A stretch of 62,740 nt of DNA, counting the filler, from Basidiobolus ranarum (taxonomy: Eukaryota), in the NCBI GenBank assembly GCA_040143965.1. It is 42 parts of 42 records of this genome, joined end to end, with 100 filler letters (N's around TTAATTAATTAA, not from the genome) between each part and the next. Parts side by side here need not be neighbours in the genome. Positions count along the whole stretch, not along the records: positions 38,984 to 40,378 come from JASJQH010005315.1; 41 more parts are not named here. The stretch is one strand, 5' to 3'. Below, one piece after another: positions 1-62,740 of this stretch. Below the pieces are notes generated by a model. It was not told where the DNA came from and ran no database searches. It worked only from the letters and a program-made list of their open reading frames with translations. How positions within the stretch are numbered: the first letter of the stretch is position 1; each line of letters opens with the position of its first letter. The position numbers were made by a program, and so were the translations under genes.

Positions 1-1403
1 ATTCCACCAACATTCACACTCCCCAGCAGCCACTCCAATCTTACTTGTTAAGAAAACTGATGGATCCCTCTGTCTCTGTGTTGACTATCAAGGCCTAAAC
101 AGAATTACAGTCAAAAATTGGTACCCCTTGCCAATAATCAACTCACTCTTGGATCAGCTTACTTCAGCCAAGGTGTTTACTAAAATTGATCTAAGAGATG
201 CTTACAATCTTGTAAGAATCAAGCCAGGAGACCAATGGAAAACTGCCTATCAAACTTGCTATGAACACTTTGAATACAATGTCATGCCGTTTGGACTTAC
301 CAATGCCCCTACAGTCTTTCAACACATGATGAATGATATATTCAGAGAGTATGTTGACCAATTTGTGGTATTCTGCATTGACAATATCTTGGTCTTCTCA
401 CCCTCTCAAGAAGAACATAATATTCTTGTTTCCCAAGTCCTAGAAAAGGTGAAAACCTCTAGGCTCTATGCCAACCTTAGAAATGTGAATTTGATCAAGC
501 TCAAGTTAAATTCCTTGGATATAACATCAGCCATCAGGCATCTCTATGGACCCTAAGAAAGTTGAATCTGTTCTGTCTTGGGATATTCCAAAGAATGTGA
601 AGGATGGCCAATCTTTCCTTGGATTTGCAAACTTTTACCATTAGTTTGTCAAGAACTACTCCAAAATATCTGCTCCATTAAAAAACCTTACAAAGAAAGA
701 ACTCCAATTTGACTGGAACCCATCTGGCCAACAAGCATTTATAACTTCAAATGATGCTTTTACCTTAGCACCAATCCTGGCATATTCCATGCTAGACAAG
801 CAATTTATTATTGAAACTGATGAATCCAACTTTGCTCTAAGAGCAGTAATATCACAGTTTGATGATGACAGCTTACTGCACCCTGTTGCCTTTTACTCAA
901 GAAAGTTCTCTGCCACAAAAATCAACTATGACATCTATGACAAGGAACTATGAGCAATTATTGTTGCATTTGAACAATGGCAACAACACTTAGATGGAGC
1001 AAATTACAAAATCACAGTTTATTGTGAACACAAGAATCTTCAGTATTTTAGTACAACCAAAGTTCTTAACCATTGTCAAGCAAAATGGTCATTATTTCTT
1101 GCCAGTTTTGATTTTCTGATTACATATCAACCAGGTAGTCAGCAAGGAAAGCCTGATACCTAATCACATACAGCAGAATAGCAGCCTAAAGAAGGGGATG
1201 AGGCCTTTGGCCAACAAAATACTTCCTTACTGAAGCCCAACCAACTTCAAATTAGTGCAACTGCCCTTTCTCTGCCTAGTTCAAGCACATTCCATGAAGA
1301 CATCTGCAAACTTCAAATTGAAGACCCTTTGGTAATATCAAACAAGAAAGCCCAGGAAACACCCAAAGACCTCTCAAGCTTGAACCTGTACTGCCATTTC
1401 TCT
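1..1403 (+). mobile_element. Ty3/Gypsy pol fragment (reverse transcriptase-RNase H), degenerate
   Basis: RT motifs (C)[35 protein letters not shown], decayed YxDD (FCIDNI); RNase H motifs IETDES, PVAFYSRK, NYDIYDKEL; multiple stops and frameshifts. Confidence 0.95.
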
Positions 1404-1503
1404 NNNNNNNNNNNNNNNNNNNNNNNNNNNNNNNNNNNNNNNNNNNNTTAATTAATTAANNNNNNNNNNNNNNNNNNNNNNNNNNNNNNNNNNNNNNNNN
1501 NNN
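1404..1503. other. Artificial contig linker N44-TTAATTAATTAA-N44 (first of 41, one every ~1.5 kb)
   Basis: Identical 100-nt spacer with stop codons in all six frames; contig lengths fall from 1403 to ~1389. Confidence 0.99.
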
Positions 1504-1611
1504 AAGTGATATTTGACTAAGTAATGTTAACTAACTTATATGTGATATATGAAATAGTTAGGTGTATAAAGATAGAGATAACAAATATGATAAAGACAAT
1601 AAACTTCAACA
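1504..1611 (-). repeat. Copia LTR family A, 5' part, inserted in CACTA transposase
   Basis: Matches 13061-13168 and 45870-45975; begins TGTTGAAG on the minus strand. Confidence 0.85.
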
Positions 1612-2131
1612 ATTCTCATTGTGAATGGTAACAAGAGTCAGCTATTTGCCAAGTGTCAATGCTATTCAAAATTTCAGATGTTTAGCAATTTTTCCACCAT
1701 TAGTTTGCTGGTAAACCATATTGATGTTGTTGAGTTATGTCTAATCAGTCAAGTATGTGCACATGGAGAGACTGAACACAACAAAATTCTTGTATTTTTT
1801 GATTCTCCTTATGGCTGGAATGCAAAGCCTAAAATATTTAAATATAGGCATGCATAGTAATTCAAATTCCTACAGCAATAAACCCAGTCATTTGCCATTC
1901 AAAAATTTTATTTTAGCAAAAATTGCTGGATATTGAATAATGCATGCCAAATTTGAGGTTTAATATTTCAACATGTATGAATACTGTCAAAATACTGTCA
2001 AGAAACCACCATCACACCATCAAAATCCCTGGCAGAATGCAAGCCACCAATATTGTGATGGTTCTCTGACAGTTTTGCTATTTTGGAAAGTGGATATGAT
2101 TCTGTTCAAATCAATTTTATTTTTGTTAGGG
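1612..2131 (+). mobile_element. CACTA/CMC element 3' end with right TIR (...TTTTTGTTAGGG)
   Basis: Transposase C-terminus (NGNKSQLFAKCQCYSKFQ...KPKI) followed by the conserved terminus shared with 28098, 36960, 14238, 33850. Confidence 0.9.
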
Positions 2132-2906
2132 TATACCTGATTGAGTAGACTCCATTTATTTGACAAAATCAACATCCAGATAGTGCATTGTGCCTGTGAC
2201 AACCTCAAAGTTTACTGATGGCAGTAGTGGCACCAATACATACAATGTTATTAGCTTTAATAAAATATTCACCTGTCTAAACACCATTACTCTATCAGAA
2301 ATAAGATCAATTTGATCCCAATTGGATCCACCCTTCTGAAACACAATACCATCAGAGAGCCATCATCATATTGGTGGCTTGCATTCTGCCAGGGATTTTG
2401 ATGGTGTGTCGGTGGTTTCTTGATGGTATCATGATGGTATTCATAGATGTCAAAATATTGATCCTCATATATGGCATGCATTATGAATTTCTGGCTATTT
2501 TTGCAAAATATAATTTTTAAATGGTAAATTACTGGGTTTACTGTTGATGGAATTTGTATTAATATGCATGCCTTTATTTAAATATTTTTGGCTTTGTGTT
2601 CCACTCATAATGATAATAAAAAAATCAAGAATTTTGTGGTGTTTAGTCTCTACAAATGCATGTACTTGACTGATCAGACATAACCCAACAACAACAATAT
2701 GCATTACAGCAAAGTAACTGTGGAAAAAACACTAAACATCTGAAATTTCAAATAGCACCCACACTTGGCAAATAGCTGACTCTTGTTACCATTTGCAATG
2801 AGAAAAAGCTCTTGGATTTTGGCAAATTTCCATAAAGAATTTAGCCAATATATCCCCTACTTACAGTCAACAAATGTCCTGCCACAGGAAGATGTGTCAC
2901 TGCTTG
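2132..2906 (-). mobile_element. CACTA fragments (transposase core and 3' region), host of the nested copy at 1612-2131
   Basis: Reverse-complement match to 49650-49800 and to the family 3' region. Confidence 0.85.
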
Positions 2907-4509
2907 NNNNNNNNNNNNNNNNNNNNNNNNNNNNNNNNNNNNNNNNNNNNTTAATTAATTAANNNNNNNNNNNNNNNNNNNNNNNNNNNNNNNNNNNNNN
3001 NNNNNNTTCTCTACAGATGTCCCGCCCTTCCTTAATATTTCACTGAGCTTGACATCTAATTACGATCCTATCCTTTACTCTAACAATTACTCTCATGCTT
3101 CATCGCTTGTAAATACTTCACTACTCTCGAAAACGGGAACTTTTTGATGAATCTTTGAATATTCTGTATGCAAGCCAATATTCAGTTCAAAATGATGGCA
3201 AAACTAATATTTCCTGTACATTGTATCACTTTTCGCTAACAAGTCAAACTTCTACAAATATAATTGCTAATAACATGAGTACAGCCTAACATGGTCATTT
3301 AATGAGACTGTTTTGATAAATTGGTCTATGCACGATAAACCAATCTTCTTCACTATTGTTTGTAGCTGCTTGAACGGCGTTGGAACCATCAACTCCCTCC
3401 TTACCTAAGCCAAAGTCGAATATCGTAGAAGAGATGCAATTCTCATATTCACCTCCCTACTTTTTTCTTATCTTCTCCTCTTGCTGCCATCGTCAATAGT
3501 AGGATGCCAGAGTGGGTTCATTTCACAAAGGAAATCATTGTTCGATGTACAATCTCACAGTATACACAGTTGAGCATTTACAATGGCTGATTCTGAGTTT
3601 TGTGTAAATATATGCTCTCAGTAGCTTCATTATAGAGGGGTGTATGCAGAGCTTAAATCTTTAGCAAGCAAGGTATTTATTTCATTTTAATCCAAGTGCT
3701 CAAAAACCACTGTATGTTTCAAAAACCAAATTATATAGGTTTTGCTAGAAATGCTTGTATGTTCTAGTCATCAAGGAAAGCAATGATACCATCATTCTGA
3801 TATATTTGATTTCGCTTGCCCACTGGTCAAAAATTGAGAGCTACTTCCATTTTGAGTATTCATTCTGAACAATGATGCATCTAAAATACACTATTTGTAC
3901 CAGTATTTCAGTCAATATGAAAGGGGATGCTTGAAAGCTGGAGATGATGATTCAGTCTTTGTTCTTCCTTCCTCTTTTGCTTAGTAATACCTGATGTCTC
4001 TGCTTGAACACAAAGGTCTTTTTCATTATCACTCTACTGGATAACAGGCCTTCATATCAGTTGTGAAGCCAGGAATAGGCGAAATAAAACATCATGTAGT
4101 AAGCAAGTTAATCCAATAAAGTAAATATTTTCCTTCTTTGTGTTAGCAACAAGCTTTATTTTCATATCTAATATGAGTAGTTTAACTTGTTCCCATGTTT
4201 CAACCAATCAGCAAGAGGATTGATAGAAGTGTAGTTATCCCGTGTCTAGTTATTAACCTTTCCCTAAGTGTTAGTAATCAAATTTTGATGATTTGGGTTA
4301 CATGTATGCTTTACATCAACAACATTGGATTAACTAAGTGATAACCACCTTGTATTTACTTGTGAATGATGATGGTGTGGTGAGCAAGTCATAATAACAT
4401 GGCCGCATTNNNNNNNNNNNNNNNNNNNNNNNNNNNNNNNNNNNNNNNNNNNNTTAATTAATTAANNNNNNNNNNNNNNNNNNNNNNNNNNNNNNNNNNN
4501 NNNNNNNNN

Positions 4510-5911
4510 CCATTTTGGAAGTTGATGGTCTTGACAGTGTTTTGGTTGAACTTTGCTCAACTATTGATTTACTACTTAATTGGGGGATTACAATCTCTTC
4601 ACTGGCACTTTTGCTGGAAAGGAACACATCCGGTACATTGATTAAGGCTTCATCATTACTTGAGTTTGTGTCCTTTCATGCCAGCAGGCTTTGGCTTGGA
4701 AACCAATTTTGGCTTAGATTTTAAATGCTTTTTGAATAGCATTGAAATTTTCAGATGGTAAACTTTGTGTAATGAAATTGCCTAGAATCAGCTTATAATA
4801 AACCAAAATTTCCATCCATTACAGAAAATATCTTGTGAATCCCCCAATGACTCATCTGTGATACCATTTCAGAATCAGCTGATGATATTGAAGGGCTATA
4901 CCTAAAATACCACCCTTACATGGGGGGTGTTCTTTCTTCTACAATATGCTTCTCATGCCGCAACACAAACATGTAAAGAAGCCTTGCAATTATTGTCACA
5001 AATTCTTGTGCTATGAAAGCTGGAGGCTTTATAGAAAAAATAATCACAGGCACAGTCACTGTACAAAGCAACCAGCTGCACAAAGCCTGGTGTATAAAAA
5101 CAGTGATAAGTTCAGATGGGTGAAAATTTTATTAAAGCTAATATCATTGCATGTATTGGTGACCCTCCTGCCACCAGTAAACTTTGAGGTTTTTGTGGGC
5201 ACAATGCACTATCTTGATGTAGATTTTGTCAAATCAATGGAGTTTACTCTATCAGGCATACACATTACTACTATCCAATTACAACATTAAACTCCATGAT
5301 TTTACCATCAAGAGCCCAGTCACATTTCAAAATGATCACTGATATCAATTCACCAAATAATCAGTCTAACATCAAACTTGGTATTAGCCATAAGCCTAAG
5401 ATTATATGGCCAAAGGGGATCAGCTGGAGCCATAGCTTCCCATTAGGCACTATGCTCTTACAATTCAACAACATTCTGATACTACTTACTGAGCTATATA
5501 GTGGAAAGTTCAATTGGAATGAGCCATTTGAGATTGGATCAAAGCTTGAATTGATTGGGAAACTGCTTGAAAATGTCAAGGCATTATCATATTTCACCAG
5601 TACTCCCATCATTATCCACTCATCAAGGTGTTTATTCAAATGCAAAGACTGGAAATAATGGATTTGTATACATTCAAGTGGAATTTTGAAAAGATTTCTG
5701 CCTCATAAGTATTGGCAATATTGGGAGTTGTTTGTAGATATTGTTAATACATTCTTACGGCATCAACTCACATTGGCAGATCTTAGGCAGATACAGCAAC
5801 TGTGCAAAGATTTTGTAATTAGATATGAAAAACTTTATTACAGGTTTAAAGAAGATAGACTGAATCTATGCCAGTATTCAATACATTCCCTGCTGCATCT
5901 TTAACAATGCT
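4510..5911 (+). mobile_element. CACTA central region: ORF2 start (minus, ATG 4742) and transposase (plus, ATG 4955) with an internal deletion at ~5110
   Basis: Matches 58670-59350, then jumps to the core transposase sequence matching 49648-50450. Confidence 0.88.
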
Positions 5912-6011
5912 NNNNNNNNNNNNNNNNNNNNNNNNNNNNNNNNNNNNNNNNNNNNTTAATTAATTAANNNNNNNNNNNNNNNNNNNNNNNNNNNNNNNNN
6001 NNNNNNNNNNN

Positions 6012-7413
6012 CTTGAGAGACTATTCAAGACTAAAAGCGTGGCTAACAGGCAATATCTTAGGTGAAAACTATTCTCAATTCAGATGGATACCAATGATTG
6101 TAGGCTCAAGCATATAAGTCAGATAAAAACTATGGCATAGCAGCTCTTGTCCATTGGAGCATCTCTAAAGGAAGATGACCCTGTCATGACACTACTTGGG
6201 AGCCTGCCAGATGAGTTTGGGAACCTCATAATTGACCTTGAATCAACATCAGAGCCATCAACAATGGAATATGCTGGTGCTGTGCTTTGAATGAAGAATT
6301 AAGGAGATCTAATTCTCAGCAAAATCATGCAGAACAGGTAATTTTTGGAGCTGTCAAACATCCAACAGGCTTCAATAATGGAGCCTCTAATAGGAAATCA
6401 GTCATCTGCAAGTATTGCAAGAAACTAGGCCATATTATCAAAGATTGCAGAAAAAGGATTTTTGCTGAAAAGCTTAAATTGGAACAAGAAAATCAAGTAA
6501 GCACTGACAGATATCATCTAATTGTGTCTGCCATATTAGTAACCACTAAAGAAGACTCAGGAAGGTGGTATTTTGATTTTGGAGCTCCCCAGCATTTGTC
6601 AAACAGGAAAGATTGGTTTTCAAACTTATAACCAATAAAAACAAGGAAAGTCTAGTTAGGTAAGGACTATGCACTAGTTGCAGCTTGTAAAGACACAATT
6701 GTACTCAATTTAGACCAAATTTCAGCTACCCCATCTGCAAAATTGGATGATGTTCTCTATGTAGCAACTAAAGCCAAGTATCTACTCTCAGTGCCCCCAG
6801 AAACAACCCAAGGACTAAATTTTATGTTCAGTAAGGGTGGATGAGCTATCACATATCATAATAATACCAAATCATCTACTGGGATCAAAATTTAAAACTT
6901 ATAACAGCTAGAAATCAACTAATTGCCTTCTGAGCAGGCAAACTTTGCCAAAACCAGTGAAAAAAGCTGTCAAATGTGGCATAGAAGAATAGGCCACATT
7001 AGGGAACAAATACTGACCCAAATGATTCAAAATCTGCTTGTTCCCTGCTTAGAAATTGGAAAAATCACTAAATTGATTCTGTGTGAAGGTTGCATATATG
7101 AAAAGCCTCACAGACAGCCATTTACAAGCTCTGGAGCATTCAAATCCACTCAGAATCTTTCCCTGATTTATTCTGACCTATGTGGCTGAATGAAAAATGT
7201 CTCACTAGGTGGGAAAAGATACTTTATGACCTTTATTGATGACTAAACATGATATACTTGGTTATTCTTTCTTGAATCAAAATCTGAAGCCTTGGCTACT
7301 TTCCAGCACTACAAAGCAATGGTAGAGCAAGAATCAGCACAAAAAATAAGGGTACTCAGGAGTGATAATAGTGGAGAATACTGCTCAAAAGACTTTGCTT
7401 GTTTTGTTCTAAC
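6012..7413 (+). mobile_element. Ty1/Copia gag-protease-integrase, degenerate
   Basis: Zinc knuckle CKYCKKLGHIIKDC, protease WYFDFGA, WHRRIGH...CEGC, YSDLCG, LRSDNSGEY. Confidence 0.93.
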
Positions 7414-7619
7414 NNNNNNNNNNNNNNNNNNNNNNNNNNNNNNNNNNNNNNNNNNNNTTAATTAATTAANNNNNNNNNNNNNNNNNNNNNNNNNNNNNNN
7501 NNNNNNNNNNNNNCCACCAGTTTTTTCTTACTGAAAATAAGCGAAACCCCGTGGTAATGCCTCCAAACTTCTTTCAAAACACACCTAACTGCTTATGGGT
7601 GTGTTGCAAAGTATTTTAC

Positions 7620-7996
7620 TGTATGGCCTCAATCAAAGTTAGGCAAAGTAGTCAAAATCTTGATTAATTCTCAATACATCCATACTCAAAGATATCCATT
7701 GAGAGTTCTAGACTTAAGACACTTTGAATAAAGCTTTCATTATCTTTTGAATATGCAATAATGTCTAAAAGTACTTTTCTTAAACATACCACAGAAGTAA
7801 AATAAACTGTTTCCAAAGTGGTAAATAACAAAGTAGGCTAAATCTTGATTAATTCTCAATATATTCATACTCATAGAGTTCCATTAAGCGCTCCAGGCTG
7901 GAGACACTATGAATCAAGCTAGTGCCCAATTGTGCCAATTTGAGCTGGCTCACTTATTAGCTGGCCTGATTTAGCTCAATAAAATGAAACAAGTCT
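7620..7996 (+). mobile_element. PIF/Harbinger-ISL2EU-type element 3' end with TIR
   Basis: Matches 55785-56081; ends ATGAAACAAGTCT followed by ATT. Confidence 0.85.
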
Positions 7997-8478
7997 ATTC
8001 AAAATAAGCATGTTTCATGCTTATAAGTTGATACTATATCCAAACTGGATCTTTGTGAAGAATGCAAACATGGAAATGCCACAGACTGCCATTTTCAAGC
8101 TCTGCAGAGATCAAATCCCCTCAGAATTATGCACTAATACATACTGATCTAGGTGTACCTTTTGGAAATGTCTCAATTGGTGTCAAAAGGTCCTCAACAT
8201 CTATACTTATGACAAAACTGGATATACTTGGGGATTCTTACTCAAATTAAAGTATGAAGCCTTTGCTGCATTCAAGCACTACAAGGCAATGGTGGAGGAA
8301 GAATCAGCATCAAAAATAAGAGTTTTGGCCTTTGCTACTTGCTGCTACAAACATGGAAATAAGCAACAAACTACTATGTCTGATAATCCATAGCAAAATG
8401 GAGTATCACAATGTGCTAACAAGACCATTGTGGAAATCTCAGGATCAATGTTACATGCTCAAAAGTTAGATTACTAAA
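7997..8478 (+). mobile_element. Ty1/Copia integrase fragment, degenerate
   Basis: IHTDL, QNGVSQCANKTIVE..RSML-like motifs; related to 7080-7400. Confidence 0.8.
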
Positions 8479-8915
8479 CCCTAACAGAAATTTGAGGATT
8501 GTTATTGTAGGAAAACCATCCCAATTTTAATCCATTTGGGATTGATCACTTACTTAATGTCATAATTTCATCAAGTTAGATTTGATTGTAGTCAATTTTT
8601 TCAGTTTCCAGAGTGAAATTTCAGGATCTTGCAAAATAGCTGCACATGGTTGACTGCAATCTCAGAGAACTCTGGGTCAACACATGTGCAAAAAACATAA
8701 CTCAAATTTTACAAATTTACTACTTAAATGCCAATTTGTCACCTTTGAAATCCCTAGTATCATTGATATATTCACTTGATTATTTTTATAGAGTTGTTGA
8801 TACCCAAGGTTTAGCTCATTTCCAACACAAGTTTGTATCTATATCCCCATCACATCCCAGCTTTGTATTAATGGTGCTGAATGATCATTATTTGTATTTT
8901 CTGGCTGTTATCCTC
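8479..8915 (+). mobile_element. CACTA left end with TIR (CCCTAACAGAAATTTGAGG)
   Basis: Same start as 15605, 37281, 39621, 61005; reverse-complement similarity to the right end CCCTAACAAAAAT. Confidence 0.9.
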
Positions 8916-9015
8916 NNNNNNNNNNNNNNNNNNNNNNNNNNNNNNNNNNNNNNNNNNNNTTAATTAATTAANNNNNNNNNNNNNNNNNNNNNNNNNNNNN
9001 NNNNNNNNNNNNNNN

Positions 9016-9518
9016 AAGATATGTAGTATTATTATTTTAGCCATGGGGTAATCTATTCAAGCAATGACACATCTACTTGAGGCAGGACATTTGTTGACTG
9101 CAAGTTGGGGATGTATTGGCTGAATTCTTTACAGAAATTTGCCAAAATCCAGGAGCTTATTGTCATTGTGAATGGTAACACAAATCAGCTATTTGCACAG
9201 TCTCAGTGCTATTCCAAATTTCAGATGTCTAGCAATTTTTCCACTGTTAGTTTGCTGGTAAAGCATTTTAATGTTGTTGAGTTATGTCTAATCAGTCAAG
9301 TATGTGCATATGTAGTGACTAAACACAACAAGATTCTTACATTTTTTGATTTGTATTATGGCTGGAATACAAAGCCTAAAATATCTAAATAAAGGCATAC
9401 ATATTGATTTGAATTCCTACAGCAGTAAATGCAGTAATTTGCCATTCAAAATTATGTTTTTTCAAAAATTGCCAGATATTCAATAATGCATGCCAAATTT
9501 GAGGATCAATGTTCTAAC
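9016..9518 (+). mobile_element. CACTA transposase 3' region (truncated)
   Basis: ORF 9105-9392 matches the family C-terminus. Confidence 0.87.
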
Positions 9519-10268
9519 AAGATTATCAATCTGATCAAATCAAAGAAGTTAAGTGGATTTTCAGATATTTGAAACCTACTGCAGATCTATACTTAAAATA
9601 TGCATATTGTGGATCAAACTTTGATTGGATGGGATATTCAGATGCAAATTGGGGAAGAGATATTGAAGACACAAGATCTACAACAGGATTCTTATTTCTT
9701 TGCTGTAATGGAGCTATTTCTTGGAACTCAAAGAAACAATCTACCATAGGACTTTCAACAACAGAAGATTAATATATGGCCACCTGTGAAGCAACAAAAG
9801 AAGCAATAAGGTTAAGAAAGCTCTTAACAGATTTAGTTTATTCTTAAAATTCACCAATTCCAATATTTGAAGATAATCCAAGTGGTATGAAATTAGCTAA
9901 AAATTTATTTGAGGGAGAGTGTTGAAATTAGCATTGCCTAAACACCTATATAATCATAGATAACTTAGTACTTAGTTATCTTATAACTCACTAAGATATT
10001 TTCCAGCATTCTCAATTGGAATTTACTTAGAAGATATTTAGCAACTTAGAAGTTCTCAGATATATAGATTTTTTGAACTTGTGCTCTGAAGCCCCAAACT
10101 TTGCACACATGCTCCTGGGACCTTCCTTAGCACACTCTACATGTTAGTTTGTTTACATCTTGACAAAACTATAAATGTCAACTTTGTACTCAATAAATCA
10201 GTGAGTGAAAAACACCAATTCCTCTAATTCTCCAAACCACTTCTAACAGGCTCCCAAATACTTTAACA
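9519..10268 (+). mobile_element. Ty1/Copia RT end/RNase H (truncated), polypurine tract 9911-9919 and 3' LTR family B 9920-10268
   Basis: GYSDANWG..D.RSTTG, ISWNSKKQ; GAGGGAGAG immediately before TGTTGAAATTAGC...CTTTAACA. Confidence 0.9.
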
Positions 10269-11252
10269 AAATGATCAAAAATTACCTAATTCTGGAATTC
10301 AAATTAACCCCCCAACCAAAATGGAAATTTGTGAGGAATGTATATATGGAAAACAAGCCAGGCAACCATTCAAGAGCTCTGGTTTAATCAAATCTGTCAA
10401 AAAATTGGATTTAATTCNNNNNNNNNNNNNNNNNNNNNNNNNNNNNNNNNNNNNNNNNNNNTTAATTAATTAANNNNNNNNNNNNNNNNNNNNNNNNNNN
10501 NNNNNNNNNNNNNNNNNCAGGTCAATTTACTCTATGAATAGTATCTAGCACACGTAATTCATGTTTGGAGTTAAAGTGAAATAAAGGCTGTAACCCTCTT
10601 TGCATATGTTACTCCATCATTTCAGATGGAATAGGTCGATCCGACTTTTCAATAGATTGTGTGCGGAGTTCTCAGTTTTGAAAAACCGGTAAAAAACAGT
10701 CAGGGTATATATATAGTATTATTACGCTCTTAACTTGGGTAATGTCTCTGCCCCTCTACTACAAATGGAGATGGAGTTACTTTCGTGCAACAAACAAGTA
10801 CAAGATATGTGGTACACGCTTAGGAGATTAACGTGAGCGATTTTTATAATTCTCAAGTTTCAGATCAGCGTGAGCAATTTTTATATTTCTAGAATCTCTA
10901 TTTGAACCATTTATTCGCGGCGAGATTTAAGCCAAAGGTAGTAATTGTTCATCAACGTACCATATGGCAGAAGGAATGTTTAGATGATAGAGTGTTGGTT
11001 ATATTTGACAAAATAAGTGAATACGTTAAACACTACATAGCCAATATTAACATTGAGTTGATAACATAACTGACATTGTATGCCGTCTTCGTAAATTGGG
11101 ATGATATCCATTTAGTTGCGAAGGTGTATCTTTAACGGGGTTTCTATTATACTTTCTGTAATTCCTTTAACAGTTTCACCCTGATAAAATCCAGTTAAAT
11201 CTTTTTTATTTATGAGTGTCATTTTGAGGTTAAAAAAGACCGTCAAACCAGG

Positions 11253-11918
11253 TTAACAAGCCCCTATATCGACCCAAGCACTGCTAGTGTCGGGAGCCTG
11301 GCTCTGTGTCCACCATTGAGCCTTCCATAAGTGGCCCTTGTAGGTAACCTTTTGCGACTCGAAATATGCGGTTTGAGTATTCCAAGCCGCGACTCCATTG
11401 CAATTACCAGGATTTGGGCTAGATGTGGGTGTGGTACTTGCAGTAGTAGCGGTCGAAGGGATAGTTGTACTAGTAGGCTTAGAAGTGCCTGTTGGAGCAG
11501 AGGTTGTAGTAGGAGTAACATCCTTCCCGGGTCGGATTGTTATGGTTGGTCGTGCAGCCAGCAAGTCTCGACCATCATTGGGACCATTATTTGGGAATTC
11601 AGGGATGGTAGAATAACCCGGGAGATTAGCAACTAAAAGCTTTGGACCGGTTATATAACCATCGGTAGATCCTTGGATCTCAATATCAGCACAATTCATG
11701 TAATATTCCCGATTTCCAATCTTATTAATCCATGTCCAAGCAAAGATTACATTCTTACTGGAGCCAGCAGTACTTGGGATAGATACCGTATAATCCAATC
11801 CAGAAACAATACAGTTACTATATATTGTGTCTAAAACCGCGAATGTTTGACCAGCATCATACGAGATTGCAAATTGACAATGACCTCCACTATGAGTAGC
11901 TACTCCACTAAGTTTAAC
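11253..11918 (-). CDS. AA11-like lytic polysaccharide monooxygenase with Thr/Pro linker and C-terminal CBM5/12 chitin-binding module (5' truncated)
   Basis: Open frame to the contig edge: ATHSGGHCQFAISYD...FAWTWINKIGNREYYMNCADI; C-terminus AWNTQTAY...VTYKGHLWKAQWWTQ...W. Confidence 0.85.
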   Translation of the reverse strand, partial: VKLSGVATHSGGHCQFAISYDAGQTFAVLDTIYSNCIVSGLDYTVSIPSTAGSSKNVIFAWTWINKIGNREYYMNCADIEIQGSTDGYITGPKLLVANLPGYSTIPEFPNNGPNDGRDLLAARPTITIRPGKDVTPTTTSAPTGTSKPTSTTIPSTATTASTTPTSSPNPGNCNGVAAWNTQTAYFESQKVTYKGHLWKAQWWTQSQAPDTSSAWVDIGAC

Positions 11919-12018
11919 NNNNNNNNNNNNNNNNNNNNNNNNNNNNNNNNNNNNNNNNNNNNTTAATTAATTAANNNNNNNNNNNNNNNNNNNNNNNNNN
12001 NNNNNNNNNNNNNNNNNN

Positions 12019-12794
12019 CTCATTTTTGTTGTAATTTCTTGATTTGCAATCTTTTACATGGTGTCCTGGTTTGTTACAACCATAACATGAACCTTGTGTC
12101 CTTCTTTTGTAACCTTTGTACTTGCCAAAGCTACATTTTCTAGCTCCAAAAAGAGCCACTTCCTCAGATTCTTTTTCCCAAATTTTTACTCCTGAGGTGT
12201 TGATCCATTAGCCTTGCTACCACAAACTCCAAAGACAAGTTGTCAGATCTTGCTTCCAAAGCAGTGACTAAGTTTGAATACTGTTCTGGTAGACTAATTA
12301 GAAGAGTCATAATGACATCTTCTTCCTATAGAGTTGCATCAATATTTTCCAGTTGTTTTGCCAAAGATCTCACATTTGCAATATGAGTAACCATGCTGTC
12401 AGACTTTTCCATCTTAATATCAAAGAATTTTTGCATGAGAGAGAGTCTATTAGCAAGACTCTTTGCTTCATAATACTCTTCCAATATAGTCAAATCTTGA
12501 TAGGAAGTCTTTGCATATTAAATATTCACAAGTTATGAATCCTTCAAACTTTGACAAATATCTTTAAAGCTATTCTTGTCTCTTTTCTTGTAAGCTTACA
12601 ATAAAGCAGGATCAGAAGGATCCTTTTTATCTCCAGAGACTCCATCCCAAAGCTCCCTGTCTTCCATCATCATTTGCATTTTGAACTTCCAGAAATAGTA
12701 ACTTTCTTCATCAAGATTTCAACACTTGAGTTAATAAAAGTGGTAGTAGTGATTTCTGTCATGCCGTAAAGGTTAGAATACAGGGCTCATAACC
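12019..12794 (-). mobile_element. Ty1/Copia gag with primer-binding site GGTTATGAGCCC (12783-12794)
   Basis: gag ATG 12762, WKFKMQMMMED, zinc knuckle CYGCNKPGHHVKDC; same family as 52416-53805. Confidence 0.92.
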
Positions 12795-13168
12795 TATTGG
12801 GAAAATATGGGCTGTTTGGAGGACCTTAGAACATGGAATTGAGAATAGCTTTGTGAGATAATTGTTTACTGTGCATAAATAGGGTATTTAAACATTTGGT
12901 GGAAATACTGAAAACTAATACTGGTGTTGTGTTCAGAACATCTGCAGGTGTAAAATGAGCTACTTTTGGGGCTATCTGGACAAGTTTGAAATTTCCAATA
13001 TGGAATTGCTAATTGTCACATTATTCACATATATATATAATATATATTCCTATTTGCAGTTAAGTGATAATTAACTAAGTAATGATAACTAACTTATATG
13101 TGATATATGAAATAGTTTGGTGTATAAAGGTAGAGATAACAAATATGATTAAGACATTAACTTCAACA
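12795..13168 (-). repeat. Copia 5' LTR family A (374 bp, TGTTG...CAATA)
   Basis: Abuts the PBS; second full copy at 45870-46247. Confidence 0.9.
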
Positions 13169-13519
13169 ATTATTACATTGGTGATATTTAATCCTTCTAC
13201 TTCCCTACATTGTCTACATAGGCAAGAAACATCTTCTCTCCCTAGACAATTGCTATTACTTCTATCCTTATTCAAAAGCCTACCAGTGGAGCTTACTGTT
13301 ATTTTCAATTAGATATATCCACTTTGTCTAATCATTGTCAAAGGATTGAAGTCAGTATGCTTTTATCAAGTGCCAGCATATCATTCAACAGAAACATGAC
13401 ATTACACTGTTGTTGTTCCNNNNNNNNNNNNNNNNNNNNNNNNNNNNNNNNNNNNNNNNNNNNTTAATTAATTAANNNNNNNNNNNNNNNNNNNNNNNNN
13501 NNNNNNNNNNNNNNNNNNN

Positions 13520-13875
13520 TCTTAAATCTGATATATCTGAGGATTCAAATATTATGACATATGTAAATGGTGTCAAGAAACTTGCCAAGCAACTGGAATC
13601 AATGAATTATGAAATACCTGAAATGAATATGATTCTTACAATAATTAATGGTCTCTCTGAATCATATTCAGTCCTTGTACTCACTTTGGATGCAAATGGG
13701 GATAATCATACTCAGCACTATTTGATTGCTTATCTATGTCAATAAAAATTTAAAAGGAAAGAGAAAAGTCAACTTGCAGATGAAACAAAAACTATGTGGA
13801 TATTCTATTCTGGAAATAGCTGACCAAAGAGGAGCACTGTGTAATGTCACAAATGTGGAAAACTGGGACATGTAG
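13520..13875 (+). mobile_element. Ty1/Copia gag fragment
   Basis: UBN2-like gag (IINGLSESYS) and zinc knuckle CHKCGKLGHV, interrupted by an LTR. Confidence 0.8.
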
Positions 13876-14223
13876 TGTGAAAGTATTTGGGAATCTGATG
13901 GAAGTGCTTGGCAGAATTAGAGAAATTGATGCTTTTGACTTATTGATCTATAAAGTAGAAAGTTGACATTTATAGAATTATCAAGATATAAACAAACTAA
14001 GTTGTAGATTGTCATAAGGAAGGTCCCAGGAGCATCTGTGCAAAAATTGGGGCTTCTAGCACAAGTCTGAAGAATCTATATATCTGGGAACTTCTGAGTT
14101 GGTAAAGATGTTCTGAGTAAATTCCAATTGAAAGTGATGCGTAATATCTTAGTTCAATATAGGATAACTAAATATTAAGTTATATATGACTATATAGGTG
14201 TTTAGGTAATGCTAATTTCAACA
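13876..14223 (-). repeat. Solo LTR family B (348 bp) with 5-bp TSD TGTAG/TATAG
   Basis: Matches 9920-10268; the host zinc knuckle resumes after the TSD (A-H-D). Confidence 0.88.
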
Positions 14224-14237
14224 TATAGCACATGATT

Positions 14238-14811
14238 CCCTAACAAAAGTAAAATAAATTTGATCTGGATCAGATCCACCCTTCTGGAGCACAAAACCAT
14301 CAGAGGTCCATTATAATATTGGTGGCTTACATTCTGCCAGATATTTACATGGTATGATGGTGGTTTCTTGACAGTATTATGATAGCAATTATACATGGTG
14401 AAATATTAATCCTCACACTTAGCATGCAAAATATAATTTTCAACAATTATTGGAAAAACCTAATTTTGAATGCCAAATTACTGGGTTTTCTGCTATAGGA
14501 CTTCAAATTAATATGTATGCCTGTATTTAGAAATTTTAGGCTTTGTATTCCAGCCATAAAACAAATTAAAAAATACAAGAATCTTATTGTTTTTAGTCAC
14601 TACATATGCACATACTTGACTGATCAGACAGAAGGGAAAAACATCGATATGCTTTATCAGCAAACTAACAGTGGAAAAATTGCCAAACATTTGAAATTTA
14701 GAGTAGCACTGACACTTGGCAAATAGCTGACTCTTGCTGCTATTAACAATGAGAATAAGCTCTTGGATTTTGGCAAATTTCTATCAAAGATTCAGCCACA
14801 ATATCCGCAAC
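14238..14811 (-). mobile_element. CACTA right end with TIR
   Basis: Begins CCCTAACAAAAGTAAAAT on the plus strand; transposase C-terminus on minus. Confidence 0.88.
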
Positions 14812-14920
14812 TGTCATGATTCTGATCTTGGCATACTGATCCACTGCATATGGAACTCTTCTATTATTAGATTATGACATCATATCTACTGTGCCATCCC
14901 TTCTTGGCAATCTGGTGTCA
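14812..14920 (+). repeat. Gypsy LTR family D, 5' end (TGTCATG...)
   Basis: Same start as 19197; overlaps 56082-56557 and 37714-37956. Confidence 0.85.
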
Positions 14921-15020
14921 NNNNNNNNNNNNNNNNNNNNNNNNNNNNNNNNNNNNNNNNNNNNTTAATTAATTAANNNNNNNNNNNNNNNNNNNNNNNN
15001 NNNNNNNNNNNNNNNNNNNN

Positions 15021-16420
15021 ATTCTTATGGCATCAACTCACATTGGCAGATCTCAGGCAGAAACAGTAACTGTGCAAAGATTTTCTAATTGGATATGAAA
15101 ATGTCCATTACAGGTTTAAAGAAGATAGACTGAATCTATGCTAGTATTCAAAACATTTGCTGCTACATCTTTCACAATGCTAGAGATTAGTGGCCCTTGC
15201 TATATATTCTGGGAGCTCACAATGGAATGCACCTGTAGTGAAATGATACTCCATGTGAAATTATCAGTACTATCATATGCTAATCTGATTAACAATATAT
15301 CAGCAAAATTAGTGATGGATGGATTGAAATGAGCAAAGGAGACTCCAGAGTATATTAACCTTCCAATAATGGGCTCTTTTCAATGTGCTCATAGGCTATT
15401 GTATTGTTTGAGCACAGTAACAGCAACAAAGCCTAATCCATGGACATAGAGCAAGTACCTCTATAATTTGGACTAATTTGTCTGTGTAAAAATCTGATGG
15501 TATTTCTAGGAAAGCTGTAAGACTGACTTATTGGTGAGATAGATTGAGATATGCAGTATTGTTGTTTTAGCCATGGGTTAATATATTCAAACAATGACAC
15601 ATCTCCCTAACAGAAACTTGAGGATTGTTATTGTAGCAAAAAAACTATCACAATGTTAATCCATTTAGGATTGACTGTTTACTTACCATCATAAAATTGT
15701 CAAGTTAGATTTGATTTTAATCAGTTTTTTCAGTTTCAGAAGTGAAATTTCAAGTTCTTGTAAAATAGTTGTGCATGATTGGCTACAATCTCGGAGAACT
15801 AAGGATCAACACATGTGCAAAAAATGTAACTCAAATTTTACACAATTACCACTTGAACACCAATTTGTCATCTTCAAAATCCCTAGTCTCTTTGATATAT
15901 TCTCCTGAATACTTTTATAGAGTTCTTCATACCCAAGGTTTATCTCATACCCAACACAAGTTTGTATCAATATCTCCATCAAAGCCCACCATTGTATTAA
16001 TGTTGTTGAATCAACATTCTTCCAGCTATCTGGCAGATACCCTGCAAGATTGTGCCACTCTGTATTAAGTTCTTCCCAGATATCTGCGTGGTCAACACCA
16101 CATTGAATGTCAAGTTGAATTTTCTTCTTCTGAAGCCACTTTCTGCATACTTGCACTGCATTTTTCCTTTCATACTTTTGAAAATACTCCTCAAGCACTT
16201 GGACTATTTTTGTATGTCCTTGTAGTGTGACACTACTGAGGGTGCTCTGCAGTGTTTGTGCAGCTTTTTGCTTGCCTTTAACTTTGGGGCTGATTTCAAC
16301 ACTTTGAAAAGTACCAGTTGAGGTTGAAGAGCCATGAGTTTTATTTGCTGGTGTTTTGGCTTGTTGAGAGGTGCCAGGTGTTGGATAAACTTCCAAATTT
16401 AGCACTCTTCCAACTGGTAT
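15021..16420 (+). mobile_element. CACTA transposase fragment (15021-15604) interrupted by the left end of another copy (15605-16420) carrying the ORF2 C-terminal part on minus (15806-16405)
   Basis: TIR CCCTAACAGAAAC at 15605; 199-aa minus-strand ORF also seen at 18021-18360 and 39820-40378. Confidence 0.9.
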
Positions 16421-16520
16421 NNNNNNNNNNNNNNNNNNNNNNNNNNNNNNNNNNNNNNNNNNNNTTAATTAATTAANNNNNNNNNNNNNNNNNNNNNNNN
16501 NNNNNNNNNNNNNNNNNNNN

Positions 16521-17028
16521 TGGATATTTCTCAAAATTGAACTTCTTCATTTGGTGAATGTACCCTTTTTCTTTTAAGCCGTGTAGTTTTGAACGTTCTT
16601 CGACACCCAGGTTCATATCGTAAATTACAATCCTAGGCATCTCTGACTTGTCTAGAAATAATTTTGTATCATGAAGCGAGTAGAGAAATCCAAGCAATGG
16701 GCAAAAGTGATTAGAACTTGCGGCGGTAACGATGGTATATCTGAACTCACTAGGAGAATCTTTTACTTGACATCCTACAGATTGAAATTAGTAAGGAATT
16801 TACTAATTGAAAACAAGAGACGTGCATACCTTCACCACAGTCTATCTCTTCTCTAAATTCTTGTAACAATATCAAGCTGAACAAAATCACTCCAATCAGT
16901 AGCACAGCCATTGGTAGCAAAATAATTTTCTTGATGGAAAAATATGAATATCCACTTTCGTGGCGAGCGTTCACCCTCTCATAGGGAATCGAAGCCTTCT
17001 CCTTCTCTTTCTTCAGGTTGAACATCAT
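16521..17028 (-). CDS. Type II membrane protein with DUF1647-like (putative glycosyltransferase) domain; intron 16775-16829; 3' truncated
   Basis: N-terminal TM helix; GTATGC...TACTAAT...TAG intron restores the frame; motifs IVTAASSNHF, IVIYDMNL, FNFEKYP. Confidence 0.75.
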
Positions 17029-18020
17029 CGAGATGTAGGTCAAGAATAAATACAATGATCAGGAATAAAACAATATACTACCACGCTCTATATGGTAATC
17101 GAACAAGATACAAGATATGTCGCAATATGTAAAACGAATAAGGTCCTTCTTATATAAGACTCCTAGTAAATATCCGATATCTACGAGCTTCCAAACAAAG
17201 CAGTAACGGCAGGTAGCAAGGAAGATTTATGATACAAATGGAAAGGAAGATCCAAGAGCCAAATAGTTAACTAGATTGGGTAGCAAGAGGAGACTTGGCA
17301 CTGAAAATCAAGGCTTTGATTCCTGTTTAAGTAGGTTACCGTAAAATAGCTATTAGAAAAAGACCTGCTTTTCTGCACAGCTTATCCGCATACACTAAGC
17401 TCTTGAAGGGCGCATTGCCTTGACTCTTTATATAAATTCAATCCTAAGAAAAGTTGTACTGCTAAAGATGTAGGGAACACCGATACCATATTATACTATA
17501 TATTTACTAGCTCGTTTTGCCTCTGTAGTCTCCCATAGCAGCTCCCCTGCATTTTATTGTCCTAACTGGACTTTTACTGGCTGGGGTACGTACTACAAGC
17601 CAATACTTGTGTCTATAACATTACACATGTGTAGTTCGAACACTTAGGAGTCATTGCATGTGTAACATGAAAGTGTGATTCAATAACGTTCAGTCTCATA
17701 TCCATTTAAGTTACCATAATCGATTGAGAATTGCAATGCTGAGTTTGAATATAACAAAGCTAACGCTATCTAGTGAATCTGATGTAATAAGAAATCACAA
17801 GAACAGAGGTGTGCGTAAAGAAATAGTTGCCGATATACACACCTGCACTTGAAGCTTTAACCAATAAGATGAATCTACCTAAATCTCCTCACTCACCCAC
17901 CAGAGGCATTTTAACCCAATNNNNNNNNNNNNNNNNNNNNNNNNNNNNNNNNNNNNNNNNNNNNTTAATTAATTAANNNNNNNNNNNNNNNNNNNNNNNN
18001 NNNNNNNNNNNNNNNNNNNN

Positions 18021-19196
18021 GAAAGTGGCTTCAGAAGAAGAACATTGAACTTGACATTCAGTCTGGTGTTGACCATGCAGATATCTGGGAAGAACTTAAT
18101 ACAGAGTGGCACAATATTGCAAGGTATCCACCAGATAGCTGGAAGAATGTTGATTCAGCAACATTAATACAATGGTGGGCTTTGATGGAGATATTGATAC
18201 AAACTTGTGTTGGGTATGAGCAAAATCTTGGGTATGAAGAACTCTATAGAAATATTCAGAAGAATATATCAAAGAGACTATGTATTTCAAAGGTGACAAA
18301 TTAGTGTTCAAGTGGTAATTGTGTAAAATTTGAGTTATGTTTTTTGCACATGTGTTGCTCTTTAGTTCACTGAGATTGTAGCCAATCATGTGCAACTGTA
18401 TTGCAAGATCTTGATATTTGACTTCTGAAACTGAAAAATTGATTAAAATCAAATCTAACTTAATGATTTTATGACAGTAAGTAAATGGTCAATCCCAAAT
18501 AGATTTAAAATGTGATGATTTTCCTATAATAGCAATCCTCAAATTTCTGTTAGAGATTCTGGTAGTGATATCCATCAAGTATATTGGTAATACCATCAGC
18601 TTTACAGTAAGCACTTTGGTATTGGATCAATGATCTATATATGGGTGATTTCATCAAACCTTTAAGATGGGAAATCAATGGTATGTAAGACAAATAAAAA
18701 CAACATTTACCTGATTCAGTGATTGCCAATTGTGTGCAAACAGAACATGACTTCAAGTTTTTCAGATCACTGGTGAAAGCCCAACAATCATTTGGACATG
18801 AAGGCAGTTTAATTACTGTAGGATTATAAGTTATACAATTGACAGGTGTTTGCCACTTGTACCAGGTCTGTGGCAAGCAATGGTTGCCAATCAACTGTGG
18901 TAAAAGTAAAAGATAACCAATAAACACCTGGTTGTTAAGATTGAATTGAAATCTCCACTCCTAAATAATCAAAGCTGCTGCCTTTAGAGTAAGTGTTATG
19001 AATGGACTAATATATGCAAATAACAAAGAGTCCATAACAAAACTGTTGTCTTTTTCTTTAACTTCTGATATACTACCATTGGTATTAAAATAACCAAGGT
19101 CAACATCTATCAGCTAGTTCTCAAAGTTGTCTGGAATTTCTGGTTCAACCAAAGTTGCATTTGACATACATCATTGTGGTCATATAACTGTGGTAA
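18021..19196 (-). mobile_element. CACTA left end (18021-18555) nested in the transposase N-terminal half of another copy (18556-19196)
   Basis: TIR at 18541-18555; Cys cluster CPNDCWAF...CSVC and YIPLISHL typical of Tnp2-like N-termini. Confidence 0.88.
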
Positions 19197-19419
19197 TGTC
19201 ATGATTCTGATCTTGGCATACTGATCCACTACAAATAGAACTTCTCTATTATTAGATTATGACATCATATCTGCTGTGCCATCCCTTCTCAGCAATCTGG
19301 TGTTAGTACATCCAGATTACCTTATATGGAAGTCATGTTCTTTGGAACATTCCATGAAACCTAACCAATCATGTCATCCCACACATAGTGTATTTCCACC
19401 AAGACCTTCCATGGAAGGT
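19197..19419 (+). repeat. Gypsy LTR family D, 5' part
   Basis: Matches 14812-14920 and 56082-56250. Confidence 0.85.
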
Positions 19420-19519
19420 NNNNNNNNNNNNNNNNNNNNNNNNNNNNNNNNNNNNNNNNNNNNTTAATTAATTAANNNNNNNNNNNNNNNNNNNNNNNNN
19501 NNNNNNNNNNNNNNNNNNN

Positions 19520-20535
19520 TTCAGGGGATTCCTCAGTGGTGGAGGTGGCTGATTCAGTTGTAGAGGGTGTAGCCTCAGGGGACTCCGCAGTGGTGGAGGT
19601 GACTGACTCAGTTGTAGAGGGTGTGGTCTCAGCGAATTCCTCAGTAGTGGAGGTAGGTTCCTCAGTTGATGTGATTGTAGTCATGGTGGTAGAGGTAGGT
19701 TCCGGAGTTGTAGAGGAAGGGAGGGATGCTAAGCCTTTGTAAGCTGGTAGTCTGTTACTGAGGCATTGAGCAACAGTAACGAATCGGTATCCCTTAGCCT
19801 TGATGTTGTCAATGATCGTTGGAGTTCTGTCAATACTGAACTTGTGGATATCATGCTGAAGTGATACCCAACTATCCTTGCTAGCGTCAGAGGGACCAAT
19901 CTTATTCATCATATTAACGATGAGTTGATCATACTGATCTGGCTTGCCCATGTATTTCCAGTCATCAGAATCGACGTTCCACTGAATAACAGTATACCCG
20001 AGTTCTTTCATCACTGCTTGGCAGTTTTGGTTGCAATTTCCGTAAGGAGGTCTCATCATAGCAGGAGCAACTCCGATTTTCTGTTGAATCTCAGCCTCGG
20101 TGTCGAGCATCTGTTGTCTAATCTGACTAGCGCTGAGGCTGCTCAAATCCAGATGATCATAGGTATGAGAAGCTATTTGGTGACCAGCGTCATAAGTCTG
20201 CTTAAGGAAATGTCCAATATGACTTTGGGCAACTTGAGATCCCAAGACAAAGAAAGTAGCCTTCACATTCTTCTCGCTCAAAATGCTGAGTAGGCTACCA
20301 GTATATTCACTTGGACCTACAGATTGAAAAAGAAGGAAATAAGTCAGGGATTGAAAGCATGAAACAAAAAAAGGGTAATAATCAATTTGAAGCAATGCTT
20401 ACCATCATCGAAAGTCAAAGCGAAGTCACCAGGCTTATCACACTTGAAGACGAAGCCGTTGCCAGAATCCTGAGCATTAGAAAGGTTTAGGAGTGCAGCA
20501 ACCAGTACTGAATATTGCAACAATGCTTTTGTCAT
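19520..20535 (-). CDS. Secreted CE4 (NodB) chitin/polysaccharide deacetylase with Ser/Thr/Glu-rich repeat tail; intron 20317-20402; 3' truncated
   Basis: Signal peptide; spliced TFDDGP, ATFFVLG, HTYDH, RPPYG, DSDDW, LQHD motifs. Confidence 0.95.
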
Positions 20536-21018
20536 GATTAGAGGATTATCGAAATTTTAATACCAAACCATGAAACAAGTTACTGACTTTTATACAAGAC
20601 ATAGAGCGGAATGCATTATTCTAGTTCGAGATTAATAAATTATCATCAAGCACAAAGTCCATGTGGCGTCAAGTATTCTACAAAGAGTATACTTAGGTCG
20701 AGCCTCTACACCAACTTTGCCATATGAACGATTATATTTAGTAGTGAGGTATGACTTGAACTCTTTTGAATAAATTCAAGCTACAAAAGATGGTAGTATT
20801 AGGTGAATTTAGGACAAAAAGAAGATTCCTGAAATATTTTGGGTAGTATTAAAGTGGATTTCTTTGGACAAATAACCATCCACTTTTCCCTACTTATCCT
20901 TTCTAAAAATAGCAGAAANNNNNNNNNNNNNNNNNNNNNNNNNNNNNNNNNNNNNNNNNNNNTTAATTAATTAANNNNNNNNNNNNNNNNNNNNNNNNNN
21001 NNNNNNNNNNNNNNNNNN

Positions 21019-21345
21019 AGGTCACCTGATCATTCTTACATCATCCTTACATCATCCCTCTTTGTAATGGTCCTTGTAGTCCCTAACACCCCAACTCTCA
21101 AACTTGCCACAGTATATTCCCTATTCAGTATATTATGTTTCACCTTGCAATATCTACATAAGCCCCATGTATTCCTTGATCAGACCTCAGTCTGAACAAT
21201 GCCAGTTATCAATAAAGATTCTTGCCTAAGTATCTTCCTTGTCCAGTCCTGTCTTGTCTTGTCTTGTGGTCTACACCCAAGTACTCTTCTGCCTTTTAGC
21301 CTCTTGTTGTTGTTTCCAGTCCTTGTCCAGTTCCATATTGTGACA
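21019..21345 (+). repeat. Gypsy LTR family D, 3' part (...TGTGACA)
   Basis: Same end as 56557 and 57306. Confidence 0.87.
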
Positions 21346-22260
21346 CCATGAATGTATCCTCTTCCAAGTCCCTATTCAACAAAGCAGTTTTAACATCCAT
21401 TTGATGAATTTTTAAGCTGTGTTTGGCTGCTACTGCTAGTATGGTTCTGATGGAATTAAACTTTGCTACAGGAGCAAAAGTTTCATTGTAGTCGACTCCT
21501 TCTATTTTAGAGTATTGTTTAGCCACAAGTCTGGCTTTATATCTCTCTACAGATCCACTAGCTTGCTGCCTAACTTTAAACACCCATTTGCATCCAAGTG
21601 ATTTTTGGTCATCAGGTAACTTTACCAAAGTCCAAGTTTGGTTATCCATAAGTGACTGATACTCCTGTGCCATTGCAGCACTCCACAACTTAGTGGTGGG
21701 ACTCTCCGTAGCCTCCTGTACTGATTTTGGTTCATCAGCAAAGGCTAAATTAGCACTAGGCTCCTTTTGGCTAGTGTGAGAGTACTAATCAGGTGGAGAT
21801 CTCATGCGATTGGATCTCCTAAGTTGGGAAATTGGCACTACAACTTCTGGTACCAATTCAGGCAATGAAACCACCTCAGGCTTGGTTGAGGACACTGCAG
21901 GTGAGGGATTTTCAATGTTTTTCTCACTGATCAGGATCTGGTGTGAAAAAGAAGAATTTTCATCACTTCTTGGTTGTTTTTCTTGATCCTGGATTGTTTT
22001 GATTGAAAATTTTTCTTCATAAGCAAATTCCAAATCCCTTGACTTGATTAGCCTCTTACTTTCAGTGTCATATAGCCTGTACCCTTTTGTTCCTTCACAA
22101 TATCCCAAAAAAAGACATTTCTGGCTTTTTGGTCTAATTTTGATCTCTTCTGGTCTGGAATCATTGCATATGTGGTACTTCCAAAAACTGTCAGATTAGC
22201 CACATCAGGTTTACTTCCAAACCAAGCTTGATAAGGTGTCATAGCCAATAGAGACCTAGA
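21346..22260 (-). mobile_element. Ty1/Copia integrase C-terminus and RT start
   Basis: GYCEGTKGYRLYD, KWVFKV, YKARLVAK, HQMDVKTA. Confidence 0.93.
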
Positions 22261-22517
22261 CCCTAAACCCTCAGGAATCTCTTCTCTTGCCTAATCATGT
22301 GTTGGACAGATTGAGTACAATGGAGAAGATTATTCAGGAGCTTTTGCTAAGTAACCAAGTGCTTAAGCAAGAGAACCAGGAGCTGTCAACCAGATGTCAG
22401 AACATTGAAAAGATGCTNNNNNNNNNNNNNNNNNNNNNNNNNNNNNNNNNNNNNNNNNNNNTTAATTAATTAANNNNNNNNNNNNNNNNNNNNNNNNNNN
22501 NNNNNNNNNNNNNNNNN

Positions 22518-22698
22518 TCAGGAGTTTGTGTAATAAGATATAATAGATAAGTGGGGGTAATAAGACATACTTGTTGTATAGATATAGAGATATTCCTATT
22601 TAGAATATAGGGGCTATAGATACGTTGCCTTCTGTTTCTGATATATGTATCATAACTAAAGTTAACTATGATGTTGAATAAAGATTAATTATCCAACA
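22518..22698 (+). repeat. LTR family C 3' end (...AATAAA...ATCCAACA)
   Basis: Near-identical to 34497-34683; both interrupt CACTA ORF2 at different sites. Confidence 0.75.
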
Positions 22699-23125
22699 AA
22701 ATCCCATATGAGAATGGAAGGAGGGAGCAGCATATTGGTGTAGCACCGGTACACCATTCTGAAAGTCTTGTATTATTATTGGGAGATGCACTAACTGATA
22801 ACTTGTTGCTTCAAAACACTATATGAATTGCAATATTGCTGCATTATTACTTGTCATAGCCTGTATAGCAACTTTGTAGCTTTTACTTTTGAAGGCATAC
22901 AGATCATTATATTTGAAGGTTGATGGCCTTGATGGTGTTTCTGTTGTGCTTTGCCCAACTATTGCTTAACTATGTAATTGGGGTATTATAATCTCTTCAC
23001 TTGCACTATTACTATAAAGGAATACATCTGGTAAATTGATTAATGCTTCATTGTTACTAGAGTCAGGGCCTGTCATATTAATGCCTTCCAAAGTGGATAG
23101 TGGATTGCCACACTGCTTATCAGTC
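22699..23125 (-). mobile_element. CACTA ORF2 fragment
   Basis: Matches 58375-58880. Confidence 0.8.
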
Positions 23126-23126
23126 T

Positions 23127-23803
23127 AGCCTAAGCATCTATATAGTCATTTATAGCTTAGTAGATAATTATTCAATATTTCATTAAGGCATCATCCACTA
23201 TTCTCAATTGGAACTTAAATAGAATATTTTTCCCAGTTTGGAAGCTCTCAAATACATTTATTTTACAAGCTTTTATTAGAAGTCCTAAACTCTGCAAACA
23301 TGCTCCTGGAACCTTGTATAATATATTCTACACATTTGTTTGCTTACATTGTGGCTAAATTGTTCATGTCAACTTCCAACTCTATAAATTAACTAGTGAA
23401 ATAACTAATTTCTCTAGTTCTCCCAACCACTTCCAACAAGCTCCCAAAATACTTCAACATCACATAAGTAAGATGATAGATACCTGCCTTCAAAGAAGTT
23501 AGATCAGCAATAAGTCAAATACAACTATTAATATTGTTGAAATTAGCATTGCCTAAGCACCTATATGGTCATATATAGCTCAGTATTTAGTTTTCCTATA
23601 TTGAATGAAGCTATTACCCATAATTTTCAATTGGAATTTACTTCAAATACTTTTACCAACTTGGAATTTCTCAGATATGTAGATTTTTGAAACTTGTGCT
23701 AGAAGCCCCAAACCTTGCACACATGTTCCTAGGACCTTCCTTAGCATATTCTACATGTTGGTTTGTTTACATCTGGACAAAAGTATAAATGTCAACTTTC
23801 TAC
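23127..23803 (+). repeat. Two partial LTR family B copies (23127-23459; 23535-~23803)
   Basis: Match 9920-10268; termini CTTCAACA and TGTTGAAATTAGC. Confidence 0.82.
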
Positions 23804-24685
23804 TCCTTTCAAAGTCTCAAACTAAGCAGATGAGCCTATACAGCTATACAACAATTCATACCTGAAAGGTATCAAAAGAAAATACCGAGTTTTTCAAACT
23901 ATCCACAAGAATCTAANNNNNNNNNNNNNNNNNNNNNNNNNNNNNNNNNNNNNNNNNNNNTTAATTAATTAANNNNNNNNNNNNNNNNNNNNNNNNNNNN
24001 NNNNNNNNNNNNNNNNACAACATAAATCTCTTCCATACCAACCGAAAATTATACCACGTTGGTTCCATATACTCTCTCTGTTTCACCAAAGTTTATCCCA
24101 CTAAACAAAGTAAGCTTTTTTGAATTGGTTGATTATATTAGCATATTAGACCCGATACTTGGTTAGTAGCTGATCAATATGTATAACGCTTAGGGTTAGG
24201 GTATACGTTTAGCAATTATATATTGCCTAATATGGGACATTTGATAGTGTATATATGAATTCTCCCTTTCATATTCCCATTAGCGTCACACTCCATAACT
24301 ATTAAGAAACTGAATACAAATAACCAAGTAGTCACCTTAAATCACCAGTTCGGGGCAAACTATTAGTAAGGTGAACTCCACGACTTCAACCCTAACCCTA
24401 TTGGCTTGTAGAATGGTACATTGATTCTAGGTGTTATTCAACCTCAATATATTTCATAAGGCTAACCCTTTCTGAATATTTGAATGATCTACTAGGCAGT
24501 TGATTTAGATAATTTGATCTAAATATATTCATGAAAAGTGAGCTAGTATGGCGCATTCAGGTACAAATATAACATGGTATAGCTGATATGAGCGATTAAA
24601 CTTCTTGCGACTTTACTATTGATATGTCTCTAAGCTACTAACCTGCAGCTTACTGATACAAGGTAGAAAGGAATCATTGAGAGAG

Positions 24686-25414
24686 CTAAGCCTTTGGGCG
24701 ACAAATCATTTGACCAATAGCCAGCTTATTACAATCAATACCTTTGTTACTCTTCAACAGTTTATCGAGGGTTACCTTCCAAGACTTCGCAATCTTATCG
24801 CAAGTATCTCCCGCTTTTACTGGAGACGCTTTCTCACCATTCTGGCAAAGTTGCGGGATACAAATTTGTTGACCAATCGCCAGTAGCTCGCATTTAACCT
24901 TGGGGTTAGCTGTCAAAAGTTTCTCAACACTGATGCCATTATTAGTTGCTATTACGGAGCAAGTATCACCGGACTTGATTGAGTAAGAAGTAGTGCCCGA
25001 AGCACATGCTGTTGGAGGTGTCGCTGTAGGTGTTGGAGATACTGAAGAAGATGGGACCACACTAGGTATGCACACAGCTTCACCTACCATCAATTGCTCA
25101 CATTTCATATTTGGATTAGCGGCTTGAAGATTCTCTACTGATATGTTAAACTTAACGGCTATCGCATAACAAGTATCCCCTGATTGTACTGAATATTGAT
25201 TGGTTCCTTTTTTGCAGCTTTTTGGAGGAGTAGGTGTCGAAGTAGCGGTGGTAGTGGTGGCAGTGGTAATCGTGGGGGTTCCATCTCCAGGACGGCATAT
25301 CAATTGACCAACATATAGACGGTCACAATCAAGGCCTGGATTGCTCTTCTGAAGTTGAGCTAGATTCACCATCCATGATTGAATGTACTTTGTACATGTA
25401 TCACCCGAAATAAC
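24686..25414 (-). CDS. Multi-LysM protein (at least 4 Cys-containing fungal-type LysM domains; 5' truncated)
   Basis: Four repeats of V/I-x-S/A-GDTC...N-P/K...C..L..G..IC separated by Thr/Pro/Ser linkers; open to the contig edge. Confidence 0.93.
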   Translation of the reverse strand, partial: VISGDTCTKYIQSWMVNLAQLQKSNPGLDCDRLYVGQLICRPGDGTPTITTATTTTATSTPTPPKSCKKGTNQYSVQSGDTCYAIAVKFNISVENLQAANPNMKCEQLMVGEAVCIPSVVPSSSVSPTPTATPPTACASGTTSYSIKSGDTCSVIATNNGISVEKLLTANPKVKCELLAIGQQICIPQLCQNGEKASPVKAGDTCDKIAKSWKVTLDKLLKSNKGIDCNKLAIGQMICRPKA

Positions 25415-25514
25415 NNNNNNNNNNNNNNNNNNNNNNNNNNNNNNNNNNNNNNNNNNNNTTAATTAATTAANNNNNNNNNNNNNNNNNNNNNNNNNNNNNN
25501 NNNNNNNNNNNNNN

Positions 25515-26912
25515 TTTAGCCATTATTTCTGAATGTGGAAATGCTGATCTTTGTAATGGTGTGATAAATTTGGTTAGTGGGACAGCAGAGCCCAAACTCA
25601 CTGCCTCCATTGCTTTTCCCTTGGGTTTATTAGACTTCTGCTCCCTGAGTACTTCTTTAGCTGCTTTTCTTTCTTTTTCAAGTCAATAATTGAATACATT
25701 TTTGAGATTTTTCATGAAAAGGCCTATACTAGCCCAATTGCCATTTGCTTGCAAAAACTCAGCATAAGCCATATGAAATAATACAAAAATCTTAGAGTAA
25801 CACCTGGTTTTTGGTATTTCCATGATTTGCTCAAATCCAGGTGTTTTTGGGCAAGATTCTGCACAGTTTCCCTAATGTTAAACCACTCATCATCAGAGCA
25901 AGTGACAACAGCTCTGACATTTAGAGTCTGTTGGTTTGCCAGTTTTGTATATGTTTTTACTGTCATGTACCCAATCATTATTGGGGCTTTGTGTAGGCTC
26001 TACCACCTCACACATATTCTGCTCTGCTAGAGTGTCACAGTGATGATCATATGATTGGTGTGAGATAGATTGAAATCCTATATAAGAATATACAGAGGGG
26101 GCAGCATGTTGCTATAGCTCAAGTACAGCATTCTGAAGGTCTTGTATTGTTGTTGGGCATTATTAGTTTCTGGCAATTTTTGCAAAATACAATTTTTGAA
26201 GGGCAAATTACTAGGTTTGCTGCTGTAGAAATTTGAATTAATGTGCATGCCTGGACGTAGATATTTTGGCTTTGTTTTCCAGCCATAATGAGAATTAAAA
26301 AATACAAGAATCTTGTTGTGTTTAGTCTTGACATATGGACATACTTGACTGATCAGACATAACACAACAACATCAAAATGCTTTACAGCAAACTAAAGGT
26401 GAAAAAATTGCTAAACATCTGAAATTTTGAATAGAATCAACGCTTGGTAAACAGCTGATTCTTGTTACCATTTGCAATGAGAATAAGCTCTTGAATTTTG
26501 GCAAATTTCCATACAGAATTTGGCTAATATATCCCAGACTTGTAGTCAACAAATGTTCTGCCACAAGTAGGTGTGTCACTGCTTGAATAGTTTACCCCAT
26601 GGCCAAAACAATATTACTGCATATCCCAATCTCTCTCACAAAGAAGTCTGTCTTGCAGCTTTTCTAAAAGTACCATTAAAGTGTTATGCACACAAATTAG
26701 TTCAAATCAGAGAGGTACTCACTCTGTGTTCATGGATTGAGCTTGGTTGCTGTTATTGTGCCAAAAAATGCTAAAACCATGAGCACATTCAAAAGAGCCC
26801 TTTGTTGGAAGGTTAATATACTCTGGAGTCTCCTTAACCCATTGCATTACATCCTTCACTGATTTTGCTGATACATTGTAAATCAGATTAGCTTACAGTA
26901 TTACTGACAGTT
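25515..26912 (-). mobile_element. CACTA rearranged fragment: ORF2 middle joined at ~26155 to the transposase 3' region
   Basis: Matches 35230-35860 and 36020-36770. Confidence 0.85.
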
Positions 26913-27012
26913 NNNNNNNNNNNNNNNNNNNNNNNNNNNNNNNNNNNNNNNNNNNNTTAATTAATTAANNNNNNNNNNNNNNNNNNNNNNNNNNNNNNNN
27001 NNNNNNNNNNNN

Positions 27013-28409
27013 TAAGAAAAACTTTATTACAGGTTTAAAGATAGACTGAATCTATGCTGGTATTCAATACATTCCCTGCTGCATCTTTCACAATGCTTAG
27101 AAAATATAGGCCCTTGCTATACATTATGGGAGTTCCCAATAGAGTGCACCTGTGGTGAAATGATGCTCCATATGAAATTGTCATTATTACCATATGCTAG
27201 TTAGATTAACAATGTATCAACAAAATCAGTGATGGATGTAATATGATAGGTTAAGGAGACTCCAAAGTATTTAAACCTGCCAACAAAGGGCTCCTTTCTT
27301 TGTGCTCATGGGTTTTTGCATGGTTTGAGCACAATAACAGCAACAAAGTCCAATTCATGGATACAGAGTTAGTACCTCTTTAATTTGACTAATTTGCTTT
27401 TGAGATAATCTGATGGTATTTTTAGGAAAGTTGCAACACAGACTTCTCAGTGAGATAGATCAAGATATTCAGTATTATTGTTTTATTGTTTTAGTAATGG
27501 GGTAATCTATTCAAGCAATGACACATCTACTTGTGGCAGGACATTTGTTGACTGCAAGTTAGGGATCTATTAGCTGAATTCCTTACAGAAATTTGCCAAA
27601 ATCCAGGAGCTTCCACTCATTGTGAACTGTAACAAGAGTCAGCTATTTGCCAACTGTCAGTACTATTCAAAGGCCAGATGTTTAGCAATTTTTCTACCAT
27701 TAGTTTGCTGGTTAAGCACATTGATGTTGTTGAGTTATGTCTGAACAGTCAAGTATGTGCATATGTAGAGACTAAACACAACAAGATGCTTGTATTTTTT
27801 GATTCTTGTTATGGCTGAAAAACAAAGCCAAAAATATCTAAATAAAGGCTTGCATATTAAATCAAATTTCTACAGCAGTAAATCCAGTAATTTGCCATTT
27901 AAAACTTATATATTTTCAATCATTGCCAAATATGAGGATTAATGTTTTAACATGTATGATTACCATCAAGAAACTGCCATCATACCATCAAAATCCTGAC
28001 AGAATGCAAGCCTCCAATATTGTGACAGTTCTATGATGGTTTTGCTTTTTCAGGGGGTGGATCCAATCAGGATCATATTGATTTTATTTTTGTTAGGGGA
28101 ACTTTATGGTGAGTTTTTTGGTATTGGAGCAATGATCTATAATTGGGTAATTATGTCAAAACTTCAAGATGGGGAATCAATTGTATGTAAGCCAAATGTG
28201 AATGGTATTTACCAGATTCAGTGATCGCCATTTGTTTGCAAACAGTACATGACTTCAGATTTTTCAGATCACTGGTGAAAGCCAAACAACCATTTGATGT
28301 GAAGGTAGTTTAATTACAGAAGGATTCTAAGTCATACAATTGACAAGTGTTTTCCACTTGTACTGGGTTTGCGGCAAGCAACAGTTGCCAACTAACTATG
28401 GTAAAAGTG
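27013..28409 (+). mobile_element. CACTA transposase 3' half and right TIR (ends 28098), nested in another copy's N-terminal region (minus)
   Basis: Colinear with 50370-50824 and 35993-36960; TTTTTGTTAGGG terminus. Confidence 0.9.
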
Positions 28410-28509
28410 NNNNNNNNNNNNNNNNNNNNNNNNNNNNNNNNNNNNNNNNNNNNTTAATTAATTAANNNNNNNNNNNNNNNNNNNNNNNNNNNNNNNNNNN
28501 NNNNNNNNN

Positions 28510-29906
28510 AAACAAGAAGGTTTATACGGGAGATGACTGGCAACTAGAAGCTCTGGGAGTGGGGGAAATTGAAGTGGATCTTGGGGGCATCTCTGGGGAC
28601 ATGTGTTTGACACTGAAAAATGTGCTATATGTGCCTGGGATAGCAAAACATTTGTTAACAGTGAGTAAAGCTACATCTGAGGGACATAGCTTTAATAACA
28701 TTAGAAATTTAATCAAAAACAAGATGGTTTTGGGACTAAATGTTGTAATTCCACCGGATCTGGAGCTATGTGAAGATTGACTATATGGTAGGCAACACAG
28801 AGAGCCATTTGTGGGCTCTGGAATGAGCAAAATGAATCAAAAATTGGTCCTGATACACTCAGATCTGTGTGGCCCAATGCAGACAAAATCCTTTGGGGGA
28901 AAAAGGAATTTTATGACCTTAATTGATGATAAGTCAAAGTATACTTGGGTGTACTTTCAGGCCTGTAAGGATGAAACCTTTGATACCTTCAAGAAGTCCA
29001 AAGCAGTGGTGGAGACTTAAACAGGTCCTAAGATTTAGATTATCTGTACTGATAATGGAGGCAAATATACCTCAAAACTCTTCTCTAACTTCTGCTCAAT
29101 ACATGGGATAAAACAGCAGAATACAGTGCCATGTTCTCCATAGCAGAATGGAGTAGCAGAATGTGCAAACCGATCAATAATTCAAAATGCAAGATCAATG
29201 CTTCATGTTCAAAATTACCAAAACATTTCTGGGCTGAATTGGTTGCAACTGCAGTATATGTTAGGATTAGATGTCCTTCTAGGTCTCTATTGACTATGAC
29301 ACCTTATAAAGCTTGGTTTGGAGCTAAACCAGATGTGGCTAATCTCAGAGTTTTTGGATGTGCTGCACATGCAATGATTGCAGACAAGAAGATATCAAAA
29401 TTAGACCAAAAAAGCCAGAAATGTCTTTTTTTGGGTTATTATGATAGGACAAAAGGGTACAGACTGTATGACACTAAAAATAAAAAGCTGATCAATTCAA
29501 GAGACATGTAATTTGCTGAAGAAGAAAATCTTCAATCAAAATAATCCAGGATCAAGAAAAACAACCAAAAATTGATGAAATTCTTCAATTTCTCACCAGA
29601 TCCTTCTCAATGAAAATAACATTGAAACTTCCTCACCTATAGTCTCCTCAACTAAGCCTGAGGTGGTTTCATTGCCTAAATTGGTACCAGAAGCTATAGT
29701 GCCAATTTCCCATCTTAGGAGATACATTTGGATGAGATCTCCACCTGATTACTAATCTCTCACTGGCTAAAAGGAGCCTAGTACTAATTTAGCCTTTTCT
29801 GATGAGCCCAAATAGGTACAGGAGGCTATGGAGAGTCCCAACACAAAATTTTGCAGTGCTGCAATGGCAGAGGAGTATCAGTCTCTCAGAGAAAACCAAC
29901 ACAGAC
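28510..29906 (+). mobile_element. Ty1/Copia protease-integrase, degenerate
   Basis: IHSDLCGPM, TLIDDKSKYTWVYF, TDNGG, FWAELVATAVY, GYRLYD. Confidence 0.93.
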
Positions 29907-30006
29907 NNNNNNNNNNNNNNNNNNNNNNNNNNNNNNNNNNNNNNNNNNNNTTAATTAATTAANNNNNNNNNNNNNNNNNNNNNNNNNNNNNNNNNNNNNN
30001 NNNNNN

Positions 30007-30391
30007 AGTTAGGCAAAGTAGTCAAAATCTTGATCAATTCTCAATACATTCATACTCAAAGATATCCATTGAGTGCTCTGGACTTAAGACACTATGAATC
30101 AAGCTTTTCTCATCTTTTGAATGTGCAATAAATCTTAATCAGTTCTTAGTACATGCATACTCAAAGTTTTCCATTGAGATCTCTAGATATAAGACACTAT
30201 GAACAAAGCTTTCATCATCTTATGAATGTGCAATAATGTCTAAAAGCACTTTTGCTCAATACACCTCATAAGTAAACCCACAGTTTCTGAGTTGGTATTT
30301 AACATAATGCCAGATAGTGCCCAATCTTGCCAATTTGTGGCGGCATACTTTTTAGCTGGCCTGATCTGGCTCAATAAAATGGAACAAGTCT
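30007..30391 (+). mobile_element. PIF/Harbinger-ISL2EU-type element 3' end with TIR
   Basis: Matches 55800-56081; ends ATGGAACAAGTCT followed by AAT. Confidence 0.87.
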
Positions 30392-30419
30392 AATACAAAG
30401 CCTGAAATATCTAAATAAA

Positions 30420-31403
30420 GCCACAACTTATAATTCCATATAGTGTAAAACAAAATGGAGTTGCAGAAAGGATGATTAGGACTTTGCTGTAGAAAGCATG
30501 TACAAAGATGATAGATTTAGTTTTGCTTAAGACCTATTGGGGTGAAGTCATTTTGACAGCCACATATCTCTAAAATAGAAGTCCAACACATAGCAACCAT
30601 GACTCTGATACTCATATTGAAATCTGAACTGGAAACAGGCCCAATCTGAATTATCACCAAATATTTGGCTCAACTATTAATGCTCATATTCCTTAATCTC
30701 AGCATAGGATATTGGACAAAGAAGTAATTAAATGTATCTTATTAGGATATCATAATAAAGCCTTTTGTCTCCAAATTGCTAGCACAATTCAGACCATCAA
30801 CTCCAGAGATACTTTGTTTGTTGAAGACAATCTCAAACCTTCTAATCAAGAGAATTTGAGTTTAGCTGAAAGTAAATTTCTCAATAACACAAATTCTGAG
30901 TTAACAAGTTGTGAAACCAATCCTGAGCTTATAAGAACTGAAAGCATCCAGGTTACCTTACATGGAAGTCATCTTCTTTTGACCATAAAAAAAAATTGAT
31001 TTGATCCAGATTGGATCCACCTTTCTGGATTGCAACACCATCAGACAACCATCACAATATTAGTGGATTAAATTCTGCCAGGAATTTTGATGGCAAGACA
31101 GTTGCTTCTTGATGGTATTTTGATTGTATTTGTATAAGCTTAAATATTGATCCTTATATTTGCCATGTGCTATTTAATTTTCAAAAATGTTTGCAAAAAA
31201 TTAAAATGGTAAATTACTGAGTTGACTGCAAGAGAAATTCATATTAATATGCATGCGTTTATATGGATATTTAGGCTTTGTAATCCAGCCATAATAAGAA
31301 TCAAAAAGTACAAGAGTCTTGTTGTGTTTAGTCTCTACATATGCATATACATGATTGATCAGACATAACTCAACAACATCTATATGTTATAACAGTAGAC
31401 TAT
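30420..31403. mobile_element. Copia integrase fragment (+, 30420-30980) and decayed CACTA right end (-, 30981-31403)
   Basis: QNGVAERM, YWGEVILTA; same family as 41400-41872; CACTA 3' region match. Confidence 0.8.
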
Positions 31404-31503
31404 NNNNNNNNNNNNNNNNNNNNNNNNNNNNNNNNNNNNNNNNNNNNTTAATTAATTAANNNNNNNNNNNNNNNNNNNNNNNNNNNNNNNNNNNNNNNNN
31501 NNN

Positions 31504-31701
31504 GGAAAAGCCAGAAGAGCTGAAGGTAATGCTGAATACAAGAAAGCCCAAGCTGAGGGTTACGCTCAAGGTGCTGGTGAGAAGCTTAAGGGCAATGTCA
31601 AGAACACAGTTGGCAGTGCTGTTGGAAACGAACAAATGGAAGCCGAGGGCATAGCTGGCCGTGTCAAAGGCGACGCACGCATGGAAGCCAATTCCAATTA
31701 A
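31504..31701 (+). CDS. CsbD-like / HMP1-like small hydrophilic stress protein, copy 1 (5' truncated; not in ORF track)
   Basis: GKARRAEGNAEYKKAQAEG...MEANSN*, 63/65 aa identical to 32382-32672. Confidence 0.9.
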   Translation, partial: GKARRAEGNAEYKKAQAEGYAQGAGEKLKGNVKNTVGSAVGNEQMEAEGIAGRVKGDARMEANSN

Positions 31702-32381
31702 TTAGTGACTTCGATGTCACATTGTAAATAAACAGAACGCCATATGAAAAATTCAAACTAATCTCATTTAATTGAATATTTGTTCTTTAAGTGGTTGACT
31801 TAAGGGCCATTACTTGAATTTTCACTGGGGTTGAGCTAGTATCTAGAAGAAAATATCCCTAAAAATATGCAAGAGTTATCTTCGTACCTTCAAGAGGGGA
31901 GAATAGCATTCACAACTACCGCCTCGACGGTCATTATCGCAGATTGCTTTACTTGTCCTTTCAGGATGCCATATTTCCTTAACTATGTGAACAACGTTTG
32001 AAGAATCTCTTGTTTTATGCCATCGTGAAAGGTCAGTATTGTCAACAAAAATACATGACAAATAATCTATTCACTGGACCTTACTTTAAGTAGTTTCAAA
32101 TTTATATTTTGGCTAAACATTAGTCAGAAACGGTTGGCACATCTTCAAACAATGATTTCAATCTTGTCCTGAAAGGTCAGCAACGTCAGTATGCGATCAT
32201 GTAAAATACAAGCTGCACAAAGTGTAATGCTCTATTTTGCGGTTATCTGCTTTTTGCATTATTAATAGCTGAGACTGTATTAATATCAGTATATATATTA
32301 GTGCTTGTATACATTATAAGGTAAGCAATTCGAGTTAATCAGTGTGTTCAATTTATTTACAATTATTGACTGGCTCTCCAA

Positions 32382-32672
32382 CTAGTTGGAATTGGCCTCC
32401 ATACGAGCGTCGCCTTTGACACGGCCAGCTTTTCCCTCAGCTTCCATTTGTTCATTTCCGACAGCACTGCCAACTGTGTTCTTAACGTTTCCCTTTATTT
32501 TCTCACCAGCACCTTGAGCGTAACCTTCAGCTTGTGCTTTCTTATATTCGGCATTTCCTTCGGCTCTTCTAGCCTTTCCTTCAGCTTGCATCTGCTCGTT
32601 ACCGAAAGCACTGCCGACATTCTCCTTGACGGCTCCGGAGGTTGACTTGACGTTAGCGTTGAATTTATCCAT
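32382..32672 (-). CDS. CsbD-like / HMP1-like small hydrophilic stress protein, copy 2 (96 aa, complete)
   Basis: Two CsbD-type repeats G.VKE.VG...GNEQM.AEG; upstream TATAAATA. Confidence 0.9.
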   Translation of the reverse strand: MDKFNANVKSTSGAVKENVGSAFGNEQMQAEGKARRAEGNAEYKKAQAEGYAQGAGEKIKGNVKNTVGSAVGNEQMEAEGKAGRVKGDARMEANSN

Positions 32673-32761
32673 TTTGATTGTTAGTAGATTTTTGAAGTGT
32701 GAAGTTAGTTGCTGAGGATGGGATCGTTGATATGATTGTAAAGCTCTTGCGCACCTATCTA

Positions 32762-32845
32762 TATTTATATGAATACTTCAATCCAAATAATTTTTGTGAC
32801 GTTATAATGAAATTAACCTCATATAGTGATTTTGTTCTGACGTCG
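32762..32845 (-). promoter_or_regulatory. TATA box and two CRE-like TGACGT sites upstream of the CsbD-like gene
   Basis: TATAAATA (32762-32769, minus), TGACGTTA at 32797, TGACGTCG at 32838; function inferred only. Confidence 0.4.
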
Positions 32846-33000
32846 ATTTACATGTGATATTCCAGTCATTATTAGAGTATATATAGATGTGAACAAATGA
32901 NNNNNNNNNNNNNNNNNNNNNNNNNNNNNNNNNNNNNNNNNNNNTTAATTAATTAANNNNNNNNNNNNNNNNNNNNNNNNNNNNNNNNNNNNNNNNNNNN

Positions 33001-33849
33001 AGTAGCAGAGTATTCCAGAACTATATCTACAGTTCCTCTGAAATACCTGAAAATTTGTTTTACTGCTGCTTTGTGCTCAGATCCTGGATTTTTGAAATAT
33101 TGGCTGACAGTCCCCCCTTCCACAGCAATGTCTGGATATGTTCCAACCATTGTATACATTATACTACCCACCATGGATTGATAAGGGAACTCCTGGCTTT
33201 GGCTTGAGTCATTTTGGGTCAAATTGGATGAAATTTTGATTCATTTCACATTGGTATCCATTGATGTCGACACAGGCTTGCTATTCTCCATGTTGAAGCA
33301 TTTTAGGATATCTAGGATGTATCAAGACTGATTCAGCATGATTTTCTGATTGGGTTTATCTCTCTTGATATGGATTCTAAGAAAATAACTTAATTCACCC
33401 ATATCAGTCATCTGATATTGGTTTGATAAGCTGCTTTTTGTCTGATTAAGTGCTTCTAGATCATTTGTGGCTATGATCAAGTCATCCACATATAGTGCAA
33501 AGATAAGGATCCTATTTCCAGTTGCTTTGATGAAATACTGAGCTCCACTGTGCATTTTTGGAACTCTAGTGCTTCCAAATAGGTATGTATCTTGTTCTAC
33601 CATGCCCTGGGAGCTTGCTTGAGTCCATATAGTGTTTTTTGCAATTTACAGACCATATCAAGATGTTGTGGGTCAATCAAGCCATCCAGTAGCTCCATAT
33701 AGATATCTTCTTCTAGATTTCCATTCAGAAAGGCTGTTTTAACATTGGAGCAAAAGTTTCTTGAAAATCAACTCCTGGTGTCTGGGAATAACCTTTTGCA
33801 CTTAAAACCCATGTTTTGATGTCCTGAAGTGAAGAAAACTCTTCAGACA
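33001..33849 (-). mobile_element. Ty1/Copia reverse transcriptase, degenerate
   Basis: [37 protein letters not shown]. Confidence 0.93.
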
Positions 33850-34396
33850 CCCTAACAAAAATAAAATTGATTTGATCCGGATTGGATCCACCTTCCAAAA
33901 GAGCAAAACCATCAGAGAACCATCACAAGATTGGTGGCTTGCATTCTGCCATGGATTTTGATGGTGTGACAGTGGTTTCTTGATGATGTTGTTATGGTAT
34001 TCATACATGTTTAAATATTGATCCTCAAATTTGGCATGCATTATTCAACATCTGGCAATTTTTACAAAAATATAATTTTTGAATGGCAAATTGATGGGTT
34101 TACTGCTGTAGGAATTTGAATTAATATGCATGCCTTTATTTAGATATTTCAGGCTTTGTGTTCCAGTCATAATGAGAATCAAAAAATACAAGAATCTTAT
34201 TGTGTTTAGTCTCTACATTTGCACATACTTGACTGATTAGACATAGCTCAACAACATCAATATGCTTTACCAGCACACTAATGGTAGAAAATTGCTAAAC
34301 ATCTGAAATTTTGAATAGCACTGACAATTGGCAAAGAGCTGACTCTTGTTACCAATCACAATGAGAATAAGCTCTTGGATTTTGGCCAATATCCAT
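33850..34396 (-). mobile_element. CACTA right end with TIR
   Basis: CCCTAACAAAAATAAAATTG at 33850. Confidence 0.9.
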
Positions 34397-34496
34397 NNNN
34401 NNNNNNNNNNNNNNNNNNNNNNNNNNNNNNNNNNNNNNNNTTAATTAATTAANNNNNNNNNNNNNNNNNNNNNNNNNNNNNNNNNNNNNNNNNNNN

Positions 34497-34683
34497 AGAT
34501 ATTCAGGAGTTTGTGTAATAAGATATAATAGATAAGTGGGGGTAATAAGACATACTTGTTATATAGATATAGAGATATTCCTATTTAGAATATAGGGGCT
34601 ATGGATATGTTGCTTTCTGTTTCTGATATATGTATTGTAACTAAAGTTAACTATGATGTTCAATAAAGATTAATTATCCAACA
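34497..34683 (+). repeat. LTR family C 3' end
   Basis: Matches 22518-22698. Confidence 0.75.
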
Positions 34684-34699
34684 CCATCTGAAAATTTCA

Positions 34700-35892
34700 A
34701 TGCCTTTCAAAAAGTATTTAAAATCTACATCAAAATTGGCTTCCAAGTCAAAGCCCACTGGCACAAAAGGAAAAAAACCAGCAGGAACAGAGGACTTAAT
34801 TGATGAACAGTCTGGCAATCCACTATCCATGTTGGAAGGCAATATCATGCTGGAAACTAGCCCAAGTAATGATGAAGCATTAATCAATTTACTGGATGTG
34901 TTCCTTCCCTGCAGTAGTGCAAGTAAAGAGATTGTAATCCCTTGATTATGTAGTACATCAATAGTTGAGCAAATTGCTACTGAAAACCATCAAGACTATC
35001 AACTTCAAAAATGGCTACTTTGCTCACTATTGAACTACCCTCTGCAGAAAATTTGGATAGAATTAATAAAACAAGGGAATTGCAGGCAGAACACCATAAT
35101 AATTTGTGTGTGATCATAAGTAAAAACTACAAAGTTGCTATATAGGCAATGCCAAGTATCAATGACACAATATTGCAATTAATGCAGTGCTTGGAAGCAA
35201 CTCATCAACAGTTAGAAAGTCACCCAACATTGATACAAGACCTTCAGAATGCTGTACTTGAGCTATAGCCACATGCTGCTCCCTCTGTCCATTCTTATAG
35301 GGGATTTCAATCAATCCCACACCATACATATGAATGTCACCAAGAAAATCTAACAGAGCAGAATACGTGTTGGATCATTAAGCCTACACAACAACCTGAA
35401 ATTGCTGGGGCACATGAAAGTTGAAATCTGTTAGGAAAACTGGCAAACCAAAAGACTCTGAATGTCAGAGCTGCCATCACCTGATCTGATGATGAGTGGT
35501 TTAACATTTTTGAAACTGTGTGGAATCTTTCCCAAACTCACCTAGATTTGAGCCAATCATGGAAAAACCAAAATCAGGCATTACTTCTAAGGTTGTTGAC
35601 TTATTTCATGTTACTTATCCTGGGTTTTTGCTACCAAAAGGCAATCGGGCTAGTATAGGCCTATTCATGAAACAGCTCAAATATAGGCACAATTATTGAC
35701 TTAGAAACAACAGAAAAGCAGCTTTTGAAGTACTCAAGAAGCAGGAAGTTAGTAAACCCATGGGAAAAGCAAAGGAGCCAGTGAGTTCAGGCTCTACTGT
35801 CCCACTTACCAAATTCTTCACACTACTACAAAGATCTGCATTTCCAGAGTCAGATATGCCAGCAAAAAAGCTTAATTTCACCATGGAACCAG
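34700..35892 (+). pseudogene. CACTA ORF2 (accessory protein), N-terminal ~400 codons, degenerate
   Basis: MPFKKYLKSTSKLASKSKP...; single frame broken by CpG-type stops; end overlaps 38984-39229, which overlaps 16400-16420. Confidence 0.75.
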
Positions 35893-35992
35893 NNNNNNNN
35901 NNNNNNNNNNNNNNNNNNNNNNNNNNNNNNNNNNNNTTAATTAATTAANNNNNNNNNNNNNNNNNNNNNNNNNNNNNNNNNNNNNNNNNNNN

Positions 35993-36960
35993 GTGAAATG
36001 ATGCTGCATGTGAAATTGTCAGTATTACTGTATGCTAATCTTATTAACAATGTATCAGCAAAATCAGTGATGGATGTAATGTGATGGGTTAAGAAGACTC
36101 CAGAGTATATTAACATGCCAAGAAAGGGCTCTTTTTAATGTGCTCACAGGTTTTTGCATTGTTTGAGCACAATAACAGCAATAAAGCCCAAATCATGGAC
36201 ACAGAGTAAGTATCTCTATAATTGGACTAATTTGCTTGTGTGCTAATCTGACGGTTTATTAAGAAAGCCGCAAGACAGACTTCTTGTGGCAATAGATCAA
36301 CATACACAGTACTATTGTTTTAGCCATGCAGTAATCTATTCAAGCAATGATGCATCTGCTGGTGTCAGGACATTTGTTGACTGCAAGTCAGGAATATATA
36401 TTTGCTGAATATTTACAGGAATTTGCCAAAATTCAAGAGCTTATTCTCATTGTGAATGGTAACAAGAGTCAGCTATTTGCTAAATGTCAGTGCTATTCAA
36501 AATTTCAGATGTTTAGCAATTTTTTGACCATTAGTTTGCTGGTAAAGCACATGGATGTTGTTGAGTTATGTCTCATCAGTCAAGTATGTGCATATGTAGA
36601 GACTAAACACAACAAGATTCTTGTATTTTTTGATTCTCATTATGGCTGGAATGTAAAGCCTAAAATAACTAAATAAAGGCATGCACATTGATTCAAATAA
36701 CTACAGCAGTAAACCCAGTAATTTGCAATTCTAAAATTATATTTTGCAAAAATTGCCGGAAATTAATAACTCATGCCAAATATGTGGATCAATATTTTAA
36801 AATGTATGAATATCATTGTAATACCATCAAGAAACTGCAATCGCACCATCAAGATCCCTGGCAGAATGCAAACCACCAATATTTTAACAGTTCTCTGATG
36901 GTTTTGTAATTTAGAAGGGCAGATCCAATCCAGATCAAATCAATTTTATTTTTGTTAGGG
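35993..36960 (+). mobile_element. CACTA transposase 3' region and right TIR
   Basis: Ends TTTATTTTTGTTAGGG at 36960. Confidence 0.92.
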
Positions 36961-37280
36961 ATTCACTAATGCCTATTCCTGCTCTTAACTTCTCAAAGCT
37001 TGAAGTTTTGAGTGGTTTTGTTAGTATATCTGCAAGCATGTTTTCAGTATTACAATAAATAAAGTTCACTTCTTTGTCTTGAACTTTCTCTTGTATAAAA
37101 TGATGTCTTATGTCAATATGTTTCATCCTTGAGTGATGCTCAGGATTCTTGGTGATCTGAATACAACTAATATTATCTTGATATATTGGGGTAGGATTAA
37201 CTTGATCATATCCTAGTTCCTTGAGAAGACTCCTTAGCCATATAGCTTCTTGAACAGCCATAGAGCTTGCCATATATTCT
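36961..37280 (-). mobile_element. Ty1/Copia RNase H fragment sandwiched between two CACTA ends
   Basis: EAIWLRSLL, YQDNISCI, KHIDIRHHF, ADILTKPL. Confidence 0.93.
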
Positions 37281-37388
37281 CCCTAACAGAAATTTGAGGA
37301 TTGTTATCGTAGGAAAACCGTCACAATTTTAATCCATTTGGGATTGACCGTTTACTTACCGTCATAAAATCGTCAAGTTAGATTTGAT
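37281..37388 (+). mobile_element. CACTA left end, young CpG-intact copy
   Basis: CCCTAACAGAAATTTGAGG; five CpGs that are absent in the other copies. Confidence 0.92.
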
Positions 37389-37488
37389 NNNNNNNNNNNN
37401 NNNNNNNNNNNNNNNNNNNNNNNNNNNNNNNNTTAATTAATTAANNNNNNNNNNNNNNNNNNNNNNNNNNNNNNNNNNNNNNNNNNNN

Positions 37489-37713
37489 ATATCCATTGAG
37501 AGCGCTAGACTTAAGACACTATGAATAAAGCATTCATCATCTTTTGAATGTGCAATAATGTCTAAAAGTACTTTTCTTAGATATACCACATAAGTAAAAT
37601 AAAATGTTTCCAAAACGGTAAATAACATTGTGCTGGATAGTGCCCAATCATGCCAATTTGTGCTGGCACACTTTTAGCTGGCCTGATCTGGCTCAATAAA
37701 ATGGAACAACTCT
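37489..37713 (+). mobile_element. PIF/Harbinger-ISL2EU-type element 3' end
   Basis: Matches 55857-56081; followed by ATT of LTR D. Confidence 0.85.
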
Positions 37714-38883
37714 ATTCATAACTGGCATTGATCAGACTGAGCTTGGATCAAGAAACACAGGGAGCTTATATAGATATTGTATGATTAGTTAGGTTTCATG
37801 GAATGTTCCAAAGAACATGACTTCCATATAAAGTAACCTGAATGAGTTAGCACATGATTGCTGAGAAAGGATGGCATAGCAGGTATGATGTCATAATCTA
37901 ATACTAGAAGAATTCCATTTGCAGTGGAGGGGTATGCCAAGCTCAGGATCCTCACAGTATCCTCTCCTTTAGTGATGGCTTCCAGACATCATCCAGTCAG
38001 GCTTGTCTGGGTAGGCTTCATGAAACTCCTGGAAATGTTCCTTAGAGTTGGAAAGATTTGTTACTGGTTCACATGATTGATCATTTGTTAAGTATCCCAT
38101 CCAGTCCACTAAATATTGCAACTTACAATGATAAATTCTTGCATGTAGAATTTTGCTAACTTCATATTCAGAGTGTTCTTTACTTGCATTGATGGGGGTG
38201 GGTCAATGGATTGGCCATGGAAGGTATTTCTGGAATGTGGCTCTAGGAGAGAAGCATGGAATTCATTGTGGACTTTGAAATGATCTGGTAGTTCAAGGCA
38301 GAAGGCTACTAAATTGATTTGCTTAATAATCTTAACAAGCCCTAGTCTTTTATGTTCAAGTTTATCACAAGGTCTAGTGGACTTGATATTTTTGCAGATT
38401 AGCTATACACAATCTCCTGGCTTGAGATCTGGGTTTGGCTTTCTTTTCTTATTAGCAAAGGTCTTGTATTGGGATTGAGCATGCTCCAACTTGGATATTG
38501 ATTGTTTGTGGATGTTTTAAGGAAAGTGGCATGATATGAGGCAGCAGGCAAGGTGGATTGGACGGTGGGTGAATTGTGAAATGGGGATGGAATCCTTAAT
38601 TTGCAAAGAAAGGAGTTTGTTTTGTTGTGCTATGATCAGAGTTGTTGTAAGCAAATTGGCAAGAGGCAAGAGTAATGTCCAATTATGTTGATTATGGTTG
38701 AAAGTGCATTGCAAATTTTGTTCCAAAACTTGATTGCCTTGTACTGTTTGGCCATCAGATTGGGCATGGAAGGAAGTGGAGGGATTGCTAGAGATACCCA
38801 AGGTTAGTGGAAGATATTTCCAGAATTTGGAAGCAAATTGAGATCCTTGACCAGAGATGATAGTTTCAAGGAGTCCATGTGAG
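37714..38883 (-). mobile_element. Chromovirus (Ty3/Gypsy) integrase with chromodomain, PPT and 3' LTR family D (37714-37956)
   Basis: SGQGSQFASKFW, FHAQSDGQT, EYEVSKIL...QYLVDWMGY...EPVTNL; PPT AAGGAGAGG near the LTR start TGTGAGG. Confidence 0.9.
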
Positions 38884-38983
38884 NNNNNNNNNNNNNNNNN
38901 NNNNNNNNNNNNNNNNNNNNNNNNNNNTTAATTAATTAANNNNNNNNNNNNNNNNNNNNNNNNNNNNNNNNNNNNNNNNNNNN

Positions 38984-39229
38984 AGCACTCTTCCAGCTGG
39001 TGTATCCAGTTCCATGGTGAAATTAAGCTTTTTTGCCAGTATATCTGACTCTGGAAATGCAGATCTTTATAATGGTGTGAAGAACTTGGTAGGTGGGACT
39101 GTAGAGCCAAAAATCACTGGCTTCTTTGCTTTTCCCTTGAGTTTACTAACTTCCTGCCCCTTCAATACTTCCTTAGCTGCTTTTCCTTCTTTTCCAAGTC
39201 AATAATTGCATACATTTTTGAGATGTTTC
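38984..39229 (-). mobile_element. CACTA ORF2 fragment
   Basis: Bridges 35690-35892 and 16400-16420. Confidence 0.85.
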
Positions 39230-39510
39230 TATTGGGATTATTTAGGGAGAAATATTGGTCTTGCCAGGATTTGAACCTGGGACCTCCTTCACTCTAGCAA
39301 GGTGCTCTAATCACTGAGCTACCAGTCCTTGTATGCTACACCTATATTTCTAGGGAACCCTAACCTAGTCTCTCAATGCATGGTACTTTGGCATTTCCGC
39401 TATACAAGCAACTGATTGGCCTTAGACTTTGTGCTCAGATGCAGTCACCATACTCCATATTTCCTCTTTGGGAATTACTGCTTGTACCACAAGTCACCAG
39501 ACTTTCAACA
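39230..39510 (-). repeat. 281-bp LTR-like element (TGTTGAAAG...CCCAATA) containing a tRNA-like sequence
   Basis: Sharp junctions with CACTA ORF2 (left) and Copia RNase H (right); termini like Copia LTR family A; partial second copy at 43466-43574. Confidence 0.8.
39256..39328 (-). tRNA. tRNA-like sequence (73 nt, anticodon position AGA, short variable loop) inside the LTR-like repeat; probable pseudo-tRNA
   Basis: D stem GCTC/GAGC, T stem CCAGG/CCTGG, B box GGTTCAAATCC; acceptor and anticodon stems have mismatches. Confidence 0.7.
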
Positions 39511-39620
39511 CTATTACTGTATTTGAAGATGATCAAAGTTGTATTTTGTTGGTTAAAAACCTTATATTCCATGATAGAACAAAGCATATAGATATTAGGC
39601 ATCATTTTGTCAGCAAAGCA
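39511..39620 (+). mobile_element. Ty1/Copia RNase H fragment
   Basis: ITVFEDDQSCI...RTKHIDIRHHF. Confidence 0.88.
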
Positions 39621-40378
39621 CCCTAACAGAAATTTGAGGATTGTTATTGTAGGAAAACTCTCACAATTTTAATCCATTTAGGATTGACTGTTTACTTACT
39701 GTCATAAAATCATCAAGTTAGATTTGATTTTAATCAATTTTTTCAGTTTCAGGAGTAAAATTTCAAGATCTCACAAAATAGTTGCACATGATTGGCTACA
39801 ATCTCAGAGAACTATGGATCAGCACATCTGCAAAAAACTTAACTCAAATTTTACACAATTACCACTTGAATGCTAATTTGTCACCTCTGAAATCCCTAGT
39901 CTCTTAGATATATTCTCATGAATAATTTTATAGAGTTCTTCATACTCGTGGTTTAGCTCATACCCAACATGAGCTTGCATCAATATCTCCATCAAAGCCC
40001 ACTATTGTCTTAATGTTGCTGAATCAACATTCTTCCAGCTATCTGGAGGGTACCCTACAATATTGTGCCACTCTGGATTATGTTCTTCCCAGATATCTGC
40101 ATGGTCAACACCAGACTGAATGTCAAGTTGAATGTTCTTCTTCTGAAGCCACTTTCTGCATACTTGCACTGCATTTTTCCCTTCATACTTTTGAAAATAC
40201 TCCTCAAGCACTTTGACTATTTTTGTACGTCCTTGTAGTGTGACACTACTGAGGGTGCTTTGCAGTGTTTGTGCGGCTTTTTGCTTGCCTTTACCTTTGG
40301 GACTAATTTCAACACTTTGAAAAGTACCAGTTGAGGTTGGAGAGCCGTGAGTTTTATTTGCTGGTGTTTTGGCTTGTT
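39621..40378 (+). mobile_element. CACTA left end with TIR and ORF2 C-terminal part (minus)
   Basis: Colinear with 15605-16365. Confidence 0.92.
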
Positions 40379-40478
40379 NNNNNNNNNNNNNNNNNNNNNN
40401 NNNNNNNNNNNNNNNNNNNNNNTTAATTAATTAANNNNNNNNNNNNNNNNNNNNNNNNNNNNNNNNNNNNNNNNNNNN

Positions 40479-41872
40479 ATTAGCAATAGTTTCTCTGCCA
40501 GTAGATAGGTCCACAAGGATCCATGTGCTATACTTGATTAGGGTGTGAATTTCATCATCAGTGGCTTTTCTCCATTCCATCACTTCATTAGATTGCAGAG
40601 CTGGTGTCAAATTTTCTGGTTTACAAATTCTATATGTGCAGATATATTCCACCCTTTTTCTGAATTGAATCTGTTGATTTCATGCTCTGATTTGAGACAT
40701 CCAAAGTCCTTGGTAGAATGGTCAGATGTTTCACTTACAGGATATTTCTGATTTCCACTTGTTAGGTTTTCTGAAACCTGATTGCCTGAATTTTGTGATT
40801 GATTGAATACTTGTTGTGATTGATTCCATACTTCCAATAATTGATTGAGTCCAATATCAGCCAAATTGAGAGTAGGATATCTCATAGATATATGATTGGT
40901 TAAAAAATTATTGCCTGTTTCTGAGCCCAATTTCCTGATTCCTGATTGGCTGGAAAAATATCCTCCTTCTGATTACCATATGTTTCATTGGCAGAGAAAA
41001 TATGCTGATTTCCAGAAGCTGATTCCAAATTATCAATATCCTCAGAGTAACTATCAGGTTTTCTGGTATAAATTGGTGCATTTCCAGTGCTGCCTAAAGT
41101 TTCACTACTCATATAGCTGTTTGATTCCAAAATATTATATAATAGTTTGTTCTCCTTGGTTTCAATACTTGTAGTAAAGTTTGAGACAGGATTATTGCTT
41201 GTTGGTTTTCTGCTAGGAATATTCACCACAGGGATTGGTAATGATTTGAGCTTTGTCATATATTCATTGGTGGCTGATGTTTTAGACCTTGTCCCAGATG
41301 TGATACTTTCTAAGTTTTGATTATGTTGATAGATAGTTTCAGATTCCAAATTTGGCCAAATTCCAGTATCTATTTCTGATGTATCATTTTCCAAGTTGGT
41401 TTTGGTACTTGTTAGCTCAAGATTGGTTTAAGAACTTGTTAAGTCAGAATTTGAGTTATTGAGAAATTGATTATCAGCTGAAATCAAATTCCCTTCATTA
41501 GAAGGTTTGAGATTTTCTTCAATCTATATAGTATCTCTGGAGTTGATGATTTGATTTGTGCCAGCAATTAGGAGACAACAGCCCTTGTTCTGATATCCCA
41601 ATAGGATACATTTATTTACCTTTTTGTCCAATATCCTATGCTGAGGTTATGGAATATGAGCATGTACTATTGATCCAAAAATTCTGAGATGACTCAGATT
41701 AGGCTTGTTTGCAGTCCAGATTTCAATAGGAGCTTTAGAGTCATGGTTGCTATGTGTTGGACTTCCATTTTGGAGATATGTAACTGTTAAAATAGCTTCA
41801 CCCCAATAGATCTTAGGCCTATCTGAATCAGTGAGCATTGTAGATGCTTTCTCTACTAAATTCCTATTCATC
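40479..41872 (-). mobile_element. Ty1/Copia integrase C-terminus, long low-complexity linker and RT start
   Basis: MNRNLVEKASTML, YWGEAILT, HLRIFGS, WRKATDDEI...TWILVDL. Confidence 0.88.
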
Positions 41873-41972
41873 NNNNNNNNNNNNNNNNNNNNNNNNNNNN
41901 NNNNNNNNNNNNNNNNTTAATTAATTAANNNNNNNNNNNNNNNNNNNNNNNNNNNNNNNNNNNNNNNNNNNN

Positions 41973-42466
41973 CGATTGGCTGGGAATTGACCAGCGTTGT
42001 AGATGGTGAAGTCAGGTTCACCAAAGTTCTCAAGTTCCTCGGCAGTAGGACGGATGAGCATGTTGCGCATGAAGAGAGCGTGGTAAGCACGAGCACAGAC
42101 AACCCTGACCTTTATACGGTACTTGGGATCCCATCCGGCAAAACCATCGAACACATAGAGACGCTCACGAGTGTTAAGATAGTCAACAGCTCTTTCATGG
42201 TTGATGCTGAAGACACGGTCTTCCAATGGAATGTTTACAGGACCCCACCAGATATCACCGCTGGTGGACTTCTCTTCAACAATACGTTTGTCATTGGGGC
42301 TTCTTCCGGTCTTCTTGCCTGAGGAAGTGATTATAGCACCTGCGGAGCTGAGATAAGTGCCCTTCTCATATTGTAAAGCATGCTCATAGAGTTTGGCTAC
42401 AGGAAGGTTTCTTAGCACAGGTTTGTTGGTATCAATACCAGAAGTGGAGTTTAGTGCGAAAACCAT
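41973..42466 (-). CDS. PCK1: Phosphoenolpyruvate carboxykinase (ATP), 5' part, downstream copy
   Basis: SGKKTGRSPNDKRIV, DYLNTRERLYVFDGFAGWD, RAYHALFMRNMLIRP, PDFTIYNAGQFPAN; likely ATG 42466. Confidence 0.97.
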
Positions 42467-43184
42467 ATTTGGTTGAGTAATGAAAGGCAGGAGTAGTGGT
42501 GTGATTGAAATCATCTGGATTCTGGGCTATTTATTCGTTCCCTGGTTACACGTTAACCTCAAAGCCTCACGTCGGACTTGACAGCAGTATGCCAACTTTG
42601 GGGACATGTTTCAACTGGCCTCAATCCGTAAATGGCCCATAGTTGATGATGTATATGAACTCGGTCCTAATTAGGGATGTTTCAAATTTTATTTTAAGAA
42701 TACAAGTTTGTTGCTTATATTGGCAAATTGTGTTGGTTCACTAGATTTGATGTTCTCCACCTTAAATGGTTCATAATCGCAGTATTCGACATTAGCGCAA
42801 GAAATATTTAGTATACTAAGTTCTTAATGTTGGCTGCATACCCTGTGCCTCTAAAATACATTGAAGGCTTACTTTTGTCGTGACAGTAACTCGGTTAGAA
42901 TTCTTTCTTGGACATTCTGTTTTTTGAAGTGTTTGCTTCGTATTAATGATAGTTAAAATGAATATTGCTTAATAGTTTCCAAGGCGTTTGAATGTCATAA
43001 ATAATTAATGAAGTTATAGTGAAAAATACTATTTTTAATATATTTTTATTGGGTGTAAGATTATCAAGAGGGTGTTGTCCCTGTGGAGACTGTGACTGTG
43101 TACATGGAATGAATGCAAGTAAATACTAGTAATGCAATGCTAATTATATGGTGCTGATAGTGTGGGCAATATTGCGGATAGCCT

Positions 43185-43364
43185 TTACAACTGAGGTCCA
43201 GCTGCAATGATTTCTGGTGTAGCTTGATCGGCGTACAACTGGAAATTCTCGTTGAATAAACCAGCGAGCTTCTCGACTGTGGCTACATATGACTCCTTGG
43301 TACCCTTCCAGGCTGCTGAGGGGTTCAAAACTTCATTAGGAACATTGCTGACTCCCTTAGGGAT
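43185..43364 (-). CDS. PCK1: Phosphoenolpyruvate carboxykinase (ATP), C-terminal 59 aa, upstream copy (not in ORF track)
   Basis: IPKGVSNVPNEVLNPSAAW...LAGLFNENFQLYADQATPEIIAAGPQL*, the recognisable fungal Pck1 C-terminus. Confidence 0.92.
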   Translation of the reverse strand: MPKGVSNVPNEVLNPSAAWKGTKESYVATVEKLAGLFNENFQLYADQATPEIIAAGPQL

Positions 43365-43465
43365 CNNNNNNNNNNNNNNNNNNNNNNNNNNNNNNNNNNN
43401 NNNNNNNNNTTAATTAATTAANNNNNNNNNNNNNNNNNNNNNNNNNNNNNNNNNNNNNNNNNNNN

Positions 43466-43574
43466 TAGCATACAAGGACTGGTAGCTCAGTGGTTAGAGC
43501 ACCTTGCTAGAGTGAAGGAGGCCCCAGGTTCAAATCCTGGCCAGACCAATATTTCTCCCTAAATAATTTCAATA
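43466..43574 (+). repeat. 3' end of the tRNA-bearing LTR-like element, second copy (ends TTTCAATA)
   Basis: Reverse complement of 39230-39338, including both tRNA flanks. Confidence 0.85.
43476..43548 (+). tRNA. tRNA-like sequence (73 nt, anticodon position AGA, short variable loop) inside the LTR-like repeat
   Basis: GGACTGG-TA-GCTC-AGTGGTTA-GAGC-A-CCTTG-CTAGAGT-GAAGG-AGGCC-CCAGG-TTCAAAT-CCTGG-CCAGACC-A. Confidence 0.75.
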
Positions 43575-43739
43575 GATCAAAATTATGACACCATTAAGGT
43601 TTTGAGTCTGGAAGTGTGGCCTCAAATAAAAAGGTGCTTCTTACAAAACAAGAGATCATTGATGATAGATAAATGGCAGTACAGGTTCAAGCTTGAGATG
43701 TCTTTGGGTGTTTCCTAGGCTTTCTTTACCATTCACAAG

Positions 43740-44858
43740 GAGAATAAGTTTTGGGATTTATTCAAATTTCCATAAAGAATTCAGTCAATATAACCCCATC
43801 TTAGAGTCAACAAATGTCCTGCCACAAGTAGATGTGTCATTGCTAGAATAGATTACACCATGGTTAAAACAATAATACTGGATATATTGATCTATCTCAC
43901 CAAGAAGTCTGTCTTGCAGCTTTCCTAGAAATATTGTCAGATTAAGACACAAACAAATGAGTCTAAATTATAGAGATGCTTATTGTTTGTTCATGGATGG
44001 GCTTTGTTGCTGTTACCGTGCTCAAACAATGCAAAGACCCATGAGCTCATTGAATGGAGCCCATTGTTGGAAGGTTAATATACTCTGGAGTCTCCTTCAT
44101 CACATTGCATCCATCACTGATTTTGCTGATACATTGTTAATCAGATTTGCATATGGTAATACTGACTATTTCACAAAGAGCATCATTTTGCAGCAGGTGC
44201 ACTCCATTGTGAAATCCTAGAATGTACTGCATGGGCCTATAATCTCTGAGCATTGTGAAAGATGCAGCAGGGAAAGTATGGAATACTGGCATAGATTCAG
44301 TCTATCCTCTTCAAACCTGTAATATTGTTTTTTATCCCCAATCAGAAAATCTTTGCACTGTTGCTGTATCTGGCTGAGATCTGCCAAAGTGAGTTGATGC
44401 CATAAGAATATATTAACAATATCCACAAACAACTCCCAATGTTGCCAATACTTATCAGGCAAAATCTCTTAAAGATTCTACTCGAATATATATAGATCCA
44501 ATACTTCCAGTCTTTGCATATGAATAAAAGGCTAGATGAGTAGATATTGAAGGGAGTCCTGAAGATGTATGATGGTATCTTGATGATTACCAGCATTTTC
44601 CCAATTGGTTCAAACTTTGATTCCATCTTGAATGGCTTACTCATATTGAATTTTCCACTACAAAGCTGGGTAAATAGTATTGGAATATTGTTAATTAATA
44701 AGTGAATAGTGCCTGATGGGAAGCTCTGGCTCTAGCTGATCCCCTTTAGCAATATAATCTTAGGCTTACAGTTAATACCAAGTTTGATGTTGGACTGACT
44801 ATTTGGTGAATTGATATCAGTGATCAGGTCAAAATTTGACTGGGCTCTTGATGGTAAA
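43740..44858 (-). mobile_element. CACTA transposase core/3' fragment (a short Gypsy piece matching 1345-1400 lies at ~43670-43725)
   Basis: Reverse complement of 49838-50824. Confidence 0.88.
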
Positions 44859-44958
44859 NNNNNNNNNNNNNNNNNNNNNNNNNNNNNNNNNNNNNNNNNN
44901 NNTTAATTAATTAANNNNNNNNNNNNNNNNNNNNNNNNNNNNNNNNNNNNNNNNNNNN

Positions 44959-45189
44959 CCCAAAATTGTAATTTGGCAATACTAAATCGGGTAACTTGGT
45001 ACGGGCTGGCACAATATCTCCAAAAAAATCATAGTGTCCAATTGTGGTGGGATAGTGCCATATTGTTCCTTATAGTGTCCGATTGAGTGTTATAGGACCC
45101 AGCCATGGTAATTGACAGATCACGCCAGATGGTGTATTAGCAGGCTGGATTGAGCAGCACGATCTGACCTGGTCCGATGGAACAAGTCT
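44959..45189 (-). mobile_element. PIF/Harbinger-ISL2EU-type element, opposite (putative 5') end
   Basis: Shares the terminal 13 bp ATGGAACAAGTCT with the 3' ends but has a different subterminal sequence; followed by ATT. Confidence 0.7.
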
Positions 45190-45869
45190 ATTTCAAAGGT
45201 GACAAATTAGTGTTCAAGTAGTAAATATGTAAAATTTGAGTCATGTTTTTTGCACATGTTTTGATCCATAGTTTTCTGATATTGTAGCCAATCATGTGCA
45301 ACTATTTTGCAAAATCCTAAAATTTCACTCCCATAACTGAAAAAATTGATTAAAATCAAATCTAACTTGATGATTTTATGATGTTAAGGAAACAGTCAAT
45401 CTCAAACAATTAAAATTGTGATGGTTTACCTGCAATAACAATCCTCAAATTACTGTTAGGGTATGCATTTTTATCATTTTAGCTATGGGGAATCTATTCA
45501 AGTAAAGACACATCTGAATATGGTAGGAAATTTGTTGACTGCAAATTAGGGATATATTAGCTGAATTCTTTATGGAAATTTGCATAGATTCAGGAGCTTA
45601 TTCTCATTTTGAATGGAAACAAGAGTGCAGTATTTGCCAAGTGTCAGTGCTATTCAAGATTTCAGACTTTTAGCAATTTCTCCACCAATAATTTGCTGGT
45701 AAAGCATATTGATGTCTTTGAGTTTGTCTGATCAGTCAAGTATGTGCACATGTAGAGACTATACATAACAAGATTGCTGTGTTTCTTGACTCTCATGATG
45801 GCTGGAATATAAAGCCTAAAACATCTCAATAATAGAAAGCATATTAGTTCAACTTCTTACAGCAGTAAA
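45190..45869. mobile_element. CACTA left end (minus, TIR ends 45461) nested in another copy's 3' region (plus)
   Basis: CTGTTAGGG at 45453-45461; family matches on both sides. Confidence 0.85.
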
Positions 45870-46259
45870 TGTTGAAGTTTGATGTCTCTATCACATTTGT
45901 TATCTCTATCTTTATACACCCAACTATTTCATATATCACATAAAAGTTAGTTGACATTAATTAGTCAAATATCACTTAGCTCAATATTGGAACATATGTT
46001 ATATATGTATGTGATTAATGTGAGAATTAGCAGTTCCATATTGGAATATTCAAACTTTTCCTAATTGCGCCAAAGATAGCTCATTTTACTCCCACAGATG
46101 TTCTGAATACTATCCCAGTGTTAGTTTTCTGTATTTCAACCAAAATGTATAAATGCTTTATTTATGGTCAATAAATACTTATCTCACAAAGCTATTAACA
46201 ACTCCACTTTTCTAACATTCCTCCAAATAGCCCATATTTTCCCAATAGGTTATTAGCCT
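45870..46259 (+). repeat. Copia 5' LTR family A (45870-46247) and PBS GGTTATTAGCCT
   Basis: Colinear with 12783-13168. Confidence 0.88.
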
Positions 46260-46450
46260 TGTATTTTAACCTTTACACCTTTCTCTATAGTGAAGCAGCT
46301 ATATCTTGGAATAGCAAGAAACAACCAACCATAGCACTTTCAACAACTGANNNNNNNNNNNNNNNNNNNNNNNNNNNNNNNNNNNNNNNNNNNNTTAATT
46401 AATTAANNNNNNNNNNNNNNNNNNNNNNNNNNNNNNNNNNNNNNNNNNNN

Positions 46451-47842
46451 ACAGTAGAGGAAGTATTTGGGAGGTCCTTGCACTGAAGTACCTGCCAAAG
46501 CTTCTTCAACAGCTGTTACGATCAAGTTGCCAAGAGATACGGTGAGTAGCCAGAATGATGAGGAGGTTGACTTCATTTGACGACCAACTTGGGTATAGGT
46601 GAATTGAAGACCAGTGGGTGAGAGCATGGCTTCACCCAATGAGAGGAGGGCCCATTGAGGCAATTGCCAGGCACCATGGAGACAGTTGGGACATGCGATC
46701 ACTTTTCCATCAGCATCGGAGACTGGATCGTAATTTGACTTCACAACGTATTGAAGACCACCAGACACACCAAATGACAGGATAACAAGGAAGAAACCGA
46801 CTGCCATACGACGAAGGAGGTAGAAACGGATACCACGTCTCTCAAGGAATGGATACAAGAGCTTGGCACAGATGGGGACAAAGATCAGAATGAAGATAGT
46901 GTTGAAGATGGATGATTGTTCGGTCGTGATCACAAATGCACCCCAAGATTTGTTCATCATCTCATACTGTTCCTGCCATTCGGTACCTTGTTGATCGTAG
47001 ATCATCCAAAAGAATGTGATTGGAAGGATCATTCCAAGTACTCTGCCAAACATACGAATCTCCTCAACAAAGAGCGGTCCAACCTGTTCTTCAGCAAAGT
47101 TTAACCAGTTACCACGACGTTGACGCTCATCAGCAGTGGCAGAAGAGTACTTCTTGACTGCGTAGACAGTACCCTTGAGAGCCTTCCAAGGCAAGAACTC
47201 ACCAATAGCTGGTACTACACGATAATGCTTGAAACCCATGATGAACACAATCAAGGCGATTCCGAAAAGAAGTGCTGGAAGTGTGAAAGAGGCGAAATAA
47301 CACTGTGTTCCCCAACAAACTACCTTTTCTTTCAAAAGCGGTGTGATGTATTGCGAGAATAGAGAACCGGTGTTGATCGAGATGTAGAACATAGCAAAGA
47401 ACCAATCCAAAGCCTCGGTCTGATGTGGAAGATATTGATCACCACCATGAGAAGACACGCAGGGCTTGATACCACCAGTACCAAGAGCAACCAGAGTTAG
47501 GGGGAACATAGCAGTCCAGATGGGATAGCTACCGTACTGTGCAACCAAGCCATTGATGGAGAATACAGCCATGAGGATGGTTCCAATGAAGTAGACAATG
47601 GATAGGTAGACAATGGTGTGGTACTTTGCCAACCATGAGTCAGAAATGGCAGCACCCAACAATGGGAAGAAATAGGCCATCATGTTGAAAGCGTGAGACT
47701 GGACCTTAGCTTGCACTTGATCGAGACCGAGGGCATTCTTGAAGTACTGTTGAAGGAGGTTCTTGATGCCATAGAATGTGAAACGTTCACAAAACTCGTT
47801 AGGAATGATGTACCAAACGGCTTTGGGAATCTTGTTAGGGTT
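46451..47842 (-). CDS. Proton-dependent oligopeptide transporter (POT/PTR, SLC15-like), both ends truncated
   Basis: 464 open codons; NEFCERFTFYG, GTGGIKPCVSSHGGDQY, FYISINTGS; multiple TM helices. Confidence 0.96.
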
Positions 47843-47942
47843 NNNNNNNNNNNNNNNNNNNNNNNNNNNNNNNNNNNNNNNNNNNNTTAATTAATTAANN
47901 NNNNNNNNNNNNNNNNNNNNNNNNNNNNNNNNNNNNNNNNNN

Positions 47943-49333
47943 CAACAGTTGCCAATCAACTGTGGTAAAAGTGTAAGAAAACCAATCAACACCTGGTTGC
48001 TAAGATTGGATTGAACTCTCCACTCCTCAATAATCAAAGCTGCTTCCTTTACTCTAAGTGTTATGAGTGGACTAATGCTTGCAGATAACAAAGAGTCCAT
48101 AACAAAACCATCATCATCTTCTTGATCTTCTGATATACTACCATCAGAACTGGAATAACCAAGGTCAACATCTAGCAGCAAGTCCTCAAAGTTGTCTGGA
48201 CTTACTGTTTTGACCAAAGTTACATTTCTACCTGCATCATTCTGGTCATATAACTGTGGTAGCTCCATAGTATCTTGACTTTCAGCAGTGTTACCAAAAC
48301 TTTGAGGTAAAGCACAGCCAGTGGACTCAGTGGGCAAAACTAAAGTTGATTATGTACACTTATTACTATTGATATTCACCAGGCTTTGTGCAGCAGGTGG
48401 CTTTGCACATGAACATGCTGGCAATTATTTTTTCTATGAGGCCTCTGGCTTTCATAGCACAAGATTTTGTGATAATAATAGCAGGGCTTTTTAAGTGTTT
48501 GTGTTGTGGTATTAGAAGGATATTGTGGTAACAAGAACACCTCCTATGTAAGGGTGGTATCTTAGGTATATCCCATCAATATCTTCAGCTGATTCTGAGA
48601 TGGTGTCACAGATGATTCATCAGGGGCCTTACAAGATATTGCTGGTAATGGATGGCAACTTTGGTTTATTATAAGCTGTGTCTAGGCAATTTCATTATGC
48701 CAAGTTTACCATCTGAAAATTTCAATGCTATTCAAAAAGCATTCAAAATGTATATCAAAATAGGCTTCCAAGCAAAAGCCTGCTGGCATAAAAGGAAAAA
48801 AACCAATGAGAACAGAGGACTTGATTGATGAGCAGTCTAGCAATCCACTATCCACTTTGGCATGAATTAACATGTCAGAAACTAACTCAAGTAATGATGA
48901 AGCATTAAACATTTTTTTCAGATGTGTCCCTTTCCAGCAATAGCTCAAGTGAAGAGATTGTAATCCCCCAATTATGTAGTAAATCAATAGTTGAGCAAAG
49001 TTCAACAGAAATATCATCAAGACCATCAACTTCCAAAATGCTTATTTGCCAACTGCTGAATACCCCTCTGTAGAAAATCTGGATAGAATTATTACAACAA
49101 GGGAATCTCAGGCAGAACACCATAATAACTTTTATGTGATCTTAAGTAGAAGCTACAAAGTTGGTATACAGGCCATGACAAGCAATAATGCTACAATATT
49201 GCACTTAATGCAGTGTTCTGAAGCAACTAGTCAATATTTGGAGAGTCACTCAATAATGATACAAGAACTTCAGAATGATGTACTTGAGCTATAGCAACAT
49301 GCTGCTCCCTCCATCCATTCTCATATGGGATTT
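47943..49333. mobile_element. CACTA central region: transposase N-terminus (minus) and ORF2 N-terminus (plus), divergent
   Basis: Reverse complement of 58375-59763. Confidence 0.9.
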
Positions 49334-49433
49334 NNNNNNNNNNNNNNNNNNNNNNNNNNNNNNNNNNNNNNNNNNNNTTAATTAATTAANNNNNNNNNNN
49401 NNNNNNNNNNNNNNNNNNNNNNNNNNNNNNNNN

Positions 49434-50824
49434 TGCATTGGCTCTGGATGGTTTCTCACTAAACAAATATACCATTGGAAAGGCTTGCTGGCCAATAATT
49501 TTAATCAACTTAAATCTTCCTCCTTCTGAATGGTATAAGAGTCATAATATTTTGATACTATCCATCATATCTGGACCTAAATCACCAGTGCTTATAGATA
49601 GCTTCTTGGAGCCTTTGATTGTGGAATTTGAACGGTTATCTAATGGGGTTCAGATGGGTGAATATTTTATTAAAGCTAATATCATTGTATGTATTGGTGA
49701 CACTCCTGCCATCAGTAAACTTGGAGGTTTTTGCAGGCACAATGCACTATCTTGCTGTAGATTTTGTCAAATCAATGGAGTTTACTCTAACAGGCATACA
49801 CATTACTACTATCCAAATACAACACTAAACTTCATGATTTTACCATCAAGAGCCCGGTCAGATTTCAACATGATCACTGATATCAATTCACCAAATAGTC
49901 AGTCTAACATCAAACTTGGTATTAGCCATAAGCCTAAGATTATATTGCTCAAGGGGACCAGCTGGAGCCAGAGCTTCCAATTAGCCACCATGAACTTACT
50001 ATTTAACAACATTCCTATACTACTAACTCAGCTATATAGTGGAAAATTCAATATGAATGAGCCATTCAAGATAGGATCAAAGTTTGTATTGATTGGGAAA
50101 ATGCTTGAAAACATCAAAATACCATCATATTTTACCAGGACTCCCATTGATATCCGCCCATCTAGGCATTTATTCAAATGCAAAGACTGGAAGTATTGGA
50201 TTTGTATATATTCAAATGGAATTTTGAAAAGATTTCTGCCTGATAAGTATTGGTAACATTGGGAGTTGTTTATGGATATTTTTAATATATTCTTATGGCA
50301 TCAACTCACATTGGTAGATCTCAGGCAGATAAAGCAACTGTGCAAAGATTTTATAATTGGATATGAATCACTTTATTACAGGTTTAAAGAAGATAGACTG
50401 AATCTATGCTGGTATTCAATACCTTCCCTGCTACATCTTTTCACAATGCTTAGAGATTATAGGCCCTTGCTATACATTCTGGGAGTTGCCAATGGAGTGC
50501 ACCTGTGGTGAAATGATGCTCCATGTGAAATCATCAGTATTACCATATACCAATCTGATTAACAATGTATCAGCAAAATCAGAGACGGATGTAATGCAAT
50601 GGGTTAAGGATACTCCAGAGTATATTAACCTGCCAACAAAGGGCTCTTTTCAATGTACTCACGGGTTTTTGCATTGTTTGAGCACAATTACAGCAACAAA
50701 GGCCAATCCATGGACACAAAGTAAGTACCTTTATAATTGGACTAATTTGCTGTGTGATAATCTGACAGTATTTTTAGGAAAACTGCAAGACAGACTTCTT
50801 GGTGAGATAGATGGAGATACACAG
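49434..50824 (+). mobile_element. CACTA/EnSpm Tnp2-type (Transposase_21) catalytic core, nearly intact
   Basis: LALDGF...CWPIILINLNLPP...ISGPKSP..IDSFLEPLIVE, GDTPAISKLGGF..HN...CRFC, downstream DUF4218-like HSLLHL...GP...W..PME. Confidence 0.93.
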
Positions 50825-50924
50825 NNNNNNNNNNNNNNNNNNNNNNNNNNNNNNNNNNNNNNNNNNNNTTAATTAATTAANNNNNNNNNNNNNNNNNNNN
50901 NNNNNNNNNNNNNNNNNNNNNNNN

Positions 50925-50986
50925 TGGGCCACAGTGCTGGCCACTAAGAAGAGAGCGACACTGGAAAGGAAGAGTTGAGCTTTCAT
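50925..50986 (-). CDS. Start of a secreted protein (signal peptide MKAQLFLSSVALFLVASTVA), truncated
   Basis: ATG 50986, hydrophobic core, TATAAAT ~70 bp upstream; CpG-retaining contig. Confidence 0.6.
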
Positions 50987-52415
50987 GATTGAAGTTTGGT
51001 TTGATTCGGAAAAGAAATGGTTGTTGTCTTGTAATTTGACGTGAGTACTACATATTTATAGATATTCTTATGAATATTATTTACTGGTCATAGATCGGTC
51101 TAATTATATTTTTATGATTATGCGATTCAGGACTGTTTTATGGAAATACAAAAATTCTTATTAGCAGCTTTAAGAGTATTGCACCAGGATAATCTCAGGC
51201 TTTGAATAGAAAACTCTTATTCATTGCTACAATATTTTGATGGAAGTTTCCATCGAGCACCTCTTTTGGCACTCTCCAATCTCGTTACAAGCTGGAATAG
51301 AACATGTAATCCATTGGTTAGTACCAGATCTGAAAACTGTTATTGACTCTGTTGATGAGGAATTATCAGGATAAACGATTCTGGAGCTGTGTACTTTACT
51401 TTGAGTTAGTGTTATTGGTGTGTAATCACAAACTACCTATATCGGGTAATCTCACACCAATTCAAGGTTATCATAGATGTCACATTTATTACTCTACCCC
51501 TACCGGTCCTTCTGGATATATCTGCCCCAGTCAGTTTACCTAAAAAAGAGTAAAATTAAGGCACGGTTACTTAATCGTGGACAATAAAAAACTTGGGTAA
51601 TTTACAACAAGTGAGAAGAAGCTGTAATCATTGTTGAGCAAGGTATCACATACAGATAAATTACGAGCATATTGCTGATTCTCATGTGTCTTTGTAAATT
51701 CGACTTTGCAGTGTTAAGTGGTTTGGTTCACAATTGTTTAGCGTCGTTATTAAAGTAGTAATATTTGACGCCTTAATAACAGTTGAATTCACACGAGTTG
51801 GTAATAAAGTGACGATATAGAGTGTATAAACTTAGAAAAGGGATATTAATTAATGGACTGTAAGGAGACAGATAACCCCAACAATCTGAACTTTACGTGA
51901 CTCCCTTAAATACATGCAGTTGTTGAATGAAAGCAATGATTTATGATTTTCATCAATTTACTTTCGTTAATTAATTACTACATAGTTACAATACTACTCG
52001 ATTTCTCTGAGATGGGCTAATTTGGTCATATATTATATTTTTTACATTGTAGTACCTAACTAACGTATATTAGCACTTGAAGAATTACTGTTTCAGGACT
52101 TTATTTCCATAATTCAGACGGGAAATGCTGAGGGTATTCTAATGCAAACTGGACGGAAACATTAACGAACTATTTAGTGCTTGAGATAATAGTAATTCAT
52201 AATACTGAGCTGCATATGCAGAGTCCTAAAATCACTCCGCTTAAGCCAAATGAAGTTAGAGTGGAGGCAGAATTTGGTGAATTAGTAGTAGGCTTGGACC
52301 CATTGGCTGCACTGGNNNNNNNNNNNNNNNNNNNNNNNNNNNNNNNNNNNNNNNNNNNNTTAATTAATTAANNNNNNNNNNNNNNNNNNNNNNNNNNNNN
52401 NNNNNNNNNNNNNNN

Positions 52416-53805
52416 CCACTTTTGTTACCTCATGTGTTGAAAGGCTTGATGGAGTACATTACAATTTCTGGCAGTTCAAGATGCAAATCATGCTGGAAGA
52501 TAAGGAGCTTTGGGATGTAGTCTCTGGAGATAAAAAGGAACCTCCTGACCCTTCTTTATTGGAAGCTTACAAGAAAAGAGACAAGAAGGCCTTTAATGTC
52601 ATTTGTCAAAGTTTGAAGCTTTCACAACTTGTCAATATTCAATATGCAACAACCTCCCATCAAGCTTGGAATATATTGGAAGAGTGTTATGAAGCAAGCA
52701 GTTTTGCTAATAGACTCTTTCTCAGACAAAGATTCCTCATTATAAAGGTGGAAAAGTCTGCAAGCATGGTTACTCATATTGCAAATGTGAGATCTTTGGC
52801 AAAACAACTGGAAAATATTGGTGCAACTTTACAAGAAGAAGATGTAATTATGACTGTTCTAAGTAGTCTACCAGAAAAGTATTCAAACTTAGTCACAGCT
52901 TTGGAAGCAAGATCTGACAAGTTGTGTTTGGAGTTTGTGGTTGCAAGGCTAATGGATCAACACCTCAGAAGTAAGAACTTGGAAAAAGAATCTGAGGAAG
53001 TAGCTCTTTTTGGAGCTGTAAAATGTAGCTTTGGCAAGCACAAAGGTTACTAAAGAAGGAAGCCAGGCTTATGCTATGGTTGTAACAAACCAGGTCACCA
53101 GTTAAAAGAATACAAATCAAGAAGTTACAACAAAAATGAGAAGTCAGAACAAGCAAATCAGGTTTAAACTAAAGAGGAAGTTTTAATAATATCTGCCCTA
53201 TCAGTGACCTCTGAACAAGACTGTAGGTTTTGGTATATTGATACTGGAGCCTCTCTACATTTCTCAAATCAAAAAAACTGGTTTAAGACACTCAAAACTG
53301 ACATAAATAAGGAGGTCTATATATGAGATGAACAGCCACCATAAGCTCAGGGAGTGGGAGAAGTTGTAGTGGATCTTGGAGGCATCTCTGGGGACATGCA
53401 TTTGACACTGAAAAATGTGCTACAGGTGCCCAGGATAGCAAAATATTTGTTATCAGTGAGTAAAGCTACATCTGAGGGATATATCCTTAATTTTAATCAA
53501 AATGGCTGTGCAATCAGGGATTGAAAAGGGAAATATGTAGCTTCTAGAGCGAAGCAAAATAACTTGTATAAACTGCATTATATTAGGCCTTATATGTACA
53601 AGTTAATACCGCCACAGCTGAAGAGATAGACTGGAAAATCTGGTGTAGGAGATTAGGTCATCTAGGAGCTGAAAATATGAGAAGTTTAATCAACAGCACA
53701 ATGTTTTTGGGACTAGGTTTTGTATTTCCACCGGATCTAGAGCTATGTGAAGGTTGCCTATATGGTAGGCAACACAGACAGCCATTTGTGGGCTCTAGAA
53801 TGAGC
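52416..53805 (+). mobile_element. Ty1/Copia gag-protease-GAG-pre-integrase
   Basis: 190-aa gag ORF 52481-53053, CYGCNKPGH, WYIDTGAS, RRLGHL...CEGC. Confidence 0.94.
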
Positions 53806-53906
53806 NNNNNNNNNNNNNNNNNNNNNNNNNNNNNNNNNNNNNNNNNNNNTTAATTAATTAANNNNNNNNNNNNNNNNNNNNNNNNNNNNNNNNNNNNNNN
53901 NNNNNC

Positions 53907-54068
53907 ATGAATGCTTGGATGAACTCACCCGAACATCGCAGAAATATCCTAAACCCAATCTTCACTCAAACTGGTATGGCGTATGACCCTCAAGGAAGCT
54001 ATTGGACTCAGGATTTCGGCCGCCCTATGACTTTACGAAGACGGTCAGCTAGAGTCTCCAGAAAGTAA
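53907..54068 (+). CDS. CAP/SCP-domain protein C-terminus, bacterial YkwD-like subtype (5' truncated; not in ORF track)
   Basis: AWMNSPEHRRNILNP.FTQTGMA....YWTQDFG followed by a basic tail and TAA. Confidence 0.88.
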   Translation: MNAWMNSPEHRRNILNPIFTQTGMAYDPQGSYWTQDFGRPMTLRRRSARVSRK

Positions 54069-55395
54069 TGATTGATTAGAATAGATGTAAAGTAATAGAT
54101 GAGATGTATGTATTAACAATATTATATTCCACGTAATAAATTATACCCACAATTAAGTATCAATTTTGTTAGTGGTAGTTTCCATTTATCATATCTTGAA
54201 AACTTCCATACAGTAGCTGAACACTAAATATAGATGCAACAATATATTACCTGTATAATGTGGGCAATTCAATACTATACAAAGTCAAACGTGGAGATTC
54301 TTGAAAGTGCATTCTGGATATGTACTCTCGCAGTGAACTATTTATAAGTATTTCAGATCACAACTATATACAAATCTCTATATATACGTTCTATGATGTA
54401 AATGAAACGTATGTTTGTGCTTCTTTCAGTTTTTGTCTATTCAGAGGTTGCCTGCGAGATTAGTGGCAGTTAAATACTAATTTTTGACACTTTACCGACT
54501 ATCTGATATAGCCATATACCATATATTACAAATACCGATGGGTAAGAACCTGATAATTAAGAATACCTGAGTTGTAGAAGCTGTGGCAATAACCATAGAC
54601 GCTGCTTTGAGCACAATTCTTTCATATACATTGTGTTGGTAATGTGATTATGATTAACATATCCACGCTATATGGATCATAATTTAGGGTTTGTTGCTAT
54701 GATAAAATTAACAACATTATTTATCCTCACTTTCGTTACTGTTCTAAACCTCGCCCATTTGACATAGTCAAGTGCCTCAAAGAATTCACTCTGACTTGAT
54801 CTAACCATCATGGCATTTATGAAGGTAATTCTGCCCAAACCGTCACCCACCATGTCACTCTGTTTTCTCACCGTTCTGTAAATTATAGGATGAGCTATAC
54901 TATACCTATTGGCTGGTATGGTTGAGGTACTGAACAGTAGAGTTGAATCTCATTCTTGTCGGCGGGTTCGTTACTTATTATAGCTTGAGGGGTTTGTTAA
55001 ATCAGATTTACTTTAGTTTCTTCGTATATTTTCTGAGGTTTTCCTAGTCATTAAAGACAGAGATAGTGAATAATTAATGATTGCTAATGGAAAACAACCT
55101 TTAATAAAAAGTCTTAATTACACTACTTGCTTCATCTTGATCCTCTTCTATCTACAACTTTTCTAAAACAATGTCTGCGAGCACGGTGGCGTCAAAACGA
55201 GAATTAAATTGTTGTAAAATTTCACGTACTTTTGCTTCCCACGGAAATAACTCTTACCATATCTCGCTACCGTCATAGACTCTAAGTGTCTGTAGNNNNN
55301 NNNNNNNNNNNNNNNNNNNNNNNNNNNNNNNNNNNNNNNTTAATTAATTAANNNNNNNNNNNNNNNNNNNNNNNNNNNNNNNNNNNNNNNNNNNN

Positions 55396-56081
55396 ACAGG
55401 CCCAAAAGCAACCAAAAGCTATTCTATTCTGGCAAGTACAAAGCCTACTGTGTAAAGTTCCAGGCTTTGACAGATTTGGAAGGAAACATCATTTGGTTTA
55501 GTGGGCAACATCCAGGGAGACACCATGACAAAAGGTTTTGGGTTGAGGGGTATGCACCATTTGTAAGATGTGAGAAGACTATAGCTGATTTGGTATATGA
55601 TGGGGAAGAATGCAGAAGGCTAGGATATGTCACTGCTAACAAGAGGCCCAGAGGAGGGATACTCACAGAGAGGCAACAGCTCTATAATGACATTTTTCCC
55701 CATTTTAGAGCAAGAGTAGAACATAGCTTTGGTTTCCTAAAGATATATAGCATTGTAGCAGGAAAGTATAGAGGAAAGTCATGTTGTGGGCCTCAATCAA
55801 AGTTAGGAAAAGTAGTCAAAATCTTGATTAATTCTCAACACATTCATACTCACAGATATCCATTGAGAGCTCTAGACTTAAGACACTATGAATGAAGCTT
55901 TCATCATCTTTTGAATGTGCAATAATGTCTAAAAGTACTTTTCATAAATATACCACATAGGTAAAAAAAACTGTTTCCAAAGTGGTAAATAACACCATGC
56001 CAGATAGTGCCCAATCAAGCCAATTTGTGCTGGCATGCTTTTTAGCTGGCCTGATCTGGCTCAATAAAATGGAATAAGTCT
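55396..56081 (+). mobile_element. PIF/Harbinger-ISL2EU-type DDE_Tnp_4 transposase C-terminal half (open to TGA at 55895) and 3' TIR
   Basis: YYSGKYK..CVKFQ, PGRHHD, IADLVY, RARVEHSFGFLK; ends ATGGAATAAGTCT. Confidence 0.9.
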
Positions 56082-56557
56082 ATTAGATTATGTCATCATA
56101 TCTGCTATGCCATTCTTTCTTGGCAATCCTGTTTTAGTTCATCTGGACTACCTTATATGGAAGTCATGTTCTCTGGAACATTCCATGAAACCTAACCAAT
56201 CATGATATCCCAGTCATAGTGTTTTTCTGTCAAAACCTTTGATGGAGGGTCACCTGGTCATCCTTGCATCATCCCTTTTTGTATTGGTCCTTGTAGTCCC
56301 CAACACCCTGATTCTTGAACTTGCCATAATACATTCCTTATTCAGTATATTATGTTCCACCTTGCAGTATCTAGATAAGCCCCATATATTCCTTGATCAG
56401 ACTGAGGTCTGATCAATGCCAGTTATCAATAAAGATTCTTGCCAAAGTATCTTCCTTGCCCAGTCTTGTCTTGTCTTGTGGTCTACACCCAAGTATTCTC
56501 CTGCCTTCTAACCTCCTGTCATTGTTCCCACTCCTTGTCCAGTTCCTTATTGTGACA
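56082..56557 (+). repeat. Gypsy LTR family D (5' truncated), followed by CACTA transposase N-terminal fragment 56558-56785
   Basis: Ends TGTGACA; matches the other LTR D copies. Confidence 0.87.
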
Positions 56558-56885
56558 GTAATAAGTACACTAAATCAACTTTAGTTTTGACCATTGAGTC
56601 CACTAACTGTAGTTGGCCTTAAAGTTTTGGGAACACAGCCAAAAGTCAAGATATTATAAAGTTAGCTCAGTTATATGACCAGAATCATGTAGGTCAAAAT
56701 GCAACTTTGGCTGAAGCAGTAAGTCCTGACAACTTTAAGACTTGCTGCTAGATGTTGACCTTGCTTATTCCAGTACCATTAGTAGNNNNNNNNNNNNNNN
56801 NNNNNNNNNNNNNNNNNNNNNNNNNNNNNTTAATTAATTAANNNNNNNNNNNNNNNNNNNNNNNNNNNNNNNNNNNNNNNNNNNN

Positions 56886-57306
56886 GTTCATCCAGATTAC
56901 CTGATATGGAAGTCATGTTCTGTAGAACATTCCGTGAAACTTAACCAATCATGTCATCCCACACATAGTGTATTTCTGCCAAGACCTTCTATGGAATGTC
57001 ACCTGATCATCCTTACATCATCCCTCTTTGCATTAGTCCTTGTAGTCCCTAACACCTCAACTCTCAAACTTACCACAATTTATTCCCTATTCAGTATGTT
57101 ATGTTTCACCTTGCTATATCTATATAAGCCCCATGTATTCCTTGATCAGACCTCAGTCTGATCAATGGCAGTTATTAATAAAGATTCTTGCCAAAGTGTC
57201 TTCCTTGTCCAGTCTTGTCTTGTCATGTGGTCTACACCCAAGTACTCTCCTGCCTTCTAGCCTCTTGTCGTTGTTTCCAGTCCTTGTCCAGTTCCTTATT
57301 GTGACA
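56886..57306 (+). repeat. Gypsy LTR family D
   Basis: Matches 56136-56557. Confidence 0.88.
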
Positions 57307-58200
57307 CTTATTTTCAGTGTCACATAGCCTGTACCCTTTTGTTCAATCACAATATCTCGAAAAAAATACATTGATGGCTTGTTTGGTCTCATTTTGATCT
57401 CTTCTGGTCTGGAATTATTGCATATGTGGTACTTCCAAAAACTCTGAGATTAGCCACATCAGGTTTACTTCCAAACCAAACTTGATAAGATGTCTAGCAA
57501 ATAGAGACCTAGAAGGACATCTATCCCTAATATACACTGCAGTTGCAATCATTTCAGCCCAGAACTGTGTTGGTAAAACTTGATCATGAAGCATTGATCT
57601 TGCCTTTGCCATTATTGATCTGTTTCCAAGTTCTGCTACTCCATTCTGCTGTGGAGAGTATGGTACCATAGTCTGCTGTTTTATCCCATATGTTGAGCAG
57701 AAGTTGGAGAAGAGTTTTGAGGTGAATTCCCCTCCATTAGCAGTATGGATTATCTTAATCTTTAGACCTTTTTCAGTCTCCACAATGGCTTTGAATTTCT
57801 TGAAGGTATCAAAGGCTTCATCCTTACTGGCCAGAAAGTACACCCAAGTATACTTTGTCTAATCATCAATAAAGGTTGTAAAATACCTCTTTCTACCTAA
57901 GGATTTTGCCTGCATTGGGCCACACAGATCTGAGTGTATCAGGCCCAATTTATGATCAATTTTGCTCATTCCAGAGCCCACAAATGGCTGTCTGTGTTGC
58001 CTACCATATAGGCAACCATCACATAGCTCCAGATTTGGTGGAATTAAAGAATTCAGTCACAAAACCATCTTGTTTTTGATTAAATTTCTCATATTTTCAG
58101 CTCCTATATGACCCAATCTCCTATGTCAGATTTTCCAGTCTATCTCCTCAGCTGTGGTAGTATCAACTTGTTCATATATTGGCCTAATATAATGAAGTTT
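57307..58200 (-). mobile_element. Ty1/Copia integrase
   Basis: IHSDLCGPM, HTANGGEF, PYSPQQNGVAE, FWAEMIATAVY. Confidence 0.93.
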
Positions 58201-58374
58201 ATATGGTCTGTCTCTGACAGTATATATACGCATTCCTGCTTCCTATTCTTGTCTACTCCTCAAACTTCCATTCTNNNNNNNNNNNNNNNNNNNNNNNNNN
58301 NNNNNNNNNNNNNNNNNNTTAATTAATTAANNNNNNNNNNNNNNNNNNNNNNNNNNNNNNNNNNNNNNNNNNNN

Positions 58375-59763
58375 AATCCCATATGAGAATGGATGGAGGG
58401 AGCAGCATGTTGCTGTAGCTCAAGTACAGCATTCTGAAGGTCTTGTATCATTGTTGAGTGACTCTCTAACTATTGACTAGTTGCTTCCAAATGCTGCATT
58501 AATTGCAATATTGTGGCATTATTGCTTGTCATGGCCTGTATAGCAACTTCGTAGTTTTTACTTATGATTGCATACAAATCATTACAGTGTTCTGCCTGCA
58601 ATTCCCTTGTTGCAATAATTCTATCCAAATTTTCTACAGAGAGTTGTTCAATAGCGGGCAAGGTAGCCATTTTGGAAGTTGATGGTCTTGATGGTGTTTT
58701 AGTCAAACATTGCTCAACTATTGATATACTACATAATTGGGGGATTACAATTTCTTCACTTGAACTATTGCTGGAATGGAACACATCTGGTAAATTGATT
58801 AATGGTTCATCATTTCTTGAGCTAGTTTCTGGCATGTTAATACCTTCCAAAGTGGATAGTGGATTGCTAGATCACTCATCAATCAAGTCCTCTGTTCTTG
58901 CGGGTTTTTTTTCTTCTGTGCCAGCAGGCTTTGGCTTCAAGCCAATTTTGATTTAGATTTTGAATGCTTTTGGATGGCATTGAAATTTTCAGATGTAAAC
59001 TTGGTGAAATGAAATTGCTTAGAAACAGCTTAAATAAACTAAAATTGCAATCCATTACCGGAAATATCTTGTAAATCCCCAGCTGACTCATCTGTGACAC
59101 CATCTCAGAATCAGCTGATGATATTGATGGGCTATACCTAAAATGTCACCCTTACATAGGAGGTGTTCTTTTTTCAACAATATCCTTCTCATGCCACAAC
59201 ACAAATATTTAAAGAAGCCCAGTTATTATTGTCACAAATTTATGTGCTATGAAAGCTGGAGGCTTCATAAAAAAAATAATCACAAGCACAGTCACTGTCC
59301 AAAGCCACCAGCTGCACAAAGCCTGGTGTATGACAATAGTAGTAAGTGCACTAAATTGAGTTTAGTTTTTCCCATTGAGTCCTCTGATTGTAGTTTGCCT
59401 CAAAGTTTTGGTAACATTGCCAAAAGTCAAGATACCATGGAGTTACCACAGTTATATGACCAGAATGATGTAGGTCTAAATGCACCTATGGTTGAGCCAG
59501 TAAGTCCAGACAACTTTGAGGACTTGCTGCTAGATGTTGACCTTGTTTATTCCAGTACTAATGGTAGTATATCAGAAGTTGAAGAAGAAGACAACAGATT
59601 TGTTACAGACTCTTTGTTATTGGCAAACATTAGTCCACTCATAATACTTACTATAAAGGAAGCAGCTTTGATTATTGAGGAGTGGAGAGTTCAATCCAAT
59701 CTTAGCAACCAGATGTTCATTAGTTTTGTAAACTTTTATCACAGTTGATTGGCAACTGTTGCT
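58375..59763. mobile_element. CACTA central region: ORF2 (minus, ATG 58980) and transposase (plus, likely ATG 59191) head-to-head
   Basis: Same layout in three independent contigs; N-terminal CxxC...H...H motif in the transposase. Confidence 0.9.
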
Positions 59764-59863
59764 NNNNNNNNNNNNNNNNNNNNNNNNNNNNNNNNNNNNN
59801 NNNNNNNTTAATTAATTAANNNNNNNNNNNNNNNNNNNNNNNNNNNNNNNNNNNNNNNNNNNN

Positions 59864-61004
59864 CTGCTTTTTGTCGGATTAAGTGCTTCTAGATCATTTG
59901 TGGCTATGACTAAGTCATCCTCATATAGTGCCAAGATAAGCATCCTATTTCTGGTTGTTTTGATGTAAATACTGCAATCTGCTATGCATGTTTGAAATTC
60001 TAGTGATTCCAAATAGGTGTCTATCTGGTTGTACCATGCCCTGGGTGCTTGCTTAAGGTCATATAGGGATTTTGCAGGTTACAGACCATAGCAGGATGTA
60101 TTGGGTCAACAAATCCATCTGGTTGCTCAATATAGATCTCTTCTTCTAGAATTTCATTCAAAAAGGCTGTTTTGATATTGATTTGATGTAAATAAAGGTA
60201 ATGGACAGCTGAGAGTGCCAGGATTGATCTAATGGAGCTAAACCTAGCTACAGGAGCAAAGGTTTTGTTAAATGCAACTCCTGGACCTTGGGAATAACCT
60301 TTTGCAAATAAAACTGCTTTGTACCAGTCTACGGTTCCATGGGCTTAGATACCTACTTTGGAGACCCATTCACAACCTATTGGCTCTCTCCCTGATGGTA
60401 GCGGACTAAAAACCCTTGTTTCATTGGCCTGAAGTGAAGAAAATCACAGAACAATGCTTTTTCCCATCATTTGGATAATAGACCCTCCAGAGCTTGATCT
60501 AGAGTCTGTGGCTTGTCACAGAGTGCAGTATAAGCATGTACATTGTCATTGGAAGTGTGCTACCAGTTGCCTGGCTTATTTCTCCTTCTGGATGATCTTG
60601 TGGTTCCTGAATAACCGGATGTCATAGGGGCTGGAATTGTGGTTGAATTGGGTGCAGATACAGCTGGAATTTTGCCACACACTTCCTTAATTTTGTTGGT
60701 GGTTTTTCTGGATCAAGAACTGTGATTTAAGGTGAAAACTTTCTTTTTCCAGAAAAAAAACATTTCTGCACTTGATTAACTTAAAATATTTTGAATGAAA
60801 CAGTTTGTGGGCCTTTGATCAATCACAGCAACCAGGGGATTTGCATCTACTGTTTTTGGGTTTGAATTTATAGCATTTTTGAGCTGGAATTTGGCAATAT
60901 GCTGTGTAAGCAAAGATCCTGACATAATCCATACTTGGTCTTAATCCATTCAGGGCTCAAATGCAGTAGAATCTTGTAGTGATAATTTCAGGCATCTGCT
61001 CTCA
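59864..61004 (-). mobile_element. Ty1/Copia reverse transcriptase, degenerate
   Basis: [32 protein letters not shown]. Confidence 0.9.
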
Positions 61005-61193
61005 CCCTAACAGAAATTTGAGGATTGTTATTGTAGGAAAACCATCATAATTTTAATTCATTTTGGATTGACTGTTTACTTGCCATCATAAAATTGTCAA
61101 GTTAGATTTGATTTTTACCGGATTTTTCAGTTTTAGGAGTGAAATTTTGAGATCTTGCAAAAAAATTGCACACAAATAGCTACAATCTCAGAG
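61005..61193 (+). mobile_element. CACTA left end with TIR, interrupted at ~61193
   Basis: CCCTAACAGAAATTTGAGG at 61005. Confidence 0.9.
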
Positions 61194-61352
61194 GACGGAA
61201 GGGGGCGGGTTTGGTAACCCGCCCGCACCCCTATCCACTAATTAATGCAAAGNNNNNNNNNNNNNNNNNNNNNNNNNNNNNNNNNNNNNNNNNNNNTTAA
61301 TTAATTAANNNNNNNNNNNNNNNNNNNNNNNNNNNNNNNNNNNNNNNNNNNN

Positions 61353-62486
61353 TGTGCAAAGATTTTGTAATTGGATATGAAAAACTTTATTACAGGTTTA
61401 AAGAAGATAGACTGAATCTATGCTGGTATTCAATACATTCCCTGCTGCATCTTTCACAATGCTTAGAGATTATAGGCCCTTGCTATACATTCTGGGTGTT
61501 CCCAATGGAGCACACCTGCGGTGAAAAGATGCTCCATGTGAAATTGTCAGTATTAAAATATGATAATCTGATTAACAATGTATCAGCAAAATCAGGTATG
61601 GATGTAATGTAATGGGTTATGGAGACTCCACAGTATATTAATCTACCTACAAAGGGCTCTTTTCAATGTGCTCATGGGTTTTTGCATTGTTTGAGCACAA
61701 TAACAGCCACAAAGCCCAATCCATGGACACAGAGTAAATACCTCAATAATCAGACTCATTTGCTTGTGTGATAATCTGAAGATATTTTTAGAAAAGCTGC
61801 AAGACAGACTTCTTGGTGAGATACATCAAGATATGCAGTAATTTTGTTTTAGCCATGGAGTAATCTATTCAAGCAATGACACATCTACTTGTGGCAGGAT
61901 ATTTGCTGACTGCAAGTTGGGATATATGGCTGAATTCTTTACGGAAATTTGCAAAAATCCAAGAGCTTATTCTTGTTGTGAGCAGTAACAAGAGTCAGCT
62001 GTTTGTCAAGCTTCAGTGCTATTCAAAATTTCAGATGGATAGCATTTTTCCACCATTGGTTTGCTGGTAAAGCATATTGATGTTGCTAAGTTATGTATAA
62101 TCAGTCCAGTATGTGCATATGTAGAGACTAAACACAACAAGATTCTTGTATTTTTTGATTCTCATTATGGCTTGCATACAAAGCCTTAAGTATCTAAATA
62201 AAGGCATGCATATTAATTTGAATTCCTGTAGCAATAAACCCAGTAATTTGCAATTCAAAATTATTTTTGTGCAAAAATTGCTGGATATTGAATAACGCAT
62301 GCCAAATTTGAGGATCAATATTTTAACATGTATGAATACCATCAAAATACAGTCATTAAACCACTGTTACACCATCTAAATCCCTGGCAGAATGCAAGCC
62401 ACCAATATTGTGACAGTTCTCTGATGGTTTTTCTATTTTGGAGGGTGGATCTGATCCAGATCAAATCAATTTTATTTTTGTTACGG
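61353..62486 (+). mobile_element. CACTA transposase 3' half and right TIR (TTTTTGTTACGG), followed by Copia RT on minus (62487-62740)
   Basis: Colinear with 27013-28098; HQMDIKTAFLNRDLE on minus after the junction. Confidence 0.9.
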
Positions 62487-62740
62487 CCAAGTGTGCTTCT
62501 ATCTTAGTGTACCTGGCCCTGGGTGATTTTTTATGTCCTTAATATGATTTTTGAAGCTTCCACATGTCTTCAGGTTCCACAAAACCATCTGATTGATCCA
62601 TGAAAATATCCTATTCCAAGTCCCTATTCAAAAAAGCAGTTTTAATATCCATTTGATGGATTTTTACGATGTGTTTTCCTGCTAGTGCTAATATGGTTCT
62701 CATGGCTTTAAACTTTGCTACAGGAACAAATGTTTCATTG

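Follow-up and report, generated by a model that had tools for sequence, protein, structure and literature searches.

Helenus elements, as defined by Kojima (2024, Biology 13:119; PMC10886601), are TRIMs that carry a tRNA-derived sequence in their LTRs, and they have been grouped with Cassandra and Ajax, both of which carry 5S sequence, under the name TRIMp3. A Helenus element is 311-1263 bp long in total and has a PBS and a PPT, its two LTRs enclosing a short internal region without coding sequence; LTR lengths named range from 120 to 323 bp, fungal members have 5-bp TSDs, and many Helenus elements are left only as solo LTRs. The tRNA-derived part has a conserved box A (TRGCY...YGG) and box B (GGTTC), and the proposed origin of the group is the insertion of a SINE into a TRIM LTR. 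Most of the tRNAs predicted in Helenus are non-functional, and rust genomes hold hundreds of spurious "tRNA-Thr-AGT", "Ser-AGA" and similar predictions that stem from it (PMC10886601, Table 2). The elements are apparently mobilised by Copia, and a PBS of the initiator-tRNA anticodon-loop type is dominant both in fungal Helenus and in their Copia partners. Among fungi, 113 families are reported from Pucciniales and a few from Agaricomycetes (PMC10886601), so an earlier note on this DNA was mistaken in supposing that no fungal family like this had been described.

Within TRIMp3, Pol III transcription has been shown only for Cassandra. Quite a few of the LTRs in Repbase hold tRNA-like pieces, only some of them belonging to TRIMs, and the defining mark of SINE2 elements is a tRNA-like head that has A and B boxes (PMC10886601). 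The screen that defined Helenus was seeded from Repbase LTRs, not from all genomes, and the main text of PMC10886601 has no occurrence of Basidiobolus, Zoopagomycota, Mucoromycota or Ascomycota. In those parts of the literature that were accessible, no report of tRNA-bearing LTRs in Basidiobolus was found.

The locus described here, from Basidiobolus ranarum, resembles Helenus in having a tRNA-like sequence, with both box motifs, within a short repeat that is probably an LTR, its 281 bp falling within the 120 to 323 bp named for that group. The tRNA type that is predicted, Ser(AGA) at 73 nt and without a long variable arm, has its counterpart among the non-functional types predicted in Helenus, which include "Ser-AGA". 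The host is likewise a fungus rich in Copia, and the co-resident Copia has a PBS that we read as being of the initiator-tRNA anticodon-loop type. The likeness is one of structure, and the locus differs from Helenus in lacking, within the DNA analysed, paired LTRs, a PBS, a PPT and a 5-bp TSD. It also differs in its host, a Basidiobolus, whereas the fungal reports come from Pucciniales and a few Agaricomycetes.

The locus appears to follow the design of Cassandra, in which a gene for a small RNA, complete with its internal Pol III promoter, sits in the LTR of a non-autonomous LTR element (PMC10886601). Cassandra, however, is a plant element with a 5S module and reported Pol III transcription, whereas the unit here is tRNA-like and known from its sequence. 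The earlier note had cast the repeat as an LTR with a tRNA-like gene of its own, an analogue of Cassandra; the tRNA-like sequence and the LTR termini bear this out in part, but a paired LTR, PBS, PPT and TSD were not found. SINE2 elements, among them fungal families such as AfuSINE2 of Aspergillus fumigatus (PMC5063351), are similar in having a tRNA-like head with A and B boxes and in being short and dispersed among transposons. In SINE2, though, the head is at the 5' end, whereas here at least 10 shared nucleotides precede the tRNA-like part (182 nt in the full copy), and the 3' end of a SINE2 is A-rich or LINE-derived, whereas here it is an LTR terminal motif.

The two tRNA-like copies

The window, that is, the whole stretch of DNA that was analysed (positions 1-62740; 62,740 nucleotides), is a pseudo-molecule of 42 unrelated contigs of 1,388-1,403 bp, arranged in descending length. 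A scan for N runs found 82 runs of 44 N, set as N44-TTAATTAATTAA-N44 linkers between the contigs (for example, at 43366-43465). Since the contigs are joined by artificial linkers, neighbourhood and distance across a linker are meaningless. The tRNA-like features and the contigs that hold them are as follows.

38984-40378: contig with the full 281-bp unit
39230-39510, minus strand: LTR-like unit, 281 bp, reading TGTTGAAAG...CCCAATA on the minus strand
39256-39328, minus strand: tRNA-like sequence, the more decayed copy (Rfam RF00005, 49.9 bits, E 1.1e-07)
43466-44858: contig with the second tRNA-like copy
43466-43574, plus strand: second copy, with 10 nt of leader sequence, then the tRNA-like part, then a tail of 26 nt whose last bases are CAATA
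43476-43548, plus strand: tRNA-like sequence, the better-kept copy (Rfam RF00005, 58.6 bits, E 4.2e-10)

ARAGORN found exactly two tRNA-like genes in the window, both of them Ser(AGA) and 73 nt long, and a whole-window Rfam scan taken to an E-value of 5 added no other tRNA-like sequence (the Rfam gathering score for tRNA is 29, and the E-values given are whole-window values). Weak Rfam matches to "Plastid-ycf2" opposite both copies, scoring 27.2 and 23.7 against a gathering score of 65.7, were dismissed as the antisense of the tRNA-like shape. In the unit, the tRNA-like part occupies positions 183-255 of the minus-strand read and is followed by 26 nt to the 3' end. This tail, ATATTTCTCCCTAAATAATCCCAATA, contains neither poly(A) nor a simple repeat.

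The B box is GGTTCAAATCC in both copies. The A box is TAGCTCAGTGG at 43476-43548 and TAGCTCAGTGA at 39256-39328; the A and B boxes given in the earlier note for the unit were thus right as regards the B box, but the A box it stated belongs to the second copy only. TAGCT and GGTTC are present in both copies, and the TGG of box A is found only at 43476-43548, the corresponding triplet at 39256-39328 being TGA. The latter copy has a G-to-A change in its A box, plus a broken acceptor pair; its Rfam alignment shows three non-standard pairs, two of them in the acceptor stem and the third in the anticodon stem. Both copies have mismatched bases in these stems, A-A in the acceptor and G-G in the anticodon stem. 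The minimum-energy fold is a cloverleaf for 43476-43548 only, and then with the A-A acceptor mismatch; neither copy folds better than its shuffles (z -0.82 for 39256-39328 and z -0.03 for 43476-43548). The place and length of the 73-nt cloverleaf noted previously, 26 nt before the 3' end of the unit, hold good, but the word "full" does not, given a Ser anticodon without a long variable arm, the stem mismatches and the lack of a cloverleaf fold in that copy.

The variable loop is 5 nt long, with no long variable arm. A tRNA-Ser requires a long variable arm (it is a class II tRNA), and because the sequence is 73 nt long, lacks this arm and has mismatches in its stems, it is probably not a working tRNA-Ser, or indeed a working tRNA of any kind. 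Past the tRNA-like part, the unit contains no stretch of four or more T, just as had been noted before; the first such stretch comes 52 nt after the tRNA-like end in the second copy and 143 nt after it in the first, in both cases outside the unit.

How much of the repeat do the two copies share? The second copy matches 39338-39228 at 106 of 111 bases (E 2e-46), after which the two diverge, and the DNA downstream of the second copy is unrelated to that downstream of the first. Its start at 43466 is the start of its contig (the N run ends at 43465), which leaves just 10 nt ahead of the tRNA-like part for comparison, and all 10 are the same in both. The 3' end, ...CAATA, is common to both copies in two unrelated contexts. 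The second copy had been described as having the same tRNA, the same flanks and the same CAATA end; the 106 matching bases and the CAATA end confirm this, but the upstream flank is compared over those 10 nt only, up to the contig start. Similarly, the suggestion that the tRNA travels with the repeat agrees with the two contexts and the common 3' end, but for the repeat as a whole there are one full unit and one cut copy. Variable ends or poly-A/T tails had been named as a sign against an LTR: the CAATA end is fixed in two of two copies and there is no poly(A), the 5' end being seen in one copy only.

The full-length unit occurs once in the window, at 39230-39510, and its upstream 172 nt are likewise seen once. 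A sensitive blastn search (word size 7, E up to 10) found no third or decayed copy of the unit in the window, returning the two known copies and chance-level matches, with nothing further better than E 0.1. Outside the window, metagenome contigs were scanned twice for exact matches to 25-nt pieces of the element, and neither scan gave any.

The contigs of the window are rich in repeats, with at least 60 direct-repeat families and 1,054 inverted pairs. On one of them, two copies of a high-copy repeat terminus (1612-1943 and 2478-2906) face outward around a 535-bp centre, an arrangement that could be head-to-head insertions or a long-TIR element. Among the intact reading frames of the window, Pfam matches were obtained to LysM (four), Polysacc_deac_1, CBM_5_12, PTR2 and PEPCK_ATP, and, in the same set of frames, to the transposon domains Retrotran_gag_2 (Copia gag), RVT_2 (Copia reverse transcriptase), tnp2 and DDE_Tnp_4. 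The PTR2 frame is 100% identical, over 80% of its length, to a B. ranarum protein and 85% identical to a protein of B. meristosporus, its next matches being in Entomophthorales and Mortierellaceae; these matches point to a Basidiobolus-like, early-diverging host, and a rust fungus, considered for a time, was rejected, as was a plant. Three intact, apparently intron-free frames on unplaced 1.4-kb contigs, at 24689-25414(-), 19520-20398(-) and 11256-11918(-), have as their products a four-LysM protein, a polysaccharide deacetylase (chitin-type) whose tail is Ser/Thr-rich, and a CBM5/12 protein. Transposase fragments are found at 49435-50253(+) (tnp2 family, CACTA/KDZ-like) and at 55398-55892(+) (DDE_Tnp_4, PIF/Harbinger-like), and tnp2-like sequence is also present at 43890-44858, on the contig of the second tRNA-like copy.

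Termini, junctions and flanking repeats

The ends of the unit are best viewed together with its flanks and with the Copia LTRs found elsewhere in the window.

39009-39229, no strand assigned: repeat X, unclassified, broken exactly at 39229 and 84-85% identical to 35889-35669 and 25515-25713
39507-39619, plus strand: C-terminal fragment of a Copia-type RNase H, ...TVFEDDQSCILLVKN..HDRTKHIDIRHHF (tblastn against 37206-37093, E 1.2e-09)
39620-40378, plus strand: repeat Y, starting sharply at CCCTAACAG (a start also given as CCCTAACAGAAATTTGAGG)
8478, 15605, 18553 (minus strand), 37281, 45462 (minus strand) and 61003: other copies of repeat Y
12019-13419: contig with the comparison Copia LTR
12795-13168, minus strand: Copia 5' LTR, 374 bp, TGTTGAAG...CCCAATA, with the PBS GGTTATGAGCCC directly after it at 12783-12794 and gag-like sequence beyond
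45870-46247, plus strand: another 5' LTR from this Copia family, 378 bp, with GGTTATTAGCCT directly after it at 46248-46259

The termini of the unit, TGTTGAA...CCCAATA, are those of the LTRs at 13168-12795(-) and 45870-46247(+); the earlier note had recognised the first of these correspondences, and the second extends it. Over the whole window and both strands, TGTTGAA is found at 36 and CCCAATA at 14 of ~125,000 strand positions. A terminal inverted repeat of the TGTTG...CAACA type is usual for Copia LTRs, and the TGTTG...CAATA of the unit is an imperfect one. The two Copia LTRs are themselves anchored by the sequences that follow them: the PBS motif GGTTATGAGCCC, allowing up to two mismatches, occurs in the whole window only at 12783-12794, at 46248-46259 and at one unrelated site, and, downstream of the first LTR, the stretch 12173-12715 is 88% complementary to 52445-52987, which lies inside a Retrotran_gag_2 reading frame. 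We take GGTTATGAGCCC and GGTTATTAGCCT to be complementary to the anticodon stem-loop of the initiator tRNA-Met (half-tRNA priming) rather than to a tRNA 3' end.

Between its termini, the unit is a different sequence. It gives no blastn match to the 374-bp Copia LTR, and an alignment of the two agrees at the termini alone; with no internal similarity either, the unit was rejected as a homologue of that LTR. The stretch 23459-22777, which had seemed a possible third LTR sharing these termini, proved to be pieced together from several repeats and was not used as evidence. To judge from its ends, the unit resembles an LTR that the integrase type of the Copia LTRs would recognise, with a tRNA-like module near its 3' end. 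The LTR reading is the best supported one because both of the junction-defined ends carry the terminal motifs of PBS-anchored Copia LTRs from the same genome.

Both junctions of the 281-bp segment had been called exact. This is true of the left one (39229/39230), past which the left-flank repeat continues for 444 bp in two further copies, but the right one is approximate, lying within ~4 nt of the point where homology to Copia RNase H begins (~39507 by tblastn). The left flank had been taken for CACTA ORF2, a reading that finds no support, as none of five reading frames from the three copies of this unclassified repeat matches Pfam. On the right, Copia RNase H had been said to resume at 39511. 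An RNase H-like piece is indeed present at the junction, but it spans only ~39507-39619, and repeat Y takes over from 39620. The TVFEDDQSCILLVKN..HDRTKHIDIRHHF motif is one that we assign to the RNase H of Ty1/copia elements; the fragment at 39507-39619 has no Pfam match. Repeat Y is present in seven copies, all of which, when aligned, have a common start point and different upstream flanks, and its reading frames (124-204 aa) contain no Pfam domain.

Elsewhere in the window (25515-26157, 35223-35892 and 22699-22777), repeat X is immediately preceded by a CCCAA(C/T)A motif, a ATACAAGACYTTCAGAATG being conserved there; it may be the leader of another LTR element with the same kind of LTR terminus. 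The possibility that the unit is the 5' LTR of this left-flank element was considered and rejected, as repeat X is broken internally at the junction (444 bp more being present in two copies) and no PBS follows the unit.

The flanks of the full unit are thus two different repeats, and no target-site duplication surrounds it, the sequence being AATAG upstream and GAAAC downstream. Within its 1.4 kb, the contig at 38984-40378 changes repeat family four times. Flanks that come from different repeats, together with the absence of a TSD, imply that this contig is a recombinant, a nested mosaic or an assembly chimera. It records two different insertion junctions, for which two copies would have to have recombined, or else a nested mosaic or a chimera assembled through the repeat would be required.

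Paired copies around a PBS and PPT, with 5-bp TSDs, were sought in the window, and none was found beside either tRNA-bearing copy. The unit has no partner in the form of a direct pair of copies in the window, and no PBS motif GGTTATGAGCCC (up to two mismatches, whole window) adjoins either copy, the contigs being 1.4 kb long and one copy cut. Nor does a purine tract adjoin either copy in these 1.4-kb contigs, absence here not being absence in the genome; upstream of the unit, in the minus-strand sense, there is antisense Copia coding sequence instead of a purine tract. No internal region is attached to either copy in the window, where a TRIM and an ordinary LTR are not separable.

Probable origin and proposed mobility of the unit

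What kind of element is the 281-bp unit? It is on balance probable that it is one LTR, either solo or parted from its partner, of a Copia-mobilised LTR retrotransposon that has a tRNA-derived Pol III promoter module and is of the Helenus (TRIMp3) kind. Another way of producing such a sequence would be a tRNA-derived SINE2 of ~110 bp or more, moved by a LINE and composed of a short leader, a tRNA-like head and the 26-nt tail, the upstream 172 nt then being landing-site DNA. It is true that only the 111-bp part around the tRNA-like sequence is common to both copies, that a tRNA-like head with A and B boxes is what marks a SINE2 (PMC10886601), and that no TSD or LTR pairing contradicts the idea. 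However, a tail with neither poly(A) nor a simple repeat, ending in the LTR motif CCCAATA of this genome, is not what a SINE2 would be expected to have, and at the far end of the 281-bp segment TGTTGAA begins right at the break in Copia homology. Both copies also agree over at least 10 nt ahead of the tRNA-like +1 (the second being cut at that point). A direct repeat around the tRNA-like part, TCCCTAGAAATA/TCCCTAAATA, was examined as a possible TSD of a SINE inserted into the LTR and rejected as not significant, 587 of 5000 shuffles being as good. A SINE2 origin is consequently unlikely. We consider it similarly unlikely that the unit is the LTR of an ordinary, longer LTR retrotransposon in which a captured SINE or tRNA pseudogene no longer has a promoter role. 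Such an element would account for termini shared with an autonomous Copia and for the decay of the tRNA-like part in one copy, and only some of the tRNA-containing LTRs in Repbase belong to TRIMs (PMC10886601); on the other hand, 281 bp is short and in the TRIM range, and the box motifs have been kept in the better copy.

The quality of the contig itself has to be weighed as well, since the "unit" could be a mosaic, created by assembly or recombination in a low-quality, unplaced 1.4-kb contig, in which a small tRNA-like repeat came to lie beside unique sequence. Every one of the 42 pieces in the window is a short contig packed with fragments of repeats, and the four changes of repeat family in 1.4 kb and the mismatched flanks would fit. 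To have both LTR terminal motifs fall at two independently defined junctions would, however, be hard to achieve by a random mosaic, and this explanation appears quite improbable. That the sequence is a genuine nuclear tRNA gene with conserved flanks, either duplicated or surrounded by transposons, is scarcely credible: in spite of the high Rfam score and of A and B boxes close to consensus in the better copy, it combines a Ser anticodon with the lack of a long variable arm, has the A-A acceptor and G-G anticodon-stem mismatches in both copies, and folds no better than shuffled sequence. Moreover, an identical 26-nt trailer is followed by an abrupt break into transposon fragments, and no T-run terminator is present within 50 nt.

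If the unit is a Helenus-type LTR, then, by analogy with Cassandra and Helenus, the complete element would have a second LTR, a PBS and a PPT, and would be transcribed by Pol III and mobilised in trans. In the 5' LTR, TFIIIC and Pol III would make use of the A and B boxes inside the tRNA-like part, and the transcript would start near the tRNA-like +1, which is LTR position 183. Since the LTR has no T-run terminator, the polymerase would presumably carry on over the remaining 99 nt of the LTR, then over the PBS, the short internal region and the PPT, and would pass through the 3' LTR to enter the flank. An autonomous Copia could then supply, in trans, the proteins that reverse-transcribe this RNA and integrate it, and these would recognise the shared TGTTG...CAATA ends. 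The earlier note also proposed that the captured tRNA may act as a TFIIIC-bound shield against silencing.

This kind of element has already been published, including from fungi, and it is the host record that is probably new: the unit is probably a Helenus-like LTR in Basidiobolus, a lineage without an earlier report in the main text of PMC10886601. The stronger claim, that an early-diverging fungus (Zoopagomycota) harbors a Helenus-type (TRIMp3) element with a tRNA-derived Pol III promoter, living as a parasite of Copia far outside the Basidiomycota lineages reported so far, is possible but more doubtful, and we put it forward tentatively. Were it confirmed across the genome, it would extend the LTR elements with Pol III promoters (Cassandra, Helenus and Ajax) to an early-diverging fungal lineage and add a data point on how frequently SINE-like promoter modules are recruited into LTRs. 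Programs that search for tRNAs would mistake copies of this kind for tRNA-Ser(AGA) genes, as happens in rust fungi (PMC10886601, Table 2), and such elements may therefore inflate the tRNA gene predictions in these large genomes. If the claim is true, then either the design was born independently in this lineage, or its distribution among fungi is much older and wider than is currently known.
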